Origin: Octopus sinensis
Lineage: Eukaryota
Direction: 5' to 3'
Assembly: GCF_006345805.1 (NCBI RefSeq)
Contig: NC_043014.1
Location: 54,498,001-54,562,000, forward strand
DNA: 64,000 nucleotides
Shown here: positions 1 to 64,000 of the stretch, one piece after another
Position numbering within the stretch: position 1 is the stretch's first letter
Layout of the letters: the number at the start of each line of letters is the position of its first letter
Notes under the pieces: generated by a model
The model's database searches: none
What the model was told of the DNA's origin: nothing
Seen by the model: only the letters and a program-made list of their open reading frames with translations
Translations under genes and position numbers: made by a program

Positions 1-2084
1 AATGGAATCACAACAATGGACAGTTCCTGGCCCCCTGGAACAAATATTTTAATTCTTATTATTAAGGTGGTGGATTTGGCAGAATTGTTAACGCGACGGA
101 CAAAAAAATCCTTCTAGTATTTTGTCATGACTCTCACGTTCTGAGTTCAAATTACTCCGAGGTCAATTTTAACTTTCATCTCCTGCCCCTGGGGTCAATG
201 TACTTAACTAAACCCTTCCCCAAAAATCACTGAATAACTAGAAAGCTTATTAAGGCGATGGAATGGTATCCGAGTGTCGGTATTTGCGCTACCCCCCACG
301 TCCTGAGTTCAAATTCCCCCTGACGAGGTCGATAAAGTAGAATACCCATCAAGTGCTGGAATCGATGTGATCGATTAATCATTTCTAAGTTTCTGACTTT
401 GTGCATGTTTTAGAAGCAATTATCAACTTCCAACGTTACGTTACGGGTTCAAATCCCACCAAGGGTGTGTGCAAAGAATACTGAAGATCATTTAATTGAC
501 GGCATACACCCTAGAAATTGTGTTGGAAATAATGATTATATTGGTATATATTGTAATAACATCCAGTTTTGTATTTGTCCACAGTGTTTTGGATCCTTGT
601 AACTAATAAGCTAAAATATTACCATCATCAGTACTTGATCATGCTTTTGTATTCGTTTAGGCATTTAATGCTGATCGATCCTAGAATATTTCTGGTTAGG
701 ATTAGAATTATTCTATCGACCCCCGTCTAATGCGTTTAATAGGGAACGAAGTACTTTGGAATGCTGTGATGGGTTTATTATGGATATCTGTGAATGTTTG
801 TTGATTAGATGATGGTTCTATTACCAAAATCGTCCCAGACATACCATTCTGTTTTTGTATTTTTGTTTGTTTGTTGTTGTTGATGTTTAGTAAATGATGG
901 ACCACATCATCGAACGTGTCCTTCTTTTCCTACGACACGTTAGATATGGTTGCTATTTCCAGCAGACCGAGCAACCGCACATGAACTTCCAAAAGGTACT
1001 GGAGTTTTGTTGTTTGTTGTTTAGCTCCATGTCGGCTCTGATCAAGAAGATGTCTACGATGAAAAGCATTCCAGCCATGACAGTCTCTTCTAAGGCAGTA
1101 GGGAGATATTTCACTGCTATTTCTAGCGACCATATAGTAGTAGCTCCCGGATAACAGATGTTGTTCTTTAGCCCTGGATAGCAGCTGATCGGACAGAGTT
1201 ATGATCGAAGACATTCCAACCGTGACCAACACATGATTTAGTGATACCTGGAACTACATTTTTTTAATGTGCCTGATCCTTTACACACACACACACACAC
1301 ACGATACTGTAGGGTGTATTTCGAGAGAAATTTGCGGTTGTTGGTTTTTGGATCCCCTAAAAATATAATTGTATCTCCTTATTTGCTGTTAATTTTTTTC
1401 TCTATCTCCCTTCTTTTCCTATCTTTACACACTCGGACAGTTTAATAAAAGCCATGGCCTCTTTAATCGCTTTTCATTACAATTATAATAAAGAGACCAG
1501 TGTATACAACATGCGACGGTAAAATGCTTTGTAAAGTGCTTTCTATGTTATAAGCTATTCAATATGTGATAGACTTTACAATTGAATTCATAGTAAACGT
1601 GTTGACAACGTGTGCTAATTAACTAAAGTGAACCAAGTATCTGACATACTGATAGAGAGAGAGAGAGATTAATAATAGTATAAATAAAGAAAGCAATTAC
1701 TCTTTTACTTTCAAAAGGGGGAGTCCGGGAACCGAAGCAAAAAAAAATTTACCGATTTGGCTGCTATTTCCAGCGCACCCAAAGACCAGTTATGGACACA
1801 CCCCTCACCCTCAGATACGAGTGGGTTTTGGTGTTGTTTGTTTGACAGTTGTCAAATAGTTAAAATATAAAAAAAAGGCGAAGATAAATTGTCAGATAAA
1901 AAAAAAAAAAGCGACAAAGGTGGTTTTTTGGAGGATGACCTTTATTTGAACTTTGATTGCTTTTAGAGCAGCACCGCCTTTGATAGCTCAGACCTCTTTG
2001 ATTGAAAGGGGTACAGCACCAAGTCGATTGGCAAAATATGTATTCCTCATTTACCCCAGATTATTCCTAAACGACTTTGAATCG

Positions 2085-2218
2085 AATTTGGCAACCTTTC
2101 GGTATTAGTAGACGGCACCTTCTTTTTTAGCCTGATCTTTTTAATTATGCCATAAAGGAACGTTGTTATAAGGGTGAATGACGTCGTCTACTGATACCGA
2201 AAGATTTGCCTCAAATTT
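2085..2218. repeat. Short fold-back, arms of about 35 bp
   Basis: AATTTGGCAACCTTTCGGTATTAGTAGACGGC pairs with GTCGTCTACTGATACCGAAAGATTTGCC. Confidence 0.6.
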
Positions 2219-2509
2219 AATTATATCTATCAAGGTCATACACGCTCACACAATTGTATGTGTGCGCGCTTTCGTCTGTGAATTCTTTTCCCGAATTGTT
2301 TTTTGAAGATTTCAACACAGTTTTCCTTAAAAGATCCTGAACATGTCCGACTATATATGCATGCGCGTGTGTGTGTTTGTAATTAATTAATCACTCCCTA
2401 TTTAAACGATGATGATGATGATGATGATATGTATGTTGTTCATACACCTGTCTTCGTCTTTTGTTCTTTAAATTTCAACTATATATATATGTGTGTATAT
2501 ATACACATA

Positions 2510-3485
2510 TGTTACGGTGGAAGTTTATTAATGTAACGATTGAGTCATCAATTTGCAACGGTTGAAATTATTTTGTAAACAATAGTTATGGAACGTCGGA
2601 ATCGTAACCAGTTAGTAAGGATTGGTTGTCACTTGATTCCTGTTATGTAAAAAGATGAAAGAACAGTGATTGAAGTTGTAAAGAAAATATTTATTTTACT
2701 GTTACATTGTAAAATACCTTACCTCAATGGGCAGGTGATAAAATCGTAAAGCATGCAAAGTTAAAGATAGATGTCGTAGATTTTCCTTGTATAGTTTGTG
2801 TTCGTGTTCTTGTCATTTGCGTCGTAGTAATTACAGATAGAAATAAAATTCTAAGAAGAAAGTGAGCTGAGAGAGTCGAGGGAAGTTGTCTGGCACAGTT
2901 GCTGATTGTAACTTTTTTTTTCCCTCTGGCTGTTTGTCTTTAGTAGTGGAGGCGCAATGGCCCAGTGGTTAGGGCAGCGAACTCGCGGTCATAGGATCGC
3001 GGTTTCGATTCCCAGACCGGGCGTTGTGAGTGTTTATTGAGCGAAAACACCTAAAAGCTCCACGAGGCTCCGGCAGGGGATGGTGGTGATCCCTGCTGTA
3101 CTCTTTCACCACAACTTTCTCTCACTCTTACTTCCTGTTTCTGTTGTACCTGTACTTCAAAGGGCCGGCCTTGTCACTCTCTGTGTCACGCTGAATATCC
3201 CCGAGAACTACGTTAAGGGTGTCTGTGGAGTGCTCGGCCACTTACATGTTAATTTCACGAGCAGGCTGTTCCGTTGATTCGGATCAACCAGAACCCTCAT
3301 CGTCGTAACCGACGGAGTGCTAAGAGTGTCTTTAGTGGCTGCCTTGCCTGTGACCATAATTATCAGTTCACTAACTAATGGTCGCGCTCACTAACCATCT
3401 TCTCACTAACTCGGTTGTCACCAACTGACTAACTTATTTCTTTTCTTGTCAACGAATGACTCACTCACAGAGAGGGGACAATACA
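2510..3485. mobile_element. Possible solo LTR or unclassified element interrupted by the family C SINE
   Basis: Begins TGTTA right after a microsatellite and ends ...AATACA. No matching TSD was found. Confidence 0.25.
2948..3326 (+). mobile_element. tRNA-derived SINE (family C, head GGAGGCGCAATGGCCCAGTGGTTAGGGCAGC)
   Basis: A box TGGCCCAGTGG and B box GGTTTCGATTCC are present. The 10-bp TSD TGTCTTTAGT lies at 2935-2944 and 3327-3336. A diverged relative is at about 15290-15600. Confidence 0.85.
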
Positions 3486-3639
3486 ATAATACATTTAGGT
3501 TTGGGACTTCACGGAAATCGGAATATGAAATTGGAAAAAAAAATCGAATGGTCTAATGAAATCGAGAATCGTATAAAATTTCTGTTATTATATTTTCGTG
3601 TTCGACCCGCCAGTGTTTTTTCCCCACCTTTTTCTGCTT

Positions 3640-4425
3640 ATTAATTTTCATTTCTGATTAGACCAGCTACACCAGCACGGCTCCATTCGCTCTCAACTTC
3701 CTTACAACATTCGTCCATCTTTTCACAAACGTGCTTCGAGTCAGGCACCTCTTCTCCTGGCTAATCTTTTTAGATAGGTGGTAGATAAAAAGACCAACCA
3801 ATCCACGTCCAGATATGAAGTTACCTGCCTCAATTCCTCTTCCACGCGTCATCCATACTGTTTCTTTCAGTATGGCTACAACGCAGAAAAATGACGCCTC
3901 CTTTTCCTTATTAAAGGAGGGAGGAGGCACAACCTTAATGATAGACTCAGTCGATAACCGTACTCGTTTCGCATCTGACACCAGTGGTTCGACATAGGTT
4001 ATCAGTTCCCTTAATCCTTCAAAATGTACGAAGGCGTGCGTGACAGTTTCACTGACACGCCCACACCTCAGGCATGGGCGGGATACTGGCACCATGCCAT
4101 GACAACTTTTCTTGAACTGTCAGGGCCAATCGGTAGCACAACCAGGCCAGCGATTTCTGGAAGTTGTCCAGATACCTCGGCCTGACTGTTCTTCCGAACA
4201 GGTTGACAAGCTGTTCCTCATCGAAGCCTAGAGTCTCTCCCAGGACATCATTGGACATATGCTCTACCAACCCGCTATAAAAATCTGCAGAGGTAACCCT
4301 ACTGCCGGTATTGCTCGCCCAGGAAAACAGAGTAAGTGCATTCCTGCACTCCCTCTGCCATACACTCATTTTTGGTCTCCACGTGATCCATGATCCTACG
4401 TCCCACGGGGACGTCAAATGTGACA
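3640..4425 (-). mobile_element. L1/Tx1-clade LINE 3' fragment, frameshifted
   Basis: Two overlapping ORFs give QKSLAWLCYRLALTV...CLRCGRVSETVTHAFVHF...KETVWMTR, the C-terminal CCHC (zf-RVT) region of L1/Tx1 ORF2. Confidence 0.75.
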
Positions 4426-4429
4426 GGAA

Positions 4430-5170
4430 GAACAACTGCTTCTATATGAGATCTAAATCATCTACATGCTCAAATCAAGTGGTCCTGATTCATTTTGGAC
4501 ATTACTCTGACTATGGCAGCTTTCAAAGAATCTTTGGTGTTATGGGTATGTTCAGTGACCTCTCTCTCGACAACACTCTGCATGTAATAGTCCAATGAAT
4601 CGAGATCTGGGGAATTAGGAGGCCAAATGTTAGGGGTTATGTGATCACAAATATTTCCAGCCATCCATTCCTGTGTTACTAGAGTCATGTGTGATAGTGC
4701 AGAGTCTTACTGAAACACATATGGCCTTCCATTGCATACACTGTCTATCTAGGGCTTAATTGTTTCCAGGATCTCAATGTAGGCAGCAGAGTTAACTCTA
4801 AGGCCTTGTGGAAAGAAGTAAGGAGGCATCACATGTCCTTCATTGCTGACAACCCCTAAAACCAGGACAGTTGCAGGAAATTTTGCATGCATAACACTTG
4901 GAAGTTCAGAAGGGTCTGCACATAACTATTTGTCATTTCTTCTGTTAACTTTTTGATCTTGGTTGAAGTTTTTCTCATTTGAGAAAAACCAAATCAAATC
5001 TGCTGGATTTTTCAGTTTGTTTAAAAGCCTTTTAGATCTGATGTCGTGATTTTCTTTGGCTTTTTCTGACAAATTGACCTTTCCTCATCATATAAGACTT
5101 ATAATCTGATATCTTCATGGACAACATTTCTGACTGTTCCTTCTGACACTTGGAGATCTTTTGCAATGGA
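4430..5170 (-). mobile_element. Tc1/mariner-superfamily transposase remnant (maT/DD37D-like)
   Basis: Contains WPPNSPDLDSLDYY, and upstream VLGVVSNEGHVMPPYFFPQGLRVNSAAYIEILE, with stop codons. Confidence 0.8.
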
Positions 5171-5399
5171 CCTCACGGACTTTCTGGGATTGTAATCAAT
5201 AGTCTGTTGAACTTGCTGGATAAATTCAGGTGTTCTGATGATTTCAGAGCGTTTAGAATGTCATTTATGCTGTGATATTGGTGATATATGTATGTGAATA
5301 CACATACACATACACAGTGGTATACACATACACAGTGTATTCCATACACTGTGTATTCCATATACTGTGTATTCCATACACAGTGGGAATACACAGGGG

Positions 5400-6300
5400 T
5401 ATTCCCACTGTGTATGGATTGATTGTCTCTTTAATTTTGGCTCAAAGTGATGAAGCCAGCACTCATCCTGGTTTAGGAAAGATTCAAAGAAACCAGCTGT
5501 ATTGGTCTCGTACAGGGTCAGATCTTTCTGTGATGTGATCAGCTTGGTGTGCTTTAGATCAGGTGTTAGAAGACATTGCACCCACCAAGCAGAAGCCTTT
5601 GTCATGCCAAGTTTGTCATGTAGAATATTCTCAGCTCTCTTACAAGATATTCTAATGGCATTGGCTATTTGATGTATAGTCAGTTGCCTGTCATCTGTCA
5701 GCATGTGGTGAACACAATCAATGTCTTCTCGGCAGTGGCAGCTGCAGGCCATCCAGTCCCTGGAACATCTTCAAGACTCTTCCTCCCCCTTCTAAACCCA
5801 GCTGCCTACCTTTGCACTGTTGATAAAGTTGGAGCGTAATTCCTCAATGCAGCTACCTATTTCTTTACTACCCACAAGGGGCTAAACATAGAGAGGACAA
5901 ACAAGGACAGACAAAGGGATTAAGTTGATTACATCGACCCCAATGCGAAACTGGTACTTTATTTATCGACCCCGAAAGGACGAAAGGCAAAGTCAACCTC
6001 GGTGGAATTTGAACTCAGAACGTAGCGGCAGACAAAATACGGCTACGCATTTTGCCCGGCGTGCTAACGTTTCTGCCAGCTCACCGCCCTAATGCAGCTA
6101 CCATGTCAGCATTGAATCTCCCAGAAGTCTAAACCATTTTTCTGCCAGTACTTGATAACACACCACAGTGCCAAATTTTGTCCTTGTTCAAGAGATATTG
6201 CTACTAGTTACTTTTGAAGCCGCCTCCTTTGACCAGTCGGATGTCAGTTTACCTGGGAAGAAACAATGCTGTTATTAATAAGAAAAGCTGAAATAAATGC
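5400..6300 (-). mobile_element. Mariner transposase remnant (HTH region to first D motif), split by a SINE
   Basis: Contains DDRQLTIHQIANAIRISCKRAENILHDKLGMTKASAWWV...DECWLHHFEPKLKRQS. The N-terminal part resumes after 6102. Confidence 0.8.
5858..6090 (-). mobile_element. tRNA-derived SINE family A (GGCGGTGAGCTGGCAGAAACGTTAGCAC head, Deu/Nin-like core GCCTTTCATCCTTTCGGGGTCGATAAATAAGTACC)
   Basis: The 12-bp TSD AATGCAGCTACC lies at 5846-5857 and 6091-6102. Other copies are at about 65-420 (+, old), 33050-33650 (-), 39725-40131 (-) and 45725-45910 (+). Confidence 0.85.
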
Positions 6301-6354
6301 ATGCAAGATTTCACAGCGCTAGCTTCACTCCTTCATAGTCAGCCTATGAACTTT

Positions 6355-6640
6355 TCAGTCAACCCTTGTATGTGTAAAGCTGTATACTTGAAAGGTAAGA
6401 GAGTCCAGTTTGCTGGACATCGTTGTAGAGCTGAAAAAGAGGTAATTTCTACTCTTCTCCTCTGGAAGCCATCTACTCGCAATACCAGAGGGCGCACGCT
6501 CTCCTACCCTGATGTGATCTCCAGGGATGTGGGCATCCAGCGACGGGACCTCCGTGGTGCTGTGATGGACCGTGAAGTCTGGCATAGCATGGTAAATTCC
6601 ATTGTCTCGACCACGGTCGAACAATGATGATGATGATGTA
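6355..6640 (+). mobile_element. RTE-clade LINE 3' end with (TGA)n tail; second copy at 46503-46700 (-)
   Basis: Contains VQFAGHRCRAEKEVISTLLLWKP..RGRTLSYPDVISRD..AVMDREVW, the RTE C-terminal pattern, followed by TGATGATGA. Confidence 0.8.
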
Positions 6641-7899
6641 TACTTGAACCTATATTGAAATGTATAAAAAACTTCCATGCTTTCTGAGATTCGCCAACAC
6701 TACACCTGATTTTCTCCCCTCCATACACACACAAAAGCATGTATCTTTGTTTGCTTTCCAGACATTTGCACATTACTACATGTGCTTTATATGCACTGTC
6801 TGACAAGAGTTATGTGGTGCACCTGAGCACTGTATACAATAATTTCATTATATTATATTAAATAGAACATTAATCAACTGCCCTTCCCCCTCAGATTATT
6901 AGGAAATGATTCTCTCTGAACTGGTTTTATTCTTTTGCTTATAGCTCTTCTCAGCCAGACCTGACCTTCAACTAAATTACAGTCACACAGGCATGCACAA
7001 ATATGTGTGTTTGTGCCATTAGTAAGTTACAGGGTGTATATGAATATTGTGCTCTAAATTCATGTTTCTAAATACCTTTTATTTCCAACCTATGTTGTCT
7101 GTAGCTCCATTGATCATGTGATCTACTTTGTCATGTGATCTACAAGGAAGATTGCTTTAAGTTACTTTAAAAATTATTTTGTACACACTTAGCATTGTAA
7201 ATGTATTTTTTCAAATTTTCTTATTATTTTAATAATAATAAAACCATATAATAATTAAATTAAGCAGGTAGATCATCCACCAAATTAAATTTGCGCATGT
7301 AAAGCAATCGTGGCCGCTGCCAGCCTCCCCTGGCACCTGTGCCGGTGGCATGTAAAAAGCACCCACAACACTCACGGAGTGGTTGGCATTAGGAAGGACA
7401 TCCAGCCGTAGAAACACTGTCAGATCAGACTGGAGCCTGGAGCAGCCCCTGGCTTCCCAGACCCCGGTCGAACCATCCAACCTGTGCTAGCATGGAAAAG
7501 GATGTTAAACGATGATGATGATGATGATGTAGATAACATGGAAAGTAGTATTAATACAAGGTAAACTAAAAAGTAACCAAAAGTAATCTCCCTTTAAATT
7601 GTAGATCACACACCAAAGTGGCACCTTCCTCTGTCTTAAGAAATGATGTGAATTTAGTGGTTTCTTGCAAAAATGCAACAGCCTTCGTCTCGTTGCTGAT
7701 CACATTGTAAAAATCTTTAGCTAACATCTTATAGGCTTTTAAAAATTGCAAAGTAAACTAAAATGTAACCTAAAGTAATCTCCCTTGTCAATCACACACC
7801 AAAGTAGCACTAACTTATTGCCTACACACTGTAAAGATGTTTAATGATATACCGTGAATATTTTCCCCATTCAACTGTTTCTATCCTCTGCTCATCAAA

Positions 7900-8220
7900 G
7901 TTGTCTAATGACCCTAAAGGGGTCATCAGACAGCTATTTGCCCATTCTGGCCAATTGTAGTTTGGATGGTGAAGCAGTGAGAAGGATGGGGCTTCAGTTG
8001 TTTGGTGTGTAATGCAGAGGAGAGAAATATAAACAAATGCAGGGGCCTACTCAGCCGCCATCAGTTTGTGCCACTCGCCACCGAGCCCTCAGGTATTCTT
8101 GGACCCGGCTCTGCCAATTTCCTTTGCAAAATTGGGCTAACTGTGGCCCATCTGAGAAATGAGCCCCAAGAGGTGTGTTGGTTGCTACTGCAAGTGTCTC
8201 TGGCCGGTCTTCACAGAATT
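7900..8220 (+). mobile_element. CRE-like non-LTR retrotransposon endonuclease remnant
   Basis: FVPLATEPSGILGPGSANFLCKIG resembles the FxPxxxExxGxxG motif of RLE-type elements. Confidence 0.55.
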
Positions 8221-8436
8221 ACCCGTGTGTGTGTGTATGGATCATCCTATTTTCATGTCCATCTTCCGTGCTGGCCTGGGTTGGACAGTTTCACAAGATC
8301 TGACGGATCCAAGGACTGCATCATACTCCATTGTCTGCTTTGGCACAACTTGTATGGTTGGATGCACTTCCTAATGTCACCTCTTTACAGAGAAAGAATG
8401 TGTATGTATGTATGTGTGTGTGTGTGTGTGTGTATG

Positions 8437-8474
<38 letters not shown>

Positions 8475-8555
8475 GTTTCAAAATATGACCTTGTGTGTAC
8501 CGTTGGCGATTTTTTTCCCTCTGTCTTCCCTTCTCTGGATCTTTCCTTCTCCTAT

Positions 8556-8590
8556 GTTTCCGATGAAGAGCTCCGCTCGAAACGTTAAAC
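8556..8590 (+). ncRNA. Minimal hammerhead variant (CCGAUGA core) in a short element of about 200 bp between (TA)n tracts (about 8472-8690)
   Basis: Reads GUUU CCGAUGA A GAGC-ucc-GCUC GAAA CG UU AAAC. Stem I is GUUU/AAAC and the stem III position holds the palindrome AACGUU. Confidence 0.65.
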
Positions 8591-9313
8591 CCTCCTTCTT
8601 CCCTTCTTTCCTGAGCATCCAATAATACTATACTTGTTCCACGTCCTTGCGTTGTTGTGTTTTTTTGTGTTTTCTTGTTTGGACTAACTTTATATATATA
8701 TATACATACATACATACATAAGATACAATTCATGGATGCTCTGGCTGTCGAAACTCAGCCAGATCAAGATTGGAGCCTGGTGCAGCCATCTGGTTCGCCA
8801 GCCCTCAGTCAAAATCATCCAACCCATGCTAGCATGGAAAGCGGACGTTAAACGATGAAGAAGATGATGATTTCATCAAATCTTTAAGCCCAACCCCTTG
8901 TAAAAAATACCCAGTTCCCTCTGGAATGGGGCTGACATTAGGAAGGGCATCCAGCTGTTGGAAAATGCCAAAACAGACAATAGGATCCTGGGGCAGCTCT
9001 CTGGCTTGCCAGCTCCTGTCAAACCGTCCAACCCATGCCAGCATGGAAAATGGACGTTAAATGATGATGAGGATAATTTCTAGCTGCTGCTGTTAAGTTT
9101 AATGTGGGAAAAGTTTTAATACCAGTCACACAGGTGGTAAGCATAAATCGCATTTGCAACGGAAACCAGTTCTTTTGGGGAAATAAACTCTCTTTCTCTC
9201 TCTCACACACACACACATACACACACACACACACATACTCACACACACATACACACTCACACAAACACACACACACACACAAACACACACAAACACACAC
9301 ACACAAACAACAC

Positions 9314-9370
<57 letters not shown>

Positions 9371-9635
9371 CACCACACACACACACAAACACACAATAAC
9401 CTAATTCTTGTTTCAACCTGATACTTCTTGCTTCTTTTTTTTTTTTTTTTATCTGTCATCTTACACAGGAAGGTGGGAACATGAGGACCAAAAGAGCTGT
9501 CTGTGTGCATGGAACAAATTGCCACGTCTGCTTTTTCTAGGAGAATGAGTGACCATGTAGAAGAGCCCTTGTCAGAAGTTTATCAGTGGTTGTGTTTGTG
9601 GTTCCTGGTGTAAATTAAGAAACCAAGTTATAAAG

Positions 9636-9666
<31 letters not shown>

Positions 9667-9667
9667 T

Positions 9668-9974
9668 CATCATCATCATCGTTTAACGTCCGTTCTCCAT
9701 GCTAGCATGGGTTGGACGGTTCGACCGGGGATCTGGGAAGCCAGAAGGCTGCACCAGGCTCCAGTCTGATCTGGCAGTGTTTCTACAGCTGGATGCCCTT
9801 CCTAACGCCAACCACTCCGTGAGTGTAGTGGGTGCTTTTTACGTGCCACCTGCACTGGTGCCAGGCGAGGCTGGCATCGGCCACGGTCGGATTGGTGCAT
9901 TTTACGTGCCACCTGCACGGAAGCCAGTCGAGGCGACACTGGCTTCGGCCACGATTCGGATGGTGCTTTTTACG

Positions 9975-9978
<4 letters not shown>
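9668..9978 (-). mobile_element. SINE family D (Meta-domain-like core GGTTGGCGTTAGGAAGGGCATCCAGC, (GAT)n tail)
   Basis: Many copies: about 7305-7530 (+), 8735-9070 (+), 18105-18235 (-), 24100-24620 (-), 30845-31360 (+), 34892-35048 (-), 35972-36570 (-), 42120-42490 (-), 44530-45027 (+), 47370-47518 (+) and 60478-60725 (-). Confidence 0.8.
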
Positions 9979-10009
<31 letters not shown>

Positions 10010-11397
10010 CGTGACCGACCAGGCTATCAGATGTTGCTACACATCGCTGGTCACAATGCGCTTTGCATTGTTTTAGCCTTCAATGACGCCACCCCGCTGG
10101 CTAAGCAAGCAGGCCAACAGAAGAAAGATGTGGTTTGTAAACTGGGAAACCTTCACCAACATCGTGGTGAAGAAAGAATGGTTATATGAAAGCAAACTCA
10201 ATTTCATCCACCCCAGGCAGATAAATAAATAAATAAATAATAATAATCATGTAGATGTGCAGTTCCAGGCAGTTATTGACCTGTTGAATGGTCCCATTGA
10301 TCCCCAGGGGTTGATATCGACCAGTTTGGAGACCCCTGCTTTAAAACATTGAATTTGTTTTATAGATTAGGGGTTAATCTCATGTGGATTGGTTTCAAAA
10401 AAGGTTTCTTTTCCAGGCAGCTGGAACTAAGGTGCATTTTCATCATGCCAAACCCCAAATTTCTGTACCCCTTCCCCCTTTAACTGCCTAACCCCTAACC
10501 CCGTTTTCAGAAAACTTTTGCAGACTTTTGACCAAGGGACATAACTCTTGATAGCGCATTTATTAGGTTCGTTTCGTCTATTTTACACAGCACCCACAAA
10601 CTGGTTTTCGTATTTCACCTCCAGTAATGGAAAGCGGTCACCATATTTCCCCCCATAACTGCCAGCTCTGATAAGCACACGGTATTACATAACTGTGTTG
10701 TTATATAACTTATGTAGGTCCTTGGTGTTACATTTCTGTGTTCCTGCCAATGGCATCAATCGAGTTGGGTGGACTTTGCCCCCCGCATCAGGGTGTGAAA
10801 GTCTAACATGACCTGTTTTTGTGGTGCTATGTTGTTGACCATCAGAAAGACATCCTAACAAGCAAAATAAAAGCCTTGTGTGTCTGTAACAAGCTTCAAA
10901 ACCTCTAGCAATCAAATATTTCAAAATCAATTAGGTCAGGCCTTCTTCAAGGCATCTATACAGAGTTTTTTTCTCAATGAAGCTGAAATCAGCCGTGAAA
11001 AAGGAGAACTTCCAAATCACTTTGATGGTATGTACATCAGGCTTTGCATAAGAACTCAAAACATCTTATAGCATGGGCTAAAGACAAAAAGAAGATTTGT
11101 AAACACACTCCACCCACCTCTTTCCCTAACAAACAAACCTATCAGTTGTTTGTAGAGAGTGTCTAGTTATTAATTACTGCTCTAAAAATTCAATGTTCTT
11201 TCTTTGATGCTTACAAGTCTCTTAATTTTCACATAAGCATCCAGATGTTTCTATAATCTGTGGGAATAAATTATTCTAATTTCTTTAAAAAAAGAAACTG
11301 CTACTAATTCAGCTGTTGCTGGTTTCATCTGGAATTCTCTCTCTCATATTCTCATATATATGTTTGTGTGTGTGTGTGTGTTTGTATATATGTATGT

Positions 11398-11789
11398 TTT
11401 TTACTCTTTTACTTGTTTCAGTCATTTGACTGCAGCCATGCTGGAACACCGCCTTTAGTCGAGCAAATCGACGCCCAGGACTTATTCTTTGTAAGCCCAG
11501 TACTTATTCTATCAGTCTATCTTTGTGCCGAACCGCTAAGTTAAGGGGACATAAACACACCAGCATCGGTTGTCAAGCGATGTTGGGGGGGTACAAACAC
11601 ACACACACACACATATATATATATATGCGACGGGCTTCTTTCAGTTTCCATCTACCAAATCCACTCACAAGGCTTTGGTCGGCCCGAGGCTATAGTAGAA
11701 GACACTTGCCCAAGGTGCCACGCAGTGGGACTGAACCCGGAGCCATGTGGTTGGTAAGCAAGCTACTTACCACACAGCCACTCCTGCGC
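11398..11789 (-). mobile_element. tRNA-derived SINE family B (GGCGCAGGAGTGGCTGTGTGGTAAGTAGC head, CORE-like ACCTTGGGCAAGTG, internal microsatellite, (AAAAGAGT)n tail)
   Basis: Near-identical copies at 12585-12988 (-), 14095-14478 (+), 14720-15128 (-), 18286-18688 (-), 24955-25366 (-), 27193-27530 (+), 28149-28566 (-), 30449-30836 (-) and 39045-39522 (+). Older copies at about 13905-14062, 16050-16460, 25560-25712 and 26350-26518. Confidence 0.9.
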
Positions 11790-11903
11790 ATATATATATA
11801 TGTGTATATATATAGTTGAAACTTATAGAAAAACGAAAGACGAAGACAGGTGTATAAACAACAAGCTGGTGTATTAGTTTGATGCTTGGGAAAATGAAAA
11901 AGT

Positions 11904-11939
11904 CTTTTACGTTTTGAGCCTACGCTCTTCAACAGAAAG
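11904..11939 (-). ncRNA. Degenerate minimal hammerhead in a short element (about 11812-11945); related copy at 61352-61387 (-)
   Basis: Minus strand reads CUUU CUGUUGA A GAGC-guag-GCUC AAAA CG UA AAAG. The second copy reads CUUU CUGUCAA AGAAC-guag-GCUU GAAA CG UC AAAG. A tail of the same element also occurs at about 2440-2485. Confidence 0.55.
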
Positions 11940-13385
11940 GATCCCAGAATCTAGTGATTCCACTGCCATTTGTTATTGATACTTTTGTGTTTTGCAGCAC
12001 TGTGTGTCTATACGAGAAGCTTTCTCAAGATGACTACCACAGTATTGTGGCTTTCTTACAATCTTAAGTAGGATATACATCATGCTAATTTGAACTAACA
12101 CTGCATCATCCACAGCAAATAACGAACGATAACAATGGTATTGTTTGATTACTTTTATTGATTTATGTTTTTCTTTTAATGTCTCGATTGTGTTAACTTT
12201 TTCCACCTCCTTTTTGACCCCCGAAAGATGCTGGAAGCTAAAACAGCAATAAAACGAATAAATAGAATAAAATAAATACATTCACAAGAAGCAACCGAAA
12301 GACAATGAGAAGGAAAAGTGTATCATGTGTGAAGAAACACAAAAGATCATGTGTGAAGCCACACAGATACAATACAAAGCATATGTCATACACTCTGTGT
12401 GTGTGTGTGTGTGTGTGGATTGACGAATGTGTAAATCTTATCTCAAGAGCCAGTATCTAACTACAAGCTGTTTACATATTATTACTGCAACCTGTAGCTT
12501 AAGCAAATATAAAAAACCCCATAAATTTACCTATAAACAGTTGTAAACTTTTGTAGTTTAATATACTTTCTCTCTCTCTCTCTCACTTGTTTCAGTCATT
12601 TGACTGCGGCCATGCTGGAGCACCGCCTTTAGTCGAGCAAATCGACCCCGGGACTTATTCTTTTGTAAGCCCAGTACTTATTCTATCGGTCTATCTTTTG
12701 CCGAACCGCTAAGTGACGGGGACGTAAACACACCAGCATCGGTTGTCAAGCAATGCTAGGGGGACAAACACAGACACACAAACACACACACGCATATATA
12801 TATATATATATATATACATATATACGATGGGCTTCTTTCAGTTTCCGTCTACCAAATCCACTCACAAGGCTTTTGTCGGCCCGAGGCTATAGTAGAAGAC
12901 ACTTGCCCAAGGTGCCACGCAGTGGGACTGAACCTGGAACCATGTGGTTGGTAAACAAGCTACTTTATCACACAGCCACGCCTGCACCTATGTCTCTGTT
13001 TTAAATATTTCTCATGTTCTTTCAGCATTTATTGATCTATTGATCTGTTGTTGATCTGTTTATCTTCTTGCTTACTTGATAAACGAAAGTTGATTGACAG
13101 AAAAAGCAATATTTCTGGTGCTGTTCGCTTAACTGGAACGGCTTTGATGATATCAAAGCCATTCCAACAATGACCCTCCTATCTTTTTCTGATCTACAGG
13201 GAACCCAGAACCACGTTATCCATTATGTCCTTTTCTAAGATAATGGAATATGGTTCAAGGGACATGTGACTGCTTTTTCTAGGAGAATGAGTGACCATGT
13301 AGAAGAGCCCTTGTCAGAAGTTTATCAGTGGTTGTGTTTGTGACCCCTGGTGCAAATTAAGAAACCAAAGTTATATATATATATA

Positions 13386-13690
13386 TCACCGTGACCGACC
13401 AGGCTATCAGATGTTGCTACACATCGCTGGTCAAAATGCGCTTTGCATTGTTTTAGCCTTCAAGTGATGCCACCCCGCTGGCTAAGTGAGCAGGCCAACA
13501 GAAGAAAGAGTGAGAGAAAGTTGTGGCAAAAGAGTACAGCAGGGATCGCCACCAACCCCCTGCCGGAGCATCGTGGAGCTTTTAGGTGTTTTCACTCAAT
13601 AAACACTCACAACGACCGGTCTGGGAATCGAAACCGCGATCCTACAACCGCGAGTCCGCTGCCCTAACCACTGGGCCATTGCGCATCCAC
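13386..13690 (-). mobile_element. tRNA-derived SINE with the family C head and an alternative 3' tail; tail fragment also at 10007-10125
   Basis: The head is the reverse complement of 2948-3130, but the tail (…TAGCCTGGTCGGTCACGGTGATATA) differs from that of the 2948 copy. Confidence 0.8.
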
Positions 13691-13727
13691 ACATACACAC
13701 ACACACACACACCACACACACACACAC

Positions 13728-13765
<38 letters not shown>

Positions 13766-16121
13766 ATACCTGAGTGAAGTATTTACTAGGGTCAATATGA
13801 TTGATTAAAACCCTTGAAAAGTATGCCCCAGCATGGCCACAGTCCAATGACTGAAGCCAAGTAAACAAACAAAAAGGCAAATGAATAAAAAATATATTAG
13901 ATGGATGTGGGTGTGGCTGTGTGGTTAAGACGTTTGCTTTTCAGTCTCTTGGTGTGGGGGTTCAGTCCCACTGCACAGCACTTTAGACAAATGTTTTCTT
14001 CCATAGTTTCAGCTAATCAAAGCCTTGTGAGTGAATTTGAATGATGGAAACTGTATGAAGCCCATCACTTGTATTTATGTGAATGTGAACAAAAGGGCAG
14101 GAGTGGCTGTGTGGTAAGTAGCTTGTTTACCAACCACATGGTTCTGGGTTCAGTCCCACTGCGTGGCACCTTGGGCAAGTGTCTTCTACTATAGCCTCGG
14201 GCCGACCAAAGCCTTGTGAGTGGATTTGGTAGACGGAAACTGAAAGAAGCCTGTCGTATATATGTATATATATATCTATGCATGTGTGTGTTGCTTGACA
14301 ACCGATGCTGGTGTGTTTATGTCCCCGTTACTTAGCGGTTCGGCAAAAGAGACCGATAGAATAAGTACTGGGCTTACAAAAGAATAAGTTCCGGGGTCGA
14401 TTTGCGCGATTAAAGGTGGTGCTCCAGCATGGCCGCAGTCAACTGACTGAAACAAGTAAAAGAGTAAAAGAGTAAAAGGAGTTTGCATAAACTCCATATG
14501 CTGTACCCGATGTAAAACAACAGAAACACGGATTACCTGAGCCAGGTAATCCGAGGATGTAAGGTTTGGATGCGGCAGATGCACTGAGCAGTGGTACATA
14601 TTATGGGTGCAGCAAAAACAGATTCCCTTAAATGTCCAGGTGACTCCCTAGAAGTAGCTTATGTATTTATCTGACTCATACTAGCATAGAAAAATAGATG
14701 TAAAACAGACGAATGAATCGTTTACTCTTTTACTCTTTTACTTGTTTCAGTCATTTGACTGCGGCAATGCTGGAGCACCACCTTTAGTCGAGCAAATCGA
14801 CCCCGGGACTTATTTTTTGTAAGCCCAGTACTTATTGTATCGGTCTCTTTTTGCCGAACCGCTAAGTGACAGGGACGTAAACACACCAGCATCGGTTGTC
14901 AAGCAATGCTAGGGGGACAAACGCAGACACACACACATGCATACATATATATAAATAAATATATACGGCGGGCTTCTTTCAGTTTCCGTCTACCAAATCC
15001 ACTCACAAGGCATTGGTCGGCCCGGGGCTATAGCAGAAGACACTTGCCCAAGATGCCACGCAGTGGGACTGAACCTGCAACCATGCGGTTGGTTAGCAAG
15101 CTACTTACCACACAGCCACTCCTGCGCCACTCCTGTTTGTTCAAAATTAATAATAAAATTAATCGAAAACACTAAAAATTAAAGTGCAAGAACTTATAGT
15201 GCTCTAGCATGGCCACAACCAAGATGGTTCAAAGGAACTACAATAGTAATGAGTATTTTTTTTTTGTGATTGTATTCCAGTCCTTAACTGCCTGGCCTAG
15301 TGGTTAGGGTGTTTGGCTCACAATTGTTAGGTTGTCAGTTCGATTCCTGGTGGTGTGTTGCGTCCTTGAGCAAGACACTTTATTTCACTTTGCTCCAGTC
15401 CACTCAGCTGGCAAAAATGAGTCGTACCTGTATTTTAAAGGGTCACATTCTGTGTTATGCTGAGTCTCTCTGAGAACTACATCAGCAGTACACATGTCTG
15501 TGGAGTACTCAGCCACATGCCATGTTATTTTCACGAACAGGCTGTTCCATTGATCGGATCTGTTGGAACGCTTGTCATTGGAACCAACAGGTTGCCAATT
15601 ATTTAGCAAGAGTAGGAGCAATATCAACTTAAGTTTGGATATTTCCATATGCCACGGGGTAAGAAAAAAAGGGGTACCTAATGTTTTAGGAGTCATCCTT
15701 TTGTTAGAAAGAGAGAGAGAGAGAGGAGAGAGAAGGAGAGAGAGAGAGGGGGAAAGAAGGAAAGAGAAGAGAGAGAATAGAATAATTTTCTCAACTTAAG
15801 ATATTTGTTTAAGATAAATTGCTTCATCTTTGAGAGGTTTTTGGACTCAGTTTTTGGACTTTGCACCTAAAACATAAAAGAACTTATACAAAGAACTTCC
15901 TCCCTGTCCATGAAACTAAATAAGAAATTCTTAATCTTTGTCAACTCACCAGAGTTGTCTATAAAACCAGAGACAAATGCCATTCTTATTCAGTTGGCAT
16001 TGCCGAAAGCAAAGTGATCAACACCAGGTGAGTCATTCTCTCTCTTTCATCTTCTACTTGTTTCAGTCATCAGACTGTGGCCCATGCTGGGGCACTGCCT
16101 AAACAAATTGACCCCAAAATT

Positions 16122-16153
<32 letters not shown>

Positions 16154-16709
16154 ACCAAACTTGGTGTTTATTCGATTAGTCTCTTTTGCTGAACTGCTAA
16201 GTCACTGGGTTGTAAGCACACCCAACACCAGGGGTCGGGTGATAGTGGGGGACAAACACAGACACAAAGATACGCACACACACACACATACAATGGGGTT
16301 TTTTCAGTCCCCCTACCACCACCATACACACCTTAACCCCTCACAAGGCTTTGGTTGGCCTGAGGCTATAGTAGAACACTCACCCAAAGTGCATGCAGTG
16401 GGACTGAACCTGGAACCATGTGGTTGGGAAGCAAACTTCTTACCTCACAGCCACGTCTGTACCTTTGTCTGTGTGCTGAAAACTTTGTCTTTGGTCTTAC
16501 TGGTGATTTGTGATTCTTGCTTCCAAATTTAATTATCTTACGGGCACACACCACTTGCAACAACAACAAAAAAAGAACCCATGTTAATTCGTTAATAGTT
16601 TTTTTGCTTTTCTTTTCTGTGTGCTGGTGATTGTAGTAGCAGTAGTAGTAGTAGCAGCAGCAGCAGTAGTAGTAGTTGTTGTTGTTTAATATGAGGTCAC
16701 CTTGATTAA

Positions 16710-16929
16710 CCCTTTTGTTACCGTATTTCTGTTGAGATGTTTTGTGTTTCTTTCAATTAATTTAAATATAACAAAGAATTTAGTGAATTAACTTCATTAT
16801 CATTAAGCTAGTGTTAGGAACATAAATTGTGACTAAGGTTTGGTGGAAGATTTTAATTCAAAACTTATGGAAACAAGACATTTGTACTCAGAGCCAGAGG
16901 CAGTTTCAGCCGGGTTGGTATCAAAAGGG
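16710..16929 (+). mobile_element. piggyBac-type non-autonomous element (MITE)
   Basis: TTAA|CCCTTTTGTTACC...GGTATCAAAAGGG|TTAA, giving a TTAA TSD and CCC/GGG termini. Other copies at 17028-17222 (truncated), about 40965-41166, 41265-41486, and an old copy at about 43650-43855. Confidence 0.85.
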
Positions 16930-17322
16930 TTAATTTGCAGATTTTGTTTCACATAGTTGTTTGACTTGTTAGAAATAGCAGCCAAATCTTGTGCAAATTG
17001 AAGACACACTTGACTGACTGTCTTTAACCCTTTCATTACCATATTTCTGTTGAGATGCTCTGTGTTTCTTTCAATTACTTTAAATATAGCAAAGAATTTA
17101 GTAAAATAACTTAGTTATCATTCAGCTAGTTTTAGGAACATAAATTGTGACTCAGGTCTGGTGGAAGATTTTAATTCAGAACTTATGAAAACAAGACATT
17201 TGTACTACAGAGCCAGAGGGGGTAAAATAGCTCTGTTAACTAGTAACACTATCTGTGACAATCATGTCTTTGTAGGGATGTCAATGTGTCAATCACTCAG
17301 TCAGTCTGTCTGTCTGTTTCAT

Positions 17323-17356
<34 letters not shown>

Positions 17357-17657
17357 ATATTGAATTCCATTTTTTGTTTTGGTGTTGGAGTGTGAGAAGG
17401 AAATATAAAACAATATAAAATATAAATTCAGATATGAAATAGAAGCATTAAGAACCAGAATATAAAAACAATACAAATAAAACATCTAAACAAAGGCAAA
17501 ACCAACCCCAGAAACCCAACACTCTGTTTTATTGTGTTTATCTAAACATTATCGACCACATTTGCTTGCTGTACATCTGTTGTGCATTTGCCAGTAGGAT
17601 GCCATTTGGTGTGGTGGAGACGACTCTCTCAAAGTGTCGGGTGTTAAGACTCTAGAG

Positions 17658-17858
17658 CAGTGCTTTTCAATCTTTTTGCTGGAGCGGAACCCCAAGGAAA
17701 CATTCCACTGGCTCGAGGAACCCCTGTGCAATAATTTAATAGTCTTATACACACATATCTGCACAGGAGATTTTAGCATTTTTGTAACTTCTTGCGGAAC
17801 CCCTGGACTGTACTGGCGGAACCCTAAGGTTCTGTGGAACCCTGGTTGAAAACCACTG
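17658..17858 (+). mobile_element. hAT (Charlie-like) MITE
   Basis: TIR CAGTGCTTTTCAA / TTGAAAACCACTG, with the 8-bp TSD CTCTAGAG on both sides. Confidence 0.88.
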
Positions 17859-19365
17859 CTCTAGAGAGTCACGGACCAGCAAGATAACTCACCCCCAAGT
17901 CCCATCCAGGATTGACAGAGGACATTGCCATTTTGACATTTACGTGTCTTATCAACAGCATGGACCCCGAACCAAATCGGAAGGGAATCCTAGTGCCGTT
18001 CCATAACTTATCTGCAGACAACAGTGGGGAAACGGTTTGCTGGAGTGCCTGGACAATGCTTATGTAAGGATAAATTCAAATATGAAATAGATGCAACAGT
18101 TGTGCATCATCATCATCACTATCATCATCGTTTAACGTCCGTTTTTCCATGCTGGCATGGGTTGGACGGTTTGACTGGGGTCTGGGAAGCCAGGAGGCTG
18201 CACCAGGAGGCTGCACCAGGAGGCTGCACCAGGCCCCAAACAGAAAAATATAAGTTCAAATAACAAACGCACTGGTTGGGTCTCTCTTTCTTTTACTCTT
18301 TTACTTGTTTCAGTCATTTGACTCTGGCCATGCTGGAGCACCGCTTTTTAATCGAGCAAATCGACCCCGGGACTTATTCTTTTTGTAAGCCCAGTACTTA
18401 TTCTATCGGTCTCTTTTGCCGAACCGCTAAGTAACGGGGACATAAACACACCAGCATCGGTTGTCAAGTGATGATGGGGGGACAAACACAGACGCACAAA
18501 CACATACACACATATATATATATACATATATACGACGGGCTTCTTTCAGTTTCCGTCTACCAAATCCACTCACAAGGCATTGGTCGGCCCGGGGCTATAG
18601 CAGAAGACACTTACCCAAGATGCCACACAGTGGGACTGAACCCGGAACCATGTGGTTGGTTAGCAAGCTACTTACCACACAGCCACTCGTTTCATTTATT
18701 CTTTATTCTTATTTTGCTGGATAGATTAGCTAATTAACTAATTGACTGTGTGATTAACCATTTAGTCAATCAACCAATCAGTGATGTCGGTTTGTCAAAG
18801 TCCTTCCATCACCATTCATGACCTGGCCAATGGCATGCCCCTCCCCACCATGCCTCTACTTCAGCTCTGTCAAATTCTCCTGTTGGTGAATTTCAAAAGA
18901 CTGTTTAGATAAACACAATAAAACAAAGTGTCAGGTTTCTGGGGAGTTTTTGGTTTTATTTTGATGCTTTATTTGTATTGTTTTTATATACTTGTTCTTA
19001 ATATATATATTTTTTAATGTTGGTTGGGGCGGAGAAGGAGGAAGCGGGGGGGGGCGAGAGCGTGAGAGATTAAGTGGAGAGTTTCTAATTATTGTCTTGT
19101 GTACAATGTACATATTGGATATAAAAAAAAATGTCAGTCTAACCTCTTTCCTTATGTTTGTATATGGGTGTGTGTAAATATATATGTGTGTGTTTGAATG
19201 TCTGTGTGTGTGTGTGTGTGTGCGTGTAGGTGGGTAGGTAGGTCGGTTTGTGTTTTTGTATGTTTATGTGTGTGTGTGTGTATTTGTGTCTAGGTAGGTA
19301 TATATTTTTTTAATTTCTTATGCAAACATCAAGCCAGTCACTAGATATCTGAAGTGGTGGGTGTA

Positions 19366-19401
<36 letters not shown>

Positions 19402-19469
19402 ACTTTATGCATGTGTGTGTGTGTGTAGATACCTGCATGTATGCATGTGTATGTGTGAGTGTGTGTACG

Positions 19470-19834
19470 TATGTAGTGGTAGATATCTGTCGGCCTCAAG
19501 AGGCCATGGATCTGTGCCTGAAGAAATTGCATCAACTGCTCTGATGGTGTTGCAACGTATGTTGTGGCTCTACAGATCCAGACTGGATGCATTGCAAGAA
19601 TCTCTCTGCTGGTGCTTCTGGTTTCTCCTTCCGCCAAGTGTGCTTTTTCTTTGGTGCCGAGTTCCTGTTTTTCTTCCTCCCGTTTCATCTCCTTTTGCAA
19701 TATTTGTCTCCAGTGTGGGTGGTCATTTCTGATCTCCTTCCATCTCAGGACGTCCAGACCAGGCGACTTCATATACTTCTTACAGACATCCTTGAAATGA
19801 AGATGAGGGTGTCCTCGTGTTCTTGTGCCGGTGG

Positions 19835-19835
<1 letters not shown>
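19470..19835 (-). mobile_element. RTE (BovB-like) LINE 3' fragment
   Basis: Contains GTRTRGHPHLHFKDVCKKYMK...WKEIRNDHPHWRQ. Confidence 0.7.
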
Positions 19836-19909
<74 letters not shown>

Positions 19910-20732
19910 ATATAAATATATATAGTAATATAAATAATATATATATATATGTGTGCATATATGAATATGTATATGTACACGTTACATCTATATGTATGAA
20001 TATATATATGCATATGTGGGCACAGGACCTCATGAAACATGTACAACAAAAAAAAACGAAGCACATGGAACATGAACTATTCTTTTGAACAACAAAAGAC
20101 ACAGATGGAAAACATAACAAAAAACATAAAGAACGACATTCCATCAGTTGTTGGTTGTTTTTCTAGTCTCATATTTCGAGCATTTAATGACAATATATGC
20201 TTTCGATAAAACAGTTGCTCCTGCAAAGCAAACTAAATAATTTGGGATTTTGCGGAGGGTCAAAATAGTTAACACAAACAGGACAGTGAAAACAAACAGG
20301 AAGGGCTGCTAAGCCTGAATGAGGTTGTGGTGGCAAACATGGGAATCAAGCTAGGACAGGAGACAAACAAGAACATGTCTTCCTTGTTCCAGCTACAATG
20401 GAGAGAAAGAAAGAAAGATGGCCGATGGTCACTTGGGAGCCATGTGAGCAAGGGAGGAGGAGTGAGGGAGAGAGAGTGACAGAGTAATAGGATAGAATAG
20501 TGGGAGAAGAGGAGGTAAAAGAATAAGAGAGAGAAAAACAGAGAATATACATGTGGAGGAAGGGAGAGAGAGAGAGATAGAAAGAGAGAGAGCAGGGCGT
20601 GATTTGAGGGAAACTTAGCTACCTGTTTTAGAAGTTGGATGACAACATAGAGGCTCTGTATTCTTGTTATTTATGTTTATACAAGATTCTGTTAAAGAAA
20701 TTATTTTTCTTAGTCAATATATGCATATGAAT

Positions 20733-20784
<52 letters not shown>

Positions 20785-21179
20785 ATGCGTTCTTGTATGT
20801 GTGTGTTTCTGTTTCACACGTTCCTTTAACAATCAATGATTTAACCAGCCAACCATGAAGTTTCTCTCACCATGTTTATAATAGAATGGCATTTCCTGCC
20901 AATATTTGTTCATGGTAAATTGATAGAATTATAAGAGAGTCAGATGAAATGCTGTATACATATTTAGTTATGGCTCAGTGTGGTCAGTGTTCAAATCCTG
21001 CCAATGTCAACTCGGTCTTCCATTTCTTCTGGGGTCGATAAGATAAAGCACGTATGAACTGCTGTGGTTGATTTATTTGACCGTATCCATCTTTGAAAAT
21101 ATGCAAGCGTGTTGTGATGTAATAAATTGATAATTTCTCCTTGTTGTTGTTTATTCTCAAGGATCTTCGGGTCTGACAA

Positions 21180-21942
21180 ATATCCTTTTCTACTCTAGGC
21201 ACAAGGCCCGAAATTTTTGGGGAGGGGGCTAGTCGATTAGATCGACCCCAGTATGCAACTGGTACTTAATTTATCGACCCCGAAAGGCAAAGTCGACCTC
21301 GGCAGAATTTGAACTCAGAATGTAGCGGCAGACGAAATACCTATTTCTTTACTACCCACTAGGGGCTAAACACAGAGAGGACAAACAAGGACAGACAAAT
21401 GGATTAAGTCGATTATATTGACCCCAGTGCGTAACTGGTACTTATTTAATCGACCCCGAAAGGATGAAAGGCAAAGTCGACCTCGGCAAAATTTGAACTC
21501 AGAATGTAGTGGCAGACGAAATACCTATTTTTTTATTACCCACAAGGGGCTAAACACAGAGGGGACAAACAAGGACAGACAAACGGATTAAGTCGATTAT
21601 ATCGACCCCAGTGCGTAACTGGTACTTATCTAATCGACCCTGAAAGGGTGAAAGGCAAAGTCGACTTCGGCAGTATTTGAACTCAGAACGTAGCGGCAGA
21701 CGAAATACATATTTCTTTACTACCCACAAGGGGCTAAACACAGAGAGGACAAACAAGGACAGACAAATGGATTAAGTCGATTATATCGACCCCAGTGCGT
21801 AACTGGTACTTATTTGATCGACCCCGAAAGGATGAAAAACAAAGTTGACCTCGGCGGAATTTGAACTCAGAATGTAAAGACAGACGAAATACCGCTAAGC
21901 ATTTCGCCTAGCGTGCTAACATTTCTGCCAGCTTGCCGCCTT
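21180..21942 (-). repeat. Family A SINE with about 4 tandem reiterations of its body (about 185 bp each)
   Basis: Repeated CTATTTCTTTACTACCCACAAGGGGCTAAACACAGAG...GACGAAATAC units, with a single head at about 21890-21942. Confidence 0.85.
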
Positions 21943-22403
21943 TCAATTCTGACAAATATCAAAAACCAAAGAGAAGGAAATGGCTTCTTTGTGTTGATGA
22001 GGAGACAAGAGTTTGTTTATCTCAAATTAGGCTGAATATAAAGATTACTCGTTAAAAACAAGCTCATATCTTTCATTAAATCCGTGTACTTTAATCATAT
22101 TGTAAGTTATTTGTGTTATATATTGTATTTAACGCACTGTTAGTCTTTGTTCTTTTTATCTTTAAACGTACTTTTTATCACATAAAATTTGGTGAAGCGC
22201 GAGAAAATTTTCATTCTGAAAATGTGGCCTAGAGAAAAATGGTTTGGGAACCACTGACTTAAAGCAATGAGCTGGCAGAACCATTAGCCGGCAAATTGCA
22301 GAGCAGTATTTCTTCCATTTTAACCTTTCTGAGTTCAAATGCCACCTTTTGGGGGTCAATGAAATAATTACTAGTCGAGCACTGAGGTTGATTTAATAGA
22401 TTA

Positions 22404-22810
22404 GTGGTGAGCTGGCAGAATCGTTAAGCATGTCGGGCGAAATGCGTAGCCGTATTTCGTCTGCCGTTACGTTCTGAGTTCAAATTCCGCCGAGGTCGAC
22501 TTTGCCTTTCATCCTTTCGGGGTCGATTAAATAAGTACCAGTTACACACTGGGGTCGATATAATCGACTTAATCCCTTTGTCTGTCCTTGTTTGTCCCCT
22601 CTATGTTTAGCCCCTTGTGGGTAGTAAAGAAATAGGTATTTCATCTGCCGTTACGTTCTGAGTTCAAATTCCGCCGAGGTCAACTTTGCCTTTCATCCTT
22701 TCGGGGTCGATTAAATAAGTACCAGTTACGCACTGGGGTCGATATAATTGACTTAATCCTTTTGTTTGTCCCCTCTATGTTGAGCCCCTTGTGGGCAATA
22801 AAGAAATAAG
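22404..22810 (+). mobile_element. Family A SINE with two tandem body units, inverted relative to 21180-21942
   Basis: The head GGTGAGCTGGCAGAATCGTTAAGC is followed by two copies of the body. Confidence 0.85.
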
Positions 22811-23510
22811 ATTAGCTCCCTTCTCCAAATTTCAGGCCTTTGTGCCTATAGTAGAAAAGATATAGGTACCAGTCGAAGACTGGGGTTGATGCCATCGACT
22901 TGTTGCCTCTTCCAAAATTGCTGCCCTTGTGGCAAAATTTGAAACCATTATTATTATCAATGAGTGATAGAGCTGTATGCACCAGCAAAATGACGCTGGA
23001 GTACAAATAGATGAAAGCCAATATATTTATCGTGATTATCTGTCTGATAAGGATACACCAGGCACATGTGCCACAACTATGTGTGTGTCATGGTGATCTC
23101 ATATCACGATAAACAGCAGGTGACCTTGTATGTCAAAGATCCCATCCTAGACAAAGAGTCCCTGAATAAGGATTGTTTAAGAATAATTAATGAAACACCC
23201 ATGTTTCCAGAGGTCAATTATTCAAACCCTAAAGAATCCCTCTCAACACATGGCTATGATGCTCCCCTACTACTTCTGCTCACGATCAGAGATGCACATA
23301 TCGTCAGCCACTAAGTGACATGCTCAACTGGTTAAGGTCAAACAACTGACAAGCAAATCTGTGGTATTGAGCCGAATATTTGCTTTTATACCAAAACAAA
23401 ACAATGTACATGATAACACTTCCAATCAGTGAAGACCAGGAGCGTGATACTTCCTGGTATTGCAAGAGAACAACAACAACAACAACAACAACAACAACTA
23501 CTACTACTAC

Positions 23511-23547
<37 letters not shown>

Positions 23548-23649
23548 TGATGACAACTCTCAGCTTATTTTGCTGGGTATGATGGAAAGTGTCAGCTGTC
23601 CACAACCAGCAGACTAAGGTGACACTTGTTTACTGGTCATGCTTCAAGA

Positions 23650-23900
23650 ACCATGCACAGAATTCTTGCAGCCCCAAATAGGATATGGACAGTTCCCATG
23701 AGCATTAGCTTTTGAATTTCTGCCATTTTTGGGTTTCCTGGTATCTGAATTAGGTAGCAACCAGCCCCTTTTGCTAATTATTCCCAGGGCACCTATGACA
23801 ACAGGTAATGTTTTAGTCTTCAGGTTCCACATTTTGCTGATTTCTATTTCAAGATCTTTATATTCGTTCAGTTTCTGGTAGGTCTTGACAGATACTTTTA
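23650..23900 (-). mobile_element. R4/Dong-like LINE RLE endonuclease 3' fragment
   Basis: Contains KLNEYKDLEIEISKMWNLKTKTLPVVIGALG, next to an (ATT)n tract. Confidence 0.7.
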
Positions 23901-26719
23901 TTATTATTATTATTATCATTTATATACACTCAACAGATTAGACTGTTCGGAAATAGAAAGATCCTAACATAGGTCTACAACAAGTAGCCTTAGATGTCAA
24001 GAACCCTTCTATTAGACGTTCAGCATTGTGATGCAATATCTGGCTCTTATTATTATTAAAAAAAAATTTTTTTTTTTTCATCACACATATGTTCAGCATT
24101 CATCATCATCATCATCGTTTAACGTCCGTTTTCCATGCTAGCATGGGTTGGACGGTTCGACCGGGGTCTGGGAAGCCAGGGGCTGCTCCAGGCTCCAGTC
24201 TGATCTGGCAGAGTTTCTACAGCTGGATGCCCTTCCTAATGCCAACCACTCCGCGAGTGTAGTGGGTGCTTTTTACGTGCCACCTGCACAGGTGCCGGGG
24301 GGGGGGGTCCGGCATCGGCCACGATCGGTTGGTGCTTTTAACGTGCCACTGGCACGGAAGCCAGCCAAGGCGGCGCTAGCATCAGCCACATTCGGATGGT
24401 GCTTTTTATGTGCCACCGGCACAGAAGCCAATCGAGGCGGAGCTGGCAACGGCCACGTTCGGATGGTGCTTTTTATGTGCCACCGGCACGGGTATCACAA
24501 CTACTATTTCCATTGATATTTATTTCGGATGTTCATGATCATGTACTTGACTCAACAGGTCTCAAGTACATGAACACGAACATCGAAATAAATATCAATG
24601 GAAATAGTAGTTGTGATGCAATAATATCTCACCACAGTTCTTTACATTTTCTGTTGATTCTTTTTACTTCTTTTTCTTCTCTGTCCCTTCTTGTCATTTC
24701 TTATACAATATAATCCAACCAGGGAACTTATATGGAGTCACGCTCACCTGTTACAAATAACAGCCAAGTCACCTTCAAATTATATTGTTTGAATTTATCA
24801 TTTATGATAAATGATAATAAAAAAAAAAGACACGTCATTTAAGAAATAGATGTTTAGCCAGTGTAAACAGCTGGTCGCTTTAGAGTCTAGAGCAAAGCAG
24901 TGTGTGTGTGTGTGTGTGTCATTGTGTGTGTGTGTGTGTGCATGTGTGTATACTCTCTCTTTACTCTTTTACTTGTTTCAGTCATTTGACTGCGGCCATG
25001 CTGGAGCACCGCCTTTTAGTCGAGCAACTCGACCCCGGGACTTATTCTTTGTAAGCCCAGTACTTATTCTATTGGTCTCTTTTGCCGAACCGCTAAGTGA
25101 CGGGGACGTAAACACACCAGCATCGGTTGTCAAGCAATGCTAGGGGGACAATCACAAACATATACACACACATACATATATAAATATATATATACATATA
25201 TACGATGGGCTTCTTTCAGTTTCCGTCTACCAAATCCACTCACAAGGCATTGGTCGGCCCGGGGCTATAGCAGAAGACACTTGCCCAAGATGCCACGCAG
25301 TGGGACTGAACCCGGAACCATGTGGTTGGTTAGCAAGCTACTTACCACACAGCCACTCCGGCGCCTATTTACATTAATTTGATAAAACAGATGTTCCATT
25401 GATTGGATCAACGGGAACACCTGTCGTAACCAAAAGAATGTGTGTGTGTGTTGCTGGTCTTTATGTTTGTGTTAGGGTTTATGTGTGTGTGTATGCTGGT
25501 GTGTTTGTGTGTGTGCGTGTGTCTGGATATGTGTGTGTTTTTGTTTCTTTGATGATGGTTATGATATGATAGGTTTCCATACAGTTTCCCTCTACCAAAT
25601 TCAGTCTGAAAGCATTGATCAGCCAGGGATTGTGACGAGAGACACTTGCCCAAAGTGCTGCACAATGGAACTGAACTCAGAACCTTGTGGTTGCAAAGTG
25701 AGCACACAGCCTTATTGATTGGATAAGCGACAAAAGCCTCTTTTGTTTCCCTTGACTTCTTGTTTGCAGTGTTTGTGGCACGTCTGAAAGTCAGTTGGAA
25801 TGGTTTTGAAATGTCAGCGAGTTTCCGTTCTTTAAGTTATGATGAACACAAAACACACACTCACAAGATATTAAAGAAGAGAGAGAGAGTGGGGAGAGAG
25901 AGAATGGGAGAGAGAGACAGGAAGAGAAGGAGAGATAGAGAGATAGAGAGAGAGTGGGAGAGAAGGAGAGAGGGAGAGGAGAGAGAGAATGGGGGAGAGA
26001 GACAAGGAGAGATAGAGAGGAGAGATAGATAGAGAGAGAGAGAGACAGAGAGTGTGTGTGTGATAGATAGCAGAATCGGTAGAGCATCACAGACAAATTA
26101 GCTTTTCATGCTTGATTGTTAGATTTCTTGGACATAGTGATGATTACTGAGGCATTGTTTTATGGTTAGGCACCTTTCCCGTCACTAACCCTTGCCTGTT
26201 TCCCAAATAAGGGATCTTTTATTGCACATGTATTTAAAAGCACAAAGCCAGCAGATGTTTTGTTGACAGGGATAATGATAACAATGTCACCACTTGTAGG
26301 TCAGTAATTTACAAAGGAAGCACATTTATAACCCCTACCACCCCCCACACACAAGACAGGATTCTTTTTAGTTTCTGTTTACCAAATCTACTCACAAGGT
26401 TTGGTCAACCTCGGGCTATAGTAGAAGAAATTTTCCCAAGGTACTGTGCAATGGGACTGAACCCTGAACCATGTGGTTGGGAATCAAATTTCTTAACCAC
26501 ACAGCCCTGCTTGTACCTATTTGTATTTGTTACTTACCAATGCTGACCAATCACTAGTTTCTGTGGATTCTACTTCTTTTATTTCGATATATTTTGTTGC
26601 ATCAATTTAAAACTTTACCAGCCATATCTGGCCTCTCATACCTATCCTACAAGGTCATTCTAAAAATAAACAATCACATCATGAAAACCTTGAAACTTAG
26701 AAGATATGTAATTGATTCA

Positions 26720-27185
26720 AAACATTTGATCCTCTTGTCTTGAGACAGCATTCACCCGGGGTGGGTTGAGCTGGCTTCATTCATCCTCAATGCTGCATCT
26801 CTCACAAATGCTGACCAGACCTGGCGATTTGAGGCTAACGACCGCGTGATCTCCAGCCACTCCTTATTCCAGTGGCAAACGCCGTAGATATGGGGGCCTA
26901 GGTTGGGTTCCAGATCAGCCTTGACTGTCATCAGCCAGGTTTTTCGCTGTCCACCACATCATTTTCGCCAACCCTGAAGGGGAGCTGAGGCAATTGCTTC
27001 ATAGACGAATTCTCCAGGTTGGCGACGGAGTGCATGACCCAGCCAACACAGACGTCTCGTTAGGATGACTTGTCGGAGGGAGGTGATTCTGCACTGGTGT
27101 CACACCGAATTGTTGGAGACAAAGTGATGCCATCGGACACGAAGGATGCGGCGTAGACATTTGATAGAATAATGTGAATGAGAAT
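26720..27185 (-). mobile_element. RTE LINE 3' fragment
   Basis: Minus strand gives RRLCWLGHALRR...GWRK*CGGQRKTWL..VKADL. Confidence 0.7.
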
Positions 27186-27609
27186 AATGCATGGCATCTT
27201 GGGCAAGTGTCTTCTGCTATAGCCCCGGGCCAACCAATGCCTTGTGAGTGGATTTGGTAGACGGAAACTGAAAGAAGCCTGTCGTATATATGTATTCATA
27301 TATGTATGTGTATGTATATGTTTGTGTGTCTGTGTTTGTCCCTCTAGCATTGCTTGACAACCGATGCTGGTGTGTTTACATCCCCGTCACTTAGCGGTTC
27401 GGCAAAAGAGACTGATAGAATAAGTACTGGGCTTACAAAGAGTAAGTCCCAGGGTCGATTTGCTTGACTAAAAGGCGGTGCTCCAGCATGGCCGCAGTCA
27501 AATGACTGAAACAAGTAAAAGAGAGTAAAGATTAATGAGTTAAGACTTTTCCTTCATAATTTAATCCTTTTGTTTTTCTTTCCAGTTGTGAAAATCCATT
27601 GTCTGAAGT

Positions 27610-27804
27610 ATGGTAAAGAATCCCTCCAAGGAGGAATCTCCACTGGCATGTGAGCAAATGACTGCAGCAGGTTCTTCGCAGAAAACTATGTTATTAAAAT
27701 GTGTTTGTCAGTGCTTCATAAATTCTTTGAAATTAATCACCCTCGTCGTATGTTACTACATCCTCTCCATCACTCTCACATTCTACAACAAATTATTTGT
27801 AAAG
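27610..27804 (+). CDS. SLC35C2: SLC35C2-like nucleotide-sugar transporter, coding exon 1 (exon starts at 27586 after a ttccAG acceptor)
   Basis: Encodes MVKNPSKEES...LVVCYYILSITLTFYNKLFVK, which matches the SLC35C2 TM1 motif YYxxSIxxTFYNK. Donor is AAG|GTGAGT, phase 0. A polypyrimidine tract and AG at 27584-27585 imply an upstream non-coding exon. Confidence 0.92.
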
Positions 27805-28368
27805 GTGAGTTCTTGGCTTCATTGAATTCTTCAACTGAAATTTCCATTTTGAAATTATTTTCTACTAGCAGTATCGCCCAGCATTGCTCGGGTTTGTTTC
27901 GACCCTTTAGAATTGGAATTTTTGAAAAGTAAAAAAATTTGCATTATGTAGCTTGTTATTCTCTTTAAGTGAACATTTATCTGGTTGAAATACACCGAAA
28001 AATGGCGACACAGCAGTCAAAAAATTGTAAAAAATAGGGATTTTCATAGAAAAAAAAGCACCTTTTTGATGCAAATAATTTTTGGTGCTAACATGGTCCG
28101 ATTTGAATTTTATCTTCTACAGAATGAAGAGCAAGCCTTCTTCTATACTTTTTACTCTTTTACTTGTTTCAGTCATTTGACTGTGGCCATGCTGGAGCAC
28201 CGCCTTTAGTCGAGCAAATCGACCCCAGGGCTTATTCTTTGTAAGCCCAGTACTTATTCTATCGGTCTCTTTTGCCGAACCGCTAAGTGACGGGGACGTA
28301 AACACACCAGCATCGGTTGTCAAGCAATGCTAAGGGGACAAACACAGACACACAAACACACACACACG

Positions 28369-28409
<41 letters not shown>

Positions 28410-28752
28410 GACAGTCTTCTTTCAGTTTCCGTCTACGAAATCCACTCACAAGGCATTGGTCGGCCCGGGGCTATAGCAGAAGACACTTGCCCAAGTTGCC
28501 ACGCAGTGGGACTGAACCCGGAACCATGTGGTTGGTTAGCAAGCTACTTACCACACACCCACTCCTCCTCCTTTCATACTCTCAATTTTGGTCAACTTGC
28601 ACCGCAGGGTCTCGGAGGAGATGGTGTTAGTTGAAGGCTGCCATACACAGACAACTTTAGCTTTATATATAGAGAGATTTATTTATAACCAATTGTATGG
28701 TTCTTTTTTCTTTCTTTCTTTCTTTTAGAATGTATTATTTAATATGTTGTAA

Positions 28753-29147
28753 TCTTTATATATAAAAGTGAAGTTGTGTGTCTGTCTCCTACGATTTAGA
28801 TTCCTAACTACTCCCACATTTTGCGGTGCAGTTTAACCAAAACCAGGTATCTTATAGTCGTGATTCATATCGAGCCTTTCTGAGTATTAGCGCACGTCTA
28901 CGATGAGTCTACGATTTAAAAAAAAATTTACCATCAATTTTTCTCATTTTTAATGCATTTTTGGCATATATAAGGGAAGTAACTCTCTAAAAATTTATCA
29001 TTAAATCTCAGAACGTAAAAAGCTACAGTAACACCCCCCCCCTTTGTGGTTAACCATATTGTGATGGCTATTATACTTTACATCTCTAAAAATACTTATA
29101 TAGTTATTTCCCTTACAAACCCGAGCAACGCCGGGCGATACTGCTAG
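28753..29147 (+). mobile_element. Non-autonomous Helitron; internally deleted copy at about 42721-42998
   Basis: 5' end A|TCTTTATATATAAAA; 3' hairpin CCCGAGCAACGCCGGG followed by CTAG|T. No TSD, inserted between A and T. Confidence 0.85.
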
Positions 29148-29339
29148 TATGACATACATTCCAAGTTTCACGTAGAATTCTCAAAATTCTTACCCTCCAG
29201 TGCAGCCACTCAGCACCTACTCCCTTCACCTCCCCCAATTTCTTTGTCTCCCCCTCCCCCTCCCTTTCCCTTCTCTTTCCATATTTATTAGAATTACAGT
29301 AAATGTTTTGTTTCTTTTTTTTTACCCCTTTTCTTTCAG

Positions 29340-29490
29340 CATTTCCATCTTCCTTTGTCCCTGACCCTTTTTCATCTCATCATCAAATTTGTCCTGTCCT
29401 GGATTGTAAGAATCGTCTACGAATGGAAGACCCAAATCCGCCGGGTTGAAGTCTCTTGGCCAAACTATGTAAAACGATTGGCGCCACCAG
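29340..29490 (+). CDS. SLC35C2: SLC35C2 coding exon 2
   Basis: tttcAG|CAT...CCAG|GTAATG. Encodes HFHLPLSLTLFHLIIKFVLSWIVRIVYEWKTQIRRVEVSWPNYVKRLAPP, comparable to human FHFPLFMTMLHL...SWADYLRRVAPT. Phase 0 to 1. Confidence 0.95.
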
Positions 29491-29809
29491 GTAATGCCAT
29501 TTATTGATTTCCAATGTAAAAGACTTTGGTCGGTGTGAAATGTTTATTAATTAAAACTGCTTTTTTTTTAATTAAGAAATGTTTATTAATTATGATTGTT
29601 CCTGTAAAAAATGGCAAGGAAGACAACCCCAGGAATCTAAGTTAATTAAAATTAATTAAAAAACAAAATCTAGTGATTGGTTCTTCTCATTATGGGTGAA
29701 TGCTTGGGATCAATGTAACTGATTTTCTCCCTCTCCTAAAGTTGCTAGCCCCATGCTATAATTTAGTAAAAAAAGGGGTTAAATCTATTCCCTTTTTTTT
29801 CACCCCTAG

Positions 29810-29873
29810 GTATTGCTAGTGCTCTTGACATTGGTATGTCTAACTGGAGTTTTGAATACATTACTGTCTCACT
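29810..29873 (+). CDS. SLC35C2: SLC35C2 coding exon 3
   Basis: cctAG|GT...CT|GTAAGT. Encodes GIASALDIGMSNWSFEYITVSL, comparable to human ALDVGLSNWSFLYVTVSL. Phase 1 to 2. Confidence 0.96.
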
Positions 29874-29911
29874 GTAAGTATTGTATTATTTCTAAGGATT
29901 TTCTTTATCGT

Positions 29912-30294
29912 AGTAAAGATTGTTTGCCAACATAACATGGCAGTCCTGGTTTAGGATGAATGTTGCTGTAATTTAGCCCCAGGAATAGTAATTTTCTAAT
30001 TTATATATCAGTGACTATTTGTCACTTTGAAAACCATATATTTCGAACGGCAATTTGACAGCGCCACCTCTAGCCAAACAATTATTCTGTGCTGATGAAG
30101 GAAAATAACCCGGAAATCGCAATACACAGATATTGTTTTGAGCTGAGTGGGGGTGCTAGATTCCCTTGTTTGAAAATATAAGGACACAGATCGTGTTGTA
30201 TAGCCAGCTGGAGATGATGTCTCCTGGGGCTAAATTACAGTAACATTCATCCTAAACTGGGACTGCTATGTTATATTGGCAAACAATCTTTACT
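29912..30294. mobile_element. Fold-back element: inverted arms of about 73 bp (29912-29984 and 30222-30294) enclosing a hammerhead; Penelope-like terminal fragment
   Basis: AGTAAAGATTGTTTGCCAA...GCCCCAGGA is the reverse complement of TCCTGGGGC...TTGGCAAACAATCTTTACT. The HHR lies at 30086-30130. Confidence 0.7.
30086..30130 (+). ncRNA. Minimal type I hammerhead ribozyme, sense orientation in SLC35C2 intron 3
   Basis: Reads UCUGUG CUGAUGA AGG-aaaauaa-CCCG GAAA UCGCAA UA CACAGA. Stem I is a perfect 6 bp, stem II is weak, and stem III is a near-palindrome (AUUGCAAU with one change). Confidence 0.72.
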
Positions 30295-31371
30295 CCAAAG
30301 TACTGTTGCTGAATATCTCTCGTTGTGAGATTTAAAATAGTAATTTTCTGATTTTTTTTATTGTTTAGGTTAACTTTTATGCCACAGTTTGTACAACGTG
30401 TCATACAATATCATATTCTATAAATCTCATAAAATATACGTAATTACCCTCTTTTACTCTTTTACTTGTTTCAGTCATTTGACTGCGGCCATGCTGGAGC
30501 ACCGCCTTTAGTCGAGCAAATTGACCCTGGGACTTATTCCTTTTAAGCCCAGTACTTATTCTATTGGTCCCTTTTGCCGAACCACTAAGTGACGTAAACA
30601 CACCAGCATCGGTTGTCAAGCGATGCTAGGGGGCCAAACACAGATACACAAACACATACATATATATATACATATATACGACAGGCTTCTTTCAGTTTCC
30701 ATCTACCAAATCCACTCACAAGGCATTGGTCGGCCCGGGGCTATAGCAGAAGACACTTGCCCAAGATGCCACGCAGTGGGACTGAACCCGGAACCATGTG
30801 GTTGGTTAGCAAGCTACTTACCACACAGCCACTCCTTTCGTAAGAATGTGCCTGTACTGGTCACATGCAAAGCACCCATGCTAGTGCCACATTAAAAATA
30901 CCCATGCTGGTGTCATGTGTAAAGCACTGGTGTTGGTGCCATGTAAAAAAGCCTCCAGTTCACTCTGTAAAGTGGTTGGTGTTAGGAGGGACATTCCTCT
31001 GTAGAAATCAGGCCAAAATGGTCAACCAGAACCCGTTGTAGCAGCCCTCTGTCTTGACAATTCCTGTCAAACAGTCCAAATCAGGCCAGCAATGGTGATG
31101 ATGATGATATTTGCCACCTGACTGGCTCCCCATGCTGGTGGCACGTGAAAAGCACCATCCGAATGTGGCCAATGCGAGTGCCACTGACATTGTAAAAGGC
31201 ACCCACGACACTCTCGGGGTGGTTGGCGTTAGGAATGGCATCCAGCTGTAGAAACACTGTCAGATCAAGATTGGAGCCTGGTGCGACCTCCTGGCTTGCA
31301 AGTCTCCAGTCAAACCGTCCAACCCATGCCAGCATGAAAAATGGACATTAAACGGTGGTGGCGGCGGCAGC

Positions 31372-32609
31372 CTTCTTCTTCTTCTTCTTTTTCTTCTTCT
31401 TCTTTTCCTTCTTCTTCTTCTTCTTCTTCTTCTTCTTCTTTTCCTTCTTCTTCTTTTCTTCTTCTTCTTCTTCTTTTTTCTTCTTCTTCTTCTTTTCTTC
31501 TTCTCTTTCTCTTCTTTCCTCTTCTTCTTCTTCTTCTTCTTCTTCTTCTTCTTTTTCTTCTTCTTCTTCTCTCTTTTCCTTCTTTCTTCTTCTTCTTCTT
31601 CTTTCCTTCTTCTCTTCTTTTCCTTCTTCTTCTTTCTTCTCTTTTCTCTTCTTCTTTCCTTTCCTTCTTCTTCTTCTTTTTCCTTCTTCTTCCTTTTCTT
31701 TCTTCTTCTCTTCTCTTTTCCTTCTTCTTTTTTCTTTCTTCTTCTTCTTTTCCTTCTTCTTCTTCTTCTTCTCTTCTTTCCTTCTTCTTCTTCTTTCCTT
31801 TTTCTTCTTCTTCTTCTCTTTTCTTCTTCTTTTCTTTCTTCTTTTCTTCTTTTTTTCCTTCTTCTTCTTCTTCTCTTCTTCTTCTTCTTCTTCTTCTTCT
31901 TTCTTTTCCTCTTCTTCTTTTCCTTCTTCTTCTTCTTCTTCTTCTTTCTTCTCTCTTTCCTTCTTCTCTTCTTCTTCTTTTCCTTCTTTCTTCTTCTTCT
32001 TCTTCTTCTTCTTTTCCTTTTCTTCTTCTTCTTTTTTCCTTCTTCTTCTTCTTCTTCTTTCCTTCTTCTTCCTTTTTTCTTTTCCTTCTTCTTCTTCTTT
32101 TCTTCTTCTTCTTCTTCTTCTTTTCCTTCTTCTCTCTTTTCTTCTTCTTCTTCTTCTTCTTTTCCTTCTTCTTCTTTTCCTTCTTTCTTCTCTTCTTCTT
32201 TTCCTTCTTCTTCTTCTTTCCTTCTTCTTTCTTTTCTTTCCTCTTCTTCTTTTCTTCTTCTTCTCTTCTTCTTCCTTCTTCTTCTTCTTCTTCCTTCTTC
32301 TTCTTCTTCTTCTTCTTTTTCCTTCTTCTCTTCTTTTCCTTCTTTTCTTCTTCTTCTTTTCCTTCTTCTTCTTCTTCGTCTTTTCTTTTCCTTCTTCTTC
32401 TTCTTCTTCTCTCTCTTTCCTTCTTCTCTTCTTTCCTTCTTCTTCTTCTTCTTCTTTTCCTTCTTCTTCTTCTTTTTCCTTCTTCTTCTTCTTCTTCTTT
32501 TCCTTCTTCTTCTTCTTCTTCTTCTTCTTCTTCTTCTTTTCCTTCTTCTTCTTCTTTTCCTTCTTCTTCTTCTTCTTCTTTTCCTTCTTCTTCTTCTTCT
32601 TCTTCTTCT
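31372..32609. repeat. Degenerate (TTC)n polypyrimidine tract of about 1.24 kb in intron 3
   Basis: Almost entirely T and C. It is the source of the spurious poly-S/F/L and poly-K/E ORFs. Confidence 0.98.
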
Positions 32610-32788
32610 GTTGCCCCAGCATGGCCACTGTCCTATAACTGAAGCAAGTAAAAGGATAAAAAGCTAATACCTTCTTGGTTATTGTAGAAAGTTTCCGGAA
32701 AGTAAAAAGTCTAATGAATGGAATTTAAATTGCTTTAAATTAAAATTCTCACCTGTCTGTTATATAATAAGTGTTTCTTCTTTTACAG

Positions 32789-32861
32789 GTATACAATGTC
32801 TAAATCTTCCACAGTTTTATTTATCCTGGGATTTTCCCTCCTCTTCAGACTGGAAAAATTT
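32789..32861 (+). CDS. SLC35C2: SLC35C2 coding exon 4
   Basis: tacAG|G TAT...TTT|GTAAAT. Encodes YTMSKSSTVLFILGFSLLFRLEKF, comparable to human [24 protein letters not shown]. Phase 2 to 0. Confidence 0.95.
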
Positions 32862-33005
32862 GTAAATATTTAATTTTATTTGACTTTTTATTTCTTGGAT
32901 AATTTTTCTCTATTCTATCCAGAACTCTTATTAATTTTTTAGTAAATTCTGTTTATGATCTTTTTTATACCAAATTCTCTACTATTTCTGTTAGACCAGC
33001 ACCAC

Positions 33006-33039
<34 letters not shown>

Positions 33040-33406
33040 ATAATAATAGTCCTTTCTACTAAAGGCACAAATTTTGGGAAAGGGTGCTAGTCGATTACAT
33101 CAACCCCAGTGTTTCACTGGTACTTAATTTATTGACCCCCCAAAAGGACAAAAAGCAAAGTCGACCTCAGTGGAATTTGAACTCGGAACGTAGCTGCAGA
33201 CAAAATACCACTAAGCATTTTGCCCAGTGTTCTAATGGTTCTGCCAGCTTGCTGCCTTAATAATAGTAGTAGTAGTAGTAGTAGTAGGCACAAGGCCTGA
33301 AATTTTGGGGGAGAGGACTAGTCAATTACATTGACCCCAGTGTCTCACTGGTACACAGGAGATGTCAAAATATTGTTCATTCGATAACAGTCACACTCTT
33401 CTTATT

Positions 33407-33445
<39 letters not shown>

Positions 33446-33744
33446 CTCTTCTACTGGAGGCACAAAGCCTAAAATTTGTGGGGAGAGGACTAATTGATTA
33501 CATTAACCCCAGTGCGTAACTGGTACTTAATTTATCAACCCCGAAAGGATTTTAAAAGGCAAAGTTGACCTTGGCAAAATTTGAACTCTGAATATAAAGA
33601 CGGGCAAAACACTATGAGCATTTCGTCCAACCTCCTGGCATTTCTGCCATATGTAAAACAATGCCTTTCCTCATCACAGATTTATAGGTTTCTCAAGTTT
33701 TCTGAAGAGATTTTATGGAGAAAATACTAGTTAAGAAATAATTT

Positions 33745-34031
33745 TGTTTGATTTATACATATATATGTATATATGTATATATATATGTATATATGTTATA
33801 TATGTGTATATATATATGTATATATATGTGTATATATATATATATGTATGTATATATAGGTGTATATATATATATATTGTATATATATGTCTGATATATA
33901 TATATGTATTATATGTATGTATATATGTCTATATATGGATATATGTATATATAGTGTTATATATATATATGTATATATATGTATGTATGTGTATATATGT
34001 ATATAATGTGTATATATATATAGTAGATATG

Positions 34032-34069
<38 letters not shown>

Positions 34070-34315
34070 TATGTATATATATGTATGTATATAATCTATG
34101 TGTATATTATATATATGTATGTATATATATATATGTATATATATATATATGGTGGGTCTTGTATATATGTATATATATGGTATATATATATATGTGTATA
34201 TATCTATATGTGTGTATATGTTTATATATATAAGTGTGTATATATGTATATATATATGTGTATATATATATGTGTATATGTATATATGTATATACTATAT
34301 ATGTATGTATATATA

Positions 34316-34353
<38 letters not shown>

Positions 34354-34355
34354 TA
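33745..34355. repeat. (TA)n/(TATG)n microsatellite
   Basis: Seen by direct inspection. Confidence 0.95.
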
Positions 34356-34472
34356 TCTATCCTAAATTTAAAATGAGGGTGAGAATTGGATATTAATTTA
34401 ATTAACATCGATTTCACACCAGTGGTCTAGTATATAAAAAACTGAAGGTTCAGTAAAATTGTATTATATACA

Positions 34473-34889
34473 AATTAGAGGGAAACCACTATGTGGACAC
34501 CCTTATGCTAGAAATAGATCCGCTATGGTCTTACCACAAAGAAATGTTCTCAAGAAAAATTTAGCAAAACAACGAAAACGTAAGACAAAAGAAAAAGCAA
34601 TAAAAATATGGATTATTCGCATACATGTTTCACTATTACCATATTACGTAATTTTACTTACATAAATGTCCGTAGATCTTCAGTGCGACCGTCCAAATGA
34701 ATATAATTTGCAGGACTGCATACTAGGACGTCTGCACAAAGTCAGACTTGTATGCAAATAATCCATATTTTTATTGCTTTTTCTTTTGTCTTGCTTGATT
34801 ACGTTTTGGTTGAGAACATTTCTTAGTGGTAAGACCATAGCGGATCTATTTCTAGCATAAGGGTGTCCACGTAGTGGTTTCCCTCTAAT
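34473..34889. mobile_element. Fold-back element: inverted arms of about 140-150 bp enclosing a hammerhead
   Basis: ATTAGAGGGAAACCAC...GGATTATTCGCATACA pairs with TGTATGCAAATAATCC...GTGGTTTCCCTCTAAT. The HHR lies at 34617-34688 on the minus strand. Confidence 0.75.
34617..34688 (-). ncRNA. Type I hammerhead ribozyme with intact core and long stem II
   Basis: Minus strand reads UCGCA CUGAAGA U CUA...AUGUAA-guaaaa-UUACGU...UAG U GAAA CAUG UA UGCGA. Stem I is 5 bp, stem III is the palindrome ACAUGU, and the triplet is GUA. Confidence 0.8.
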
Positions 34890-35228
34890 ATATCATCATC
34901 ATCATCATCGTCGTTTAACGTCCGTTCTCCATGCTAGCATGGGTTGGACGGTTCGACCGGGGTTCTGGGAAGCCAGAAGGCTGCACCAGGCTCCAGTCTA
35001 ATTTGGCAATGTTTCTACAGCTGGATGCCCTTCCTAACGCCAACCACTTATATATATGTATATACATACATATATATAAGTAGGTGAGTGAATTATCCTA
35101 GTATGGATAATTCGGTTAACCGATACCCGTGTAGCAAATTCACGTCAGAAAACACGGTTGAAGCTACATGCCAAGGGCAGAAATCCCGTGTTCTCGTGTG
35201 GAAATTTTGCGTGTTTTTTTTAACTATT

Positions 35229-35471
35229 AATAAATGAAAGAATGGAGTGGAACAACGATTTTAACAAAATTCCTTTACTCTCGACATATGTTTCGAAGAC
35301 TGCATATTCTTAATTCTGATGCTGACATAGGTTCCTTGTCTTTCCTGATGAGAAGGCGGCATAATGCACCCTTTATTCCTTCGGAATTAAGAATATGCAG
35401 TCTTCAAAACATATGTCGAGAGTAAAGGAATTTTGTTAAAATCGTCGTTCGATTCCATTCTTTCATTTATT
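35229..35471. mobile_element. Fold-back element: inverted arms of about 88 bp with the hammerhead core in the loop
   Basis: AATAAATGAAAGAATGGA...CATATTCTTAATTC pairs with GAATTAAGAATATG...TCCATTCTTTCATTTATT. Confidence 0.75.
35340..35422 (+). ncRNA. Type I hammerhead ribozyme with a G12A change, sense orientation in intron 4
   Basis: Reads CUUUC CUGAUGA GAAGGC...GUCUUC AAAA CAUAUG UC GAGAG. Stem II is GAAGGC/GUCUUC, stem III is the palindrome ACAUAUGU, and the triplet is GUC. The inverted arm at about 35277-35316 keeps CGAAA, so AAAA is probably CpG decay. Confidence 0.72.
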
Positions 35472-35564
35472 TATATATATATATATATATATGCATGTAT
35501 GTATAAATTAGCTACGATTTTTAATATTGTTTCCTCTCTTTCTGCTTGTTTCACCCTTTCATAG

Positions 35565-35733
35565 CGACCATCTCTACTTGTGGTCGTTGTCTTCATTTCC
35601 GGTGGTTTATTCCTCTTCACTTACCATTCCACTGAATTCAACCTAATTGGCTTTATGCTGGTGATGACTGCGACATTTCTCTCCGGACTCCGTTGGACCC
35701 TAACACAACTGGTGGCACAAAAAGAAGGGCTAG
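35565..35733 (+). CDS. SLC35C2: SLC35C2 coding exon 5
   Basis: catAG|CGA...CTAG|GTTTGT. Encodes RPSLLVVVVFISGGLFLFTYHSTEFNLIGFMLVMTATFLSGLRWTLTQLVAQKEGL. Phase 0 to 1. Absent from the ORF track. Confidence 0.95.
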
Positions 35734-36825
35734 GTTTGTACTTTGCATCATATTTTTAATCTTTTTATTATTTCACCGGTTTCAATCATTGGACTGCAGC
35801 CATGCTAGGGTGCCAGTAACATCAGTGTCGATACTCACTTCAGTCAGCTAATTATTTTATTGAACTCTATTTGTCAAACTGCTAAGTTACAGAACATGAA
35901 AGGACCTAACATAAGTAACATCAATACATATATATATATATACATATATACATATATATATACATCAATACATATCATCATCATCGCATCATCATCATTT
36001 AGCGTCCGTTTCCATGCTAGCATGGGTTGGACGGTTCTACTGGGGTCTGTGAAGCCAGAAGGCTCATCAGGCCCAGTCAAATCTGGCAGTGTTTCTACGG
36101 CTGGATGCCCTTCCTAACGCCAACCACTCCGTGAGTGTAGTGGTGCTTTTTATACGTGCCACCCGCACTGGTGCCAGACAGAGCTGGCAAACGGCCACGA
36201 ACGGATGGTGCTTTTTATGTGCCACCGGCACGAGGGCCAGGCGAGGCTGGCAACGGACACGAACGGGGCGGTGCTGGCAACGGTCGTGAAACGGAAAGTT
36301 CTCTTACATGCCACGGGCACTGGTAACACATCTGCAATTTCCATTGATCGATTTCCATTGATCGATTTTGATTCTGATCCTCACTTGCCTCAATGGGTCT
36401 TCACAAGCAGAGTTTCGACATGCCACCGGCACTGGTAGCACATCCGCAATTTCCATTGATCGATTTCGATTCTGATCCTCACTTGCCTCAACACGTCTTC
36501 ACAGTAAGTTTGTGTCCCAAGAGGGAAGGTATGCATACGTAGGCTGGCTCCATCCATGTAGAAGGCCACGGATATTATATATGTATATATATATATATAT
36601 ATATATGTACATATATATATGTATATATGTATATATATGTATATGTATTATGTATATGTATATATGTATATATATATGTATATATATGTATTGGCCAGTG
36701 AGTCCACAACCCGTGGCCAATACATATATATATACATATATATACATATATATATACATATATATATACATATATATATACATATATACATATATACATA
36801 TACATATATACATATACAATATACA

Positions 36826-38465
36826 TCATCATCATCATTTAGCGTCCGTTTTCCATGCTAGCATGGGTTGGACGGTTCAACTGGGGTCTGGGGAGCCCGA
36901 AGGCTGCACCAGGCCAGTCAGATCTGGCAGTGTTTCTACAGCTGGATGCCCTTCCTAACGCCAACCACTCCGAGAGTGTAGGGTGGGTGATTTTGTGCCA
37001 CCGACACAGGTGCCAGACGAGGCTGGCGAACGGCCACGCTCGGATGGTGTTTTTATGTGCCACCGACACAGGTGCCAGACGAGGCTGGCAGACGGCCACG
37101 CTCGGATGGGTTTTTTATGTGCCACCGACACAGGTGCCAGATGAGGCTGGCGGACGGCCACGATCGGATGGTGTTTGTTACGTCCCCAAAGCACGGAGGC
37201 CAGTCTATGCGGTACTGGCTACGGCCACGTTCGGATGATTTTCTTGTGTGCCACCGCACTGGTACCACAAAGATACAAATTCCATTTATGTTCATCTATT
37301 TTGATTTGTTTTGATTTGATTTGATTTGATTTGATTTGATTTTCACTTGCCTCAACAGGTCTTCACAAGTGTCACAAGAAGGAAGGTATGCATAGGTGGA
37401 CTGTCTACGTCGCCGGGTCTTCGGATGGTGTCTTTATGTGCCACCGACACAGGTGCCAGATGTGGCTGGCGAACGGCCACGATCGGATGGTTTTCTTGTG
37501 TGCCACCGGTACTGGAACCACAAAGATACAAATTCCATTGATGTTCATCTATTTTGATTTGGTTTGATTTCACTTGCCTCAACAGGTCTTCACAAGTGTC
37601 ACGCGTGTCACACACTTGCCTCAACAGGTCTCCACAAGTGTCACACACTTGCCTCTGCCTCAACAGGTCTTCACAAAGTGTCACACACTTGCCTCTGCCT
37701 CAACAGGTCTTCACAAGTGTCATAAGAGGGAAGGTAAGCACAGGTGGACTGACTACGTCGCCGGGTCTTTGGATGGTGGTGGTGTTTTTATGTGCCACCG
37801 ACACAGGTGCCAGGTGAGGCTGGCGAACGGCCACGATCAGATGTGTTTTGTTGTGCCCACAGCACGGAGGCCAGTCGACGACCACGTTCGGATGGTTTTC
37901 TTGTGTGCCACCGGTACTGGAACCACAAAGATACAAATTCCATTGATATTCATCTATTTTGATTTGGTTTGATTTCACTTGCCTCAACAGGTCTTCACAA
38001 GGGTCACACACTTGCCTCAACAGGTCTCCACAAGTGTCACACACACTTGCCTCTGCCTCAACAGGTCTTCACAAGTGTCATCACACACTTGCTCAACAGG
38101 TCTTCACAAGTGTCATAAGAGGGAAGGTATGCACAGGTGGACTGACTACGTCGCCGGGTCTTCGGATGGTGTCTTTATGTGCCACCGGCACAGTGCCAGA
38201 TGAGGCTGGCGAACGGCCACGATCGGATGGTGTGTGTTGTGCCCCAGCACGGAGGCCAGTCGATGCGGTACTGGTTACGGCCACGTTTGGGTGGTTTTCT
38301 TGTGTGCCACCGGCACTGGTACCACGAAGAATACAATTCCACTGATGTTCATCTATTTTGATTTGTTTTGATTTGATTTGATTTTCACTTGCCTCAACAG
38401 GTCTTCATAGTGTCACAAGAAGGAAGGTATGCACAGGACTGACTACGTCCCCGGTCGGGGCCACG
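36826..38465 (-). repeat. Expanded family D element with nested internal tandem modules
   Basis: Units of about 60 bp (CGGATGG..ATGTGCCACCGACACAGGTGCCAGA.GAGGCTGGC..ACGGCCACG), units of about 30 bp (CACTTGCCTCAACAGGTCTTCACAAGTGT) and (GATTT)n are arranged in higher-order blocks of about 250-420 bp. Confidence 0.85.
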
Positions 38466-39268
38466 ATATATACATATATATATGTACATATATATATATA
38501 TATATATATACATATATAATATACATATATATAATATAATATACATATATATATGTATATATATATATATATATACACACACAAATTTTCTCAAATGTCT
38601 AAGAGGATCTTTAGAGGTGGTAAATAGTTTCTGTCACCTAAGTGGCCTAATTGGCAGTGACTTAATTAGCAGTGCCTGAATACATGCTAGGATCCTATAT
38701 ACATGTATTGCTGAGGGTGGAATTGCTGCTATGTCTACTGGTGGGTATCTAACATTGACAAGGCCAAGGAAGGTTGAAATCAGGTGATCTGGTATTTCCA
38801 GTGGTACCAATGGACAATTATCTCCTGCTAGCAATGTAGACAAGAGTGCCTGTAAGCTCTGGAAGCTGACATGAGAGGTTCTCTCTTGTTGAATATCACA
38901 GTATTCCATGTCCTAACACAACATCCACTTTTAAGTGGGGATAAATGAGGCCCCATCTTGCAATGTTTACTGCTTGTGTCACTGTTAGTTATTTTTCAAT
39001 ATTTTATATTTTTGTATTGCAGTGAAGCAGATATTGTAACCATAGGCGCAGGAGTGGCTGTGTGGTAAGTAGCTTGCTAACCAACCACATGGTTCCGGGT
39101 TCAGTCCCACTGTGTGGCACCTTGGGCAAGTGTCTTCTGCTATAGCCCCGGGCCGACCAATGCCTTGTGAGTAGATTTGGTAGACGGAAACTGAAAGAAG
39201 CCTGTCGTATATATGTATATATACATATATATATATATTATATTAAATTAGATTTATTCCCTAATATT

Positions 39269-39304
<36 letters not shown>

Positions 39305-39567
39305 ATGTGTGTGTGTTTGTGTGTGTGTGTTTGTCTCCCTAGCATTGCTTGACAACCGATGCTGGTGTGTTTACGTCATCGTCACTTAGCAGTTCGGCAA
39401 AACAGACCGATAGAATAAGTACTGGGCTTACAAAGAATAAGTCCCGGGGTCGATTTCCTTACTAACGGTGCTCCAGCATGGCCGCAGTCAAATGACTGAA
39501 ACAAGTAAAAGAGTAAAAGAGAGAGATAGCAATAACAGATGTTTTTTGTTTTATTTTTTCGTTTCAG

Positions 39568-39651
39568 GTTTAAGCAACCCCCTTGATATGATGTATCATA
39601 TTGAACCCTGGATGATCCTTAGCCTTTTACCATTGTCGGCTTCATTCGAAG
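39568..39651 (+). CDS. SLC35C2: SLC35C2 coding exon 6
   Basis: ttcAG|GT...GAAG|GTTTGT. Encodes GLSNPLDMMYHIEPWMILSLLPLSASFE, comparable to human GLQNPIDTMFHLQPLM. Phase 1 to 1. Confidence 0.95.
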
Positions 39652-41824
39652 GTTTGTTCTGATCTCCTCCTCCCTACCTCTACTCCCCCCAACACACACA
39701 CACACACAATCATCATCATCATCATCTATTTCTTTACTACCCACAAGGGGCTAAACACAGAGGGGACAAACAAGGACAGACAAAGGGATTAAGTTGATTA
39801 CATCGACCCCAGTGCGTAACTGGTACTTAATTTATCGAACCCAAAAGGATGAACGGCAAAGTCGACCTCATCGGAATTTGAACTCAGAACGTAGCGGCAG
39901 ACGAAATACCTGTTTCTTTACTACCCACAAGGGGCTAAACACAGAGGGGACAAACAAGGACAAACAAAGGGATTAAGTCGATTATATCGACAGGTACTTA
40001 ATTTATCGACCCCCGAAAGGATGAAAGGCAAAGTTGACCTCAGCGGAGTTTGAACTCAGAACATAACGGCAGATGAAATACCGCTAAGCATTTCGCCCGG
40101 CGTGCTAACGGTTCTGCCAGCTTGCCACCTTGTCATCATCATCATCATCATCATCATCATATATATATACAGACAGACAGATGTATGTGTTTATGTGATT
40201 CCATACTTCCTTCACACAATATTTACTGACTGTAAACAACGGCCTTTGCTGATGCTACAGGTGTAGTTAGCTTGCAGTCCACCATGAAAACATGCCCGGG
40301 CTTCTTGGCATGTTGCAGGATCTTCATAAACCAAACTTACATTCAAATGGTGCCATTTATTTCCAAATCTCCATGCAACCATATCCAGGCTCCTGATTAT
40401 TAACCTCACTCGGAAACAGGTGGGGGTTGGCACAAGAAAGGGGCATCTGGCCATAGAAGACTCTGCCCCAACATAGTCTTGTCCGAGTCATGCTGGCATG
40501 GACAAAAGTAGACATTGGAATGATGGTGGTGGTGGTGGTGGTGTGGTGGTGGTGGTGGTGGTGGTGCTGATGATGATGACTATCCAATGTTTTACTTTCA
40601 GAATGTAGCAGTATGATTTGAGAGATATTTTGCTGCTATTTCTAGCCTTCTAGCCGTGACACTCTCACCTGTTCGTTGACCAGGTACCACATGAATCAAT
40701 GTATCAATGTTTGTTTAAGACATTAGGGTGTAATTTGAGGCAGATCAAATCTTTCTGGCAGCACAACTAACTGCACAGGGGTCACCCACTGTTTGTCAAA
40801 GAGGAGGAACTATAAAAGTATATAAATCATTTTGAAACCCTTTAAACTAGTGGACCTTAACTATTTTTTTACCTTTGGATTCTTATTTTACACTACTGGA
40901 CCCTCAATAACCATTTGAAGTTTTAAAGAAATCCCATAATATTTTTATGATTTGTTACTGAATTTATTTTGAGATGGTCTGTGTTTCTTTCAATTACTTT
41001 AAATATAACAAAGAATTTAGTAAAATAACTTAGTTATCATTAAGCTAGTGTTAGGAATGTAAATTGTGACTAAGGTTTGGTGGAAGATTTTAATTCAGAA
41101 CTTATGAAAACAAGACATTTGTACTAAGAGCCAGAGGTGGTTTCAGTCAGGTTGGTATCAAAAGGGTTAATTTGCAGATTTTGTTTCACATACTTGTTTG
41201 ACTTGTTAGAAATAGCAGTCAAATCTTGTACAAATTGAAGACACATTTGACTGACTGTCTTTAACCCTTTCGTTACTGTATTTCTATTGAGATGCTCTGT
41301 GTTTTATTCGATTGATTTTAAATATAACAAAGAATTTAGTAAAATAACTTCGTTATCATTCAGCTAGTGTTAGCAACATAAATTGTGACTAAGGTTTGGT
41401 GGAAGATTTTAATTCAGAACTTATGAAAACAAGATATTTGTACTACAGAGCCAAAGCTGGTTTCAGCTGGGTTGGTAACGAAAGGGTTAAATATTACTAG
41501 GAATTGTATAAAAACAATTTATTACAATATTTTGAATATTGTAGAAATGTAACCAAATTATTGCACATTATTTTTAACAACTAAATCTTATACAGGTCCT
41601 GGTTATATGAGCCACAGCTTTAAAAATAGAATAATATTTTATATAATATAATAATAATAATAATAATATATAATATATAATAATATAATAATAATAATAT
41701 AATATAATATAATAATATATATAATATAATATATATAATGATAATAATAATAATAATATAATAATAATAATAATATTTTATCTTTTTTACTTGTGGGTTG
41801 ATGTATTTAAAAAAAATTTTGTAG

Positions 41825-42000
41825 GTTTGCGAATTGTCAGCACAAAGCAGTTTTTCCGATATGAACATATATCTGTGGCCTTGAAGAACTGTGGTTGGGC
41901 ATTAATTGGTGCCATACTCGCCTTCTTTATGGAAATAGCTGAATTTCTCCTGATTAGTAACACTTCTAGTCTTACTCTTTCCATTGCAGGAATTTTCAAG
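41825..42000 (+). CDS. SLC35C2: SLC35C2 coding exon 7
   Basis: tgtAG|GT...AAG|GTAAAC. Encodes GLRIVSTKQFFRYEH...GAILAFFMEIAEFLLISNTSSLTLSIAGIFK; TSSLTLSIAGIFK is the SLC35C2 signature. Phase 1 to 0. Confidence 0.97.
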
Positions 42001-43337
42001 GTAAACTCTTTGAAATTTTAAAAACCTTTTGTTGTCTTATTTCTGTTGAAATATTCTGCTTTTGTTTCGGTCAGTTTTGAAGACAATAAAGAATTTAGGG
42101 AAATAATTTTGTCTTTATTGAGTTGCTGGCATGGATTGACTGTTTGACCAGACTGGCAGGCTGGAAGGCTGCACCAGACTCCAGTCTGATTTGGCATGCT
42201 TTTCTACAGCTGGATGCCCTTCCTAACGCCAATCACTCTTAGAGTGTAATGGGTGCTTTTATGTGCCACCGGCATAGGTGCCATTTGTGTGACACCGGGG
42301 TTCTTTCATGTGCAACCAGGTGCTTTTATGTACCACTGGGGTACTTTTACATGCCACTAGCACAGGTACCAATTTGCATGACACTGGTATTTGCCACAAC
42401 TGCAATTTTGCTCAGCTTGAGAGGTCTTCTTCTTCTCAAGCACGACATAAAACCAAAGGACTCAGTCATTGCCTCATTGAGGACCAACATTTTCGAATGT
42501 TATTGGGTTCTCATCAGAGGTGTCTACATCATTCTGACAATCTCCAGAGAAACAAGCAGCCAAACTGTTTATATACTCAACAAATGCAGAAGTTACTCTA
42601 TGAAGGAGTCCCTAATTTGCATACCAAAAGTGTTGAACACTCTATAAATACCAGTGGACTGTCAACTGTGATCTTAGTCCACACAGTGTCAAGGTATGGT
42701 ATAATTATAAACAGGGCAAATATTTATATATAAAACTGAAGTTGTGTGAGAGTCTGTCTACTCCGATTTAGATTCCTAACTACTCCCACATTTTGCGGTG
42801 CAGTTTAACCAAAAGCGGGTATCTTATAGTCGTGATTCATATCGAGCCCTTCTGGGTATTAGCGCACGTCTACGATGAGTCTACGATTTAAGAAAAAATT
42901 TACCATCATTTTTCCGCATTTTTAATGCATTTTTCACTAAAAATGCTTATATAATTATTTCCCTTACAAACCCGAGCAACGCCGGGTGATACTGCTAGTT
43001 ATATATATTTATATATTTGAAGAAAGATTTTCTTAAAAATTTTTTAACTATTTAAAAAAAAATCTTAGAAAAACCGAATAACACAAATCTTTCGGAGGAA
43101 AGGTTTTGTATTGTATGTGTAAACGCTTTCATTAGTCAATGTTTCAAACACGTTATGGGATGATCCTCTCCAATGTTTTAATTTAGGTTTTTCTCTGTAA
43201 TTTTGTTTCAGTTTATAAATGATACAACAATCAATATGTTATTGATTAGTTTTTTTTTAATTAGTTTTGCTTCGTATTTTTCAAGCATAATTAATGAGTC
43301 AGTAGTTTCTAATTTGCTCTTCTGCCTCTCTTTGTAG

Positions 43338-43461
43338 GAAATAATTGTACTCTTTTTAGCTGCTGAAATCAACGGGGACCATATTTCCATTCTAAATGCT
43401 GTGGGATTTTTCATTTGTTTATGCGGAATGTGTTTCCATATATTTTTAAAGAATTATCGGA
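43338..43461 (+). CDS. SLC35C2: SLC35C2 coding exon 8
   Basis: tgtAG|GAA...CGGA|GTAAGT. Encodes EIIVLFLAAEINGDHISILNAVGFFICLCGMCFHIFLKNYR, comparable to human EVCTLLLAA...[22 protein letters not shown]. Phase 0 to 1. Confidence 0.95.
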
Positions 43462-46400
43462 GTAAGTATAGAATTTCATTTAGAAGACTCAAATGATTAA
43501 ACACAAAAAATAATTACCGAAAAAAGATCCAGATCCAAACAGAACTGGCAAGAACTATTTTCATATCATATTCCATTGTTTGTACATAAAATTTTATCTA
43601 TTTTTTTGGTGTGGAATAACTATATATTTTATATATTTTATATATTCTAACCATTTTGTTACCATATTTCTGTTGAAATTCACTATTTCTGTTTCAATTT
43701 TGAAACGAATAAAAAACTTAGTTAAAATAACATTTTATTATTGTTATTAAGCTGGTGTTTGGAATTTTGAAGCAAGATTTCCATTTAGGTCATATTAAAC
43801 CTAAAATTTGTATCATAAAGCCAGGGGTGATCTCAGGTGATATCAAAAAGAGTTAATCTCAAGGACCATTATTTTAATTGAAAAACATCAAATGTCTTAG
43901 AGTTACCATTCTCTCCTTTTATTTTAATGTTGTTTCTTGGTTAACATTTACCAAATTCCAACTGAAACACCTTGTGTGTGTTTCATCCAGGGGCAGGCAA
44001 AGCTTGTGGTCAAGGAAGTCACGATTATGTGATATGCAGTTGAATCCAACCATGACATACCTAGGACAGTGTTCTTTACCATTGTCTTGCGTTGACCAAA
44101 GTCTTGTGATTGGAATTTGTTTGCTGGAAACTATGTGGAAGCCTTTTGGAGGAACCATTCCCTTTTCTCAGATGATAAACTTAATCCATCAACTTTTTTA
44201 AGACCCCCCCCCCTGGTGTCGTTGTGTGCCTTTGGCTCAGTTCAGTCAACTACAAGTCTTCCTGTCAGCTTTCTGGTTTGGAGATAACTTTATCACTTCT
44301 TCCCACCAGCCTTGGACATCCTGGAAAGGGTCATAACCCCCACCATCATCACCCTTCCTCCTCTAAGTAATTAAAAAACATTTTTTAAAAAATAACTTTA
44401 GAAGAATTTTGAGAGATTTTGCAAAACAAATAACTGGTGTTTGGATTAAAAATGAGAATATTCTTAAAGTGATGGTTGAAGACGAATATTTTTCATGGCC
44501 TAAAGTAGAAAGGAATATTTACAAACCTTGAGGATCAGAATCAAAATCGATCAATGGAAATTGCGGATGTGTTACCAGTGCCGGTGGCATGTCGAAACTC
44601 TACTTGTGAAGACCCGTTGAGGCAAGTGAGGATCAGAATCGAAATCGATCAATGGAAACGATCAATGGAAATTGCAGATGTGTTACCAGTGCCGGTGGCA
44701 TGTAAGAGAACCTTCGTTTCGCGACCGTTGCCAGCCACCGCCCCGTTTCGTGTCCGTTGCCAGCCTCGCCTGGCCCTCGTGTCGGTGGCACCTAAAAAGC
44801 ACACATCCTCGTGGGCCGTTTGCCAGCTCTGTCTGCCACCAGTGCGGGTGGCATGTAAAAAGCACCCCACTACACTCACGGCAGTGGTTGGCGTTAGGAA
44901 GGGCATCCAGCCGTAGAAACACTGCCAGATTTGACTGGGCCTGATGAAGCCTTCTGGCTTCACAGACCCCAGTAGAACCATCCAACCCATGCTAGCATGG
45001 AAAACGGACGCTAAACGATGATGATGAGGTCTCCCATTAAAAATAAATTATTCCATATCTCTCAAAGTTTCTAAATTATTCTTCTTATTAATTTAATTCC
45101 TAACATTCTAACATTAGCAGTTTTGTATCTTGGGTCCCATACACAGTGGTTTGGGTGGGGCAGAGGTTAAAGGGAGTCGGTGTCAGACATAGAATTCATT
45201 CCACTTGGAATCCTTTTTGACATTCTGATAATTCCTAAAATTATCTGAGAAGGATTATAGATATAAATGTCATTTTTTCCCCACTTTTTTCATTATTTCC
45301 GGGTCCCACATCTCATTGCATCGCGGCAAGACCTTATTAAATCTTTCTCATGTTACTGTTTAACCCTAGGTCAACTGTGATCAGGCAGATTTATGATCAC
45401 AGACATTACAGGTATGACCATCCAGTCTTTTTTGGGAGTATGTCTAATGTTTCCTTTCCTTACTTAAGACGGAAGTGAGTAATTGGAGGAAGATTTGGTT
45501 GCTATGTTTAGCTCTTTAAGTGATGATGTAAGGGATCCTTCTTCCACCTGTTTCTCTTTACACCATTTATTTAGTGCAGTGGTTCTTAACCATTTCTTTA
45601 CCAATGGACCCCTTTCGGTTTCCATTTTACTCTCCTGGGCCCTCCATATCCATTCAGTGTTTGAAAGAATATTTTTGTAATTAAATATTATTATTATTAT
45701 TATTATTATTGTGGTGGTGGTGGTGGTGGTGAGCTGGCAGAAACGTTAGCACACCAGGCTTTATGTTCTGAGTTCAAATTCCACCGAGGTCAACTTTGCC
45801 TTTTATTCTTTCGGGGCCGATGAATTAAGTACCAGTTGCGCACTGGGGTTGATCAAATTGACTGCCCCCTCCCCAAAAATTTCGGGCTTTGTGCCTAGAG
45901 TAGAAAAGAATTTAGGATTTGTAGAAAAAAAATAGTTAAAATATTTTGTGTATTATAGAAATTTAACCAATTCATTGTACACAAATTTTAATGACAAAAT
46001 CTTGTATGCACCCCCCCCTCAAGGGTCATGTGGACCCTGGGGGAGAACTGTCCCTATATGAGGAGAAGGACTGATCACTGCAAAATTAATAAAAGATTCA
46101 TTAATTTTGTAGTGCTACTACTGCTTGTGTCAAGTGGTACCTACGTGCGGCTAGGTGAACTGGGCCTTTTAGTGTAAAGTGACACAAAGACAAACCCCAA
46201 ACCCCTTTTCTGGTTTTCTCTTTTCCTGGTTTCAATCCTTGGATGCCACCTGATGGTTTTGACTAATTCTTTATGTATATATAAGTATATTTATTATATT
46301 AATTTATATGTTCACTATATCCATATGAGGTAAATATTGAAGTCATGTATGTATGTATTAATTAATTAATTTATTTATTTTGATTATTTATTTATTTATC

Positions 46401-46984
46401 TATTTATTAAGAAAAAGAAGGTAATCAGAATTTTGGACAATTATTTCTTTACGAGCACTTTCATTCTGTTTCTTTCTGAGACTCATCCGATGAGTGTTAG
46501 AAATCATCATCATCGTTGTTCTACCGTGGTTGAGACAATGGAATTTACCATGCTACGCCAGACTTCACGGTCCATCATGGCATTACGGAGGTCCTGTTGC
46601 TGGATGCCTGTATCCCTGGAGATTACATCAGGGTAGGAGAGTGTGCGCCCTCTGGCATTGCGAGCAGATGGCTTCCAGAGGAGAAGAGCAGAAATGACAT
46701 CTTGTTAGAAATAATTATCCAAAATTCTGACTCCCTCCTTTTCCTTTCTATACAACATCTGTATAACACTTGGAACAATCTATACATTCACACACACACA
46801 CACACACAACATGCCAGCATAGAAAACAGACGTTAAAGGACGATGGTCATAATTACGATCCCACTATTTACTTCATATTCTGGAATTTTTCTTATTCAAT
46901 CTTTTACTCTGCCAATGTGTATATATAACATCACCATCATCATCATTATTTAACATCTGCTTTCCATGCTGGCATGGGTGATAT

Positions 46985-47203
46985 ATATATATTTTTATGA
47001 GCTACTTATAGTTTCATGTGATATGAAAACATCTCAGACAGCATTCTTTAACATATCTGGTACCTTCATGAGGTCCTCAGTATTAGCTTGTTATGCCATA
47101 TGGGCAGAGCCCGAGGATTGCACGGAGGCACCAGATATCTGAAAAATGCTGTCTGAGATGTTTTCATCGCATGAAACTATTAGTGGCTTATAAAAATGTA
47201 TAT
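46985..47203. repeat. Imperfect fold-back, arms of about 90 bp
   Basis: ATATTTTTATGAGCTACT..GTTTCATG..ATGAAAACATCTCAGACAGCATT pairs with AATGCTGTCTGAGATGTTTTCAT..CATGAAAC..AGTGGCTTATAAAAATGT. Confidence 0.7.
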
Positions 47204-47832
47204 TGTGTTTATCAATAATATTTATCTCTCACAAGATGGAGTACTTATTGATATCTTTTTTAAATTTCTAATTATATATACATATATATAATGGCATTGA
47301 GTAGTGAGAATGAGTGTTCAACATTGCACTTGGTGAATAAATATTATTTATTTACAATATTATTTATTTTGGCATTAGGAAGGGCATCCAGCCATAGAAA
47401 CACTGACAGATCTGCCTGGGCCTGATGAAGCCTTCCGGCTTCACAGACCCCAGTTGAACCATCCAACCCATGCTAGCATGGAAAACGGACGCTAAATGAT
47501 GATGATGATGATGATGAAGTTAAGAATGCTACCAATGGTTTCACGTGAAGAGAATTTACACAGTTTTTTTAGTGGGGATCACTTAAATATTCTGAAATTC
47601 CTTCTGCATAAAACTATTGGTAGCATCCTTAACCTCTAAAATAAAGTGTTATATGTGTGTTTGTGTGTGTGGAGGCACATGGTTTAGTGGTTAAGGTGTT
47701 AGACTCATGATCAAAAGATTGTGATTTTGGTTCCTGGACTGGGCCATGCGTTGTGTTCTTAAGCAAGACACTTCATTTCACATTGCCTATTTACATGGGA
47801 AATATATTTTTAAAAATAGTTTATGTGGTGAG

Positions 47833-47891
47833 CCTAGCTGATGAGTTTTGAGTGTCTTTCAGCACAGAAAGCGAAATCAATTGATGCTGGG
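47833..47891 (+). ncRNA. Type I hammerhead ribozyme-like motif, sense orientation in intron 8
   Basis: Reads CCUAG CUGAUGA GUUUU..GUG..CAC..AAAGC GAAA UCAAUUGA UG CUGGG, with palindromic stem III AUCAAUUGAU. Position 17 is G, which is not permissive for cleavage. Confidence 0.65.
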
Positions 47892-48145
47892 ATATCTTCT
47901 CACCTCTTTGTAGTTTTACAAATGGGGACCACTGTTTCGTTTTAGTATATTTGCAACATTTTCCGTGTGTGTTTATATATAGTGAGAGATGTGAGGCTTT
48001 GGAGAGTTTTAACTCTTCTTTCTAGCAAACAGGTGCATATTGTATCCTCACGTCTAATATATTATATATAGATATATATATATTACGGAGATGTACTCAC
48101 ATAGCAAGTAATTTGATCTGAGATCGTGTGCTGAAACGAAAACAA

Positions 48146-48414
48146 TGCAGCGTGGAAGGGTGTTTATAACCTTTAAGAAACACCAAAGCTGTTCGATTCA
48201 CTTCAACATTTAAGTTTAATTTGTCAAAATATTTTCGTCGCTATAAGACCGCGACCTGTTCACTGACAAAATCCGTGCTGCACGGACTTGTCAGTGAACA
48301 GGTCGCGGTCTTAAAGCGACGAAATATTTTGACAAATTAAACTTAAATGTTGAAGTGAATCGAACAGCTTTGTGTGTTTTTCTTAAATGGCTTATAAACA
48401 CCTTCCACGCTGCA
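48146..48414. mobile_element. Near-perfect palindrome of about 270 bp with a hammerhead-shaped variant on each arm
   Basis: The arms meet at TCCGTGC-T-GCACGGA. The + arm (48288-48335) reads UUGUCA GUGAACAG GUCGC-ggucuuaaa-GCGAC GAAA UAUUU UGACAA, with a mirror copy at 48221-48269. Confidence 0.75.
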
Positions 48415-48419
48415 ATTGT

Positions 48420-48670
48420 AATATATATATATATATATATTATATATATAATATATGTGTGTGTGTGTATGTGTATATATAGTTGTGTGTGTGTATTGTA
48501 TATATATGTGTGTGTGTGTATGTGTATATATATTTGTGTGTGTATGTGTATATATATGTGTGTGTGTGTATGTGTATATATATGTGTGTGTGTGTATGTG
48601 TATATATGTGTGTGTGTGTGTATGTGTATATATATGTATTATAATATTATATATTATATATATAATATAT

Positions 48671-48703
<33 letters not shown>

Positions 48704-48719
48704 CAATATATATATATAG

Positions 48720-48815
<96 letters not shown>

Positions 48816-48867
48816 ATATATATATATATATATACCTAATATAATATATAATATATACATATATATA

Positions 48868-48908
<41 letters not shown>

Positions 48909-48936
48909 ATATAATATCTATATATATATATATATA

Positions 48937-48979
<43 letters not shown>

Positions 48980-49101
48980 CATATATATAATATATATAAT
49001 ATATACATATATAATCTAATAGACATATATATTATATATATATACATATATATATATCTATATATACTATATATATATATATATATATCTACATACATAT
49101 T

Positions 49102-49132
<31 letters not shown>

Positions 49133-49176
49133 TATACATATATAATATCTATATATATAATATACATATATCTATA

Positions 49177-49225
<49 letters not shown>

Positions 49226-49520
49226 TATTATATATATATATTATATATTATATATATATATATATATATACATACATATATATGTATATATACATACATA
49301 TATATGTATATATACATACATATATATGTATATATACATACATATATATGTATATATACATACATATATATATATATACATACATATATATGTATATATA
49401 CATACATATATATATATATATACATACATATATATGTATATATACATACATATATATGTATATATACATACATATATATGTATATATACATACATATATA
49501 TATATATATGTATGTATGTA
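48420..49520. repeat. (TA)n/(TG)n/(TACA)n compound microsatellite
   Basis: Seen by direct inspection; includes repeated TATATACATACATATATATG-type units. Confidence 0.95.
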
Positions 49521-50234
49521 TTCTGATATAGATAAAAATATTTACTCTTTTAAAACTTGTTAAAAGTAAATTTTTTCATCTTTTTTTATATATATATCTT
49601 TTGAGAAAAAATATACAGATTTAAATGTACATCAATATACAGCATAGCTGAGCTGTGTATATACTATAAGTTTCTTATTAATATTATTATTATTGCTATT
49701 ATTATCATTAGCAGTATTTTCACCATAGCTCAAAGTCTCCATTGAGCAGCCATATCTCGACACCCAGGAACGGTGCCCCTGTCTCTCTCCTCATCAGCCA
49801 AACTCAAATCTTTCACTGACTTCTCTCTGTTAATTTTTTCCAGTTTCACAAATATTGATTTCAAACATAGGCATGTAGTCTATAGGATACGGTGTTAGAC
49901 TCGTGATCACAACGTCACAGGTTCCATTCCTGGATTAGGCACTACCTTGTGTCCTTAAGCAAGGCACACCATGAAGGCCCCATGACACAGTGGTTTAGGC
50001 TTGGACTCAATGTGATAAAGTTGTGGACTTGATTCTTGGACTGATTGCTGCATTGGGTCCTTGAGCAAGTTAGTTCACTTCATGTTGCTCCAGTCTACTC
50101 CCCTGTAAATGGGGGTCCCGGCTGAGTGTTGGTACTGCCCTCTCCTTCCAGATTTAATGTTCCTCTGCAACAAAAGGCAGGAGGTCTCAGAAAGTGTCTC
50201 TGTGGCTGCTTGCCAATACATTGGCACCTTAAAC

Positions 50235-50453
50235 CAGTGGTTTTCAACCAGGGTTTCGTGGAACCTTAGGGTTCCGCCGGTACAGTCTAGGGGTTCCGCA
50301 AGAAGTTACAAAACTGCTAAAATCGGCAGTAATTTTTAATTCTCCTGTGCAGATATGTGTGCATAAGACTATTAAATTATTGCACAGGGGTTCCCCGAGC
50401 CAGTGGAATGTTTCCTTGGGGTTCCGCTCCAGCAAAAAGGTTGAAAAGCCCTG
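50235..50453 (-). mobile_element. hAT MITE, same family as 17658-17858
   Basis: TIR CAGTGGTTTTCAACC / GGTTGAAAAGCCCTG, with the 8-bp TSD CCTTAAAC. Confidence 0.88.
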
Positions 50454-50779
50454 CCTTAAACATTTGGCATGCATGTTAACTCAGAGCTGTCACTCACAGA
50501 GTGAAGACGGCTATGGGTTCTAGTAGATGACATCAACCCCAGAAGACAACTGGTATTTATTTTAATCACCACCCCGCTCCCTTCCTCCAGAAAAGGGAAA
50601 AGTAAAGTTGACCTCTACAAGACTTCGTTTATGATTCTAAAGGCATGCAACTCGTTAGCACAAAAGTAATTTGTGTATCACTTGATTGACTTTTATCAAC
50701 TGCCTTGTAAATACTAACCCTGCTATTTCTGACATATACATTTTTTTCTTCTCTCTCTCTCTCTCCCTCTTCCTTACAG

Positions 50780-50821
50780 GATATGAGGACACAAACAAGG
50801 TTGAAGAACTAAACGAGGAAG
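50780..50821 (+). CDS. SLC35C2: Probable SLC35C2 coding exon 9 (acidic C-terminal tail), truncated by the assembly gap
   Basis: Strong polypyrimidine tract followed by tacAG. The phase-1 junction A|GA gives RYEDTNKVEELNEE..., which runs into Ns. No stop codon is visible. Confidence 0.72.
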
Positions 50822-50921
50822 NNNNNNNNNNNNNNNNNNNNNNNNNNNNNNNNNNNNNNNNNNNNNNNNNNNNNNNNNNNNNNNNNNNNNNNNNNNNNNN
50901 NNNNNNNNNNNNNNNNNNNNN
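50822..50921. other. Assembly gap (100 N)
   Basis: Run of exactly 100 N, a common placeholder for a gap of unknown size. Confidence 0.99.
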
Positions 50922-51899
50922 CGCATTCTGTAAAGCGTAGTTGCGGGTTTAAAGATTTAAAGAAGGGCGACAAACGAAGAACAAAATTTTAACAAATATG
51001 GTATTAGCTTAACTGTTGAATAGAAAAAGTTCTAATGTTTCTGTCATTAGTCCTTCATCAAGAGAAAAATGCAAGGAGCATAGCAAAGAGAAGGAAAGGT
51101 TCTGTTCCCAGTTCTCCGTTTCCACAACTATGAACCAACGAAAGTTGGATTATATAGCACGACCGCAAAATTCCATCAGTTTGTGACTTCATGTTTAGAG
51201 GAGTTTAAGGTTGTGAAAACTTGATGCCACAAAATGATATTGGATTCAGTGGGATCCCACTGCGCGTGGAGCTCAGCCTAGAAATGGAAAGAGGAAGGAA
51301 ATGGAGCATTTTTTTTAGGTCTCCATGTCGTTTTACCTTCCCAAATGACCGTCATCTCAACAATCAGATCTTTGTTCCACAAACCAAACAATTGCTTAAG
51401 AAGGGGCGCTGCCGTTGTGAATACGTGCAATTACCTCAAATGCATCTGTATCATACAAGTATTAGCTCAATGCAGGAGTCTAGACGTTGGATTTCCACTG
51501 TTTACATTCTTGGGTGATCCTTATTTTTCACCATCCTTAGGGATGATGAAATATTTGTCAAGTTCTTGGGAAATTAAAAGAATGAGCCACAAATCTAGAA
51601 GTCATTGACAATCGTCTCAAGCACAAGGTTGGCAATCTATGGTGCTTCCAACTGGACATGTAAAAGCAACCTGATAAACGTCGACCGCGCCTGCTCGGTT
51701 TCTTTATTAGCCACAAGGGCCCACACATAGAGGGGGAACAAACAAGGACAGACAGGCCTGCTCGCCCTCCAGGTGACGTTGCTGTCTCAGGGTAAGTCTG
51801 CGCATGCTCAGTCCCACAAACTCATGGAATATAGATAAAATATGGAGCGCCTGACTAGTGGAACGCATCCCTTCCGCATGAGAAGCGTCTGGAGCCCAG

Positions 51900-53480
51900 T
51901 ATAACCCCTATCGAGAGAGAGAGAGAGAGAGAGAGGGGGGGGCTTCAAAACTTCTGGAGTGGGAATTATCAAAGCACAGTATACTGTAGTTCAAATCAGA
52001 TAAGAGTAAATGGTAGGGCCGCAGGTTTCGTGTGTCGGCAAGTTTGTCCGTCGAGTCCAAGGTTCTTTTGACTCGCTCGTCTGTTTCTATCCTTCTGCGA
52101 AACAGAGCCGCCACACAGACGAGCAAAATATAAAGCATTACCGAACCCAGCACACAACGTTGACTTATTCCAGCATTCAGCACTGAAGCGCTCAGACTGG
52201 GTCACCTTAAATACAACTGGAGCGATCCATTCTAATGCGGAACAAGGCAGAAAATAAATATTCCCAAATGTTGGGATGGCGGGCGACCGAACTTTCCGAG
52301 AACCTCCCGCAAAAGTTCGTTGTTTATTGTTTCGAAAGGCTTTTATTGATGAAAAAATGTTGATGTTGTTACACAAATCTCTCATGAAGACGTCGTCTGT
52401 GCCTCAGTTACAATGTGCTTCGGCTTCACTGTGCCTCTGCTGTGATGTTCTCCGATATATAAGAACAGGTTCATGGCCAGGACCTTCTCAACAATGGACC
52501 GGAAGTTTGGAGTAAAGAGATTTATCTCTCTTGTTTCTGCAGACAGCGACGGTGTTGATATCCTTCCAATGTTGGGTTACACAACTTCTCTACTTCTGTG
52601 ATGTAATAATGAACTGCTTTTGGAGTGGTATGTTCTACATCAGTGCTTCTCAAACTGATGTGGAATACCGGCAGGTTTTTTTTCCAATGTGCCAGGGACC
52701 GGCAATATTTCTTAGTAATATTAATTTATACCGGAAGCAATATCTATAATGGATATAATAAAAGTTGACAGTTTGTTTTATAATATTTATTTTGTAAACA
52801 AATAATTCAATATTACATAAGCATTTTATAATGTTTCCTTTTTTTTCTGGAAACTTGGCGCGTACCGGCACCGTTCCGCGGATCACCACTGTTCTACATG
52901 ACAAACCTGTGTCATTTTATATTTGTTCTTAGATTGCCATCCGGAATAATCTACGAAGCGCGGTTTTCTGTCCAGGGATTGAGTTGAGCGGGGGATTTTT
53001 AAGCTGCCCATCCAAGGCCTTCTCCGTTGACGTGAGCAGTATGGTCACTAAATACTCTTGCTCAGGGATCGATGGAATAGATCCTAACTCAGTCACACAG
53101 GCATCTGCAAAGACCAGCTTCCGTTTCCCTGAACCACTGATGGTGTAATATTCTCACCAGAAGATTCCGACATATCGAAAAACCTAGTCCCTTACATGAT
53201 TCACCGCACACCGCCAATGTTTTTTTTTTTTTTTTTAAGATCTTAGAAGTTACTTGGACGATGAAGCTTTATATTGATATTGTGGTTGCGCATTTCTCGG
53301 GATCACTATGTCCGCTTTCAAGAAGATAGTCCCCTTGCCTAAGGTGAGCAAAGCGAATTGATACCATTAGCTGGAAATTCAATCAGTCGAAAACCGCCTC
53401 AAAGCTGATCCCCAAATTCTGTTTTGCTATCGGGCTTACTCCATTAGCTTTTCTTTTTCTGGACTCTCCGACAAGGGAAG
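51900..53480 (-). pseudogene. Highly decayed LINE reverse-transcriptase remnants (RTE-like at about 51900-52700; CR1/Jockey-like at about 52930-53480)
   Basis: Broken frames give LNAGISQRCVLG (GxxQG motif), NNELLREVLGKFGRP (RTE-like), and HSDPEK..TIS and FDMS. Confidence 0.5.
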
Positions 53481-53962
53481 CGGACAGTGATTGATAACTA
53501 ACAAGGAATATTCACAAGGGTTAAACTTAAATATGTATCTTCCTTGGAGCTCACTGCTGCCTCAAGGTCCAGCGAGTTAAACCCGAGGTCGCAAAGAAAC
53601 CAGTTATTGTGTGTGGCCGAGAGGAGGCCTGGAGAAGACAATTAGGAAGGGAGACCGTGTAGAGCAGTGGTTCCCAAACTTTTCACTAACAAGGACCCCT
53701 TTTATTTAAATGAGTTTTCCCACAGAACCCAGGATATTGAACCATCTGTCAGCTTAACATGTTCACGGACCCCCAATACTTCTACATTTACGGAACACAT
53801 GTTGCGCACCGCTGGTGTAGAGAGTATACCGTTAGGCCGTTTCTTATTTCAGTAAACGGGCCAAATTACGGTGACAAGCTGAAACGAAGAGGTTCGCGAG
53901 TACCGCTGCACTTAACACATCACCTCACACACACACCTACACCACCCCAACACACACACCCC

Positions 53963-54027
<65 letters not shown>

Positions 54028-54154
54028 TGTACACACACACACATTGTACACACACGCATATAATCAGGGGGGAGATAAATATGTAGATACAGATATAAAA
54101 ATCTGCGTATGTTTAAACGGAAACACATTTAGAAAAAGATAATGAATGTGTGTG

Positions 54155-54214
54155 TGTAGGTAGATAGACAGACAGACAGACAGATAGATAGATAGACAGA
54201 TATATATATAATCT

Positions 54215-54248
<34 letters not shown>

Positions 54249-54342
54249 ATACTTACCGTTTTATCAATATATATATATAATATATAAATAGATAGGTAGT
54301 AGGTAAATAGATAGACAGACAGACAGATAGACAGACAGACAG

Positions 54343-54375
<33 letters not shown>

Positions 54376-54535
54376 TAAATAGATAGGTAGGTAGGTAGGT
54401 AGGTAGGTAGGTAGATAGACAGACAGATAGATAGATATATAGATAGATAGATGGATATAGATAGGTAGATAGATAGATGGATGGATGGATAGATAGATAA
54501 ACAGAGAGATAGAGAGAGATAAATAGATAGGTAGG

Positions 54536-54580
<45 letters not shown>

Positions 54581-54585
54581 GGATA
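54155..54585. repeat. (AGAT)n/(AGAC)n microsatellite
   Basis: Seen by direct inspection. Similar arrays at 57600-58075 and 59410-59945 (ATCT) and 62860-63490 (AGAT); (AAT)n at 57170-57275. Confidence 0.95.
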
Positions 54586-55455
54586 GGGAGGGAGTGAGCA
54601 AGAGAGAATAAGAAATAGGTGAGGGAGAAAATAAGGGGAGGGAAAGAGAGAGAGAGAGAGAGACATAAATTAGACTTCACTTCCTGTTTCCGTGCGTTTT
54701 TAATATATTCCTTGAAAAGTCTTGGCTCATTAACAAATTAATTAATATAAAATATGGATATCTGTTTCAGAAACAAAACAAATACAAGAAAACATGATGA
54801 GAGAGAGAGAGAGAGACGGAAGATAGATAGATAGGAAGATGGCTTTCGGGTGTGTTTTGCTGCGATTCTTAGGAACCAATAACGAAACGAAAATATTTTG
54901 CAGTCAATAGAAATAAACCCAAGTCTGCAAATTGAAAGGGAACAGGTCGGGGCTCCTTTGTTTTGCATGTCCAGGGAGAAGAAAGGAAAACATGTTACGT
55001 CGAATAACTTGTTGAAGATGTCCGTTTTTTTTTCCTTTCTTCCCTGTTTTTAGTTTACCATTTCTGGTTCCTCGGGGCACATTTAGACATTTGTAGGTGA
55101 TAGGGTTTCCACGATTAATTGATCACAGATTTTAATGTTTGTGTGTTTATTTTACCGACGCACCGTACCCCCACCGTCCACTTCTCGCTCTGCGATGCAT
55201 TGATGAATGATTTAAAGTGGATCCTTCTTACTTGGCGCACTTTTGAACTGACAGACAAAAACGAAAGCAACCGAGGAAGATGGAATGGGTCTGGAGAGGC
55301 ATGGGAGGAGACTGCGACGATACAACCGCAGCTTTTGGATCGCATTCTTTACTATAAGCCTACAGTACATATATACATACATACACACACACACACCACA
55401 CACACACACACACACAACATATATATATATACATAAATACACACACACACACCAC

Positions 55456-55502
<47 letters not shown>

Positions 55503-55981
55503 TAAGTTCAGCAAAATTTAGATTCAGATGAATATGGTATAAGTCAGAGGCCGAGGTACCAGAATTTTGTATGGTACTATCCAATAAATCCATGGGGTGA
55601 TTATTTGATGATTATATATTACATATATATATAATATATATATAATATCTATATATATATATATATATATGATATATATATATATATGATATATATATAT
55701 ATATATATATAAATATAATATACATATATATATATATATACATATAATGTATATGTATGTATGATATATATATATGTATATATATATATTTATACATACA
55801 TACATGTATACATATGTATATATATATATACATGCATGCATATATATACACATGTATGAATGTGTAAGTGTATATATATATACACATACCATTTGTAGAA
55901 AGCATAAATCCGGAGAAGAAGCACACTCTAAGATGTAGAGCCGTAGTATATATTTTCTTTCCCGGGGAAGGCCGGTTGATG

Positions 55982-56040
55982 GGATTATCCTGGGTTTCCG
56001 TCCATAAAGGGTTAAACTTCATGGCGTATCGTCAGACTCC
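55982..56040 (-). ncRNA. Hammerhead-like motif in a short element between (TA)n tracts (about 55888-56060)
   Basis: Minus strand reads GGAGU CUGACGA U ACGCCAUGAAG-uuuaacc-CUUUAUGGACG GAAA CCCAGGA UA AUCC. The core and stem II are good; stems I and III are imperfect. Confidence 0.55.
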
Positions 56041-56113
56041 AAAACCTGTTGGCAAAGACCACTCTCTCTCTCTCCTCTCTAATATATATATATATATTAA
56101 TATATATATATAT

Positions 56114-56204
<91 letters not shown>

Positions 56205-57212
56205 TAATATATACATTTGTGTGTATGTATAGTATTGTGCTACCATAGCGCAGTATTTATTTTGCAATTTTCAGCTACGCATGGCTTAGCAAATTAAACG
56301 ATAGGGAACATGGTGCTATGGCCTTCGTGCCTTTCTCGGGGATATTAGCTGCTAAGGTAAAATGTCTTCCATCGAAGATCGAACTTTGCGTGGTCACTCA
56401 ACCTCCTAGAAATAGCAACCAAATCACATTCAAATCCCATTCAACTGGAGATGGGGGAGGAAAAAGAGACATTGTTCTGCGTAGTCTAAGATATGTAAAA
56501 AAAAAACAGATGGAAAGCTCACGGTTGGTTTGTTTTGATCTTAATTAAGCCTGCTTGATCTGGGTTAATTAGGGACTAGACAACCGCGTTGCGACCCCAG
56601 TATACATGTCTTCCCTTATCCTCTTCAGCCTGCTCTCTTTGAGACAACGAAGATGGCCAGAGAGAAAGAGAAAGAGAGGGAGACAAAGAGAGAGAGAGAG
56701 AAACAGAGAGAGAGACCACATGGGATGATATAGTCCGAGGTACACGATTCCTGACAGAAAAAGCCGACGTGATGGTCACGATGGGATATCTTTGAGGAAA
56801 GATAGGGCTGTTCTCTAGGTGCTGATATGGCTCCACTGGTGCACGAAGCTGGGGTCACAATGTTCTGCAAAAAATCTTTCTAAAAAAGCAACAACAAAAT
56901 GGAATAATAAGATTACGTGAGGCTCATGCCTTTCCAAAAGCGACTCAAATCCGATTGTTATAGGAATGTGGAATATAAATTGTAAATAAATAGAATGGCT
57001 TCCACCGAGAGTGGGAATCGATCTCGGTTTCGTTTCGTCGGTTACAGAACATCAAAAGACACTTTCGGTGCGCGAAACCTGCAAAAATATAAAATATTGA
57101 GAGAGAGGAAAAGAAAAACAGTCGTTTAAAAAAAAGCCCCGACTACTACTACTACTACTACTTTTATTATTATTACAAATAATAATATAATAATAATAAA
57201 ATAATAATAATA

Positions 57213-57274
<62 letters not shown>

Positions 57275-57602
57275 GTCGTCGCATATTTGATTTGGTCTTT
57301 GTTTTAATTAATGAACTAACTTAAAAATGAACCTAGTTAATTCATGGTTCCCTTATTCCCTCCCCACCTGTCCCCTATTTCATCGAAATATTTTAATGTC
57401 AAATCTGGAATTTCAAATTCTTTACAAAGATAAAAAAAAAAGGTAGGTAGAAAAACAAACAAACGAAACGAAAAATAAAACGAAAAAAAAGCAATGAATT
57501 AAAACGATATTGAATTGTTGAAAAGAGAAGAAAAAAACCCGATTTTTCTGCAATTAGCGCTTTTTTCCTCAATCCTTCTCTTTTAATCAATCAATCCTTC
57601 TT

Positions 57603-57649
<47 letters not shown>

Positions 57650-57698
57650 CTCTAACTATATATCTATCTATCTATCTAACTATCTCTCTATCTATCTA

Positions 57699-57739
<41 letters not shown>

Positions 57740-57764
57740 CTCTAACTATCTCTCTATCTATCTA

Positions 57765-57817
<53 letters not shown>

Positions 57818-57830
57818 CTCTAACTATCTC

Positions 57831-57881
<51 letters not shown>

Positions 57882-57906
57882 CTCTAACTATCTCTCTATC
57901 TATCTA

Positions 57907-57955
<49 letters not shown>

Positions 57956-57972
57956 CTCTAACTATCTCTCTC

Positions 57973-58027
<55 letters not shown>

Positions 58028-58682
58028 CTATCTATATCTATCTATTTATCTATCTCTCTGCCTATCTATCTACCTATCTTTCCCTCTGCATGCGCGCGTG
58101 TATGTGTGTACGTGCGTGTATACACACATATACACACGCACATACAAATACCTATAAATGTATTTAAGAGTAAATATATAAATATAAATGTGTGTGTGTG
58201 TGTGTAAGCAGATGCGTGGACGGTGGAACAAGAAATAAGTTGGTCACCCATTGCTGGATACTTCTACACACAAGACGACAAGCAATTAACTGCGTCGTTT
58301 TTATGAAAACGCATGCATGTGTACATATACACATACGTATGTGCATACATAACTTATACATACCTACATACATACACGCTCATACACACACACAGTGTAT
58401 GTGTGTATGTGTATGTATATATGTGTGAGTGCGTGTGTGTGTATGTGGGGGGCATGTATGTGCGTATGTTGTATGCGCGTGCGAACGTGTAAACATGCGC
58501 GTGTATAACACACTAGATAACTATATACACAGCTACACACACACACAAACGCAAAACATCTACACGCGTGCGTTGAACATTAATGGGGTTTTTAGGTAAA
58601 ACTGTATACACGAAAGTGGTGTGTGTGTGTATGTTTATTTGTGCTTTTGCGTGTGTACAAATATATATATATATTGTATGTG

Positions 58683-58727
<45 letters not shown>

Positions 58728-59411
58728 TATATATACACATATACATATGTATATGAATACATATATATATGTGTGTGTGTGTGTGTGTATATATATACAC
58801 ACACACACACACACATATATATACATATTTATATATACATACACACAAACACACGTATATACACATACATACATAAATATGTGTATATTCAAGTGTGCAT
58901 GTATCTTTCTATGCATATTTAAATTTACACTGTGTATACCAATGCATGCACGCGTACACACACATATATGCATATATAAGTATATTTGCATATGCATGCA
59001 TCCGCACACGCATACACGCGAGTACGCACGCAAGCACACACACTCACATACACATCTGTATGTTTATACATATTTATATACACACACACACGCACGTACA
59101 CCTAAATGATGTCTTATTGACGAAGAATATAGAGGCTTTATAGACTTCAGTTACGCCGAATTCTCATTCTGATTGTGTGTATTCTTGTTATTTATATTTT
59201 TGCTTGTTTGTTTGGGTCTGTGTGCTTGTATGTCTGTGTGTTTTTGGCCGTCTAAGATATGTGTAGATAAAGAATATGATAGATATAGTATAAGTATCGA
59301 TTAGGTATAGACCACAAAATGGGGGTTCACTACATATATTTAATGGATAAAGAAAATAGAACGTTCAGTGAACTCGCTTTGTATTCCTATGTATCTATTT
59401 GTAAGGGCAAG

Positions 59412-59676
<265 letters not shown>

Positions 59677-59737
59677 CTATCTATCTATCTTTCTATGTCT
59701 GTCTGTCTATCTATCTATCTATCCATCTATCTGTCTG

Positions 59738-59776
<39 letters not shown>

Positions 59777-60291
59777 ATGTATGTCTGTCTATCTATCTAT
59801 CTGTCTGTCTATCTATCTATCTATCTTTCTATGTCTGTCTATCTATCTATCTATCTTTCTTTCTATGTCTGTCTGTTTGTCTATTTACCTATCTATCTAT
59901 CTTTCTATGTATCCATCCATCTATTTATCTATCTATCTATCCATCTCTTTGTCTATATGTATGTACATATGCGCGTATGTATATTTTGCACATACACAGA
60001 CACATACACACACACACATACATACATATATATGCATCTACACATACATATACATTTGTATAACACATACAGTTTATGTATATATATTTATACATACATC
60101 TATCTATACAGACTCTCTACCTTGTTGACACAAATGCATATGCACTCACAAGCATGTGCATATATACATACATACATATGCATTCTCACATCTTATATAT
60201 ATACACTCATATATATATGCATTTATATTGCATGTATTTATGTGGGTATGTGTAAAATTATTAAATCTGGTTTGTCGATAAAATTGCAAAA

Positions 60292-60328
60292 TTCTCAATG
60301 TTTTGGACACAAGTCCTTCATCAGGTTG
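60292..60328 (-). ncRNA. Degenerate hammerhead; related copies at about 61939-61975 (-) and 51030-51066 (-)
   Basis: Minus strand reads CUGAUGA A GGAC-uugu-GUCC AAAA CAUUG. The other copies keep GAAA but have damaged stems. The flanks at about 60175-60325 and 61835-61970 are homologous. Confidence 0.45.
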
Positions 60329-60960
60329 TTGTCTCCAATTCTGAAAATATTTATTGGAATAAATATTTTTGACACCATACAAACACCATTCTTTCCAGTT
60401 GTATGTGTGCATGCGAAAGTGCATGTGTATATGCATGTATGTTTTATATACATACATATATATATATATATATATATCATCATCATCATCATCATTTAGC
60501 GTCCGTTTTCCATGCTAGCATGGGTTGGACAGTTCGACCAGGGTCTGGTAAGCCATGGAGGCTGCACCAGGCTCCAGTCTGATCTAGCAGAGTTTCTACA
60601 ACTGAATGCCCTTCCTAACGCCAACCACTCCGTGAGTGTAGTGGGTGATTTTTACGTGCCTCCAGCCACGATCGGTTGGTGCTCTTATGTGTCACCGACA
60701 CAGATGCCAGTCGGGCGGTGCTGGCATCTGATCAAGGGTATGAAAGGTATTGGTGTCAGGAAGACCCAAAAGGTATCGAGTAAACGCTAAGTAAGTACTA
60801 TGGATAGACCATGGTTAAGCTCCAGGCTTGATAATGATATGAGTCAGGAGTTCAATGTGGGTCATGTATTAGCATGTATATATATATAGATTGACAGAAT
60901 GAGATAAAGAAAAAAAAATCCAAGGCAGTAAATAGATTTCAGAACATTTATAAAGAAAAG

Positions 60961-61008
60961 GTCTTACAGCTGTTTCGGGGATATTTTTTATACCCCTTCA
61001 TCAGAGAC
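60961..61008 (-). ncRNA. Minimal type I hammerhead ribozyme with intact core
   Basis: Minus strand reads GUCU CUGAUGA A GGGG-uauaaaaaauau-CCCC GAAA CAGCUG UA AGAC. Stem I is GUCU/AGAC, the core is canonical, stem II is G4/C4, stem III is the palindrome ACAGCUGU, and the cleavage triplet is GUA. Confidence 0.85.
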
Positions 61009-61495
61009 GGTGCGAGAAAATGTTTGAGTTTTAATTATTGTAGAAAATTATTGGGAAATAAGAGAATTTATATAGAAGTGAGATACATAAGGATATTGTA
61101 TTTGCAGTTCCATTATTCAAGTAGACTGGTGTATGTAAGTGGTGAAAAACTTTTTTTGGTGAAGAAACTTTCTTGTACCCGGTGTGTAGTTTCCATTGAT
61201 AGTTATATTTGGTCATTCCAAGCATACAGCCTTGTAAAACATGTTGGTCACTCGAGGGGTTTTAGCTTAAATTTATAGAAAACAAAATTGAAGACAGGTG
61301 AAGAAACAACCACCGGGTGAATAGTTTACTGTTTGGGAAGAAAGGAAAAGTCTTTGACGTTTCAAGCCTACGTTCTTTGACAGAAAGGACCGAGAGACAA
61401 AAAACAGAGAGAGAGAAAAATGTGTGGGGATTAACAGTTCAATATATATATATATATATATATTAAATAAACCTCGCTAAGATAAATATTTCAAT

Positions 61496-61566
61496 TAACC
61501 TGAAGATTGACTGTAACCACAACTTGAATTATTACGAATTGTACAGTCATGAAACGATCATAGTGT
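61496..61566 (+). ncRNA. Hammerhead-like motif
   Basis: Reads AAC CUGAAGA U UGACUGUA-(26 nt)-UACAGUCA U GAAA CGAUCA UA GUG. Stem II is a perfect 8 bp, stem III is near-palindromic and stem I is weak. Confidence 0.6.
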
Positions 61567-62541
61567 TTTACTCTTTATCTTTTATTAAACTTTTAATACT
61601 TTTGATATATATTTAAAATAGTATAAATTAATTAATTTTATGTATTGGCTTATGTTTTTCATTGTTTGATTTGCCTAATAGTGGTTTTATCTCTAATTTA
61701 ATATAATATAATATAATATATTTTACTATAAAATTGGATTTAATCCTAAATCTGGTTTTTTCCCTGTAAGTTTGGATTTATTCCCTAATATTTTATAATT
61801 ATATATATATATATATAAACACATACATACATATATTCTTATATTCTTATACATACACTCATATATATGTATTTATATTGTATTTATGTGCGTATATGTA
61901 AAATTATTTGATTTGATTTGTCGATAGGATTGCAAAATTCCCAAAGTTTCAAACACAAGTCCTTCATCAAAGAGAGAAGAGAAAAGCTTTATTTGTAGTA
62001 TCTTCAACTACATACATACATGCATATTTATATTTATGTGTGTTTGTGTGATCTTTATTTGGGAATTAAGGCTACCATTGGTTTCATGTTAAGAGAAGAA
62101 GGAAAATATCTGAGTGTCTTAACAATTTTTCAAGCCAATCACATGGAGATAAGTGTTTGTCTCCATCCTGGAAAACAATATCTATGTGATTGGCTTGAAA
62201 AATTGTTTAAAACACTAGGATATTTTCCTGCTTTACTTAACATGAAACCAATGGTTTCACAGATAAAGAAATTATATATCCACCAAGGCAGTGTTGAGCA
62301 CTCATTTTCATGGTTCAACATTTAATTATACACACACACTCATATATATATATATATACACATGTATGTATGTATGTATGTATATATATGTGTGCATATA
62401 AATTTATATACATATATGTGTATATATTTATGTATAATATATAAATAATATATTAATATATATATACATACACATACATAGATATACATTATACATACAT
62501 TGGATTGAGAGAGGTAAGGAGAGAGAGAGAGGGGGGGAGAA

Positions 62542-62572
<31 letters not shown>

Positions 62573-62666
62573 ATTGTTTAGGAGAAAGAAATCATTTCCT
62601 GAGGAGATTTTCTAAGTTCGTGGAGAATGTAAAAGTGAAAGGCGAGGAGGAGGAGGAAGAGGTGCG

Positions 62667-62700
<34 letters not shown>

Positions 62701-62861
62701 TAGAGAGAGTAGAGTCTAATGTGAAAGGGTGAAAGAAGAGTAAGAGTTGTGTGTCGTATGAAGAGAGGGAAGGAATTAGATAGAAAGATAGATAGATATA
62801 CACATACATATATACATACATACATACATACATACATGCATTCATAGACGGACAGACAGGC

Positions 62862-62933
<72 letters not shown>

Positions 62934-63096
62934 GATATAGATAGATAGATAAATAGATAGATGGATAGATATAGATAGATAGATATATAGATAGATAAAT
63001 AGATAGACAGATAGATAGATATAGATAGATAGATATATAGATAGATAAATAGATAGATAAATAGATAGATGGATGGATGGATAGATAGATAGTTAG

Positions 63097-63127
<31 letters not shown>

Positions 63128-63130
63128 GAT

Positions 63131-63248
<118 letters not shown>

Positions 63249-64000
63249 GGGTGATAATAGATAGGAAGAGAGAGGGTGATAATAGATATACAGATCGATG
63301 GATAGATAGACAACTAGAGAAAGAGAGCAATAGATAGATAGATCGATCGATAGAAAGAGAGAGAGAGGGAGAGCGATAGATAGATAGACGGGTAGTGGAT
63401 AGATAGAGTGATAGTTGGAAGATAGAGAGAGAGAGAGATAGAGCGGTAGATAGATCAATAGAAAGACAGACAGACAGACAGATAGATAAACTGTGAGAGG
63501 CTTGAGAGTGTGTGAGAGAATAAAATGAGTGTTAGAGACAGTTCGAAGAGAAAAACAGCAGATGTGTGTGGAACCGAAAGATCAATTTAATGAAGTTAAT
63601 TCGCATTAATGAAGACAAAGGAAGAATTGGGAGAGAAGGAGATTAATGGAGGAAAGAAACCAAACACACACAAACAGACACATGCGCGCCCGCGCGAGCG
63701 TAATTACATGCTCGACTTTAAATATTACATATTCAACTTTTATTTCTTATGTGTGTGTGTGTGTGTGCATATGAATTATGTATGTATATGTGTGTGTATG
63801 TTTGCGTGTGAATGTTTGTGTACGTATATACGTATGTATATATGCAAAACAAATACACAAACGTAATATGTGTGTATGATGATCATGATGATGATGATGG
63901 ATGATATATATATATATATATATTTATTTATCTGTGTGTATCATCGATAGATGTAAATATACACGCACGCACACAGAGTGGGAATAGATAGATATTACGT

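What the first reader, a model, noticed from the sequence alone, without database searches (positions are those of the whole stretch)
60880..61280. Best-preserved ribozyme: intact minimal HHR at the end of a Penelope-like terminal fragment
On the minus strand, 61008-60961 has every catalytic position canonical (CUGAUGA, GAAA, GUA). It follows about 270 nt of non-microsatellite sequence resembling a PLE terminal repeat and ends in a short tail against (TA)n. Four more HHR-like motifs lie within about 1 kb (60292, 61352, 61496, 61939), so this is a local hotspot of such insertions.
Basis: partly seen in the sequence, partly recalled or inferred. Interest (0 to 1): 0.7.

Follow-up and report, generated by a model that had tools for sequence, protein, structure and literature searches.

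The report
Penelope-type hammerhead in an octopus repeat
A real hammerhead-ribozyme motif sits in one copy of a very abundant octopus repeat, likely the truncated tail of a Penelope-like jumping gene; this RNA kind was described in 2014 and is predicted to cut only in pairs, so the find is correct but ordinary.

Summary
The motif is real. Minus strand 61008-60961 reads GUCU-CUGAUGA-A-[helix II]-GAAA-CAGCUG-UA-AGAC; 0 of 100 shuffles gave an equal motif, and the predicted cut is 60965/60964 as stated. The host is an Octopus. The motif lies in a 373-nt copy (60890-61262) of a repeat with 43 to 2000 matching contigs per run in four organisms. It ends at (TA)6, and some family contigs show opposite-strand joints. 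It fits the Penelope-element hammerheads of Cervera and De la Pena 2014: not the strict minimal form, but their variant with a small palindromic helix III. Corrections: helix II most likely leaves an unpaired base on both sides, which the 2014 descriptor already allows. Only 254 nt upstream belong to this family. The four neighbours are damaged motifs of three other families. No Penelope ORF was found, so the Penelope link is inferred from hallmarks. Cleavage is untested. The dimer fold is predicted for the bare motif only, and no same-family partner lies in the window, so this copy is probably inert. New member of a known kind; low interest.

The parts
60961..61008 (-). Type-I hammerhead ribozyme motif, Penelope-type variant with small palindromic helix III
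61005..61008 (-). Stem I, 5' strand (GUCU), pairs with 60964-60961 (AGAC); 4 bp
60997..61004 (-). Core box CUGAUGA plus the extra residue (A60997, 'N10') typical of Penelope hammerheads
60978..60996 (-). Helix II, 7 bp (one G.U where the family has A-U), 5-nt loop; predicted pairing G60996-C60978 (probability 0.905 versus 0.087 for G60996-C60977)
60973..60977 (-). Extra residue C60977 ('N11', variable in the family) and core box GAAA
60966..60973 (-). Palindrome ACAGCUGU: weak helix III in a monomer, 8-bp intermolecular helix in a predicted dimer
60964..60965 (-). Predicted cleavage site, after GUA (A17 = 60965)
   Evidence: sequence plus established hammerhead numbering; untested
60890..61262 (-). 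Copy of a high-copy dispersed repeat (254 nt upstream of the motif, 71 nt downstream); likely the 5'-truncated 3' end of a Penelope-like element
60877..60888 (.). (TA)6 tract at the 3' end of the copy (likely insertion target)
   Evidence: (loose ends at 60877)
61263..61440 (-). Directly abutting fragment of a different repeat family with a damaged hammerhead-like motif (61387-61352); second copy at 11813-11941
   Evidence: junction spanned by an X1 contig with 1 difference

Best explanation
The 48 bases are a type-I hammerhead ribozyme motif with all core positions present, inside one copy of an abundant octopus repeat that is likely the 5'-truncated 3' end of a Penelope-like retroelement inserted at a (TA)n tract. 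In the parent element the motif is predicted to work as a double hammerhead: two copies in a tandem transcript pair through the palindrome ACAGCUGU, and each cuts after GUA to trim the retrotransposon RNA. This lone, diverged copy likely lacks a partner and a promoter, and is most likely an inert passenger. Shown: motif, family, boundaries, host genus. Inferred: Penelope parent, dimer mechanism, inertness.
For: Motif far above chance (0 of 100 shuffles). It matches the published consensus 'NNN CUGANGAH G...C GAAAN palindrome NU H NNN' and the descriptor with extra N10 and N11 once a palindromic insert is allowed. Rows of that alignment with the same type of helix III include Drosophila willistoni, Aedes and Saccoglossus. 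Family: 2000 (round figure, probably a cap; about 76% of the run read), 43, 1087 and 1822 contigs in runs of four organisms, covering about 60877-61263, with depth peaking on the ribozyme. Of the 40 difference rows shown (134 in all), 5 fall in the motif, all in helix II, its loop or N11; the two in the stem keep pairing (A-U/G.U at 60993, G-C/G.U at 60978). Penelope hallmarks named in PMC8557442: (TA)n target (met); 5' fall-off of cover; opposite-strand joints (5 of 15 joint rows, one contig each). Two copies of the 48-mer fold in silico into the double-hammerhead shape (-29.1 versus 2 x -10.6 kcal/mol). O. vulgaris is reported to hold Penelope-like families, 31 of them recently active (PMC13282606 passages).
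Against: No RT or GIY-YIG remnant was found: Pfam gave 0 families in 6 read-through frames of 60220-62330 and in 2 open frames; the Atlas gave no usable hit; phmmer of one upstream frame gave one spurious repeat protein. No longer copy could be read. The dimer energy gain is not unusual (63 of 200 shuffled 48-mers gain as much). In longer contexts stem I is lost, and with the whole 373-nt fragment the palindromic helix is absent from the best fold. The monomer's best fold is not the hammerhead fold. 94 difference rows were not shown, so core invariance in the family is not proven. The fall of cover toward the 5' side may reflect divergence at the 80% cut-off rather than truncation.
Confidence: 0.8

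Rival explanations
1. The family is a non-autonomous, ORF-less element (retrozyme- or SINE-like unit derived from a Penelope terminal repeat) that is moved in trans and uses the dimeric hammerhead to release unit-length or circular RNA.
For: No ORF found. Two single contigs run back on themselves (X1 60985 to 60939; X4 61026 to 60934, depth 2.1), as short tandems would. A preprint derives animal retrozymes from Penelope pLTRs and reports solo monomers.
Against: No tandem at this locus. Cover falls off gradually with many indels, with no sharp 5' end seen. Described animal retrozymes carry canonical type-I hammerheads in 150-450 bp tandems (PMC7229834 passages). The two go-back contigs are single records, one at error-level depth.
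Confidence: 0.13
2. This copy has been kept because it does a job for the host, for example ending or trimming a transcript antisense to, or downstream of, SLC35C2.
For: Core intact although the copy is diverged from its family. Near-identical locus sequence in two organisms (X1 contig 61152-61300, 1 difference; X2 contig 61043-61267, 2 differences).
Against: It is one of very many copies, so some keep a perfect 48-mer by chance. It lies antisense to SLC35C2 and about 10 kb beyond its last mapped coding exon. The design needs a partner and none is nearby. Neither of the two locus contigs covers the motif itself.
Confidence: 0.03
3. A chance match in AT-rich repeat DNA.
For: Weak folding z-scores; no Rfam hit.
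Against: 0 of 100 and 0 of 40 shuffles; family depth peaks on the motif, and the stem changes shown keep pairing.
Confidence: 0.01

Closest known systems
Hammerheads of metazoan Penelope-like elements, variant with a small palindromic helix III (Cervera and De la Pena 2014, PMC4209133; D. willistoni, Aedes, rotifer, shrimp examples)
   Same: Type I, short stem I (4 bp), long helix II (7 bp), extra residue after A9, G10.1-C11.1, palindromic helix III, U/AU-rich flanks, dispersed single copies in large numbers.
   Different: No cephalopod among the 56 aligned motifs. Extra residues on both sides of helix II are allowed by their descriptor but rare in their alignment (one 'AGAAA' among the extracted boxes). 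Parent ORF not shown here.
Strict minimal hammerhead (min-HHR, descriptor of Fig. S7 of the same paper)
   Same: Same core boxes, stem ranges and optional N10 and N11.
   Different: Six bases (CAGCUG), not two, lie between GAAA and UH, so the strict descriptor does not match.
Dimer-cleaving Penelope hammerhead variants (Lunse, Weinberg, Breaker, RNA Biol; not held; seen only as cited in PMC6765202)
   Same: Short palindromic stem III, dimer cleavage proposed.
   Different: Could not compare motif classes; that paper may already list octopus copies.
Animal non-LTR retrozymes (PMC7229834; bioRxiv 10.64898/2026.07.22.740005)
   Same: Type-I hammerhead in an ORF-less repeat; related to Penelope terminal repeats.
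   Different: Those are 150-450 bp tandems with canonical hammerheads and circular RNAs; this copy is single and of the Penelope variant type.

Membership tests
Penelope-type hammerhead (Cervera and De la Pena 2014) | Core CUGANGA, GAAA, UH in type-I order | tested here: met
Penelope-type hammerhead (Cervera and De la Pena 2014) | Stem I 3-7 bp; helix II 3-7 bp with loop 3-10; optional extra N10 and N11 | tested here: met
   4 bp, 7 bp, loop 5, both extras
Penelope-type hammerhead (Cervera and De la Pena 2014) | G10.1-C11.1 pair and palindromic helix III | tested here: met
   G60996 pairs with a C in either register; ACAGCUGU is a perfect palindrome
Penelope-type hammerhead (Cervera and De la Pena 2014) | Member of a large, variable, dispersed genomic family | tested here: met
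   43 to 2000 contigs per run in 4 of 4 runs
Penelope-type hammerhead (Cervera and De la Pena 2014) | Self-cleavage as a dimer | not testable with these tools
   Dimer fold predicted for the bare 48-mer only; lost in longer contexts
Strict min-HHR descriptor (Fig. S7) | GAAA-NN-UH with no helix III loop | tested here: not met
   0 matches in the window; this motif has a 6-nt insert
Penelope-like element (EN+) | RT plus GIY-YIG ORF upstream of the terminal repeat | tested here: inconclusive
   None in this 373-nt copy, as expected if truncated; longer copies could not be read
Penelope-like element (EN+) | Partial tandem (pseudo-LTR) arrangement | tested here: inconclusive
   No second copy in the window; two single go-back contigs in the family
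Penelope-like element (EN+) | Frequent 5' truncation and inverted 5'-truncated copies | tested here: inconclusive
   Cover falls toward the 5' side; 5 of 15 joint rows are opposite-strand, one contig each; divergence could also cause the fall
Penelope-like element (EN+) | 3' end at a microsatellite, often (TA)n | tested here: met
   (TA)6 at 60877-60888; family contigs diverge beyond it
Non-LTR retrozyme | Head-to-tail tandem of 150-450 bp units each with a hammerhead | tested here: not met
   No tandem at this locus
Non-LTR retrozyme | Abundant circular RNA | not testable with these tools
   Only contigs were laid
Rfam hammerhead families | Covariance-model score | tested here: not met
   No match at gathering score or among 26 matches up to E 10

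The most novel reading that the evidence does not exclude
Octopus genomes carry several very abundant hammerhead families whose rule is an unpaired base on both sides of helix II (three motifs of different families in this window). Thousands of dispersed solo copies embedded in nuclear transcripts could pair in trans through the 8-base palindrome and cut host pre-mRNAs, forming a genome-wide, ORF-independent cleavage network rather than inert Penelope debris.
Probability: 0.05. Interest if true: 0.6.

Novelty: new member of a known kind. Interest (0 to 1): 0.13.

Why it matters
Little beyond cataloguing. The motif class, its place in Penelope terminal repeats, its abundance and its dimer mechanism were published in 2014, and even the two-sided extra residues are in that paper's descriptor. 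The modest addition is taxonomic: three full-text searches listed no paper describing octopus Penelope hammerheads, though the most relevant survey (Lunse et al.) is not held and the O. vulgaris repeat library is on Zenodo, unseen. The family is a convenient natural set for asking how an extra base before G12 affects cleavage. It would matter more only if solo copies were shown to cut host RNAs in trans.

Tried and rejected
Whole-genome search: no genome held. Exact-pattern scans: 0 in metagenome contigs, 0 in prokaryote genomes. A shorter pattern gave 11 viral loci, none with the motif's flanking stem I or a hammerhead helix II by eye; taken as chance. Rfam: nothing relevant. ORF search: Pfam on read-through frames around this and other motifs gave only sub-threshold unrelated hits; no usable Atlas hit; phmmer was run on 1 of the 3 minus-strand upstream frames, and its single hit P0028 is a protein of tandem InlB B-type repeats whose score sums 7 stretches, and tblastn back to the window hit only a simple repeat, so it was rejected. 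The 127-codon stop-free plus-strand frame (60895-61278) has no Met and no Pfam hit, 14 of 1000 simulations reach it, and family indels of 1, 5, 7 and 8 bases break it; rejected as a gene. Expression: no RNA holder listed on record; the 'RNA?' run X2 holds family contigs and one contig of this locus at depth 4.3, which is no evidence either way. I first took the two-sided extra residue for a new core variant and dropped that after reading the Fig. S7 descriptor. The motif text was not found in the supplement of PMC8557442 (long cells are cut there). Lunse et al. not held. The supplement of PMC13282606 was listed but not read; supplements of the bioRxiv preprint are closed. Earlier scan notes on this genome or on look-alike sequence: none.

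Full report
Observation. On the minus strand, 61008-60961 reads GUCU CUGAUGA A GGGGUAUAAAAAAUAUCCCC GAAA CAGCUG UA AGAC. A scan needing a perfect core plus three stems found this site and one weaker site (7934-7851). Only this one had stem I and stem II of at least 4 bp and a palindromic helix III, and 0 of 100 dinucleotide shuffles of the window gave such a motif. A looser scan found 3 perfect-core sites in the window and none in 40 shuffles. Folding energy alone is weak support (z -1.1 to -2.1), and Rfam does not detect it.

Host and setting. An exon at 41827-42000 is 98% identical to SLC35C2 of Octopus vulgaris and O. bimaculoides. Plus-strand exons map from about 27.7 kb to 50820, and 4 of 5 stretches of the O. 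vulgaris protein are 100% identical. A run of N follows the last mapped exon, so the gene end is not seen. The motif is antisense to this gene and about 10 kb beyond it, in DNA made of microsatellites and repeats. No whole genome is held.

The repeat. 60890-61262 has no second copy in the window. Laid at 80% likeness on four runs from four organism labels (4 of 24 listed), it drew 2000 (round figure, probably a cap; about 76% of the run read), 43, 1087 and 1822 contigs. Cover runs from about 60877 to 61263 and peaks on the 3' half of the ribozyme. In X1 the summed depth at 60990-61004 is about 108,000, against 38.6 for the one locus-specific contig; the tool warns that this is no copy number, so I take it only as 'very many'. 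The window copy is not young: 45 of 2000 X1 contigs are at least 99% alike, 912 are under 90%. The 3' end lies 71 nt after the motif at (TA)6 (60877-60888), beyond which family contigs go their own way. Upstream there are 254 nt of this family; at 61263 a different repeat begins, with a second copy at 11813-11941. One X1 contig spans that junction with 1 difference, so it is not an assembly artefact. Five of 15 joint rows join opposite strands, one contig each. Inverted 5'-truncated copies, 5' truncation and (TA)n targets are hallmarks of endonuclease-bearing Penelope-like elements (PMC8557442, passages).

Anatomy. Helix II has two possible registers. The 7-bp register (G60996-C60978, -7.5 kcal/mol, pair probability 0.905) beats the bulged one (G60996-C60977, -5.5, 0.087). 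The family data agree. At 60993 about 99% of depth has the base that makes an A-U pair where this copy has G.U. At 60978 much of the depth has U, still pairing with G60996. At 60977 much has G, which cannot pair with it (part of the depth at 60977-60978 comes from related subfamilies that do not cover the 5' half). So an unpaired base most likely sits on each side of helix II. Of 40 difference rows shown (134 in all), the 5 inside the motif are all in helix II, its loop or this extra base; the 94 hidden rows could hold others. I first thought the two-sided extra was new, but the descriptor of Cervera and De la Pena (PMC4209133; main text parts 1-2 of 4 and the whole supplement PDF read) allows 'a possible extra N10' and 'a possible extra N11'. 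Their strict descriptor needs GAAA-NN-UH and matches nothing in the window. With a palindromic insert allowed it matches this motif alone, with both extras. The motif therefore belongs with their variant having a small palindromic helix III (Drosophila willistoni, mosquitoes, rotifers, shrimp), not the strict minimal form.

Mechanism. From that paper and a review (PMC6765202, passages): such motifs do not cleave as monomers, cleave weakly as dimers, and are proposed to process tandem Penelope transcripts. Here the monomer's best fold is not the hammerhead fold. Two 48-mers fold into the double-hammerhead shape with an 8-bp ACAGCUGU helix (-29.1 versus 2 x -10.6 kcal/mol). Against over-reading this: 63 of 200 shuffled 48-mers gain as much on dimerising, stem I is lost when 91 or 211 nt of context are included, and with the whole 373 nt the palindromic helix is not in the best fold. 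With no same-family partner in 64 kb, I infer that this copy is most likely inert. Cleavage and expression are untested; no RNA holder is on record.

What is missing. No RT or GIY-YIG remnant was found: Pfam on six read-through frames of 60220-62330 and two open frames gave nothing, the Atlas gave nothing usable, and phmmer of one upstream frame returned one spurious repeat protein. Pattern scans found no longer copy in metagenome or prokaryote collections, and the 11 viral hits look like chance. The Penelope parent is thus inferred from motif type and insertion hallmarks, helped by the report of 31 recently active Penelope-like families in O. vulgaris (PMC13282606, passages). A non-autonomous retrozyme-like family remains possible (PMC7229834 passages; bioRxiv 10.64898/2026.07.22.740005, part 1 of 5 and passages), but no tandem exists at this locus.

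Neighbours. 60292 and 61939 are 86% alike over 91 nt and 82% over 164 nt including the microsatellite flank, so they may be one local duplication. Clustering is plausible, since Penelope elements tend to insert near earlier copies, but blind scans show only a modest excess here.

Novelty. The kind has been known since 2014. Searches for octopus + Penelope + hammerhead ribozyme, hammerhead + ribozyme + octopus and cephalopod + hammerhead ribozyme listed no paper describing these octopus motifs; a giant squid genome paper mentions 235 Rfam hammerhead-1 matches (PMC6962438, passages). Lunse et al. could not be read and may already include them. Earlier notes of this scan report the same kind in at least 7 other genomes (AI notes, unchecked, not counted as support). 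Verdict: observation confirmed, interpretation largely right but with the ORF link unproven; a new member of a known kind; interest 0.13.

Noticed in passing
window 34688-34617 (-): Second motif with a perfect core (stem I 5 bp, palindrome ACAUGU, long helix II, extra U on both sides), inside a head-to-head inverted repeat of about 34400-34740 that looks like an inverted 5'-truncated insertion.
   Followed up: partly
window 8556-8590 (+): Strict-minimal-type motif (GAAA-CG-UU) with one core change (CCGAUGA), between two TA tracts.
   Followed up: partly
window 61263-61440 (-) and 11813-11941 (-): Family whose two copies both have U at core position 6 (CUGUCAA, CUGUUGA); may be a family-wide variant or shared decay. 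The 61263 copy abuts the focal fragment with no TA tract between, making one same-strand unit between two (TA)n tracts.
   Followed up: partly
window 61500-61560 (+): CUGAAGA...GAAA motif with an 8-bp helix II and an extra U on both sides, but no stem I.
   Followed up: partly
window 62074-62255: Hairpin of about 180 nt (outer arms 84% complementary) with a GAAAC-containing end on both arms, like the 3' half of a hammerhead; related end at 47525-47554.
   Followed up: no
window 60160-60323, 61815-61969, 51026-51060: One family of damaged motifs; two of three copies have U at core position 3. The first two share decayed microsatellite flank and may be a local duplication.
   Followed up: partly
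window 60895-61278 (+): 127-codon stop-free frame almost coextensive with the repeat copy; no Met, no Pfam hit, 14 of 1000 simulations, broken by family indels.
   Followed up: yes
window 27727-50820 (+): Octopus SLC35C2 gene; the last coding exon runs into a 100-base N stretch at 50822-50921.
   Followed up: partly
window 21231-21893: Tandem of 3.6 copies of a 184-nt unit; from memory it resembles a common octopus SINE (recalled, not tested).
   Followed up: no
window 35340-35422 (+) and 7934-7851 (-): Two further hammerhead-like matches with long helix II regions, one with AAAA for GAAA, one with a weak 3-bp stem.
   Followed up: no
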